Below, one piece after another: positions 1 through 24,106 of a stretch of DNA of 24,106 bases. The notes under the pieces were generated by a model. That model made no database searches, was not told the DNA's origin, and saw only the letters and a program-made list of their open reading frames with translations. Both the position numbers and the translations under genes were made by a program. The first letter of the stretch is position 1; the number at the start of each line of letters is the position of its first letter. Source of the DNA: Candidatus Gottesmanbacteria bacterium. Lineage in GTDB: Bacteria > Patescibacteriota > Microgenomatia > 2-02-FULL-39-11. The DNA is taken from positions 1 to 24,106 of the forward strand of contig JACQJU010000051.1 in assembly GCA_016204905.1 (NCBI GenBank), written 5' to 3'.

Positions 1-183
1 GAAAATCATTTCTAAGGTGGCAGAGAGGTTATTAATTCATCAATTTATAATTTAGCATTCATAATTCATAATTAATTATCTCCCCGCCGCCTTAGATTCA
101 AAGGCAATCGGCGCGATTGATCCAATTAGCTTCTTATTATCAAAGAAATTTTGATAACAAGAGACAGAAGGAGGAACATCTTC

Positions 184-303
184 ATGATGTCTTCGAAAAA
201 TATTGTGATTGCAATAATCCTAGTTGCAATCGCAGCTTTTATCGCCAAAGCTCCGATAGAGGTACTGGCGTGCCTCTCTTTGATCGCATGCGGTCAAAGG
301 TAA
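184..303 (+). CDS. Small hydrophobic 39-aa peptide MMSSKNIVIAIILVAIAAFIAKAPIEVLACLSLIACGQR (not in ORF track)
   Basis: AAGGAGGAA at 168-176, ATG 184, TAA 301-303; one TM-like helix. Confidence 0.55.
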   Translation: MMSSKNIVIAIILVAIAAFIAKAPIEVLACLSLIACGQR

Positions 304-334
304 ATATCGGGCGATTCGCTCAAGGAGGCGGAAA

Positions 335-505
335 ATGAATAGTACGAACAATGCACCAAAAAAAGATCCCATCGTTTGGATCTTAGCAATCACAAGCATA
401 GTTCTTAGCATAGCCACAATTATGATTGTTCAACACAAACCAATCGGCGATGCCTTAATCATAATAGGATGCTTTCTCAATCAACAGCATCCGCTATGCT
501 CATAA
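335..505 (+). CDS. Small hydrophobic 56-aa peptide MNSTNNAPKKDPIVWILAITSIVLSIATIMIVQHKPIGDALIIIGCFLNQQHPLCS (not in ORF track)
   Basis: AAGGAGG at 322-328, ATG 335, TAA 503-505; TM-like helix. Confidence 0.6.
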   Translation: MNSTNNAPKKDPIVWILAITSIVLSIATIMIVQHKPIGDALIIIGCFLNQQHPLCS

Positions 506-642
506 AGGCAGAAAGGAAAAGAAGCTATGTTCACCATCAGAATCACGAGGATCGCAGGTTCACTTCTGCCGGAACTCTGGCAGAGAAACTAAGACAAGGC
601 TTGCCCCCTTGCCGATTACAATTTCGCTAAAGGAGGCGAAAA

Positions 643-1008
643 ATGAAACGCTGGATTTTTCTTCTCATCCTTCTAGGGGTACTATTGATAGCGATTGCAT
701 CGTTTATCCTTTTTCCCCAAGAAGTATCAGAGGGTTTGATACGGGTGGGAAAATTGCTCGGTGGAACTGAACTGACAGAACAAATCTCACCACCGACTAA
801 CACACCGGCGAATGGAATCTATTTACCCCGTCTAAGGTGTAATGCAACAGCAAATGGACCGTCCGTCGACGTAGCGGTCAATGATTATGCTGCATATGTT
901 ACATACTGGCGAGATGATAATCGCCGAGTCACATATAGGATTCCTATCTTGCAGTACCAAAAAGGAGAAAACATTTATTGGAGTGACAAATGCACACTCC
1001 CTAAATGA
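643..1008 (+). CDS. Hypothetical N-terminally anchored/secreted protein, 121 aa
   Basis: Strong SD AAAGGAGG before ATG 643; MKRW plus a hydrophobic helix; two Cys in the C-terminal domain. Confidence 0.75.
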   Translation: MKRWIFLLILLGVLLIAIASFILFPQEVSEGLIRVGKLLGGTELTEQISPPTNTPANGIYLPRLRCNATANGPSVDVAVNDYAAYVTYWRDDNRRVTYRIPILQYQKGENIYWSDKCTLPK

Positions 1009-1018
1009 GCTTTCAGGT

Positions 1019-1175
1019 GATGGTGGACAGACTGGGCCACGACTGACTCGTCTAGAGTCACTCTCAACCCAGCTGTCCATTATCTTTGAGTACACCTTAA
1101 AGGTGTACTAGACCTGCCCGCAAAGCTCTCGCTTGCGAGGCAGGCGGGTAGGACACCTGCCTGCCGGCAGGCAAG
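1019..1175. repeat. Cluster of four consecutive hairpins/palindromes between convergent genes
   Basis: 17-bp stem 1019-1036/1068-1084 with inner hairpin 1044-1060; AGTACACCT/AGGTGTACT 1089-1109; CCTGCCCGC/GCGGGTAGG 1113-1152; TGCCTGCCGGCAGGCA 1158-1173. Confidence 0.85.
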
Positions 1176-1185
1176 CCTCTGGCAT

Positions 1186-1587
1186 TTATAGTAGATTTTT
1201 CGGATCAAAGAAGCGCAAGTGAGGAATTTTGGCAAAATCTTTTTTATTACGGGTTGCTAATTCGCCGTCTAAATATAAACAAGTTGAGGCAATTATAAGA
1301 TCAGCAAAGCTCGCTTCCTGCACATATGTCTTTCTTCGAAGTATTCTGCCTAAAACCTCTGCAATATTGTAAGTAAAATCTTGAAAGTGAAAAAGCGCTA
1401 AGTATTTTTTCGATCTTTCCGCGCTTATTTTTATTTCCTCTTCCTGAGTAGTAAGATACTCCGCTACGACAACAGTTGGTACTATTGCTATATAATTATT
1501 CCGATCTTTCAAGATTTCATTTATCCAAGGAGCAAGCCGATGTGCATGATCAATAAGGACATCTGTATCCAATACAACAGTTCTCAC
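1186..1587 (-). CDS. vapC: PIN-domain (VapC-family) ribonuclease toxin, 133 aa; start revised to GTG 1587
   Basis: VVLDTDVLID...VVAEY...DLIIAST...LATRNKKDF PIN motifs; GTGA overlap with the antitoxin stop. Confidence 0.88.
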   Translation of the reverse strand: MRTVVLDTDVLIDHAHRLAPWINEILKDRNNYIAIVPTVVVAEYLTTQEEEIKISAERSKKYLALFHFQDFTYNIAEVLGRILRRKTYVQEASFADLIIASTCLYLDGELATRNKKDFAKIPHLRFFDPKNLL

Positions 1588-1877
1588 CGAATGATCCCTT
1601 TCGAAAGATTCTCTAGGTACTTCCTCTCTTTCTTTTTCCATGCAGGAGTCTCTATGACCGACCAATATTTTCTCTTTTTTGATTTAGCATAGATTTTTTG
1701 TACATCCGCAATAATCTTATCTATCTCTTCAGGAGATTTTTTCTTTTCTCCAGGAATCAGCCTCACAGTCCCTTTTCCTTCTTTTTCTATGGTAAATTCT
1801 TCTCCTTTGTAAATAGTTCTATCCAGAAGCTCAAAAAACCTATTTCTAGCCTCAGTAGCAGAGAGTGTAGTGTTCAT
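1584..1877 (-). CDS. Phd/YefM-family antitoxin, 97 aa
   Basis: LSATEARNRFFELLD...FTIEK N-terminal motif; directly upstream of and coupled to the PIN gene. Confidence 0.88.
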   Translation of the reverse strand: MNTTLSATEARNRFFELLDRTIYKGEEFTIEKEGKGTVRLIPGEKKKSPEEIDKIIADVQKIYAKSKKRKYWSVIETPAWKKKERKYLENLSKGIIR

Positions 1878-1898
1878 AGCCTATCACGTTTGACGTGA

Positions 1899-1934
1899 TG
1901 TACACAGTGTACACTCTGTACACTCAATTGTCAA
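1899..1934 (-). promoter_or_regulatory. sigma70-type promoter of the TA operon with three TGTACA operator-like boxes
   Basis: TTGACA (1934-1929), 17 bp, TACACT (1911-1906); TGTACAC at 1899, 1908 and 1917. Confidence 0.75.
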
Positions 1935-2000
1935 CCGCGACCCAGCCTCCATTATCTTTTTTTATAGGGAAATAGTTTCTCAGAAGATTTTTACTATTTA

Positions 2001-2085
2001 ACTAACTGTCTAATTGTCTAATTAACTAATTATCTAAGTAATTAATTTCAACTAATTTCAACCAATTCCAACTGATTCCAACCGC
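2001..2085. repeat. Low-complexity CTAA/CCAA-rich repeat arm downstream of rpmB
   Basis: CTAATTGTCTAATTAACTAA at 2010-2029 is identical to 23569-23588. Confidence 0.75.
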
Positions 2086-2086
2086 C

Positions 2087-2503
2087 TTATCTCTTCCCCA
2101 CCAATTCTTCTATCTTTATCTGTTCTTCTGCCTTCTTTTTTGCTTCTACTTTTACTACTTTCTCTACATCTACTCTTTCTTTTTCTACTTTCTTCATGAT
2201 CTCTTCTACTTTCTTGGCTTCTCTATCTATATGCTTCTTACTTGGTGGGGTTGCTATCGGTACAACAGCCGCCACAGCCAGAGCAGGAGTAAAACTAAAT
2301 CTCATATAATCCCCTATTTCCCCAAACTTTTTCAAACGGTGTATACAACTCGAGCAGAACTTCACCCTTATTCTGATCCCATGTTTGAGCACAAATAACT
2401 TCTGTAGATTGGCCCGAAAAAGTCTAGCCGTCCTATTTTTGGCATGCGAAGCCTGGTGTCCCATCACACTTCCTCTACCACAATTTTCACATTTTGCTGC
2501 CAT
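2087..2503 (-). CDS. rpmB: 50S ribosomal protein L28 (Cys-containing form) with long C-terminal extension, 138 aa; start revised to ATG 2503
   Basis: MAAKCENCGRG...GHQASHAKNRTARLFRANLQ...KFCSSC; GAGAGGA upstream of ATG 2503. Confidence 0.92.
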   Translation of the reverse strand: MAAKCENCGRGSVMGHQASHAKNRTARLFRANLQKLFVLKHGIRIRVKFCSSCIHRLKKFGEIGDYMRFSFTPALAVAAVVPIATPPSKKHIDREAKKVEEIMKKVEKERVDVEKVVKVEAKKKAEEQIKIEELVGKR

Positions 2504-2548
2504 ATATATCCTCTCAAATAATTGGTATAATATAGCATAATTAACAAG

Positions 2549-2679
2549 AAATTCCAATTACCAAGCACCAAATTACAAACAAATCATAAATCCCAAACAC
2601 CAAATGCTAAACAGATCTGAAAATTCGAATTTGAAAAATTGGAAATTATTTGGAATTTGGAATTTGTAGCTTGGAATTT
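2549..2679. repeat. Period-7 imperfect inverted-repeat element
   Basis: C/A-rich left arm and G/T-rich right arm; closing stem AAATTCCAA 2549-2557 / TTGGAATTT 2671-2679; GGAATTT repeats. Confidence 0.75.
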
Positions 2680-2687
2680 TCTATTAT

Positions 2688-3341
2688 ATGATCTCAAACC
2701 TTATCAGCAACCCTCTCTCATTTATCATCTATATCGCCGCCCTTTTAGTCGCCATCACCATCCACGAGTTCTCCCATGCCTATATGGCCGATCGGCTCGG
2801 TGACCCTACTCCCAAACTTATGGGTAGAATCACCTTCAACCCTTTGGCCCATCTAGACGTTTTGGGCACACTGATGCTTGTACTAGTAGGCTTTGGTTGG
2901 GGCAAACCCGTCCAATTCGACCCATTCAATCTCCGCCATCCCAAAAAAGATTCTGCACTTATTTCTCTTGCCGGTCCAGCTTCTAACCTGATACTAGCAT
3001 CCATACTCTCACTTATATTACGTGTCGCTTCTCCAATTGGTCTAATTAGTCCAATTAGTCTAATTGAAAGCATACTCGAACCATTCATTTACCTAAACGT
3101 CCTTCTGGCTATTTTCAATCTTATCCCGATCCACCCGCTGGATGGTTTTAAAGTCGTCGGCGGCCTACTTCCCAAACATTATTATGATTCCTGGGTACAA
3201 CTAGAAAGATATGGCCTTCTGTTTCTTATCATTCTTTTGTTTCCCATCTTTGGCACTTCCCCAATTATTTCCATCATCAGCCCAATAGTGAATTTAATTT
3301 TAGGTATTTTAATTCCAGGAGGAAGTGGAGGAATTACATAG
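2688..3341 (+). CDS. Site-2 protease family M50 membrane zinc metalloprotease
   Basis: HEFSH (HExxH), GWGKPV, AGPASNL and NLIPIHPLDG motifs; multiple TM helices. Confidence 0.95.
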   Translation: MISNLISNPLSFIIYIAALLVAITIHEFSHAYMADRLGDPTPKLMGRITFNPLAHLDVLGTLMLVLVGFGWGKPVQFDPFNLRHPKKDSALISLAGPASNLILASILSLILRVASPIGLISPISLIESILEPFIYLNVLLAIFNLIPIHPLDGFKVVGGLLPKHYYDSWVQLERYGLLFLIILLFPIFGTSPIISIISPIVNLILGILIPGGSGGIT

Positions 3342-3438
3342 AATTTCTAATTAACCTAATTGATCTAATTTCTAAAAAATAACCAAATTTAGAAATTGGG
3401 ATTTGTTTAGGTCAATTAGAAATTAGAAATTAGAAATT
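3342..3438. repeat. Period-7 imperfect inverted-repeat element
   Basis: AATTTCTAATT 3342-3352 pairs with AATTAGAAATT 3428-3438; AATTAGA x3 at 3414-3434. Confidence 0.75.
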
Positions 3439-3443
3439 TCTCT

Positions 3444-6155
3444 ATGTACTACCAAAAAAGTATTGCTGAAATTTTAAAAGAACTTCAAACTCACCCCAAC
3501 ACTGGGCTCACTTTCCCCGAAGCCGAAAAGAGACTCAAGAAATATGGCCCCAACATCCTACCCTCCAAAAAACCACCGTCACTTATCTGGAAATTTCTTT
3601 CTCAGTTCAAATCCTTTTTAGTCATCCTACTTCTTGCCGCCACCGCTCTCTCTGCTTTTTTGGGCGACTTTTTAGATGCCATTGCTATCTTTGCTATTGT
3701 TATACTAAACGCAGCAGTTGGCACTCTACAAGAACTAAAAGCAGAAAGAACACTATCGCAATTAGAACAATTAGACCTACCTGAATCATTAGTCTTAAGA
3801 GACGGTCATTTAGAAAAAGTACCCACCGACCAAATAGTTTTAGGAGATATTATTATTTTAGAAGAAGGCGTCAAAATACCCGCCGATGGCCGGATTATCG
3901 AAAATTTTTCTTTATCTATCGATGAAAGCATACTCACCGGAGAATCCCAGACCACTAACAAAATAACCGGCGAGCTTACTACTGATAATATTCCCCTAGG
4001 TGATCAAAAAAATATGATTTTCAAAGATACCCAAGTGGTTTCTGGACGAGGCAAAGCAGTAGTTGTTGCCACTGGATCATCTACCGAAATAGGCAAAATC
4101 GCCTTGAGTCTCGAGGAGGCGCCGGATGAATTATCCCCCTTGTCTGAAGAATTAGATAGAGTAGGCAAAATGCTTACAGGAGCCGTTATTGCTATTGCTA
4201 TTGTCATCTTTATCATTACTTCAATAAGAGGTGTAAAACTTATCGATAGGATCCTGATTGCTGTAGCTCTATCAGTAGCAGCCATTCCCGAAGGACTTCC
4301 AGCCATTGCTACTATCACTCTTGCCCTTGGTGTCGAAAGGCTAGCCAAGAAAAAAACTGTCACCAAAAAGTTAACAGCCGTAGAAACACTCGGTGCTGTG
4401 AAAATCATCGCTACCGATAAAACAGGCACCATCACCGAAAATAAGATGAATGTCACCGATATCGTCACTGCCGATGGAAAACACTTTCAAATAGAGGCAG
4501 AGGGTTACAAAACCAAAGGCACTTTCTTTTCTGACCAAAAACCCATCATCCCTCAAGAATTTAAACAAATTTATGAACTCCTAGAATGTGCTATTTTAGC
4601 CAACAATGCTTTTGTCAAGCTTCAACAAGTTCAGCTTGACACTGAGCAAGGTCGAAGTGTCAAGAAAAAAGATGACACTTTTGAGATTGTCGGCGACACC
4701 ACCGAAGCAGCCTTGCTTATAGCCGGAGAGCGAGCAGGTCTGCCAACTGATAAAATCAAATCCCAAAATAGCCGCATTTTTGAAATGCCTTTTTCCGCAG
4801 ATCGCAAAATGATGAGCGTTGTCGTCAAAATCGATGACACCGATGATGTTTTCATTTTTGTCAAAGGAGCACCTGAGATAGTCATGAACCAAACTACTTT
4901 ATCTTCTCTAGAGAAAACTAAATTTGCCAGAATAGTCAATAACTTAGCCTCCAAAGGACTCCGTACTTTGGCCCTGGGGAGACGTAAACTCAGCAAAAAG
5001 GAGGTCAAGGATGTTTTGGAAAATAACCATTTACCAGAAGACAATCTAGAATTTTTAGGCATTATGGGAGCCAGAGATACACTCCGTCTGGATATTAAAG
5101 ATGCCCTCTTACGGGCAAAATCTGCCGGAATAAAAACCATCATGATTACCGGAGATCATATCAGCACGGCCATATCTATAGGCCTGGAAAGCGGTATTAT
5201 AGAAAAAGGAAATCAAGCCATCGCCGAAAAAGATTTTGAAGATTTGTCTAGAATTCAAATTGCCCACCTCATCAAAACCGATAAATATCGTATTTTTGCC
5301 CGAGTCTCCCCACTGGGCAAACTGAAACTCATTGAGTCGATCAAACTTCTCCCCGCTACCCGTGTCGCAGTCACCGGAGATGGCGTCAATGACGCTCCAG
5401 CACTAAAAGTAGCTCATGTGGGACTAGCTATGGGGTCGGGCACTGATATCGCTCGTGAAGTCTCAGACATGGTTATAACCGATGACAATTATTCAACTAT
5501 CATTGAAGCCATCAAAGAAGGCAGGATCATCTTTGCCAATCTCATCAAATTTATCAGATACCTCATCTCCTGTAATCTGGCCGAAATAGTGGTAGTAACC
5601 CTTGCTGTAATATTTGGCACCCCACTTCCTCTTATCCCCATCCAGCTTCTCTGGATCAATCTCATCACCGATGGTCTTCCTGCCCTTGCCCTCGGCAATG
5701 ATCCGCCTGAATATGACGTGATGCTCAAACCTCCCAGAGCCGGCAATACGCTGCTTCACAAAAGGAGATGGACATTTATGTTCACCGAAGGACTAGTCAT
5801 GGGCATCTCTGTTTTTATGCTCTATCTTTTTTCTCTCTTACGTTATGATCTTCTTACCGCCCAAACTATAGCCTTTACTACTCTTTGTATCACCCAACTC
5901 ATCCATGCTTTATCCAACCGAAGCACCAGAACCTCTTTATTTATATTGGGATTTTTCAGCAACAAGCATCTTATTTATGCCATCATCTTTTCTTTCTTTT
6001 TACAGGTCCTAGTCATCTACACCAACTTTGGCCAAATTATATTTAAAACTGTCACCCTGAACTTTTATCACTGGATAGCTATTATGCTCGTATCGTTTAT
6101 ACCTTTCTTCTTCGTCGAGCTAAAAAAATTAGGCCTCAAACAACTGAAAATATAG
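3444..6155 (+). CDS. P-type cation-transporting ATPase, P2A (Ca2+-ATPase-like), 903 aa
   Basis: TGES, PEGLP, DKTGTITEN, KGAPE, MITGD, TGDGVNDAPAL and LLWINLITDGLPALAL motifs. Confidence 0.96.
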   Translation: MYYQKSIAEILKELQTHPNTGLTFPEAEKRLKKYGPNILPSKKPPSLIWKFLSQFKSFLVILLLAATALSAFLGDFLDAIAIFAIVILNAAVGTLQELKAERTLSQLEQLDLPESLVLRDGHLEKVPTDQIVLGDIIILEEGVKIPADGRIIENFSLSIDESILTGESQTTNKITGELTTDNIPLGDQKNMIFKDTQVVSGRGKAVVVATGSSTEIGKIALSLEEAPDELSPLSEELDRVGKMLTGAVIAIAIVIFIITSIRGVKLIDRILIAVALSVAAIPEGLPAIATITLALGVERLAKKKTVTKKLTAVETLGAVKIIATDKTGTITENKMNVTDIVTADGKHFQIEAEGYKTKGTFFSDQKPIIPQEFKQIYELLECAILANNAFVKLQQVQLDTEQGRSVKKKDDTFEIVGDTTEAALLIAGERAGLPTDKIKSQNSRIFEMPFSADRKMMSVVVKIDDTDDVFIFVKGAPEIVMNQTTLSSLEKTKFARIVNNLASKGLRTLALGRRKLSKKEVKDVLENNHLPEDNLEFLGIMGARDTLRLDIKDALLRAKSAGIKTIMITGDHISTAISIGLESGIIEKGNQAIAEKDFEDLSRIQIAHLIKTDKYRIFARVSPLGKLKLIESIKLLPATRVAVTGDGVNDAPALKVAHVGLAMGSGTDIAREVSDMVITDDNYSTIIEAIKEGRIIFANLIKFIRYLISCNLAEIVVVTLAVIFGTPLPLIPIQLLWINLITDGLPALALGNDPPEYDVMLKPPRAGNTLLHKRRWTFMFTEGLVMGISVFMLYLFSLLRYDLLTAQTIAFTTLCITQLIHALSNRSTRTSLFILGFFSNKHLIYAIIFSFFLQVLVIYTNFGQIIFKTVTLNFYHWIAIMLVSFIPFFFVELKKLGLKQLKI

Positions 6156-6171
6156 AATCCTATTCTTTTCT

Positions 6172-6312
6172 TCACTCATCAAACCTGCTGAATAAAGAAA
6201 AGAAGAGAAAGATAATTGGTAAGACATCGCGGGCGCGAAAAGACGAGAGTACCACTCGCAATATCGAAAAAATCATCCTTCTCCCCTGGTCCTGGTTATT
6301 TGCTTGCAGCAT
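6172..6312 (-). CDS. Possible 46-aa hydrophobic peptide MLQANNQDQGRRMIFSILRVVLSSFRARDVLPIIFLFFSLFSRFDE
   Basis: GAGGT 5 nt before ATG 6312, just after the stop of 6325..6540; TGA 6174-6172. Confidence 0.3.
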   Translation of the reverse strand: MLQANNQDQGRRMIFSILRVVLSSFRARDVLPIIFLFFSLFSRFDE

Positions 6313-6324
6313 ACCGTACCTCAA

Positions 6325-6540
6325 TTACGTCGTGATGCCTCCATAACTCCGATTGTAGGCCTCAATCATTGCTCGAACCCGACGCAATTCCACGCTTACT
6401 CTTGGCACCATCTTTGGAGCCTGACCGCGAAGAGACATAAGCTGCCGCTCTAAATCATACAGCTCACTCACGCCGCCTTTCAAGGTCTGTATGATTATGT
6501 CGAAATTCTGCCTCGCCTCTTGCTCATCAAGTGTCTGCAT
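6325..6540 (-). CDS. Hypothetical helical protein, 71 aa
   Basis: Perfect SD AAAGGAGGTGA upstream of ATG 6540. Confidence 0.7.
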   Translation of the reverse strand: MQTLDEQEARQNFDIIIQTLKGGVSELYDLERQLMSLRGQAPKMVPRVSVELRRVRAMIEAYNRSYGGITT

Positions 6541-6582
6541 ATGGTCTCACCTCCTTTCCCTCTTATTCGAATATTGGACGAC

Positions 6583-6972
6583 TCAATTGCCACCTTGTTG
6601 ATAGGCTCTCATCAGCGCTGTCTTACTGATGAATTCCATAACCGCCGCGTAGAGATCGCGATATGCTTTCTGGGGGTTGTCGGATGATAGCTGTTCGTCA
6701 AATCCTGCCTGACAACCAAACGTGCTGGCAATCAACCATAGATTTGCCCACGCATTCCTCGCGGCTCCCATGTGAGTATCAGTTAAATGTCTCGGAATTT
6801 CCGCAATAGCCGCAAGTGCACGTACCAGCGCACTCATACGCTCAAATTCTTGAGCTTCAAAAGAATTTGACGCATGCGCTGACTCTTGCAACAACTCATC
6901 TGCCAAAGTTGACAGTTGAGTAGGTAAATCGTCTACTTTGCCTCTGACAATATCTCCCGCTCCATAACTCAT
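6583..6972 (-). CDS. Hypothetical helical protein, 129 aa; start revised to ATG 6972
   Basis: AAAGGAGTGAG 6 nt before ATG 6972 (MSYGAGD...). Confidence 0.7.
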   Translation of the reverse strand: MSYGAGDIVRGKVDDLPTQLSTLADELLQESAHASNSFEAQEFERMSALVRALAAIAEIPRHLTDTHMGAARNAWANLWLIASTFGCQAGFDEQLSSDNPQKAYRDLYAAVMEFISKTALMRAYQQGGN

Positions 6973-7202
6973 TATGTTCTCACTCCTTTCGTATCCAGGA
7001 CCACACGCCCGTGATGATAAACTCATCACGAATGTGTGAACCAGGAGTAGAAAGAAAGTAAGTAAACCAGGACTGTAAATGTGCGATGAGAATCTTTTAA
7101 ATCCCGCAATTGAAGAAGAAAAATTCTCAACACCAACAGAAATCTTGCCTCTTATTTGGTAAAACGCTATTTGTCTCGCCTAGAATACAAGATTAATACT
7201 AT

Positions 7203-7231
7203 AGACTACTACAAACCTATTACTTTATCAA
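7203..7231 (-). promoter_or_regulatory. Putative promoter for the orphan island
   Basis: TTGATA (7231-7226), 17 bp, TAGTCT (7208-7203). Confidence 0.4.
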
Positions 7232-7242
7232 ATTTTCTCATC

Positions 7243-7271
7243 TTGACTTACTTCAATCATTTCCCTAAACT
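7243..7271 (+). promoter_or_regulatory. Putative promoter of the TrpR-like gene
   Basis: TTGACT 7243-7248, 17 bp, TAAACT 7266-7271. Confidence 0.6.
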
Positions 7272-7272
7272 A

Positions 7273-7298
7273 TAGTTAAATGTTTTAAAACATTTTCT
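7273..7298 (+). repeat. 26-bp direct repeat, copy 1, with 16-bp palindrome AATGTTTTAAAACATT (operator-like)
   Basis: 25/26 identical to 7764-7789. Confidence 0.9.
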
Positions 7299-7312
7299 CT
7301 AAATATATCAAA

Positions 7313-7759
7313 ATGTCTCAGGTTTCTCGACGTATAATCAAGAAGAATATCGCCCAAAAAATTGACAAACTATTATTGGATTCACTAAATATTAGTTCCC
7401 ATGGAAAGATGAGTTCCGAATTTCTCGACGATTTACTCACTCCCACAGAAAAAATTATGCTCACTAAAAGATTAGCTATAGCCTATTTACTGCTTAAAGG
7501 TTATCCTTATCAGGTCATTAACCAAACACTTAAAGTAAGTAATCCCACTATCAGAACTATAGCGTTAATACTCCAATACAAAGGCAGAGGCCTAAGGTAT
7601 ACGATAGATAAATTATTAAAGGTAGAAAAATGGCGAAATTTCTTTGAAGAGTTGGGAGATCTTGCCGTAGAACTTGTAGGTATGGCTCCCGGGAGCAATT
7701 GGAAGTCGACTAAGTCTTATCTCCATCGCAGAGAAATTCTAAAACAATCCCCTCTTTAA
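7313..7759 (+). CDS. TrpR/YerC-YecD-like helix-turn-helix protein, 148 aa
   Basis: FLDDLLTPTEKIMLTKRLAIAYLLLKGYPYQVINQTLKVSNPTI matches the Trp-repressor-like HTH pattern. Confidence 0.85.
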   Translation: MSQVSRRIIKKNIAQKIDKLLLDSLNISSHGKMSSEFLDDLLTPTEKIMLTKRLAIAYLLLKGYPYQVINQTLKVSNPTIRTIALILQYKGRGLRYTIDKLLKVEKWRNFFEELGDLAVELVGMAPGSNWKSTKSYLHRREILKQSPL

Positions 7760-7763
7760 CATC

Positions 7764-7789
7764 TAGTTAGATGTTTTAAAACATTTTCT
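7764..7789 (+). repeat. 26-bp direct repeat, copy 2, downstream of the TrpR-like gene
   Basis: TAGTTAGATGTTTTAAAACATTTTCT. Confidence 0.9.
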
Positions 7790-7882
7790 TTTATTGTATC
7801 AAAACACATCAATTACACAGAAGATATAAAGTTTCTATAAAACTTTTACTAGAAGATTAAGTAATGCGAAAAAATTTAATGT

Positions 7883-8452
7883 TTACGGCGCGCACAAAGC
7901 CAGATCGGCACTGTTGATGATGCCGTCACTATTTAAATCATAACTGATCTGATAATTGGGACTAGCAGGCACTGCCCCCATCCTTTTGGCTACCTCATTA
8001 CAGGGTATTTGACCGCCACCTCCTGGAGTAGGACTAGACTGTATACCCAGAGTCGGACTCGGCAGTAAAGTGTTGGCACCCGATGTAGTAAACGTCCAGG
8101 GTACACCAGCATTGTCATAAGTCTTATCTCCTATTTTTATCTGGAAATAATAAGTCGTCGTGGGAGTAAGTAACGATAGTACTATACTATGACTTGTCGT
8201 TTCAGTATCACTAGCAAAAAGAGTCAGATTAGAAGCATCAGTACCATACTCAAGTAGGGCCTGTACCGCTTCAGCAGTAGTAAAAGTTATTGTCGCTGAG
8301 TTACTCGTCACTGCTGTAATTTGAACATTTTCTGGACTGCTATTCCCAGCTTTGGCCAAAAGATTATATATCCTATCCCCAGCAATTAGGACTATCCCTA
8401 GAGTCAGAAGAAGTCCAAATATCAGTACAATCGGTTTCGTATATTTACCCAT
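7883..8452 (-). CDS. Membrane-anchored FN3/purple-acid-phosphatase-N-like domain protein with C-terminal dockerin-like Ca-loop
   Basis: N-terminal TM; SATITFTT...LEYG...HSIVLSLLTPTTTYYFQI; C-terminal YDLNSDGIINSAD. Confidence 0.8.
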   Translation of the reverse strand: MGKYTKPIVLIFGLLLTLGIVLIAGDRIYNLLAKAGNSSPENVQITAVTSNSATITFTTAEAVQALLEYGTDASNLTLFASDTETTSHSIVLSLLTPTTTYYFQIKIGDKTYDNAGVPWTFTTSGANTLLPSPTLGIQSSPTPGGGGQIPCNEVAKRMGAVPASPNYQISYDLNSDGIINSADLALCAP

Positions 8453-8455
8453 AAA

Positions 8456-9103
8456 TTATAGTAGAATCAATGCCAATCCAATAACAGTCAATAAAATTCC
8501 CGCTCCCACGGCTATTACCGTCACTTCAGTTGAACCAGATCTAGGCAGTCCCGTAGGATCACTAGTACCCGTAGTTATAGGCGTAGCATCAGCTGGACCT
8601 ACCGTATAAGATGCTGTTATTAGACTATCACAATCTATTATATCCGACGAATCACTTCCTTTTATTATGTTAGAATCAGCTTTACTTCCAGCAACACATT
8701 CCAATGATACCGTCGAAGTACCATTGGCCTTGGCGCTAAATTCTATTGTAGCCAAAACTCCTGTTCCACTTTTTAGCTCTGTACTACCAGGATTCTCAAA
8801 TCCCGAAATAAGATATTTATTCGTACCAGTGATGGGATTAGCCGCAAAGGAGGTATAAAAACCACCGTTGGTAGGAACTGAGTCAATAGACAATATATTG
8901 GGATCATAGACTATCATAGCATCAGCACCCGATGTCTGTTGATTTACTGTATTGATATTGATTGTGACTGTCAATTTTTGACCCACAACAACACCCAAAG
9001 ATGTCGGCTCAAAGGATAGAGTTTGAGCATAAGCTTTCTCTTTTACTAAATTATGAAGTAATAAAAATATAAGAAATAAAAATAGTATTTGTACAATCTT
9101 CAT
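8456..9103 (-). CDS. Cohesin-domain protein with signal peptide and LPxTG-like (LPRSG) C-terminal anchor
   Basis: TLSFEP...LTVTININT...GADAMIVYDPNIL...GVLATIEFSAKANGTSTVSL; LPRSG followed by a TM helix. Confidence 0.85.
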   Translation of the reverse strand: MKIVQILFLFLIFLLLHNLVKEKAYAQTLSFEPTSLGVVVGQKLTVTININTVNQQTSGADAMIVYDPNILSIDSVPTNGGFYTSFAANPITGTNKYLISGFENPGSTELKSGTGVLATIEFSAKANGTSTVSLECVAGSKADSNIIKGSDSSDIIDCDSLITASYTVGPADATPITTGTSDPTGLPRSGSTEVTVIAVGAGILLTVIGLALILL

Positions 9104-9774
9104 CTATTTATATTTATAGTGGCCTCCCCGACATTTCCTAATATATTATTAGATGTGGAGTTTTGTATGATATTAGACAAGTCCTTCCCAGTTGGGCTGA
9201 CCAGGAAACTAATAGTCGTCTGACCAACCTGCTTAGCTTTCAGCTGCAAAGTCGCAAAAAGTATCTCGCCGGCAAGCGGCGTCGGTTGAGGCTCAAAAGT
9301 TACTCCAGTAATATAGATCCTACTCTTATCTTTATCCACAACATTTTTGAGATAAGAAGGAAAAGCATCGCCGAAAGAAGCCTTACCACCAACTACTTCG
9401 ATATAAGCGGGATCAAAAGATAGTACAGCATCAACACCATCCAGTGAGTAAGAAGAAGCAACCAACATAATATCTAATGTTGCGCTTTGTCCTAATTTTA
9501 GGTCTAGACTAGCGGGAACTAAATATAGTCTCCCCTCCTTAACATTACTCACCTGCTGATTCTGAGTAGTAGTTTCTGTAATAGTTGGTGCTGGCGTTTT
9601 TCTATTGGCTAACCTTATATAGACTACCACCAGAAGAAGTATCGCCAAAATACCCACCAATATATATATTTTTTTAGTCACAATAGACTTAGGCACGTCT
9701 GGTGGTGAATTTTGGTCCATATTTGGACTCATATCTAGAACAATAACTTGATCTTGATTGTTTTCTGTATTCAT
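9100..9774 (-). CDS. Single-pass membrane cohesin-domain protein
   Basis: TM then LYLVPAS...LDGVDAVLSFDPAYIEV...FATLQLKAKQVGQTTISF; ATGA overlap with the next gene. Confidence 0.85.
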   Translation of the reverse strand: MNTENNQDQVIVLDMSPNMDQNSPPDVPKSIVTKKIYILVGILAILLLVVVYIRLANRKTPAPTITETTTQNQQVSNVKEGRLYLVPASLDLKLGQSATLDIMLVASSYSLDGVDAVLSFDPAYIEVVGGKASFGDAFPSYLKNVVDKDKSRIYITGVTFEPQPTPLAGEILFATLQLKAKQVGQTTISFLVSPTGKDLSNIIQNSTSNNILGNVGEATININR

Positions 9775-9786
9775 TTTATAATTTTA

Positions 9787-9826
9787 CATTTCATTGTAAC
9801 ATTGGAACATTGTCCATTGTTGCATT
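9787..9826. repeat. CATTG repeat tract with period about 8 in an operon spacer
   Basis: CATTG at 9792, 9800, 9808 and 9815. Confidence 0.7.
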
Positions 9827-9827
9827 C

Positions 9828-11825
9828 TCACTCATCATCCGGCTTCGTCGACAAAGTGACTACCATAATCCCATTATCCGCGGCATTTACTATATTATTA
9901 TAGTCCAAATCTGCCACTATCAAATCTTCCCCTGTCGTTTTACCCATTCTACTTTTTAGCAGTGAGACATCGGCAGCATTCACTATACAATCTTGTCCTA
10001 AATTACTAGCTGGATCTGGCAAATCTCCTCCTGCAAGAGGCTCAGCAGTCCAGTCAAAATTTTGGGCGGCAGGATTATTATTTTGGAGAACAAATTTATT
10101 TACCATCTTGGTACTTCGCTGCTTTTCCCCTTTAACTGATAATGAATAACTTTTATCAGCACTTGCATAAAGTAGAGTTACCCAACCTCCTTGCTCTACA
10201 GGAACATCCACCGGATCAATCTCCTGATATAATACTTTAAAGGATGTGCCTTCTTTAGGATAGTAGACTCCATTACTGTCTGCTGACATGATGATATCCT
10301 TATAGAAATACTCACCAGTCCCAGGTGCTTGGCAGGAACCCTCCGCAGCACCGCTTTCTGCGGCCACTACCAAATCAACAATCTTGAGTCTCACTTTGAT
10401 ATCTGGAATTCCCTCTGCCCCTTGTATTTTTATGCCAAACCGCACCTGAGGATTAACTGCAGCGCCACCAGTAGGCGTAGGCGTCGCTGTCAATGTCGGC
10501 CCACCTGGTGTAATTGTCGGTGTCGGTGTTCCAGTCGCTCCACCTCCGCCTCCAATATTTATCGTCAAAGAATCTGTATCACCTATAGGTAGATCAAATT
10601 TTGTCAGTTCATCATCATCTCCAGGTGTTGGTGTCGGTCCACTTGGCGTATTAGTTGGTCCAGCTGTAGGAAAAACTACATTTCCGGTAAATATAAATTT
10701 ATCGATACCCACATAATTTCCTGTTGAGGGACTATTATGTTTGCCTACCACATAGACCCTCACTCGATAAGTGGCATTTTTATCCAGATTATCAAAAAAT
10801 ATTTCATCCGTAGTATAAGCCACTTTCGCGGCATAAAGATTTAATCGTTTCCTGGTATTAGTTTTAGCAGTAAGATTCCTTAGAACTACTCTCACTCGAC
10901 CAGCATCGGGAGATTTTCTCAAGATTACCTTGACACTTTTTGCCTTAAACTTGATCCGGGCATTATTTTTCTTCACATTAGCTCTCTTATAGGTAGTACT
11001 TCCATCCTTACCCGAGGACCACGTACCCTTATATTTCACTTTTTTATCATTTTCTTGGATTGTAGTAGTACCTTGACCCGCTTCAAACACCGCCACCCCC
11101 GCGTCTTCTGCATCTAGAACCAACTCATCAGCCGCTTCCTCAGCCTCAGTTATACCATCATCGTCAGGATCCTCGGTAGGAGTCGCGGTGGGAATTCTGG
11201 TAGGAGTATTGGTGGGATTGGCAGTTCCTGCAAAGATAACAAATTTATCAAATCCGACCCATCTATCTGATGAAGCACTATTTTTAGTACCGAGGACTTT
11301 TACCCTGACTCTATAAACCAAAGAAGGATCTAAATTCGTATAGGTATATGTATCAAATAATGCCGCTCCTTGTTTATAGAGGTCTTTAGTTTGAGATACC
11401 GCAACAGCTCCGCCTATTTGTTTGATTATGATTTTTGCTTTACCGGCATTATTAGATTTCCTTAGCGTTACGCTTACCTTGTTAGTGCCGGTAAATTTTA
11501 AGCGCACTGAATTTTCAGGACTACCCGTTTTGGAGGAGGCATAGGTCCCATCTCCCCCAGGTTGATTCTTAATCCAGGTAGAATTAGACCCAGACGGTTT
11601 ATATTTCACCGAAGAAGAATTATCCTGATATGTCCCAGGCTTCACTGCCGGGACAGCCGCATCTTCTCTATCCAAAGCGCCTTCTTCGCTAGATTCACCC
11701 GTAGTAAGACTTTCTTGAGCAGTCACGATACCAGCCGATCGCCCCCCAACCACCAAAAAAGCCATAAAACATAATACTATCAAATTAAAAATTATAAATA
11801 ATCTAGATTTTATTTGTTTTTTCAT
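9828..11825 (-). CDS. Surface protein with two tandem CBM-like beta-sandwich repeats, acidic and PT linkers and a C-terminal dockerin-like domain; probable start ATG 11825
   Basis: Repeat YQDNSSSVKYK...VGFDKF / IQENDKKVKYK...VGIDKF; C-terminal DCIVNAAD...ADLDYNNIVNAAD. Confidence 0.8.
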   Translation of the reverse strand: MKKQIKSRLFIIFNLIVLCFMAFLVVGGRSAGIVTAQESLTTGESSEEGALDREDAAVPAVKPGTYQDNSSSVKYKPSGSNSTWIKNQPGGDGTYASSKTGSPENSVRLKFTGTNKVSVTLRKSNNAGKAKIIIKQIGGAVAVSQTKDLYKQGAALFDTYTYTNLDPSLVYRVRVKVLGTKNSASSDRWVGFDKFVIFAGTANPTNTPTRIPTATPTEDPDDDGITEAEEAADELVLDAEDAGVAVFEAGQGTTTIQENDKKVKYKGTWSSGKDGSTTYKRANVKKNNARIKFKAKSVKVILRKSPDAGRVRVVLRNLTAKTNTRKRLNLYAAKVAYTTDEIFFDNLDKNATYRVRVYVVGKHNSPSTGNYVGIDKFIFTGNVVFPTAGPTNTPSGPTPTPGDDDELTKFDLPIGDTDSLTINIGGGGGATGTPTPTITPGGPTLTATPTPTGGAAVNPQVRFGIKIQGAEGIPDIKVRLKIVDLVVAAESGAAEGSCQAPGTGEYFYKDIIMSADSNGVYYPKEGTSFKVLYQEIDPVDVPVEQGGWVTLLYASADKSYSLSVKGEKQRSTKMVNKFVLQNNNPAAQNFDWTAEPLAGGDLPDPASNLGQDCIVNAADVSLLKSRMGKTTGEDLIVADLDYNNIVNAADNGIMVVTLSTKPDDE

Positions 11826-11826
11826 A

Positions 11827-12432
11827 TTAAGGTGTAGGCGATGGTGTAGCCGTGGGATCACCAGATCCAGGCTCTATTCCCACCACTTGTAACAACCGCA
11901 CCCCATTGATATCAGTAAGTTCGTCAGCAGTAGGATAGCGTATAATACCATCGCCATCCTCCTTGGCTTTAAATGTGATTGTTGCCATCAGCATCTCTCC
12001 ACTTGATAATGCTGGTGTTAAGCGGCGGGAAACCAATACTAAACGTAGGTAATTAAATTGGTCATTATATGGCTGATCCACCTGTGTCAGTATGACATCA
12101 GTAAAAGGCTTATTACTACCTACTTCTGGTGCGATCGTAGGTGCTGTATAAAATTTACTTTTATCATAAAGTATCCGGAAATCGACTCCTGAGACTTTTA
12201 CATTATTATTAGTAGATTTTAGTTTGGCTTTTACCGTAAAAGTTTCATCCTTATCAGGACTATTATTACTACTTTCCAATATAAAATCAGCTTGTCCGGC
12301 AAGAGCCGCTCTTGGTCTTATCTCCTGCTGCTGTCTTGTCAAGTAAAGAGCAATAGGCAACGAAACCAGCAAAAGTAGCAGGAGTAATATTCCTATTTTC
12401 TGCTGTCTAGTTAAATTTTTTAGATATTTCAT
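11827..12432 (-). CDS. Membrane-anchored cohesin-domain protein ending in a short PT linker; start ATG 12432
   Basis: TM plus QQQEIRPRAA; VSGVDFRILYDKSK...MATITFKAKEDGDGII. Confidence 0.85.
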   Translation of the reverse strand: MKYLKNLTRQQKIGILLLLLLLVSLPIALYLTRQQQEIRPRAALAGQADFILESSNNSPDKDETFTVKAKLKSTNNNVKVSGVDFRILYDKSKFYTAPTIAPEVGSNKPFTDVILTQVDQPYNDQFNYLRLVLVSRRLTPALSSGEMLMATITFKAKEDGDGIIRYPTADELTDINGVRLLQVVGIEPGSGDPTATPSPTP

Positions 12433-12445
12433 CAAAGTTCTTTCT

Positions 12446-12514
12446 TCTAATTTCTAACCTCTAATTTCTAAGCTCTAATAGCCAATGACTAATGACTAAT
12501 GACTAATGACTAAT
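12446..12514. repeat. Heptamer tandem tract in an operon spacer
   Basis: TCTAANN x5 (12446-12480), then AATGACT x4 (12484-12511). Confidence 0.9.
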
Positions 12515-12515
12515 C

Positions 12516-14333
12516 TCACTCATCATCCTCATCTATCTCATCAGCTTCGCTTGTTGCCTTAAGGCTCGTCGCATTTCTTCTCCACTTTTCAAAATCTGCC
12601 AAATTCACCAAAAAAGTATTTGGGTCTCTTTTGGCTCCACCATCGGCACAAACACCATTGGCGTTTCTTCTCCTATTGCGATTTGGCACCGTTCCAAATT
12701 GCTTTTTGAGGCGATTGAAGTCTTTGGCAGTGACCGTACCATCACAATTATAATCTCCCTTTCCTCTCCCTTTACCTTGGTAACCAGTCACAAACTCATT
12801 GCACTTCTTGGGGCAAACTTGCCCTGTGGGAAATGGTGTTGGAGTTACCGCCGCTCCTCCGCTACCACCCCCGCCCCCAGAGGCGCAAGTTCCAGCCGGT
12901 GGAGTCGCCCCATTATTTAAAACTGAATATACCGCACGGCAAGCATCCGCTGATCCCCAAGCATACTGAGTAGTGATACCCGGAGCGCTATCATCAGCAC
13001 TACTCTCCAGTGTACTTTTTACCTGAGTATTACTCAGAGATGAGTTAGCCGCCAATATCAGTCCTGCCACGCCAGCTACCTGTGGTGTCGCCATGGAAGT
13101 GCCATAAGAATAAGCATAATTTTTTTGTGGCGTCGGTGTTGGAGGTTGACCAGTAATAAGACTCGCCGGCCATAAAGACAGTATGCCCCCGGCAGCACAG
13201 CTTGCATCACTGCCCGCTGGACAATTGAAATATCCTCCAGGTGCCGCTATATTTACCCAACTACCATATTCAGAATAGGGAGCAAGAGTTCCATCCGTTT
13301 TAGTAGCCGCTACAGATATCACATTGGGAGAGGCAGCCGGATAGACTTTGGGATTAGAAGCATAGGATTTACCATTGCTCGTAGTATAGGCACAGCCCTC
13401 ATTATTGTCATTATTGGCAGCACCGCAATTACCCGCTGCCGCTACCAAAAGAGCCCCACTATCCCAAGCAGATTGCATAGCATTGTTTATCATGGTTATA
13501 ATCTCTGAATCTAAGCTATTTTCTATCTGCCCCCAGCTCATATTGATCACTTTGGCTCCCCTAGAAGCGGCATATTTTACTCCTTCCAGTGCTACATCTA
13601 TACCGCCTCCGCCATCATTATCCAGCACTTTTACGCTCATCAGTTTCACTCCCCATCCTACTCCCGCTATACCTTTACTATTATTGGTAACAGCTCCTAT
13701 GATCCCCGCCACATGCGTACCATGCCCAGCATCATCTGCCCGTGGTTTAGTTTTATTACAGACTACCCCATTGCCTTCCGCCACGCATCCCACATAGTCA
13801 TCATCGGCTATCTTACCGGCCAAATCAGGATGATTTACATCGACTCCCGTATCCACTACCGCAATTTTGACATCATCAGTCTTATCATTTACATCTCCCA
13901 ACAGATCCCAGGCACCATTTGTATTCGCTCCTACCTTCATAGCTCCCAGGCCCCAAAGTTTATTTATATATTCATCATCTACCGTCTTAGTAGCAAAAAC
14001 CTTGGGCACCCCTCCTGCATAAGCTACGTTGGGATCGGCTTTTGCCGCCGCTATAGCCGCAGCAACATCTTCCACTCTATAAACTACGGCATCGCCATTA
14101 CCCGCTAGTCCTCCCGCATAACTGGACTCGGCTATCCTGGCACTTACACCAAGTATCATTTCGGCATTCGTAGTACTTTTAAATTTTACTATGATTTTAT
14201 TTGGAACTTGAGGAGCTGATGGCTCATATGTAGGAGTAAAAACGGTTATCTGGGCGATGGAGATATTTCTCGATAAGAGAATAAAGGAACAAACCCACAC
14301 CAAAACCGTGGCAAATTTTAGACGCTTAGACAT
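12516..14333 (-). CDS. S8 subtilisin-like serine protease with signal peptide, propeptide and C-terminal dockerin-like domain, 605 aa
   Basis: VVDTGVD, HGTHVAG, AAGN and GTSMATPQVAG catalytic motifs; GDYNCDGTVTAKD. Confidence 0.95.
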   Translation of the reverse strand: MSKRLKFATVLVWVCSFILLSRNISIAQITVFTPTYEPSAPQVPNKIIVKFKSTTNAEMILGVSARIAESSYAGGLAGNGDAVVYRVEDVAAAIAAAKADPNVAYAGGVPKVFATKTVDDEYINKLWGLGAMKVGANTNGAWDLLGDVNDKTDDVKIAVVDTGVDVNHPDLAGKIADDDYVGCVAEGNGVVCNKTKPRADDAGHGTHVAGIIGAVTNNSKGIAGVGWGVKLMSVKVLDNDGGGGIDVALEGVKYAASRGAKVINMSWGQIENSLDSEIITMINNAMQSAWDSGALLVAAAGNCGAANNDNNEGCAYTTSNGKSYASNPKVYPAASPNVISVAATKTDGTLAPYSEYGSWVNIAAPGGYFNCPAGSDASCAAGGILSLWPASLITGQPPTPTPQKNYAYSYGTSMATPQVAGVAGLILAANSSLSNTQVKSTLESSADDSAPGITTQYAWGSADACRAVYSVLNNGATPPAGTCASGGGGGSGGAAVTPTPFPTGQVCPKKCNEFVTGYQGKGRGKGDYNCDGTVTAKDFNRLKKQFGTVPNRNRRRNANGVCADGGAKRDPNTFLVNLADFEKWRRNATSLKATSEADEIDEDDE

Positions 14334-14393
14334 GCTTTACTTTAATAGTGACAAAAACTACAAAAGAAGTCAATCCTTCAATTCCATTCAGGA

Positions 14394-14519
14394 TTGACCC
14401 TGAGCGAAGTCGAATGGGTCAATGGGAATTAGTTAGTAAGTCAATTAGTTACTTAGAAAAGGGCAACTTAAGAAGTAACGAAATAACGAAATAACTAACT
14501 GGTGATCCGCCAGCTGGCG
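14394..14519. repeat. Stack of palindromic and repeat elements upstream of the S8 operon
   Basis: TTGACCC-TGAGCGAAGTCGAAT-GGGTCAA 14394-14422; TTAG/TAAC inverted arms 14431-14500; CGCCAGCTGGCG 14508-14519. Confidence 0.8.
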
Positions 14520-14634
14520 AAGAAAAAGTAGATTATGATGAGTATATACTAAATACGTAGGCTGCAAACTTGAGCAACTGAAGTACAGATTGTTTTATCA
14601 TCATATAAAAATTAACTTCTCATCTCCCTCAACC

Positions 14635-14659
14635 CCTTATAATATTCTGCTCGAGCTAT
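14635..14659 (+). repeat. 25-bp direct repeat downstream of the PaaX-like gene
   Basis: CCTTATAATATTCTGCTCGAGCTAT, 20/25 identical to 15410-15434. Confidence 0.8.
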
Positions 14660-14687
14660 ATTCTACAATGTATACTCAGAGATTTTA

Positions 14688-15377
14688 TTAATCTGACAAT
14701 TCGAAATGTGTACGTAAGGAACCATCATCTTCTATTTGTTGCGCGATTATATATTGTACTGTAAATGCCACACCATACAACTCTCTCAAAAATTCTACTT
14801 CCTCAAAACAAGGGTAAGGAGATACATAGAGACTTTCCTGTAGTCGATATAGTCCCAGCTGTTCCAGACGCAGACGGAAAATATCCCTCACTCTTTTATA
14901 TTTATTTGGTATATCGAAAGCTACTAGTCTCCACCTCTTATCCCACTTCTTGGGCTTTACCTGTTTCATGGTTTCCAATTGATAATTCAACGCCTTGATT
15001 CTGCCATTTTTTCTTATGGTTACCTTCACCGTACCATCATCTTGCTCTTTTATAGTGACATACTTTTGTTTAGCCATTTGCGTAAGTACACTTTTAGTAC
15101 GCCATCGGCTAAATTTACCGCCTCCGATCAAAGTCAAACCAATTGCTGGACCAGCCCCAGGAAAAGCAAATACTAATCCTAAGACTCCAGCAGCTGCCAG
15201 GACTTTTAGGAGGGTACGAACTTTGGGATATAAAGTTTCCTTTTTCTCTTCCTCAACTGGCTGTTTAAATATCTTTGCTGCCTTCTCCCAATCGATATGG
15301 GCATAGGGATTAGCCACACTGACTCTTTTTTTCCTTACTTTTATTGATCTAAGTATTTTTCTTCGTGCACTCATCAC
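14688..15377 (-). CDS. PaaX-like winged-helix / Cas2-like-fold regulator (CPR type, not CRISPR-linked)
   Basis: WDKRWRLVAFDIP...RDIFRLRLEQLGLYRLQESLYVSPYPC. Confidence 0.85.
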   Translation of the reverse strand: MMSARRKILRSIKVRKKRVSVANPYAHIDWEKAAKIFKQPVEEEKKETLYPKVRTLLKVLAAAGVLGLVFAFPGAGPAIGLTLIGGGKFSRWRTKSVLTQMAKQKYVTIKEQDDGTVKVTIRKNGRIKALNYQLETMKQVKPKKWDKRWRLVAFDIPNKYKRVRDIFRLRLEQLGLYRLQESLYVSPYPCFEEVEFLRELYGVAFTVQYIIAQQIEDDGSLRTHFELSD

Positions 15378-15409
15378 TTTTCTCCCATCAATTCAGTCTA
15401 ATAAACTAT

Positions 15410-15445
15410 CCTTATAAATTCAAGCTCGAGCTATTATTTATAAGG
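15410..15445. promoter_or_regulatory. 36-bp co-centred palindrome upstream of the PaaX-like gene (operator-like)
   Basis: CCTTATAAAT-TCA-AGCTCGAGCT-ATT-ATTTATAAGG. Confidence 0.7.
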
Positions 15446-15555
15446 TTAATTATAAAATCAAAGATTATATAAACAGATGGTGAATCAATAAAAAAGTGGT
15501 TTTTTGTTTCTAATTCTTAGCAACCTATGTATACCCTCGGCTATATATATATATA

Positions 15556-16146
15556 CTAAAAAGCAATCGAGGAAAGTATCTTCTGATAATCACTACCTAC
15601 CAATGATTTCTGCTGGGCTATATAGACTAGATAACTTTTACCCATAAGTAATGTCACTTGCGCACTATCAACAGTATTCGGGTCACCTTGAGTAAAGACC
15701 GCTACCTTCCTCCCCTCTATATTTGTATATTGCAAATCATGAACCTGGTCAATAAGATACGATCGAGCAGCAGTCGAAGTAAGATTTGCAGTATTGTTAG
15801 GCGTGGTGTAAGAAGATATCCAATCTTCCAAAGTAGTACGATTTTTAAGTGGAAAGATTACGACCTGTATACCCTCATAAGACTGCTTAAAGGGGGGTGT
15901 TAAAACTAAAAAAAGTAAATGGTTGCCATTCTCCCGAGTAGTATTTTTCAATATATAATTTACTGGGTAATGGAAAGATAAACCATATTTATTATCTCTA
16001 TAGACTTGCCCAGACATAGTTGGGGCAAATGTTATAGTAGGTTGAGAAATCTTCTGCTGAAGATTATTTTGCTTTCCGTAAGAAAATAATCCCCCGATCA
16101 GCATAAGAAATATAATTCCAAGTAGTATATAAGTATTTTTTTTCAT
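15556..16146 (-). CDS. Membrane-anchored PsbP/Mog1-like domain protein
   Basis: N-terminal TM; YRDNKYGLSFHYP motif. Confidence 0.7.
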   Translation of the reverse strand: MKKNTYILLGIIFLMLIGGLFSYGKQNNLQQKISQPTITFAPTMSGQVYRDNKYGLSFHYPVNYILKNTTRENGNHLLFLVLTPPFKQSYEGIQVVIFPLKNRTTLEDWISSYTTPNNTANLTSTAARSYLIDQVHDLQYTNIEGRKVAVFTQGDPNTVDSAQVTLLMGKSYLVYIAQQKSLVGSDYQKILSSIAF

Positions 16147-16163
16147 AAGTATTTACCTAATAT

Positions 16164-17177
16164 TTAATTATTGCACTGGCTAGCAAATCCACACTTTCCC
16201 CCCTGACATCCCAGTGACGTCTTACAATCGCAGGCGCTCGTACAGGTATCACACAGGTCACCTTCGCGCTTGCAACTCCCCCCACCGCCTTTAGCCCCAA
16301 CATCAGAACAGCAAGTTTGGCCACCCAAACAACCTGCCTGGCCATGACCTACTTGATCTGCACCACATGTAGAACCTTTTACACACGACCCACCATACGT
16401 ACAACCGCATTCACCAGTGCAGCTATCGCCTTCATCACCTTCTCCAATTGTAGGAGCGGGATTTCCACCGCATTTATTAGGCCATTGCGCCTCGTCTCTT
16501 CCACATTTGGCATCACATGCGCTCCAGTGCGCATCTGCGTCTGCCCGACTACACCCATCTCCTACACCCCAGTCAGTGCAGCAATCACCACCGCTTATTG
16601 TACATCTGGCTATATCAAATCCTTTACTACAGCTTCCTGGAGCAGATGTCGCTGTTGGTACTCCCGGCTTACTAGTCGGCTTTACTGTCGGTGTTTTAGT
16701 TGGCGGCTTTGTAGGTCCTCCTGGACAACCTGCACAACCAGCACAGTTTAGATTTCCACAAGACTTGGGCACAACGCAAAATTTTGGACATTGATCTTCA
16801 CTTTGCGTTGGAACAGGTGTCTCAGATGGAACAGGTGTAGGAGAAAGACAACCAGAGCAACCAATACATGAACTATTTCCACAAGAGTCAGGCACAACAC
16901 AAAAATTTGGACATTTAGGATCCTCTGTAGGAGAAGGTGCAAATACCTGAAATCCTCCCTGTTGTGTACCTACCTGAGTAAAAAATGCCCGGGGAGATAG
17001 CTGAAAAACTCCCGCAAATTGATTACCGGCAAAAAAGGCAGCCACAAATATAGAAGCAATTATTACTAGTAGATTAAAAACAGATAAGTGGTATCTCTTT
17101 TTTAAAATTTCCCCAAAATCCTCATTGAGTATAGATTTTTTCTTATGACCCTCCATATCATCCAAATTTTCGCTCAT
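16164..17177 (-). CDS. Membrane-anchored cysteine-rich modular surface protein (36 Cys in 337 aa)
   Basis: TM; duplicated CPxFCVVPxSCGNxxCxGCxGC; PT linkers; three further 8-Cys modules. Confidence 0.85.
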   Translation of the reverse strand: MSENLDDMEGHKKKSILNEDFGEILKKRYHLSVFNLLVIIASIFVAAFFAGNQFAGVFQLSPRAFFTQVGTQQGGFQVFAPSPTEDPKCPNFCVVPDSCGNSSCIGCSGCLSPTPVPSETPVPTQSEDQCPKFCVVPKSCGNLNCAGCAGCPGGPTKPPTKTPTVKPTSKPGVPTATSAPGSCSKGFDIARCTISGGDCCTDWGVGDGCSRADADAHWSACDAKCGRDEAQWPNKCGGNPAPTIGEGDEGDSCTGECGCTYGGSCVKGSTCGADQVGHGQAGCLGGQTCCSDVGAKGGGGSCKREGDLCDTCTSACDCKTSLGCQGGKCGFASQCNN

Positions 17178-17183
17178 ATATAT

Positions 17184-17297
17184 TTATTTCTTCTTTGAAC
17201 GATCTTTCAGTGTAGGATATAAAATAATCGCCAAAGCTAATATTAAAATAGCCCCGGTTAAATAAAAAGCTTGTAACGGATCAATTGTTATATTCAT
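17184..17297 (-). CDS. Small membrane peptide, 37 aa, MNITIDPLQAFYLTGAILILALAIILYPTLKDRSKKK (not in ORF track)
   Basis: ATGA overlap with the stop of 17294..17500; one TM helix plus a basic tail. Confidence 0.7.
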   Translation of the reverse strand: MNITIDPLQAFYLTGAILILALAIILYPTLKDRSKKK

Positions 17298-17500
17298 TTT
17301 ACTTCTTGTAATAAAAATATACTAATATACATACATAATAGAGCCATTCCAACACCTGTAGTTACTACCAATATATTAATAGCAGTATTTCCCTCAAGTA
17401 TAGGTACCACAAGACCAGCAAAAAATACTAACCCCAGATTGCCAAATATTTCCGATATTCTCTCGATTTGAGCCGAATTTAATCTAAACGAACTTATCAC
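17294..17500 (-). CDS. Small two-TM membrane protein, 68 aa
   Basis: Two hydrophobic helices; GTG start; coupled to the downstream peptide. Confidence 0.7.
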   Translation of the reverse strand: MISSFRLNSAQIERISEIFGNLGLVFFAGLVVPILEGNTAINILVVTTGVGMALLCMYISIFLLQEVK

Positions 17501-17560
17501 TTTTCTTCAGTATTTCACTTCATTTTGAAATTGTCAAATCGTTTTTATCAATCGTACCCC

Positions 17561-17621
17561 CAAAACCACTTCGGAAGTGGACTTAGCTTCGCACATCGGG
17601 ATTAATCCCACACTTCTTCAT
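17561..17621 (+). repeat. 61-bp direct repeat, copy 1 (empty site)
   Basis: 54/61 identical to 18331-18412 once a 20-bp insert and a 1-bp indel are removed; contains CCACTTC-G-GAAGTGG. Confidence 0.9.
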
Positions 17622-17686
17622 TACCACCCCATGAAATCTCTCCGATCAACTGGAAATATCCACGTCACTAACTTGCCACCCTTTGG

Positions 17687-17737
17687 GTATTAGCTTCACA
17701 CACCGTATTAGCTTCACACACCGGGTGTGTAAAGCTA
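17687..17737. repeat. REP-like hairpin with an 18-bp tandem duplication of its left arm
   Basis: GTATTAGCTTCACACACC x2 (17687-17722); TAGCTT-C-ACACACC-G-GGTGTGT-A-AAGCTA 17709-17737. Confidence 0.85.
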
Positions 17738-18313
17738 TTTCTGTTTCAGTCTCTCAAGCAGTAAATCAAATTTTTTGTACTTTTTATCATAGGCGACATT
17801 AAAATGCCCTGCATTCTCCACTATCGTGATATTGCCACCCAGTTTTCTAGCTATTTCCTCTCCCTCAGATACCGGAGTATCATCGTTGGTAGACTGGTAT
17901 ATCTCAAAGTATCGACTAGCTTTTTTTATCTTCTCCCAATCAAATGGTTTCTCATGGAAAGAGTCTATTTTTTTTGAACCTTTGGCATACCAATGATAAA
18001 CCATCCATGGCGCGACCAGAAATGTCGCCCGGATTGATACCTTAAAACTAGGAAACAATTGAAAGAGGAACACCCCGCCTCTACTGTGACTAACAAACAT
18101 AGTATCTTCGTCTACAAATTTTCTATACTGATCAAATGTACCGAACCAATCACCCAGCACATGTCCTCCATAACTGGCATCCTGCTCTTTCGGGATAGGA
18201 AACTGAGGGACTAAAACACGATGACCCAATTTTTCCAGTTCTCCCTTCAGCCAGGGAAACCAATTTTCTTCTGGATTGCCATAGCTGCCATGGATGATAA
18301 AAATATTCGCCAT
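17735..18313 (-). CDS. Alpha/beta hydrolase, RBBP9/YdeN family; probable start ATG 18313
   Basis: IIHGSYGNPEENWFPWL, SHSRGG nucleophile elbow, STNDD, AGHFN. Confidence 0.9.
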   Translation of the reverse strand: MANIFIIHGSYGNPEENWFPWLKGELEKLGHRVLVPQFPIPKEQDASYGGHVLGDWFGTFDQYRKFVDEDTMFVSHSRGGVFLFQLFPSFKVSIRATFLVAPWMVYHWYAKGSKKIDSFHEKPFDWEKIKKASRYFEIYQSTNDDTPVSEGEEIARKLGGNITIVENAGHFNVAYDKKYKKFDLLLERLKQK

Positions 18314-18330
18314 TTTCACAGTTACTCACC

Positions 18331-18412
18331 CAAGACCACTTCGGGTGTGGACTTAGCCCTGCCTGCCGGCAGGCAGGTTCGCACATCGGGATTTACTCCA
18401 CCACTTCCTCAT
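18331..18412 (+). repeat. Direct repeat, copy 2 (filled site), carrying perfect 20-bp palindrome CCTGCCTGCCGGCAGGCAGG at 18358-18377
   Basis: Direct alignment to 17561-17621. Confidence 0.92.
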
Positions 18413-19034
18413 CTACATAACCTTCATCTGTTCCACTATCACCAACAACAGCTTCAGTATCTTCATCTTTTGCCGGAATAGTTTCTCCAGTTGCTGAAAC
18501 CTCATAAAACTTGAAATTTTCTAGAATTGCTTCATAAATAGCATCCAGTTTACCTGCGCCATCAGGATTTTCCTCCAAAAGAAAAATAATATCATCATAA
18601 AGCGTTGCCGTAACTACTTTGGGAGCTGGTGCACTAATTCTCACCTTTTTAGCTTCTTTGCCACCCCACGTCGTATCCACACTATTACCACCACTTATCT
18701 CCTTATCGCCTTTTAACCAACCATCAAGCGAAGTATAAGTAGTATCTTTGGCCCAAATTATGATATTTCCAGAAAGTCCACTTTTCGTCAGTTCCACATG
18801 CGCATAATTTTCCTCATCTTCTTCATGATTATCTATCATAAAATCTTTTGGGTATTCAAAAGTGAAACCCATCGGATCTTTCCAGGTAGTAAACTCCTCC
18901 ATCGGTTGAATAGATTGTGGACTCTGACCTATTGGTGAAGTTATAGATCTCCCTTTTATGAAAAAATATCCTCCTGCCGCGAGTCCTGCTAAAACAATTA
19001 CTATGATTATCCCTATGACAACCTTTTTATTCAT
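18393..19034 (-). CDS. Membrane-anchored PsbP-like domain protein with acidic tail; probable start ATG 19034
   Basis: MNKK plus TM; WKDPMGFTFEYPKD motif. Confidence 0.75.
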   Translation of the reverse strand: MNKKVVIGIIIVIVLAGLAAGGYFFIKGRSITSPIGQSPQSIQPMEEFTTWKDPMGFTFEYPKDFMIDNHEEDEENYAHVELTKSGLSGNIIIWAKDTTYTSLDGWLKGDKEISGGNSVDTTWGGKEAKKVRISAPAPKVVTATLYDDIIFLLEENPDGAGKLDAIYEAILENFKFYEVSATGETIPAKDEDTEAVVGDSGTDEGYVDEEVVE

Positions 19035-19081
19035 AAGTACATTATACATAAATTGTTAAATTGTTATAACAATGTAACCAT

Positions 19082-19110
19082 TTGACAATGTAACACTGAA
19101 ATTTTATGCT
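19082..19110 (+). promoter_or_regulatory. sigma70-type promoter, probably leaderless
   Basis: TTGACA 19082-19087, 17 bp, TATGCT 19105-19110; ATG at 19117. Confidence 0.65.
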
Positions 19111-19116
19111 TTATAT

Positions 19117-19548
19117 ATGCCCAAGATTTCTCTAATTATTTTTCTTCTAATACTTCTAAATATTGGACTAGCCTTCCCCCACAGTGCCCTTGCCCTAAAA
19201 AAAAGAGTCAGATCGGGAGGGCCCGTGAGATCCGTAACTGGAGGAAATTATTCTAGAGTATCCTTTTTCCCATCTCGTCTGGGTATCAATATCAACTTCT
19301 CCAATCTAGACAAAGTCAGCAAAGTATCCTATGTTCTATCCTATACAGGCTCAGGAAAAGCCCAAGGAGTGGTAGGATCATTTGCACCAGGGGCAAATAC
19401 CGATGCTCGTGAACTTCTCTTTGGTACTTGTTCAAGAGGCGCTTGTGTTTATCATGAAAATGTCACTGGTGCCAGACTCACCATCAACTTCACCCTCAAA
19501 ACCGGCTCCGTCTTCACCAAAAGATATCTCCTCAAAGTCAGAAAATAG
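19117..19548 (+). CDS. Secreted hypothetical protein, 143 aa
   Basis: Signal peptide; basic beta-rich domain with RELLFGTCS-x-GAC-x-YH. Confidence 0.8.
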   Translation: MPKISLIIFLLILLNIGLAFPHSALALKKRVRSGGPVRSVTGGNYSRVSFFPSRLGININFSNLDKVSKVSYVLSYTGSGKAQGVVGSFAPGANTDARELLFGTCSRGACVYHENVTGARLTINFTLKTGSVFTKRYLLKVRK

Positions 19549-19568
19549 TCTCTCATAAGGGGAAGAAA

Positions 19569-20426
19569 CTACATACCCACTGGCTTGGTCCTCTGTGGTT
19601 TTCTCATCCCCTCGCCCGATAGCAACCCACCCCCACCACCCGACCCCAAATCAAAATGCCTACTCCAAGATGTACTGATGCGAGAGCCATAGGGAAAGTA
19701 TGCCTGTCCATCATGAGAGAAGGAAGTATGTATAGGAAAGAAATGATAGGTCATCTTTTCTCCATGGAGCTGCCTACTAGGTGCTACTCCATGAATTCCT
19801 TGATCATCCAAAGAAAAAGTAGCTCCATCTTGTAGCTGTAAAATATATGGAAAAGTACCAAAGCGTGTTATTTGATCCTGATCAGTAACTTCTTGGGGGA
19901 AAAAACAGAAAAACAACTTACTGAGTTTACCATTTGAAGTCATTCCATCAAGAAATACACTGACTGCACGGTTATCAAGAGTATTCCAGATGAGGCCAAC
20001 ATCACATGAAGTAGTATTCCCTCTAAACATGTTTCTTATACTTTCCATAGCCGAGAAATTAAATTGGGTCAATCCACTGTTTTTATGGTTAAATATTTCT
20101 ACGGGTTGACTACCTGTAGGTATAATCTGACCATCCTCCTTCTTTTGAAAAACCAACCGGAGTATTTCCTTATCGGGTCCACTAAACATTCTTACTGCAA
20201 CATCAACCTCTTCCTGGTTGTTCTTTATAAAATCTAAAAACTCATGAATAAACTGCTCTTGAGCCGAATCAGGTTCTTTATAAGATAAAGCATCAGCCCC
20301 TTGTGGTCGAACCCGAGAATCTCCCCGACCAAACAATCCTCTCCAAAATAACGTCAAATTTCTGGGAAGTCTGGGCAGTTCATGCTGTGGCAGATGAATA
20401 CCTCTACGTGTTTCTATAGCTTCCAT
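19569..20426 (-). CDS. Hypothetical protein, about 285 aa; probable start ATG 20426
   Basis: Long ORF with no recognisable motif. Confidence 0.65.
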   Translation of the reverse strand: MEAIETRRGIHLPQHELPRLPRNLTLFWRGLFGRGDSRVRPQGADALSYKEPDSAQEQFIHEFLDFIKNNQEEVDVAVRMFSGPDKEILRLVFQKKEDGQIIPTGSQPVEIFNHKNSGLTQFNFSAMESIRNMFRGNTTSCDVGLIWNTLDNRAVSVFLDGMTSNGKLSKLFFCFFPQEVTDQDQITRFGTFPYILQLQDGATFSLDDQGIHGVAPSRQLHGEKMTYHFFPIHTSFSHDGQAYFPYGSRISTSWSRHFDLGSGGGGGLLSGEGMRKPQRTKPVGM

Positions 20427-20540
20427 ATCAACTGCTGAATTATATCGAATTAAGTTATGTATGTAAAACAACATGGTAGGAGGTTGTGACGGACAAAAAT
20501 ATTGTGTAGAATAAAGAGATTCCATCGCCGGGATGGTTTA

Positions 20541-20611
20541 CCCTGAAAATTTCGTTGAAATCTTTCTTAAGATTTCATAAATTTGCAAAACAAATTACGA
20601 AATTTTCAGGG
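20541..20611. repeat. Y-shaped inverted-repeat element upstream of the tRNA
   Basis: Perfect 15-bp IR 20541-20555/20597-20611 enclosing hairpins 20556-20577 and 20580-20596. Confidence 0.85.
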
Positions 20612-20661
20612 CTCAGTGGCAGAACGCACTGAAAATATGCTTTCATGAGCCGGAACAATCA

Positions 20662-20733
20662 GCCGATGTGGCTCAGTGGTAGAGCGAGTCATTGGTAATG
20701 ACTAGGTCGCGGGTCCGATTCCCGCCGTCGGCT
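20662..20733 (+). tRNA. trnT: tRNA-Thr (anticodon GGT); CCA not encoded
   Basis: GCCGATG/CGTCGGC acceptor, GCTC/GAGC D-arm, AGTCA-TTGGTAA-TGACT anticodon arm, GCGGG-TCCGATT-CCCGC T-arm. Confidence 0.96.
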
Positions 20734-20754
20734 CAAAATTCTTCCTAGAATCTT

Positions 20755-20790
20755 GCCCTGAAAAATTGCCTCAGCAATTTTTTTACGGGC
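20755..20790 (+). terminator. Hairpin after the tRNA, possible terminator or processing signal
   Basis: GCCC-TG-AAAAATTGC-CTCA-GCAATTTTT-TTAC-GGGC. Confidence 0.5.
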
Positions 20791-20809
20791 CATTCCTTCA
20801 TCAGCTTAC

Positions 20810-20838
20810 TTGCCAATATATGTTCTTTTGTCTATGAT
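20810..20838 (+). promoter_or_regulatory. sigma70-type promoter, near-leaderless
   Basis: TTGCCA 20810-20815, 17 bp, TATGAT 20833-20838; start codon TTG 20844 or ATG 20847. Confidence 0.6.
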
Positions 20839-20843
20839 ATTAA

Positions 20844-22163
20844 TTGATGCCCGAAAAGCTGACCCAATACCTGAAACGCTTAAAAGCTTTTGTTCGAAAT
20901 CACCAAAAGCTTTCTATCGCTCTTACTGGTCTATTCCTGCTTCTTCTTATTATTCTTTCCAAATCAACAAACACCTCAAACAACCTCACCAATCAAAACA
21001 ATAACTTACCAACAACCAACACCACATCCCCCAACACCTCCCAAACTCCACCCGACCAAAACACCATCTACTTTGCTAAAAATATTATCAAAAATCTCGA
21101 TATACCTCCTACCGTCGAACTATATACAGCAGATGCCCAGGGTAATAATATAAAACAGGTCGGCAAAATCCATGCCCAAGCCAAAAACATAAAACCACTT
21201 GCTATCAATACTTATCTATATATAGGCGACTTGGGTTTCTTGGATAGAGGCGCTGCCATCTATCGATTTGATTCTACCAACAACGCTGCTACCAAGATCT
21301 ACACAGCCTCTTCAGGTTATCAAATTGAAAGTTATCTACCCACTCCCAACCACCAATCTCTAATTATTTGGGAAGAAACTCAAGGTAATGCTAGCCTAGG
21401 ACAATCACGTATCATTTACCAAGACCTGACCACTCCAACCAATAAAAAAATCTTATTAGAAGAACCTCTTTCTGATCAAACCAAGTATCCCTTATTTTAC
21501 TCCGATGCTACCAAAAAGATCTATCTAGACTCTTATAGCGTAAACCGGAAAGGAAAAAATCGTGGCTTATTTACACTCTCACTTTTGGGCGCTCTCAACT
21601 CAGTTTTGCCAGTCAATGATTATAGTACACAGCCCATCCTTTCGAAAGATGGCAGACGTATCGCTTATACTTCCTACAATCCCGACACCAGAGTCAAACT
21701 ACCCGCCCCACCCGTACCCAACGAAATATTCCGAGAATCAGTCAGAAACCCCAATCAAATAAAGGTTCTCGACCTTACTACTGGCCAAACCAGTCTTTTG
21801 GCAGAAAACTTAAACGGCCTGATTTTTGATAATCTACTTTTTTTACCAGACGGCAATAGTCTTATTTACCGTACTCTCCAAATAGAAGCCAATCGGACTA
21901 CTACGCCACTTTCCTATCAGCTCCTAGATATATCCACCAAAAAATCTACTCTTTATAGCCGAAATACCAATGGTTTATTTGTTACTGCTTGGTCAGGCGG
22001 CTCTTCTCTTTTTGCCGTAAGAAGCGACCTGATAGACAATCTGGGTAGCGCAGCAGGAGGTAATTCGCCCATACTCAAAAGTACCTATCTCTTTGATCCC
22101 GCTACCCAAATCTTTACTAAAATTTTAGTCGACGATAATATACAATTAATAGCGGTACAATAA
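20844..22163 (+). CDS. Single-pass membrane protein with TolB-like beta-propeller domain
   Basis: TM, N/T/P-rich linker, propeller-blade motifs such as QPILSKDGRRIAYTSY and LLFLPDGNSLIY. Confidence 0.75.
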   Translation: MMPEKLTQYLKRLKAFVRNHQKLSIALTGLFLLLLIILSKSTNTSNNLTNQNNNLPTTNTTSPNTSQTPPDQNTIYFAKNIIKNLDIPPTVELYTADAQGNNIKQVGKIHAQAKNIKPLAINTYLYIGDLGFLDRGAAIYRFDSTNNAATKIYTASSGYQIESYLPTPNHQSLIIWEETQGNASLGQSRIIYQDLTTPTNKKILLEEPLSDQTKYPLFYSDATKKIYLDSYSVNRKGKNRGLFTLSLLGALNSVLPVNDYSTQPILSKDGRRIAYTSYNPDTRVKLPAPPVPNEIFRESVRNPNQIKVLDLTTGQTSLLAENLNGLIFDNLLFLPDGNSLIYRTLQIEANRTTTPLSYQLLDISTKKSTLYSRNTNGLFVTAWSGGSSLFAVRSDLIDNLGSAAGGNSPILKSTYLFDPATQIFTKILVDDNIQLIAVQ

Positions 22164-22418
22164 AAAAAGAGTTAATTTTTAGGGGGAGTATTAAAAATTT
22201 TTAAAAGTGAATCTAAACCGAAGTACTAAGAAATTTTTGTAGGTCGCATACGGAATCTTAATGTTAGTTTAATAATAGAGATATAGTCCTTCATAAGGAA
22301 TAAATAGAATAGCAATACACTATATGAGCTTTGAGTTTTGCGAACAAAAAAATTTCTTATACGAGGTTTTGAGAGATAAGAAAATTTTATCTGCGAGCTT
22401 AGAGAGTAATTTTGAAAT

Positions 22419-23474
22419 ATGAAAAAACTTTTATTTACTACTGCAATTTTTTTAATCTTCTGGCTAGCTCTGATAGACCACTCTTTTGCCCAGAAAAGCA
22501 TCAAATTTGGCCAGTTTACACCCACGTCTAGCGCCTCACCTCCACCAGCCGGCAATAATATCGAATGTACTATTGGACTAGCCGAAGAAGTTATCACTAG
22601 ATACAGAAATGCCAATCTCTTAACCGCCATGGAAAATAGCCAAAGACAGTTTCTGGCTTGTGATGTCTATACTTATATCGGCGGTTGCAACGGTCCTAGT
22701 TTTGTCGAGTGCTCCAAAGGCTGCTATTCCTATAGAGGTAGTCAAGCCCAAAGCGTCTTAACTAACCCTCAAGTTGCTCCCCAAATAAGCGACTTTTATG
22801 ATATAAATTCTACCTTATTTCAATCATACTGGATTTATACCAAAGCCGTCGGCCGTTTTGGTCTGCGCAATGGTTTTGGTTTGACTACCGCAGGTAAAGA
22901 TGAGATGGCCGCCACCTTACAAGCTATGACCTGTGCAGAACGGGTGGGACAACTAGAACACCACATAGAAACTCCTCTCTATTTCTATCCCCTAGAAAAA
23001 ACTGCCCTTGATGTAACATTACCCGACCAGTCTACCGTCCATCTCGAAGCCTTACCCGATGGAACTTTCAATATCCAAAACCAGACCTACTCCTCACTGG
23101 CTTATAATCTCAAAAAGACAACCTACACACCTCCCGAAAAAGGACGAATCATAGATGGTTCTAATCTAAAACAAGAACTACAAAAGATTGCAGACGAGTT
23201 ACACTTGAAAACGACTGAGAAATCCGACTTCCTTTCTTATTGGCAACAGAGTCTACCCCAATCACCTTTTTATTTTGTCTCCTTATTTCCCGAAAGTGAG
23301 GCCCTCAAACTCACTGGTTGGCATATAAAACCGCCTCCCGATAGCGAAATACGCTATCTATTTTATTTTAAACCTCTTACGAAAAAACCTACTCTCAATT
23401 ATTCTTATCACTTCACTCCCATACCCAGGAGTGGCTTCACCGTCCTAGACTGGGGCGGAACTATCGATTGGTAA
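22419..23474 (+). CDS. Secreted conserved hypothetical protein with PLYFYP...GFTVLDWGG C-terminal domain
   Basis: Signal peptide ending SFA-Q; C-terminus resembles the PxxYLYP...GFTVVEWGG family of unknown function. Confidence 0.75.
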   Translation: MKKLLFTTAIFLIFWLALIDHSFAQKSIKFGQFTPTSSASPPPAGNNIECTIGLAEEVITRYRNANLLTAMENSQRQFLACDVYTYIGGCNGPSFVECSKGCYSYRGSQAQSVLTNPQVAPQISDFYDINSTLFQSYWIYTKAVGRFGLRNGFGLTTAGKDEMAATLQAMTCAERVGQLEHHIETPLYFYPLEKTALDVTLPDQSTVHLEALPDGTFNIQNQTYSSLAYNLKKTTYTPPEKGRIIDGSNLKQELQKIADELHLKTTEKSDFLSYWQQSLPQSPFYFVSLFPESEALKLTGWHIKPPPDSEIRYLFYFKPLTKKPTLNYSYHFTPIPRSGFTVLDWGGTIDW

Positions 23475-23476
23475 AG

Positions 23477-23596
23477 CTAGTGCCTATTGCCTAGTGCCTA
23501 TTGCCTAAGGTATAATCTCAGCTTAGTTCACATATGCTAATTGCCTAATTGTCTAAGTATCTAATTAACTAATTGTCTAATTAACTAACTAACTCA
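23477..23596. repeat. Heptamer/CTAA repeat tracts around the rpmG promoter
   Basis: CTAGTGCCTATTGC x2 (23477-23504); CTAA-rich tract about 23537-23594. Confidence 0.8.
23487..23516 (+). promoter_or_regulatory. Putative rpmG promoter
   Basis: TTGCCT 23487-23492, 18 bp, TATAAT 23511-23516. Confidence 0.5.
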
Positions 23597-23597
23597 T

Positions 23598-23771
23598 ATG
23601 GCCAAAAAGGAACAGCGCATCAAATTAGCCCTTGTTTGCCAAGTCTGCAAACACCAAAACTATCTTACTACCAAAAACAAACTCGAGCATAAAGAGAAAA
23701 TAGTGCTTCGCAAATACTGCAAGCATTGTAGAAAAGTAACAGAACATAAAGAAACCGATAAGTTAGATTGA
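23598..23771 (+). CDS. rpmG: 50S ribosomal protein L33 (CxxC...CxxC form), 57 aa (not in ORF track)
   Basis: MAKKEQRIKLALVCQVCKHQNYLTTKNK...LRKYCKHCRKVTEHKE. Confidence 0.95.
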   Translation: MAKKEQRIKLALVCQVCKHQNYLTTKNKLEHKEKIVLRKYCKHCRKVTEHKETDKLD

Positions 23772-23773
23772 CA

Positions 23774-23806
23774 GTTAGTTCGTTAGTTGGTTACTTAGTT
23801 ACTTAG
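23774..23806 (+). repeat. Octamer repeat arm before the four-helix-bundle gene
   Basis: GTTAGTTC GTTAGTTG GTTACTTA GTTACTTA. Confidence 0.8.
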
Positions 23807-23813
23807 TAGGACA

Positions 23814-24106
23814 ATGTTTAAATTTGAAGAACTACGTGTCTACCAGAAGGCAATCAGGTTTTCCGAAACTATTTATTCTCTCACTAAAGATTGGCCGTCT
23901 CTGTACCGTTATAATTTAACTAATCAGCTTCAAAGAGCAGCCTTATCTATATCATTGAATATTGCTGAGGGGAGTAGTCGAGGTAAAAAAGATTTTCAAC
24001 ATTTTCTTTCGATTGCACGTGGTTCCTGTTATGAATGTATTCCTTTAATCACATTAGCTGAAAGGCTTAAGATTTTATCCCCGAAAAATAAAGAATTACT
24101 ATATAA
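23814..24106 (+). CDS. Four-helix-bundle protein (23S rRNA intervening-sequence protein / Avd-like family), 3'-truncated by the window end
   Basis: MFKFEELRVYQKA...QLQRAALSISLNIAEG...FLSIARGSCYEC. Confidence 0.92.
   Translation, partial: MFKFEELRVYQKAIRFSETIYSLTKDWPSLYRYNLTNQLQRAALSISLNIAEGSSRGKKDFQHFLSIARGSCYECIPLITLAERLKILSPKNKELLY

Follow-up and report, generated by a model that had tools for sequence, protein, structure and literature searches.

The window analysed here is a stretch of 24,106 nucleotides of Candidatus Gottesmanbacteria DNA in which three genes each lie between two copies of a direct repeat, termed R1, R2 and R3. The original prediction had described this arrangement, between positions 7273 and 18412, as single genes boxed by their own palindromic repeats. 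The three pairs are located as claimed, a dyad core was found in each of R1, R2 and R3, and each pair encloses exactly one gene, encoding a TrpR-like, a PaaX_M/Cas2-like and a Ser_hydrolase protein respectively. The features are as follows.

1186-1665: PIN gene of a 'TA pair', with a presumed antitoxin ORF (1584-1877) as its partner
7254-7313, plus strand: R1a, upstream box of the TrpR-like gene, with a 22-nt palindrome core at 7276-7297; the box ends at the start codon
7313-7759, plus strand: TrpR-like regulator gene, 148 aa (Pfam Trp_repressor)
7745-7804, plus strand: R1b, downstream box with its core at 7767-7788, starting in the last codons and facing the end of a convergent gene
14635-14671, minus strand: R2a, partly decayed downstream copy, 16 nt past the stop codon and within a gap of 354 nt that leads up to the S8 peptidase gene
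14688-15377, minus strand: short PaaX-like gene encoding 229 aa, including a PaaX_M / Cas2-like domain (Pfam PaaX_M, 67 bits)
15410-15446, minus strand: R2b, palindrome of 36 nt on the upstream side of the PaaX-like gene, with GCTCGAGC at its centre
17559-17624, minus strand: R3a, the other REP-like copy, which lacks the 20-nt insert and carries a decayed PsbP-like C-terminus (NEEVWD-stop, 17602-17622)
17687-17737, minus strand: further GC-rich hairpin at the hydrolase stop codon, with an 18-nt tandem duplication; related to a hairpin flanking a RAYT-like gene on contig C120
17735-18319, minus strand: serine hydrolase gene, 194 aa (Pfam Ser_hydrolase), apparently a boxed insertion
18329-18416, minus strand: R3b, REP-like element together with the final codons (DEEVVE-stop) of the PsbP-like gene at 18393-19049, and with a 20-nt palindrome insert at 18358-18377

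All three repeat pairs were found to score above their shuffled controls. The R1 copies (7254-7313 and 7745-7804) are 78% identical over 60 nt, with 36 of 41 positions matching in a gapped core (7273-7313 and 7764-7804), and gave a local alignment score of 57 against a null maximum of 35 in 300 shuffles. R3 (score 45, null maximum 35, 300 shuffles) consists of two parts, 17559-17587 with 18329-18357 at 90% identity and 17585-17611 with 18375-18401 at 85%, between which a clean insertion of 20 nt (18358-18377) is found in the second copy. The R2 copies (14635-14671 and 15410-15446) are 73% identical over 37 nt, with a score of 35 against a null maximum of 30 (300 shuffles). No sequence or layout is common to the R1, R2 and R3 sites. 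The repeats had been described as private to their genes, which is true of R2, as no solo copy was found in the genome, but not of R1 with its five genomic sites or of R3, which occurs in 4-5 copies; the 20-nt insert of R3 is present in 36-38 copies. The weaker version of the layout that had been assigned to the TA pair lies outside the 7273-18412 segment and its flank repeat is marginal (21 nt around the PIN gene; it scored 30, with 27 as the highest null score). Rfam and tRNA scans returned a tRNA-Thr alone, with no match at the repeats.

Across the genome, direct repeats in both flanks were observed for 24 of 278 testable genes at a score of at least 34, far above the 0.6 expected from random intergenic pairs. 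A gene was considered testable if the intergenic DNA on either side measured 25 nt or more, the genes being crude ORF calls. The effect drops with the number of enclosed genes, from 8.6% to 4.1%, 1.6% and then about 0%.

The TrpR-like protein is a member of the TrpR family according to Pfam (Trp_repressor, PF01371, 40.3 bits with a cut-off of 27), and scored 26.1 bits against the YerC/YecD (HisR) subfamily model TIGR02531, below its cut-off of 42.2. A promoter-like TTGACT-17-TAAACT is located at 7243-7271 and overlaps R1a, and from it transcription is predicted to start at the R1a core; the 22-nt palindrome at this position is conserved alongside the gene in relatives. R1b was rejected as an intrinsic terminator, as its hairpin reaches just -5.5 kcal/mol (-3.7 kcal/mol for R1a) and, like R1a, it is absent from the terminator scan. 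A relic of tandem duplication was likewise rejected for R1, similarity being weak beyond the 41-nt core.

TrpR-family repressors bind palindromes of about 20 bp and autoregulation is common among them (PMC9413887). As with E. coli TrpR and with HisR, the YerC of B. subtilis (PMC9413887), we find a small HTH protein and a lineage-specific palindrome of about 20-22 bp, one copy of which is at its own promoter, and further sites occur in amino-acid biosynthesis operons of this genome. Unlike in those systems, a second copy of the site is located just past the stop codon in most members, the YerC/YecD score is below the cut-off, the set of sites is not conserved between genera and the solo sites partly resemble dispersed repeats. 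The R1 palindrome has exactly five genomic sites, two flanking the gene and three solo, and all three solo sites in this genome belong to the trp, hom-asd and argF operons. This pattern of two plus three was observed again in the relative G002, where the solo sites are found beside unrelated genes, and all ten R1-type copies from the two genomes have in common a conserved arm, asymmetric and about 30 nt long. We rejected a conserved R1 regulon: G002 has no trpD and its solo sites adjoin unrelated genes, and G015 and G016 have no palindrome at trpD. The trpD-trpC junction is tight in both G015 and G016 and therefore, the solo R1 palindromes also behave like dispersed repeats. Each of the three junctions of the trp operon contains a different palindrome, and these junctions are tight in the same two relatives.

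PaaX is a phenylacetyl-CoA-responsive repressor. The short PaaX-like protein resembles it in its central Cas2-like PaaX_M domain and in having a palindrome that overlaps its own promoter, here a promoter-like TTGATT-17-AATAAT at 15461-15433 overlapping R2b. It differs from PaaX in its shorter length of 229 aa, in its score against the PaaX equivalog TIGR02277 (20.1 bits with a cut-off of 264.6, only the PaaX_M domain matching), in having no paa operon and in the position of the gene between two sites; PaaX-like genes are also multi-copy in some relatives, with up to 14 per genome. R2a is unstructured as RNA (z = 0.35) and absent from the terminator scan, and was therefore rejected as an intrinsic terminator; its half-decayed state fits a weakly selected site. 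A second PaaX-type palindrome (C80) has eight intergenic copies. A seemingly conserved partner gene (about 350 aa) for the PaaX-like genes proved to be an artefact of truncated loci, the proteins being unrelated.

Our comparison of this genome with 40 relatives shows that the box-gene-box layout recurs at homologues of both regulators. Twenty of 35 TrpR-like loci were boxed by a palindrome, where boxed means above the 99th percentile of mismatched pairs, and 29 of 36 PaaX-like loci were boxed; within this genome, the numbers are four of the five TrpR-like paralogues, each with a palindrome of its own, and all three PaaX-like loci. By comparison, only two of 20 hydrolase homologues, which served as the control, were boxed. 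Boxing thus belongs to the regulator families rather than to the hydrolase homologues. The palindromes of boxed regulators are lineage-specific. The start of the downstream box lies no more than about 35 nt from the stop codon in the majority of boxed loci (median about +7, with extremes of -27 and +172), and the gene that follows it is variable in identity, distance and strand. The palindromic cores alone are retained in the regulator boxes, their flanks having decayed.

Two classes of site are involved, operator-like palindromes and REP-like hairpins. The layout of single genes between paired repeats is real, and it probably represents two different things, namely operator modules of the regulators and a REP-type insertion of the hydrolase. 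What appeared to be a single cassette system would then separate into a recurrent regulator module and an insertion scar, so that the layout first described is upheld in part and its attribution to one common system is not. A regulator module would consist of a gene for a small DNA-binding protein with its own palindromic site at the promoter and a second site past the stop codon. Judging from sequence, the TrpR-like and PaaX-like proteins are each most likely to bind their flanking palindrome, and both are regarded as putative pairs. A regulator dimer on the upstream site would repress its own promoter; the downstream site may serve as a second operator, either looping with the first or forming a protein roadblock by which the unit is kept insulated from its surroundings. 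Two-site looping autoregulation, which had been suggested for these boxes, fits those of the TrpR-like and PaaX-like genes in view of the family-wide layout, the promoter overlap and the cores retained amid decayed flanks. The modules are accessory, and they appear to come and go as blocks. How ultra-small uncultivated bacteria regulate their genes is an almost unknown field, and two regulator families that have their own site on both sides of the gene in nearly all cases offer protein-DNA pairs that can be tested directly, and point to an expression unit that is portable and self-insulating.

The box around the hydrolase has the look of an insertion scar. The relic in R3a is a copy of the conserved C-terminus of the PsbP-like protein, whose G007 orthologue ends in EEEVVE-stop. 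The layout of R3, a hairpin followed by ACT(T)AGC and then T.GACAC.TC.G, was observed five times, one of which is the flank of a RAYT-like gene on contig C103; the R3 hairpin differs in sequence from this flank despite the common three-part layout. No RAYT carrying the R3 hairpin was found in the genome, which is 75% complete. We infer that the hydrolase arrived as a one-gene insertion at the 3' end of the conserved PsbP-like gene; its box is a duplicated segment comprising the last 6-7 codons of that gene and the REP-like hairpin.

As had been predicted, no Pfam match to an integrase or transposase was found among the window ORFs scanned; the genome, however, has nine Y1 transposase genes (Y1_Tnp, PF01797). 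Eight of them are RAYT-like. REP and REPIN elements with RAYT (Y1) transposases form a known system (PMC3116915, PMC3337134, PMC5581495). The eight are Y1 (HUH) transposase genes with their own REP hairpins on either side, and they are divergent (25-61% mutual identity) rather than identical multi-copy genes. They resemble the known system in these hairpin-flanked, divergent Y1 genes and in their small families of short GC-rich extragenic hairpins, with R3 matching one flank in layout. They differ from it in that eight genes occur within less than 1 Mb with just 3-7 genomic copies of each hairpin, and in that the proteins are longer (214-238 aa) and fall below the NCBIfam RAYT cut-off. For the two of the eight that were tested, the best NCBIfam match was 'REP-associated tyrosine transposase', with 47-51 bits against model NF047646, whose cut-off is 80. 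The eight RAYT-like genes and several palindrome families in junctions that are tight in relatives make this genome a compact case for the spread of short palindromes.

The gene order around the hydrolase and PaaX-like genes is conserved in part. G007 keeps the order 143-aa gene, PsbP-like gene, 337-aa gene, S8 peptidase, cohesin and 677-aa gene, and G009 keeps the same two ends and the second PsbP-like gene. The hydrolase and PaaX-like genes are absent from this order in both, which are two related genera, and are therefore accessory insertions or deletions. Stable, syntenic genes or a chance frequency of boxing would have argued against mobility and neither was observed, given these absences and the genome-wide excess. 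A single residual repeat, which had been expected at empty sites, was found neither in G007 (6-nt gap) nor in G009 (103-nt gap). Since the 40 relatives compared are from other genera, with no same-genus genome among them, loss and gain of the genes are indistinguishable in this comparison. For closer relatives, a search of metagenome contigs gave one match at 32% identity, and exact-protein look-ups returned the identical context or no match. In G006, a PaaX-like gene that was not scored as boxed is located at the opposite end of the syntenic operon. The three boxes are intact in the contigs that span them, which come from four samples, and no excision joint was found: none of the joints in the assembled contigs (four metagenome runs of one groundwater study) matches any box, which is weak evidence as contigs drop rare variants. 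Those joints that did occur fall within multi-copy repeats, namely 14369-14422 and the 20-nt palindrome, and their sides measure 21-26 nt.

A different, rather unlikely explanation is a protein-repeat partnership, where palindromes of the TrpR and PaaX type would be copied like REPs, the boxed genes would encode proteins that bind and perhaps mobilise or maintain them, and the units would move as cassettes. The two flanking and three solo R1 sites, their recurrence beside unrelated genes in G002 and the asymmetric arm of the ten copies are consistent with this, as are the different palindromes in the trp junctions and the eight copies of the C80 palindrome. The PaaX-like module missing at its syntenic site in G009 and G007, with a PaaX-like gene not scored as boxed at the other end of the operon in G006, is also in line with it, and the RAYT-like genes of this genome likewise have two flanking and a few dispersed copies. 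However, no catalytic recombinase or nuclease domain could be recognised in either protein above a family threshold, a partial Cas2-like segment being all that was seen, R2 has no solo copy, copy numbers are small and no excision joints were seen in the contigs of the four runs. The location of all three solo R1 sites in amino-acid biosynthesis operons is also compatible with regulation. It is just as doubtful that these palindromes are mobile REP-like repeats with the bracketed genes as partner proteins, spreading into junctions such as all three of the trp operon; if true, a single tiny genome would have two new partnerships of protein and repeat in addition to RAYT-REP. The genome allows one to ask whether DNA-binding proteins besides Y1 transposases help palindromes to spread.

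The operator modules with a separate hydrolase insertion are also preferred over the single system for gaining and losing one-gene cassettes proposed originally, in which each gene would enter or leave by recombination between its boxes, as with integron cassettes or att sites; we regard this as improbable. Boxing far above chance, the placement of the hydrolase and PaaX-like genes as insertions or deletions in a conserved order, and a hydrolase box that duplicates the end of its target gene, as gene-end integration would, could all be accommodated by it. The integron cassettes with attC are also similar in having single genes of promoterless size between imperfect palindromes, two or more of these genes being accessory. 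However, the boxes have neither sequence nor structure in common and fall into two classes, no integron integrase, array or common attC architecture is present, and none of the window ORFs scanned has a Pfam match to an integrase or transposase. The boxes of the two regulators are specific to the protein family that the gene encodes, follow it rather than the hydrolase homologues, and include the gene's own promoter. In addition, divergence between the copies of a pair is seen outside the palindromic core and points to old selected sites and not to recent recombination products, and the empty sites without a residual box and the intact contigs without matching joints are against it.

Ordinary transcription signals, that is, similar terminators or promoters in neighbouring intergenic regions with no protein partner, are very improbable for the three boxes although GC-rich hairpins with T runs, or shared RBS-and-start regions, flank several boxed genes elsewhere in the genome, because the RNA folds of R1 and R2a are weak or absent, random intergenic pairs almost never match, and the palindromes, which are lineage-specific, invariably occur as pairs at homologues of the two regulator families.

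The box architecture in the window was found to be genuine and not due to chance, but it comprises more than one system. All three repeat pairs (R1 to R3, with copies a and b) were recovered by repeat search where the original prediction had placed them, each around a single gene whose identity was assigned by Pfam. In gapped local alignment the pairs exceeded the best of 300 shuffles (R1, 57 against 35; R2, 35 against 30; R3, 45 against 35).

Repeat pairs and the genes that they enclose, with a toxin gene said to be boxed more weakly
7254-7313 and 7745-7804, R1 pair, around the TrpR-like gene at 7313-7759
14635-14671 and 15410-15446, R2 pair, around the PaaX_M/Cas2-like gene at 14688-15377
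17559-17611 and 18329-18401, R3 pair, around the Ser_hydrolase gene at 17735-18319
1186-1665, PIN gene, and 1584-1877, presumed antitoxin ORF

The PIN gene and its neighbour are the TA pair of the original prediction; they lie outside the coordinates given there, and their flank repeat is only marginal. The bin in which the window forms contig C136 (0.92 Mb in 142 contigs, 75% complete, 39% G+C) originates from groundwater metagenomes, and its gene families suggest an ultra-small bacterium of CPR/Patescibacteria type. Among its genes with intergenic DNA on both sides, 24 of 278 (crude ORF-based calls) showed a direct flank repeat scoring at least 34, clearly beyond the 0.6 expected from random intergenic pairs. 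This rate falls from 8.6% when one gene is enclosed to 4.1% for two, 1.6% for three and about zero for more. The boxed set is heterogeneous: it includes DNA-binding regulators (the TrpR-like protein, two PaaX-like proteins and one TrmB-HTH protein), four Y1 transposase genes, two toxin genes and several housekeeping genes flanked by GC-rich hairpins, shared RBS-and-start regions or AT-rich low-complexity motifs. Elsewhere in the genome, a TTCGCA/TGCGAA-rich element of 68-70 nt occurs three times on contig C25 (1063-1130, 1442-1511 and 2664-2731), in successive intergenic regions that enclose a 96-aa ORF and a dnaX-like gene.

The 22-nt R1 palindrome GAAAATGTTTTAAAACATTTTC was observed at exactly five genomic sites at up to three mismatches, where shuffles give 0-1. 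All five are intergenic; two flank the TrpR-like gene and the three solo sites occupy the trpD/trpC, hom/asd and argF/GNAT gene junctions. Transcription from a promoter-like site at 7243-7271 would be predicted to start at the R1a core. The cores of R1a and R1b are identical at 25 of 26 positions while the flanks have decayed, a pattern that favours selection acting on both cores over a product of recent recombination. In this genome, four of five TrpR-like paralogues each lie between copies of a distinct palindrome of their own. Across this genome and 40 relatives, all from other genera or families, no closer ones having been found, 20 of 35 TrpR-like loci scored higher than 99% of mismatched upstream/downstream pairs, and several further loci contain short perfect palindromes. 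HisR (YerC) and other TrpR-family repressors recognise 20-bp palindromes that are specific to each lineage, with autoregulation in about half of genomes (PMC9413887). The R1 copies are therefore most likely an operator pair. A role of R1a and R1b as terminators was ruled out because their RNAs fold at only -3.7 and -5.5 kcal/mol, respectively.

The solo R1 sites also resemble scattered copies of an element. In the relative G002, the orthologue keeps the same core with two flanking and three solo sites, the latter adjoining unrelated genes (L33, L10 and a VirD4-like gene); a true trpD was not found in G002. The resemblance comes from the tight trpD-trpC junction of two other relatives, G015 and G016, and from an asymmetric arm of about 30 nt common to all ten R1-type sites of this genome and G002, always in one orientation with respect to the regulator gene. 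In the trp operon (contig C32, locus L003), all three junctions hold a palindrome, each a different one, and the corresponding junctions in G015 and G016 overlap or span at most about 5 nt.

Repeats at the trp operon junctions, in coordinates of contig C32
5196-5255, trpG/trpD, C80 PaaX-type palindrome
6288-6339, trpD/trpC, R1 TrpR-type palindrome
7111-7251, trpC/trpF, long AT-rich inverted repeat

These three different palindromes point towards the regulator palindromes being themselves mobile repeats with partner proteins, which we consider unlikely. The C80 palindrome is also contained in a 138-nt direct repeat of 96% identity on contig C70 (4152-4289 and 5127-5264), which encloses a two-gene unit with ORFs of 140 aa and 91 aa.

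For the PaaX-like module, R2b is a 36-nt palindrome overlapping a promoter-like site and R2a a partially decayed copy 16 nt past the stop codon; no other occurrence was found in the genome. PaaX-like loci were boxed above the null 99th percentile in 29 of 36 cases, including all three paralogues of this genome, each boxed locus having a lineage-specific palindrome with a short central dyad and outer arms. In most boxed loci the downstream box begins within some 35 nt of the stop codon (median about +7, range -27 to +172), and the gene beyond it is not the same from locus to locus, nor are its distance and strand. Hydrolase homologues of the same relatives served as a control: only 2 of 20 loci were boxed, and one of these is the window itself. 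The R1 and R2 boxes are probable operators of regulator modules, and two-site autoregulation, one of the mechanisms originally proposed, fits these two best. PaaX-like genes were also seen to recur beside an S8 peptidase/cohesin-dockerin operon, at its head in the window (7883-15377), at its tail in G006 (locus L153, contig C8) and on the same contig in G024 (C115), which suggests a regulatory link.

R3 differs in kind from R1 and R2, and its box looks like the scar of an insertion, built on a REP-like element (REP, a short extragenic hairpin repeat). Its three-part layout, a GC-rich hairpin followed by ACT(T)AGC and T.GACAC.TC.G, occurs five times in the genome, one copy flanking a contig C103 Y1 transposase gene on its promoter side. 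Nine such IS200-like genes (PF01797) were found, on contigs C71, C103, C106 (two), C139 (two), C120, C99 and C9, unusually many for so small a genome. Eight resemble RAYTs, the Y1 transposases of REPs (214-238 aa, mutual identity 25-61%), and each of these is flanked by its own hairpins with 3-7 genomic copies; for the two proteins tested, the best NCBIfam match was the REP-associated tyrosine transposase model, below cut-off. Because a Y1 flank shares its layout and hairpins surround the RAYT-like genes, R3 is best interpreted as a REP-like element. The 20-nt perfect palindrome CCTGCCTGCCGGCAGGCAGG interrupts three of the five R3-type elements, each time in the same position, after TTAGC; it has 36-38 copies genome-wide, two of them in the window (18358-18377 and 1156-1175). 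Some copies carry paired changes that preserve the dyad, 16 of 36 lie within ORFs of the crude calls, one seemingly lies in the leader of a prepilin-like ORF (C22:297), and a similar core is present in G002. R3b extends over the final codons of the PsbP-like gene at 18393-19049 (DEEVVE-stop), and R3a holds a decayed counterpart (NEEVWD-stop), a duplicate of that end given that the orthologue in the relative G007 ends EEEVVE-stop. An 18-nt tandem duplication (gtattagcttcacacacc twice, 17687-17722) extends into a hairpin at the hydrolase stop codon.

The backbone order (143-aa gene, 218-aa PsbP-like gene, 68-aa gene, 337-aa gene, 196-aa PsbP-like gene, S8 peptidase, cohesin, 677-aa gene, 224-aa gene, cohesin, fn3/dockerin) is conserved over large parts in other genera of the family. 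In G007, where the hydrolase is absent, a small ORF begins 6 nt past the PsbP-like gene and the 337-aa homologue comes next, and an opposite-strand two-gene unit precedes S8 in place of the PaaX-like gene. The PaaX-like gene is also absent from this position in G009, where a 103-nt gap separates the 196-aa PsbP-like gene from S8; no R2-like palindrome was found in that gap. In G006 a PaaX-like gene sits at the opposite end of the same operon, with a flank score of 22, below the box threshold. Because of these absences, the hydrolase and PaaX-like genes are lineage-specific insertions or deletions within a conserved gene order. The proposed one-gene cassettes hold only in a weaker form, as accessory units gained or lost singly, but neither with a residual single repeat nor as one system for all three boxes. 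Contigs assembled from four runs of a single groundwater study span all three boxes intact and gave no joint matching an excision, a weak result given that rare variants are hidden in contigs. In all four runs, a hairpin element with GACCC...GGGTC arms (14369-14422) reached 5-10 times the local depth; many metagenome contigs break there, and since this genome has three copies, other organisms in these samples probably carry the element too.

Follow-up and report, generated by a model that had tools for sequence, protein, structure and literature searches.

A six-gene cohesin-dockerin-type operon of a Microgenomates bacterium, probably encoding three separate anchor-cargo pairs

The window analysed, 24,106 nucleotides of contig JACQJU010000051.1, belongs to the 918-kb (0.92 Mb) assembly of a Candidatus Gottesmanbacteria bacterium, an ultra-small groundwater bacterium (Microgenomates/CPR). 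Six tightly packed genes occupy positions 7883-14333 of its minus strand in the order S8-CohA-big-CohB-CohC-FN3, and all features given below lie on this strand. They encode an S8 subtilase (12516-14333, 605 aa), the cohesin protein CohA (11827-12432/12435), a big cargo protein (9828-11825, 665 aa from ATG 11825), the cohesin proteins CohB (9100-9774) and CohC (8456-9103), and an FN3 cargo protein (7883-8452, 189 aa). The intergenic spacings, read directly, were 83, 1, 53, -4 (an ATGA overlap) and 3 bp in gene order. The S8 peptidase was the sole enzyme, and Pfam called no glycoside hydrolase family in any of the six genes. The first-pass annotation, made from the letters of the window, had described six co-oriented genes lacking a glycoside hydrolase in a CPR genome; all six ORFs, their spacings, this absence and the assignment to CPR/Microgenomates were borne out.

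Each of the three cohesin proteins contained one cohesin and no other domain. CohA (27.0 bits; 26.4 bits in the genome scan) and CohC (37.2 and 38.8 bits) passed the gathering score of Pfam Cohesin (PF00963, 24.1 bits), with the domains at 11953-12255 and 8702-8989, the latter containing two invariant Cys residues. These were two of only three Pfam cohesin matches in the whole genome; across the phylum, 54 of 201 genomes had a match above the cut-off. CohB had no Pfam match, and its domain (9139-9546) was recognized by BLASTP to CohC (30% identity over 132 aa, E 3e-9), by the CohC-family profile A1 (E 2.4e-12) and by an Atlas model with TM of 0.53-0.65 to clusters in which 30-100% of the members carry PF00963 and a feature score of 0.96 to Cohesin clusters. 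CohB is a paralogue with a predicted cohesin-like fold, and profile A1 gave only weak matches to ScaB type II cohesins (7e-4).

The anchors differed among the three proteins. CohA had an N-terminal TM helix with a conserved juxtamembrane motif, RQQQEIRPRA, and CohB had a TM helix preceded by a polar stretch of about 35 aa. CohC combined a signal peptide with a putative C-terminal sorting signal (8459-8548), which consisted of LPRSG and a hydrophobic C-terminus. In an alignment of 14 close orthologs this signal was kept in 11, with LPVTG, VPRSG and PVAG in the remainder, and LPxTG forms occurred in distant orthologs; the positively charged K/R tail that completes a classical sorting signal was present in most of the aligned sequences and absent from the CohC of the window. 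Four sortase genes were found in the genome (Pfam Sortase). The three cohesin-like proteins and their anchors thus agreed with what had been read from the sequence at first, two of the cohesins through Pfam and CohB through its paralogy with CohC and its model.

The S8 protease contained a signal peptide, a weak N-terminal match to a prodomain (Fervidolysin_NPro-like, 19 bits, Pfam), a catalytic domain at aa 153-460 (Peptidase_S8, 5e-57, 193.8 bits) and a C-terminal dockerin-like module. The Asp, His and Ser motifs (VDTGV, HGTH and GTSMATP) were intact in comparison with thermitase (1thm). The module (12549-12821, about aa 505-595) scored 15.7-18.9 bits for Dockerin_1, under the cut-off. Its first segment consisted of one canonical Ca loop and a helix, GDYNCDGTVTAKDFNRLKKQF, and its second segment, NANGVC...VNLADFEKWRRN, was divergent and matched no dockerin. 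The tail is thereby a member of a family of Cys-stapled modules that has no annotation so far; two Cys residues are invariant in this family, and 683 representatives were found at E<=1e-3. The 20 PDB matches listed for the family profile A7 (33 sequences) were all dockerins, with 2y3n_B the best (1.8e-4). Profile-profile comparison of the module with the dockerin of the big protein was negative (probability 2%). The AF2 model of the tail was poor (pLDDT 52) and did not confirm the fold, and Foldseek matches were not significant.

The big protein carried an N-terminal signal peptide and likely starts at ATG 11825, the longest ORF running from GTG 11861. AF2 and Foldseek placed two CBM-like jelly-roll domains at about 11226-11648 and about 10683-11078, and a further conserved beta domain, the third, lay at about 10050-10451; the AF2 model had pLDDT of 80-90 for the beta domains. 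The twin domains were paralogous (37% identical, E 1e-25). Foldseek matched the protein to tandem-CBM proteins with a probability of 1.0 and low TM (0.1-0.27), the matches including 4xup (CBM22-1/CBM22-2) and Cry/Vip3 CBM-like domains. CE2_N was named repeatedly in the Atlas rows, and no Pfam CBM family was called in the protein. It probably binds a glycan or another ligand. Its CBM-like domains are thus part of a dockerin-bearing cargo and not of a scaffoldin.

Dockerins were defined by two F-hand segments of about 22 residues, each with a Ca2+ loop (DxNxDGxxxxxD) and a helix. The C-terminus of the big protein (9846-10034, profile A2) had such a two-segment arrangement, GDLPDP...QDCIVNAADVSLLKSR ... 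ADLDYNNIVNAADNGIMVVTL, in which the F-hand segments were IVNAADVSLLKSR and IVNAADNGIMVVTL and the terminal TLSTKPDDE was conserved. In the search with the ortholog profile A2, PDB dockerins ranked first (2.7e-6 to 1e-3, top match 8x39) with both segments aligned, and three homologs (P0019, P0020 and P0023) carried precomputed PF00404. As a single sequence the module scored 13.4 bits in Pfam, and its AF2 model had pLDDT of 42-54.

The FN3 protein began with a hydrophobic segment and a conserved AxA-type site, followed by an FN3/purple-acid-phosphatase-N-type domain (about 8078-8341), and was conserved across the class. Pfam gave 34 bits for Pur_ac_phosph_N, 22.8 bits for fn3 and 16.9 bits for Dockerin_1. 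Its tail (7886-8011, profile A4) was a half-dockerin in which a helix led into a single Ca loop, DLNSDGIINSAD, and a short second helix followed, with Cys at both sides. Profile A4 matched dockerins first (1ohz_B, 2.5e-8) through the one loop. The cargos named in the first-pass annotation, a subtilisin, a twin-CBM-like protein and an FN3 protein, were all recovered by these Pfam, AF2 and Foldseek results. Its description of all three as dockerin-like held to different degrees: the match was full, with two segments, in the big protein, half, with one loop, in the FN3 protein, and weak in the S8 protease, whose tail was divergent and poorly modelled.

The three cargo tails scored 13.4-18.9 bits for Dockerin_1 (PF00404), all below the gathering score of 22.9 bits, so that the profile check of cohesins and dockerins proposed at first succeeded for two of the three cohesins and for none of the three dockerin tails. 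The low scores, together with the poor structure models of the tails (pLDDT 42-54 and 52), would fit a different reading, in which the tails are calcium-binding loops of the EF-hand type with a stabilizing role, the proteins with a cohesin fold are Ig-like envelope proteins of an ordinary kind, and the genes are neighbours through shared export or regulation and not through binding. The single-loop profile of the FN3 tail found EF-hand proteins too, at weaker E-values. We consider this reading very unlikely. Ortholog profiles of all three tails matched solved dockerins in the PDB before anything else, and dockerins ranked above EF-hand proteins in 4 of 4 tail-profile searches, three of which were run to E 1, while the A7 search listed 20 matches. 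The position of the tails, always C-terminal, also argues against it. In the whole 918-kb assembly Dockerin_1 matched only these three tails, which were confined to the locus where two of the genome's three Pfam cohesins and the paralogue CohB are encoded; three matches within 6.4 kb of 918 kb are far from chance. The remaining argument against EF-hand-type loops came from the relatives, in which the subtypes of tail and neighbouring cohesin stayed matched while the cargo changed.

Comparison of the relatives showed that the full S8-CohA-big-CohB-CohC-FN3 order was kept in six loci (L010, L012, L028, L035, L038 and L039). The CohC profile matched 48 of the 61 genomes of the class, and in 25 of 26 genomes of the class the gene directly after CohC was a full-length FN3-dockerin gene, so that the conservation of the operon, another check suggested with the original description, was confirmed in the family and, for CohC-FN3, in the class. 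Each cohesin subtype kept its own type of neighbouring loop: CohA was preceded by a gene with a D[AY]NC[SD]G loop in 7 of 11 loci, irrespective of the cargo, CohB by a gene with a D.x[YF][DN] loop in 13 of 16 loci, and in 17 of 22 loci the gene after CohC was an FN3 gene whose loop read D.N.DG..NS.D. In two loci found through the S8-type module alone (L050 and L052), the next gene encoded a CohA-type cohesin.

Because each dockerin subtype adjoins its own cohesin subtype, the operon probably encodes a cohesin-dockerin display system that is non-cellulolytic and consists of three separate anchor-cargo pairs, not of one scaffold. We infer the cognate pairing of each tail with the neighbouring cohesin from adjacency only. 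The single loop of the FN3 tail, the divergence of the S8 module and the S8 proteins of L035 and L038, which have no such module, count against it. Each cargo would be exported and would plug its C-terminal calcium-loop module into the single cohesin encoded alongside. The S8 protease would bind CohA and the twin-CBM-like protein CohB, each pair being held by the N-terminal membrane helix of its cohesin protein, while the FN3 protein would bind CohC, itself attached to the wall by a sortase acting at LPRSG. The cell would thus display on its surface a protease, a protein that probably binds a glycan or other ligand, and an FN3 module, which could serve either for feeding on protein from outside or for attachment to surfaces or to partner cells.

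The first-pass annotation had instead described a cellulosome-like scaffold. The cohesin/dockerin type of the operon stood, but no protein with several cohesins and none joining cohesins with a substrate-binding module was found in the window. A cellulosome proper was rejected, as the six genes include neither a multi-cohesin scaffoldin nor a dockerin-bearing glycoside hydrolase. The same parts that make up the three pairs could also be assembled as one cellulosome-like scaffolded complex, which would attach to the envelope or matrix of a host cell and degrade its proteins. In more distant relatives (L035-L039), a counterpart gene encodes both a cohesin and a dockerin on one protein, and chains are therefore possible there. 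CPR bacteria are generally regarded as episymbionts, which counts for a host target. A Tn-seq study of a Saccharibacterium points the same way: the envelope proteins that it found to be essential included one with a dockerin domain and one with FN3, and its authors speculated that host glycans are targeted (PMC10633639). Within the window, neither a multi-cohesin scaffoldin nor a protein with both cohesin and dockerin was present, three dockerin subtypes each beside their own cohesin subtype fit parallel pairs better, and nothing at the locus points to a particular host or substrate. For the S8 proteases that carry dockerins in cellulosomes, moreover, other roles have been proposed, namely the processing of complex components or the recycling of nitrogen (PMC12484212). 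A single host-targeting complex is thus unlikely.

The processing role proposed for double-dockerin S8 proteases of cellulosomes (PMC12484212) also bears on the function of the S8 protease, which might be a dedicated maturation or turnover enzyme of the other operon products and not an outward-facing weapon or a feeding enzyme. The S8 gene was the conserved first gene in the family even where it lacked the dockerin-like module (L035 and L038), and the RQQQEIRPRA motif of CohA was strongly conserved in relatives and unique within the genome, both of which would suit such an enzyme. This function is nevertheless distinctly unlikely, since CohA and the rest of the operon were kept in two loci (L036 and L037) with a 238-aa double-loop protein in place of the S8 protease, and the minimal CohC-FN3 pairs of small genomes (L029 and L030) had no adjacent S8 gene. 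Candidate cleavage sites of a maturation enzyme would be the RQQQEIRPRA motif of CohA and the prodomains and linkers of the cargos.

Three anchor-cargo pairs on the surface of a CPR cell would matter beyond this locus. A large part of bacterial diversity belongs to CPR/Patescibacteria, whose ways of building a surface and of contacting other cells are still poorly understood. If conserved, a plug-and-socket system of this kind would offer a testable handle on surface display in organisms that cannot yet be grown, with small, soluble parts expressible in E. coli and with three candidate cargos, namely a protease, a protein resembling a lectin and one with FN3. The repertoire of cohesin-dockerin modules would gain a dockerin with one loop and a family of Cys-stapled modules, several hundred representatives strong, that is missed by current domain libraries; both could be of interest to protein engineers who use orthogonal cohesin-dockerin pairs. 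More tentatively, and with some doubt on our part, orthogonal single-cohesin/dockerin pairs may be a general envelope attachment for secreted enzymes and adhesins in Microgenomatia and widely in Patescibacteria. The operon would then represent three non-cross-reacting types, including a disulfide-stapled dockerin family not recognized before and a one-loop half dockerin with a sortase-linked partner, and the near-universal CohC-FN3 pair would be a core element of the envelope required for episymbiosis. We found no paper describing Patescibacteria cohesin-dockerin cassettes of this sort.

Cellulosomes already include S8 proteases tagged with dockerins as well as single cohesins anchored by sortase. 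OlpA, OlpC and SdbA of Clostridium thermocellum are single-cohesin surface proteins, each tethering one dockerin-bearing partner. The operon anchors are likewise small single-cohesin surface proteins, but OlpA, OlpC and SdbA bind the wall via SLH modules, whereas CohA and CohB use N-terminal TM helices and CohC a putative sortase signal. ScaE of Ruminococcus flavefaciens resembles CohC in its single cohesin, its signal peptide and its C-terminal LPXTG-type signal, putative in CohC, and in both systems the genes are clustered and a peptidase-like cargo (a cysteine-peptidase-like protein in the case of ScaE) is, or here would be, docked (PMC12484212; PMC3573020). ScaE is the base of a multi-cohesin cellulosome (ScaB/ScaA) with glycoside hydrolases, neither of which is found here; the operon adds two cohesins anchored by N-terminal membrane helices, and the likely partner of CohC has a half dockerin only and no X module. 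The S8 protease of Clostridium (Acetivibrio) thermocellum with tandem double dockerins (PDB 8x39/8x3a, 'Serine protease'; PMC12484212, citing Chen et al. 2024) shares with the operon S8 a subtilisin-family domain and a C-terminus of the dockerin type, dockerin-like in the operon S8. As described there, it has two canonical dockerins and docks on cellulosomal scaffoldins, whereas the operon S8 has one divergent Cys-stapled module without a Pfam call and a dedicated single-cohesin neighbour. The glycosidase toxin complexes of Clostridium perfringens (PDB 2ozn/2jnk), which appeared as weak matches in the tail-profile searches of the big protein and the FN3 protein, are, as the operon would be, a case of cohesin-dockerin modules assembling secreted proteins outside plant cell-wall degradation. 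In C. perfringens large secreted glycoside hydrolases are joined to each other, whereas here a small dedicated anchor is encoded beside each cargo.

The operon at 7883-14333 was made up of six minus-strand ORFs that left no sizeable stretch between them. In operon order, these encode S8, a subtilase cargo (12516-14333; 605 aa), the single-cohesin protein CohA (11827-12432; 201 aa), the big protein, a twin jelly-roll cargo (9828-11825; 665 aa counted from ATG), the single-cohesin proteins CohB (9100-9774; 224 aa) and CohC (8456-9103; 215 aa), and the FN3 protein (7883-8452; 189 aa). The successive spacings were 83, 1, 53, -4 (ATGA) and 3 bp, of which the second and the fourth were read straight from the sequence, and the six-gene arrangement described in the first-pass annotation was confirmed. 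A scan of the locus for promoters and terminators gave nothing above shuffled expectation. The window corresponds to contig C136 in an assembly of 918 kb (142 contigs, 75% complete) that comes from groundwater metagenomes, and a DNA-biased look-up of its sequencing runs gave only groundwater DNA runs, with no RNA run among them. Since the named homologs belonged to Candidatus Gottesmanbacteria and Roizmanbacteria and the genomes of the relatives measured 0.7-1.8 Mb, the earlier label of a CPR-like cell of the Microgenomates was sound. A small PaaX_M/Cas2-like protein, which may be a local regulator, adjoined the operon upstream in the window (14688-15377, minus strand) and was also next to it in the related loci L010 (11447-12115) and L011 (3860-4528); it sat downstream of the operon in a Gottesmanbacteria-type scaffold. 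A P-type cation ATPase (Cation_ATPase_N/C, E1-E2) was encoded 1-3 kb past the FN3 gene in the window (3444-6155, plus strand) and in the orthologous loci L008, L010 and L012; a link between this ATPase and the supply of calcium to the dockerin loops is purely conjectural.

Each of CohA, CohB and CohC contained exactly one cohesin. The profile search recovered CohA (27.0 bits) and CohC (37.2 bits) above the Pfam Cohesin gathering score of 24.1, whereas CohB received no Pfam Cohesin call and was linked to the cohesins via CohC, with 30% identity over 132 residues (E 3e-9) and a match at 2.4e-12 to a profile of 14 CohC orthologs. The predicted-structure (Atlas) model of CohB (pLDDT 0.76) also resembled cohesin-bearing clusters, with a TM of 0.53-0.65 and a feature score of 0.96. 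The anchors were as first described: a hydrophobic helix at the N-terminus of CohA and CohB, and a signal peptide at the start of CohC with LPRSG and a hydrophobic stretch at its end. The CohC orthologs kept the LPRSG and the hydrophobic stretch, usually followed by a K/R tail, the distant ones having LPQTG, LPKTG or LPRTG in place of LPRSG; four sortase genes were present in the genome of the window. Directly after the TM helix of CohA, a strongly conserved juxtamembrane motif, RQQQ[ED]IRP[RK]A (12310-12345, aa 31-42), was common to the CohA-type cohesins of the window, L050, L052, L008, L010, L012, L028 and L035-L039, and in more distant relatives it also stood at the start of those big proteins that combine a cohesin with a dockerin. 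The motif may serve for processing or recognition; as it occurs only once in the genome, it was rejected as a general export signal there. Besides these three, the genome encoded a fourth protein with a single cohesin (41 bits against Pfam Cohesin) and a TM helix at its N-terminus, on another contig (C97:907-1500; L049); next to it came a 903-aa protein that matched no Pfam family and then a ClpB-like AAA ATPase.

The three cargos, all called dockerin-like at first, were supported to different degrees. On single sequences, Dockerin_1 scored 13.4-18.9 bits across the three tails, all below the 22.9-bit cut-off, but profiles built from the tails in orthologous loci and searched against PDB sequences ranked dockerins first; in the assembly-wide scan, these tails were the only Dockerin_1 matches. 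The tail of the big protein is well supported as a dockerin by its sequence, in which the duplicated IVNAAD-helix segments were plain: its profile A2 matched PDB dockerins at 2.7e-6 to 1e-3 over both F-hand segments, with the C. thermocellum S8 protease with tandem dockerins (8x39) at the top, although AF2 gave a resolved model for the beta domains of the protein only, and not for the dockerin. The FN3 tail profile A4 (1ohz_B, 2.5e-8) matched via one loop only, aligned to each dockerin loop in turn, which supports the tail as a half dockerin module formed by a helix, one Ca loop and a short helix. This tail was flanked by two Cys in the family of the window and was Cys-free in other families. 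Covariation of this Cys pair with that of CohC was considered and rejected; the pairs are independent because the CohC pair is universal and the FN3-tail pair is family-specific.

The S8 tail is plausible but unproven as a dockerin. A profile from five sequences matched PDB dockerins weakly (best 1.3e-3). Because a region-restricted homolog search with this tail returned only one extra protein, an exhaustive search with a profile was used instead; covering 1.84 billion representatives, it found the S8-type module in 683 proteins at E<=1e-3, in many of them as the whole segment of ~90 residues at the C-terminus of varied cargo. Among ten sampled cargos, four were S8 proteases and none had a Pfam Dockerin_1 call. 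The family (window 12549-12821, P0025-P0061) was unannotated and carried two invariant Cys on S8 proteases and other cargo alike. Its profile A7 (33 sequences), with the consensus GDANCDG.VD..DY.IW..QFD ... N.NANF.C.EGN..TYFVDL.DFE.WRR, matched only dockerins among the 20 PDB matches listed up to E 1 (best 1.8e-4), covering only the first loop-helix. Profile-profile comparison of this module with the dockerin of the big protein (A2) was negative, and AF2 modelled the S8 tail poorly (pLDDT 52), the sole Foldseek match of this model being a dockerin at a non-significant E of 5.6. Two module variants here escape the domain libraries: the FN3 tail with its one loop and the Cys-stapled family of the S8 tail. 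Short acidic tails, kept in the orthologs, followed directly after the dockerin-like modules of the big protein (TLSTKPDDE, 9831-9857) and S8 (EADEIDEDDE, 12519-12548).

With respect to the cargo domains, alignment of the subtilase with thermitase showed intact Asp, His and Ser motifs, in agreement with its initial assignment as a subtilisin; it also had a signal peptide and matched a prodomain weakly, and NCBIfam returned only sub-threshold subtilase models. The description of the big protein as twin CBM-like is fair at the level of the predicted fold. Its two paralogous domains (37% identity, E 1e-25) were modelled by AF2 as confident beta sandwiches (pLDDT 80-90), and Foldseek matched tandem CBM-type jelly-roll proteins at probability 1.0, with low TM because the query was multi-domain; the matches included CBM22-1/CBM22-2 of Xyn10C, xanthan lyase, and CBM-like domains of Cry and Vip3. 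CE2_N was named repeatedly in the Atlas rows for these domains. The third beta domain and the dockerin formed the conserved core of the family, and the N-terminal part ranged from 438 to 1065 aa across the orthologs. The FN3 protein had a single FN3/purple-acid-phosphatase-N-type domain, and a conserved AxA-type site suggests that its N-terminal hydrophobic segment is cleaved; if uncleaved, FN3-CohC would join the membrane to the wall. A 578-aa secreted protein on contig C78 of the genome (758-2494; L048), with a weak Glyco_hydro_cc match below cut-off (17.7 bits), ended in a single Ca-type loop, DLDLDGQFTATD, and a hydrophobic tail; it is a candidate for another loop-tagged cargo, encoded away from the operon.

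The six-gene order recurred in L010, L012, L028, L035, L038 and L039; S8 was replaced in L036 and L037 by a 238-aa protein that has two dockerin loops, and only CohC(LPxTG) and the FN3-dockerin were kept in the small genomes of other families (L029, L030, L046). The CohC profile matched 48 of the 61 genomes sampled from the class and 19/20 from the family. When the CohC coordinates were set against those of matches to the full FN3 protein, 26 genomes had a full-length FN3 match, and in 25 of them it lay directly after CohC and on the strand of CohC. Pfam Cohesin exceeded its cut-off in 54/201 sampled genomes of the phylum versus 1/14 control genomes, and a dockerin-type tail beside a cohesin was also found in four genomes outside the class. 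Among named genomes, only two related loci were found, one labelled Roizmanbacteria and one Gammaproteobacteria, the latter probably a mislabelled MAG. In L035 (3846-5309), L036 (8264-10207), L037 (7522-9477), L038 (7649-9706) and L039 (8166-10052), the gene at the position of the big protein encoded a single chain with a CohA-like cohesin in its N-terminal part and a dockerin at the C-terminus; formation of chains or adaptors is therefore possible in these distant relatives, unlike in the window.

Across the loci, each dockerin subtype co-occurred with its own cohesin subtype. A gene with the D[AY]NC[SD]G tail loop, whether S8 or the 238-aa cargo, preceded CohA in 7/11 loci, one with the D.x[YF][DN] loop preceded CohB in 13/16, and the FN3 gene with the D.N.DG..NS.D loop followed CohC in 17/22. 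Contigs retrieved via the S8-type module alone provided an independent check: the module was followed by a CohA-type cohesin in L052, and in L050 by a CohA-type cohesin and then a second module-bearing protein. From this pattern and this check, three cognate pairs encoded as neighbours are proposed (S8-CohA, big protein-CohB and FN3-CohC). The sequences establish the domain content, the anchors and the gene order; we infer that the proteins are exported and that the partners bind each other in a calcium-dependent manner.

The first interpretation, a cellulosome-like surface scaffold, was right about the components but too specific about the assembly: with one cohesin in each cohesin protein, the operon does not encode a scaffold, and the host envelope or matrix proposed as its target is hypothetical. 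By the features that define a cellulosome, the locus is not one: it had no multi-cohesin scaffoldin and, as already observed, no dockerin-bearing glycoside hydrolase. An assignment to the Pam pilus system was dropped, as the Pam pilus paper names neither cohesin nor dockerin. No description of cohesin-dockerin operons in CPR was found in the literature searched by cohesin/dockerin and CPR taxon names. The only published mention of such proteins found for Patescibacteria was a Saccharibacterium Tn-seq study, in which the essential envelope proteins included one with a dockerin domain and one with FN3 (PMC10633639). For the C. thermocellum S8 protease with tandem dockerins, the role proposed is the processing of cellulosome components or nitrogen recycling (PMC12484212). 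The operon followed the same logic as cellulosomal anchoring proteins such as R. flavefaciens ScaE, a single cohesin attached by sortase via LPXTG, whose partners include a cysteine-peptidase-like protein (PMC12484212; PMC3573020). Judged by its sequences, the locus is best filed as putative surface display by means of cohesins and dockerins in a CPR lineage that is non-cellulolytic.

Follow-up and report, generated by a model that had tools for sequence, protein, structure and literature searches.

MITEs carry the terminal inverted repeats of a parent IS, have a target-site duplication and measure 70-300 bp. Rickettsia palindromic elements (RPE) are 100-150 bp long and confined to Rickettsia, where they are found in frame in protein genes and also in RNA genes. 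Fungal mitochondrial genomes with GC clusters contain many GIY-YIG homing endonuclease genes as well. Insertion without target duplication is established for the Y1 chemistry of IS200/IS605. Elhai and colleagues (Genome Research 18:1484, 2008) reportedly described SDR1-8, small dispersed repeats from Nostoc punctiforme and its relatives. In papers that refer to that study, SDRs appear as cyanobacterial elements of 21-27 nt with precise insertion (PMC4390886, PMC3116915); one notes precise insertion of an SDR into the HIP1 octamer (PMC4390886) and the other gives SDR origin as unknown (PMC3116915). REP and REPIN sequences with their RAYT genes are short GC-rich palindromes, dispersed and mostly intergenic (PMC3116915, PMC3733652, PMC3479197).

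The window analyzed here is a whole contig of 24,106 bases (C136) from a draft genome of 918,523 bases (142 contigs, 39% G+C, 75% complete). The genome is probably that of a member of the Patescibacteria (candidate phyla radiation), judging from the 0.5-2.0 Mb size of the genomes compared with it and from the groundwater origin of the sample. It contains a 20-nt palindrome, CCTGCCTGCCGGCAGGCAGG, which we named PAL. PAL is probably one copy of a family of ultra-small insertion modules, a 20-nt form with 21-nt sisters, that are added as a unit without target duplication. The family would be a very small kind of mobile DNA, with members in phages and across many bacterial phyla, and is apparently undescribed. 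A full-text literature search for the 20-mer or its core returned only chance matches in zebrafish papers, and none turned up that describes repeats of this kind from bacteria of the candidate phyla radiation.

By analogy of description and behavior, the closest known class is SDR1-8. As far as SDRs are described in the papers cited above, both kinds of element are very small (21-27 nt for SDRs and 20-21 nt for PAL, with the 20-nt form one base below the SDR range) and form hairpins, both insert precisely at a fixed point of another repeat without a known enzyme, and both nest in tandem heptamers, mini-transposons and their own copies. Unlike the SDRs of those accounts, PAL has an identical sequence in Patescibacteria, Bacteroidota, Omnitrophota, Planctomycetota, Proteobacteria, other phyla and phage contigs, has a frame-keeping 21-nt form in genes, and recurs beside small GIY-YIG genes. 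There is no HIP1 enrichment in this genome, and cyanobacteria are absent among the listed PAL carriers. The earlier note described the palindrome as far smaller than known MITEs, which is true, but the precisely inserting cyanobacterial elements come close to it in size.

PAL is not a MITE, as it has only 20 nt and makes no duplication. It shares with REP/REPIN sequences a short GC-rich palindrome and a dispersed, mostly intergenic placement, but it is a perfect palindrome without a GTAG or CGTC tag, is mostly single rather than in doublets, flanks no Y1 gene seen and is letter-identical across phyla. We therefore reject PAL as a REP in the defined sense, because the tag and the flanking of a RAYT gene are absent. 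Like RPE, PAL is palindromic and inserted in frame, but it is 20-21 nt long and pan-bacterial. The mobile GC clusters of fungal mitochondria (e.g. PMC7218506) are likewise GC-rich palindromes in AT-rich genomes that come and go as units; unlike PAL, they are organellar and about 30-50 bp long, with short target duplications in some, and there is no sequence relation. What sets PAL apart is its identity across phyla, a fate that depends on the reading frame, and an enzyme candidate open to testing.

Filled and empty copies of a REP-like host repeat

The window contains two copies of one host repeat on the plus strand, one empty and one filled. Copy 1 (17559..17611) is the empty site, with the junction at 17587/17588 and a spanning match of E=6e-13; it reads ...GACTTAGC|TTCGCACATCGGG (17580-17600). 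In copy 2, the left part (18329..18357; family D3, 90% identical to copy 1) consists of a CCAC..GTGG hairpin and the spacer ACTTAGC, and the right part (18378..18401; family D4, 85%) is a half-site that repeats the 5' arm of the hairpin. PAL lies between them at 18358..18377, has no strand, and is a perfect palindrome with an 8-bp stem and a CCGG loop that folds as single-stranded DNA at -8 kcal/mol. The filled site thus reads ...GACTTAGC + CCTGCCTGCCGGCAGGCAGG + TTCGCACATCGGG (18350-18390). The flanks align at 26/29 positions on the left and 23/27 on the right. Copy 2 is copy 1 plus exactly 20 bases, with zero target duplication and zero loss, and the breakpoint is unambiguous because a shift by one base fails to regenerate the empty site. 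A clean addition at an unambiguous breakpoint had been claimed from the sequence, and both points are confirmed.

The two host copies are separated by a serine hydrolase gene (17735..18319, minus strand; PF06821, E=1.4e-12), for which an exact-protein look-up gave no match. Upstream of the filled copy is a PsbP-like gene (18393..19049, minus strand; PF18933, E=2.8e-7), and the right part of copy 2 overlaps its stop codon. Another REP-like repeat (17687..17735, plus strand; family D2) has two tandem copies of an 18-nt unit and, after them, a CACACACC..GGTGTG hairpin. It resembles the hairpin flanking one of the RAYT-like genes described below (on C120) and overlaps the end of the hydrolase gene.

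There is a second PAL copy in the window at 1156..1175 (no strand), with one mismatch at the last stem pair. Its 16-nt core at 1158-1173 is exact and stands beside a GC-rich hairpin, as the earlier note had it. The hairpin (1114..1153, no strand) has PAL-like outer arms and a different inner hairpin, and the segment 1110-1180 folds at -24.4 kcal/mol (z = -4.0). The composite of GC hairpin and PAL (1114-1175) has a second genomic copy on C37 (~7046-7105), so composites are also copied as units. Shuffles of the window gave 0 PAL matches, against the 2 observed.

Both sites are spanned by independently assembled contigs from four public groundwater runs, with zero differences and no 20-base skip. 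This comparison used contigs rather than raw reads and all four runs are from one study; their agreement indicates that the junctions are not an artefact of a single assembly. A metagenome scan for the host repeat with a variable gap found none in its first run and, in its second, 15 chance matches without the hairpin. We found no PAL site polymorphic between strains; the four groundwater runs are identical, and divergence among congeneric genomes is too great to give clean empty sites at orthologous positions. In genus g117, orthologues have only 73-80% coding identity and spacers are not alignable. The orthologous spacer in the congeners G217 and G242 is without PAL, yet this spacer is not alignable. 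At one shared gene end in the genus PAL occurs only in G105, which lends weak support to a gain or loss.

The host repeat belongs to a second kind of repeat in this genome. The genome encodes nine matches to the Y1 transposase family, and eight are proteins of 215-233 amino acids with HUH and tyrosine motifs. The best NCBIfam match of these eight is the REP-associated tyrosine transposase (RAYT), at 47 bits and below the cut-off. The genes are at C71:3178-3861, C103:565-1263, C106:7291-7989, C106:14897-15562, C139:6619-7263, C139:9547-10227, C120:7885-8556 and C99:1575-2246. Eight RAYT-like genes in a draft below 1 Mb make an unusually rich REP/RAYT-like layer for a genome so small. A private repeat brackets each gene on either side, in inverted orientation; it is built of a CAC...GTG hairpin, then a spacer of 6-9 nt, then a half-site repeating the 5' arm of the hairpin. 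Relatives have this design too, and so do the loci L125 and L128. The window host (17559-17611, 18329-18401) matches the repeats at the C103, C120, C139 and C99 genes and has exactly the design of a RAYT flank, so we assign it to the REP-like elements, and it fits the REP/REPIN kind well. A cognate gene for it was not found in the 75%-complete draft. Within this host PAL occupies the spacer at TTAGC|T, 7 nt to the 3' side of the hairpin foot. A second REP family, with its cognate gene on C103, carries PAL at the corresponding position (C106:18785).

PAL in the genome, in genes and across phyla

Among the 12-, 16- and 20-mers of the 918,523-base draft, PAL ranks first in frequency. The genome-wide count that the earlier note had proposed gave 21 exact copies, 32 at no more than one mismatch and about 59 members at no more than three edits. 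Besides the perfect palindrome of 20 nt, the family has two subfamilies of 21 nt, one with an additional C (11 identical copies and variants) and the other with an additional T. When joined flanks were searched against the genome by BLAST, 28 of the 59 members gave a spanning, empty-looking match elsewhere, which bears out the view that the 20 bp behave as a unit.

In addition to the window pair, there are at least nine filled/empty groups in the genome. Two filled members (C22:907 and C37:11441) are in a GC-rich 60-nt repeat with at least six empty copies, and three (C125:3625, C140:690 and C35:21) are in an AT-rich repeat that also has at least six. Other pairs are C139:2880 with the empty C138:14993, C103:4110 with the empty C70:2997, and C106:18785 with empty sites on C103 and C5. 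The window's own host repeat is filled at the identical point at C121:12628, with a PAL that differs by one base. Many other members are placed at unit boundaries of tandem heptamers. The window pair is thus one instance of a general behavior. The polarity in these comparisons of paralogues would be gain, judging from the majority of empty copies.

The 20-nt form is excluded from coding sequence, and the 21-nt form is tolerated in frame. Only 9 of 30 20-nt members are inside long open frames, against 81% expected from the genome (binomial p=1e-9). For the 21-nt members the number is 24 of 27 (81% expected, p=0.46), and the two forms differ in placement (Fisher p=9e-6). The 21-nt members are read through as seven added residues, in frames of up to 1245 amino acids. 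The in-frame variants include C6:12008, C86:2786, C134:7413, C52:2462 and C74:10319, and LPAGEAG, PASPAGR and LPRRQAG are among the residues added. Most simply, the modules would insert largely irrespective of coding, and the copies that break the frame would then be lost. With its seven extra codons, the 21-nt form is a source of protein variation.

Stems of at least seven perfect pairs span the insertion point at 13% of 143 sites and at 4% of control positions; for stems of at least eight pairs the values are 6% and 1%. Abutting 7-bp direct repeats occur at 6 of the 143 sites, all in heptamer arrays, and at 0.1% of controls. Hairpins and tandem repeats are therefore favored as targets and neither is required. 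The targeting of hairpins suggested in the earlier note is a real link of moderate size, and most sites have no obvious structure. We reject strict targeting of hairpin loops, as the enrichment is only 3- to 6-fold. Flank preference is weak, with an A at -1 and a T at +1 the only signal in flanks that are otherwise variable. At loci from different phyla, PAL is found within heptamer arrays, at the centers of other hairpins and in PAL itself. Examples include heptamer arrays on C76, C38, L101 and L082 and self-nesting at L018 and L042. At L105:5447 (a Verrucomicrobia bin) and at C5:2986, PAL is in the loop of the same kind of TCCGCC...GGCGGA host hairpin, and therefore some host hairpins may also be common to several phyla.

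Copy numbers are patchy and burst-like. PAL is carried at no more than one mismatch by 20 of 41 relatives (0-53 copies, with 53 in G007), and the exact 20-mer is found in 115 of 400 high-quality genomes sampled across the phylum (1-21 copies each), with genome sizes of 0.5-2.0 Mb throughout. Within one genus, the number ranges from 0 to 15. A reversed PAL used as a control had 0 matches in both sets. A scan of prokaryotes with one genome per species found the exact 20-mer in at least 120 stretches and, among the matches listed, in at least 10 phyla. Carriers among those matches are Patescibacteria (many classes), Bacteroidota (including cultured isolates), Omnitrophota, Planctomycetota, Gamma- and Deltaproteobacteria, Bdellovibrionales, Thermodesulfovibrionales, Chloroflexi, Verrucomicrobia, Elusimicrobia and Ignavibacteria, and one curated complete genome also has copies. 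Cultured carriers include Winogradskyella echinorum KCTC 22026, Flagellimonas yonaguniensis 334s03, Longitalea luteola SYSU D00799 and Agriterribacter humi YJ03. The identical 20-mer is found in 35 viral stretches, phage contigs among them. A subfamily with G to A at position 8, beside the loop, occurs in G060, G105, G217 and G242 and recurs in many other genomes. This one-base variant predominates in two unrelated families, so variants are copied as such. Identity across at least 10 phyla and phages implies either a very conserved partner enzyme or frequent horizontal spread, and either would be new.

Alternative origins of PAL

PAL may instead be a REP-type element mobilized in trans by a RAYT-like HUH/Y1 transposase that cuts single-stranded DNA beside hairpins and pastes without target duplication, with TTAGC|T as the cleavage site of the enzyme itself. 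The earlier note leaned to this mechanism, and the host part of that idea holds, as the host is a REP-like repeat of the RAYT-flanking kind in a genome with eight such genes, each with HUH and Y motifs and its own hairpin-spacer-half-site flanks. The missing target duplication fits Y1 chemistry, and the equal spacer position of PAL in two REP families (C136/C121 and C106) recalls the cleavage-site geometry of IS200/IS605 enzymes. A Y1 match is found in 19 of 25 PAL-rich genomes (at least 9 copies), against 48% overall, although these genomes are related, which keeps the comparison from being a clean one. Extending the mechanism to PAL itself is less convincing, since the other six PAL-rich genomes are 90-99% complete and have no Y1 match. 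PAL flanks no RAYT-like gene in the window's genome (G000), G007 or G029, where different hairpins do so and the nearest PAL is at least 1.2 kb away. PAL has neither the tag nor a constant flank. The 120 PAL loci listed contain two Y1-like frames, 0.8 and 1.6 kb from PAL and neither adjacent to it, and the 35 viral stretches contain none. In addition, REP/RAYT pairs are lineage-specific and PAL is letter-identical across phyla. A RAYT mechanism for PAL is possible but not favored, and we consider it doubtful.

We think it improbable that copy 1 lost PAL precisely, or that a filled composite of REP and PAL spread as a unit to give copy 2. Paralogous copies give no polarity, the near-identical filled host at C121:12628 differs in PAL by one base, and composites do recur (window 1114-1175 and C37). 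However, empty copies far outnumber filled ones in several host families, PAL has no flanking direct repeats to drive a precise slippage deletion, and it is found in unrelated hosts, heptamer arrays, genes and itself; this history would in any case concern one copy and not the nature of the element. A host motif kept by selection, whether as terminator, protein-binding site or RNA-stabilizing hairpin, could account for a stable and frequently intergenic hairpin and for its constant placement just upstream of GIY-YIG start codons. PAL has no T-run or terminator pattern and no Rfam family, by which we reject a terminator and a known RNA family. Its copies are nested in other repeats, tandem heptamers and PAL, its 21-nt forms are in frame inside genes, counts vary from 0 to 53 among relatives, and convergence cannot yield letter identity across phyla, which makes a selected motif very improbable. 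We give almost no weight to an artefact of sequencing or assembly, for example adapter sequence or a junction of chimeric origin. Palindromic linkers can find their way into assemblies and most carriers are metagenome bins, but four separate assemblies are concordant, mutated copies and propagated subfamilies exist, copies occur in cultured isolates and the curated complete genome, and the coding-frame filter is biological. The frame-dependent placement is hard to reconcile with either a regulatory motif of the host or an artefact.

An inserted module accounts for these observations better in our judgment. PAL is a discrete insertion with many filled/empty pairs, nests in itself and in heptamer arrays, and has subfamilies that spread as such. 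In the window, PAL would have entered a REP-like element at the TTAGC|T point of its spacer, and the host repeat would represent a second, older layer of selfish DNA, the hairpin repeats that flank RAYT-like Y1 transposase genes. If modules of 20-21 nt are mobile, they mark a lower size limit of mobile DNA, and even the smallest bacterial genomes (~1 Mb) hold two nested layers of selfish repeats.

Small GIY-YIG nuclease genes at tRNA genes

On first view, several PAL copies interrupt tRNA genes in the D-loop. ARAGORN places these PAL-bearing stretches in displaced 5' tRNA fragments just upstream of an intact copy. We therefore reject a tRNA intron or another functional tRNA insertion. A gene for a GIY-YIG nuclease of about 90 amino acids is often found between the fragment and the intact tRNA. 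Nine GIY-YIG-like frames are present in the 120 PAL loci listed, and six of the nine are within 150 bp of PAL. PAL is 16-40 nt before the GIY-YIG start codon, within the displaced tRNA 5' fragment, in L037, L106, L118, L166, L165 and L161 (cassettes at L037:2127, L106:3709, L166:1212, L118:6140, L165:850 and 1158, and L161:515). Among the carriers are members of the Patescibacteria and Chitinophagales, one proteobacterial bin and one viral contig. The viral cassette (L161) has the only GIY-YIG frame in the 35 viral stretches, with PAL about 20 nt before the start, in a tRNA fragment.

PAL-rich genomes without Y1 also have this arrangement. PAL is 24 nt before a GIY-YIG start codon in a tRNA-Met fragment of G105 (C2), and PAL-bearing tRNA-Leu fragments flank a GIY-YIG gene on both sides in G242 (C16, the L165 locus). 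PAL is near a GIY-YIG gene in G217 (C42) and again in G242 (C28), and in the relatives G016 (C41) and G002 (C19). The tRNA types at the cassettes are Lys, Met, Gly, Leu, Val and Ser; these vary and the position of PAL shifts by a few bases, so they look like repeated events. The recurrence of PAL just upstream of a small GIY-YIG gene provides a concrete enzyme candidate, which SDRs, as presented in the papers cited above, have lacked since 2008.

As to the enzyme, our tentative best guess is a small GIY-YIG nuclease, structure-specific and of the type found at tRNA genes; a RAYT-like Y1 transposase comes second and is less probable, and the rest is assigned to another enzyme or a host process. 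The GIY-YIG nuclease would cut at the feet of an extruded PAL hairpin and may also cut exposed hairpin or single-stranded targets, and ligation by the host would then finish a cut-and-paste or copy-in. A bolder and unlikely version of this proposal makes PAL either the footprint or the non-autonomous member of a pan-bacterial, phage-borne system, in which a GIY-YIG protein of about 90 amino acids, encoded at tRNA genes, inserts 20-nt hairpins at exposed hairpin or single-stranded sites. Under that version, no smaller mobile DNA would have a known enzyme, and the transposition chemistry would lie outside every known transposase family.

PAL and GIY-YIG genes could both simply gather in tRNA-side junk. 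Only about 5% of PAL copies (~1/20) are near a GIY-YIG gene, and in this genome none of the three such genes has a PAL within 260 bp. Among the 41 relatives, GIY-YIG gene number has no relation to the number of PAL copies (G007 has 53 PAL copies and 2 GIY-YIG matches). A near-identical PAL-bearing tRNA-Leu fragment is found at L099:5992, in a Giovannonibacteria bin, and at L165:850/1158 in G242. The G242 fragment differs from the adjacent intact tRNA-Leu. Comparison of these sequences suggests that the PAL-bearing tRNA fragment travels with the GIY-YIG cassette.
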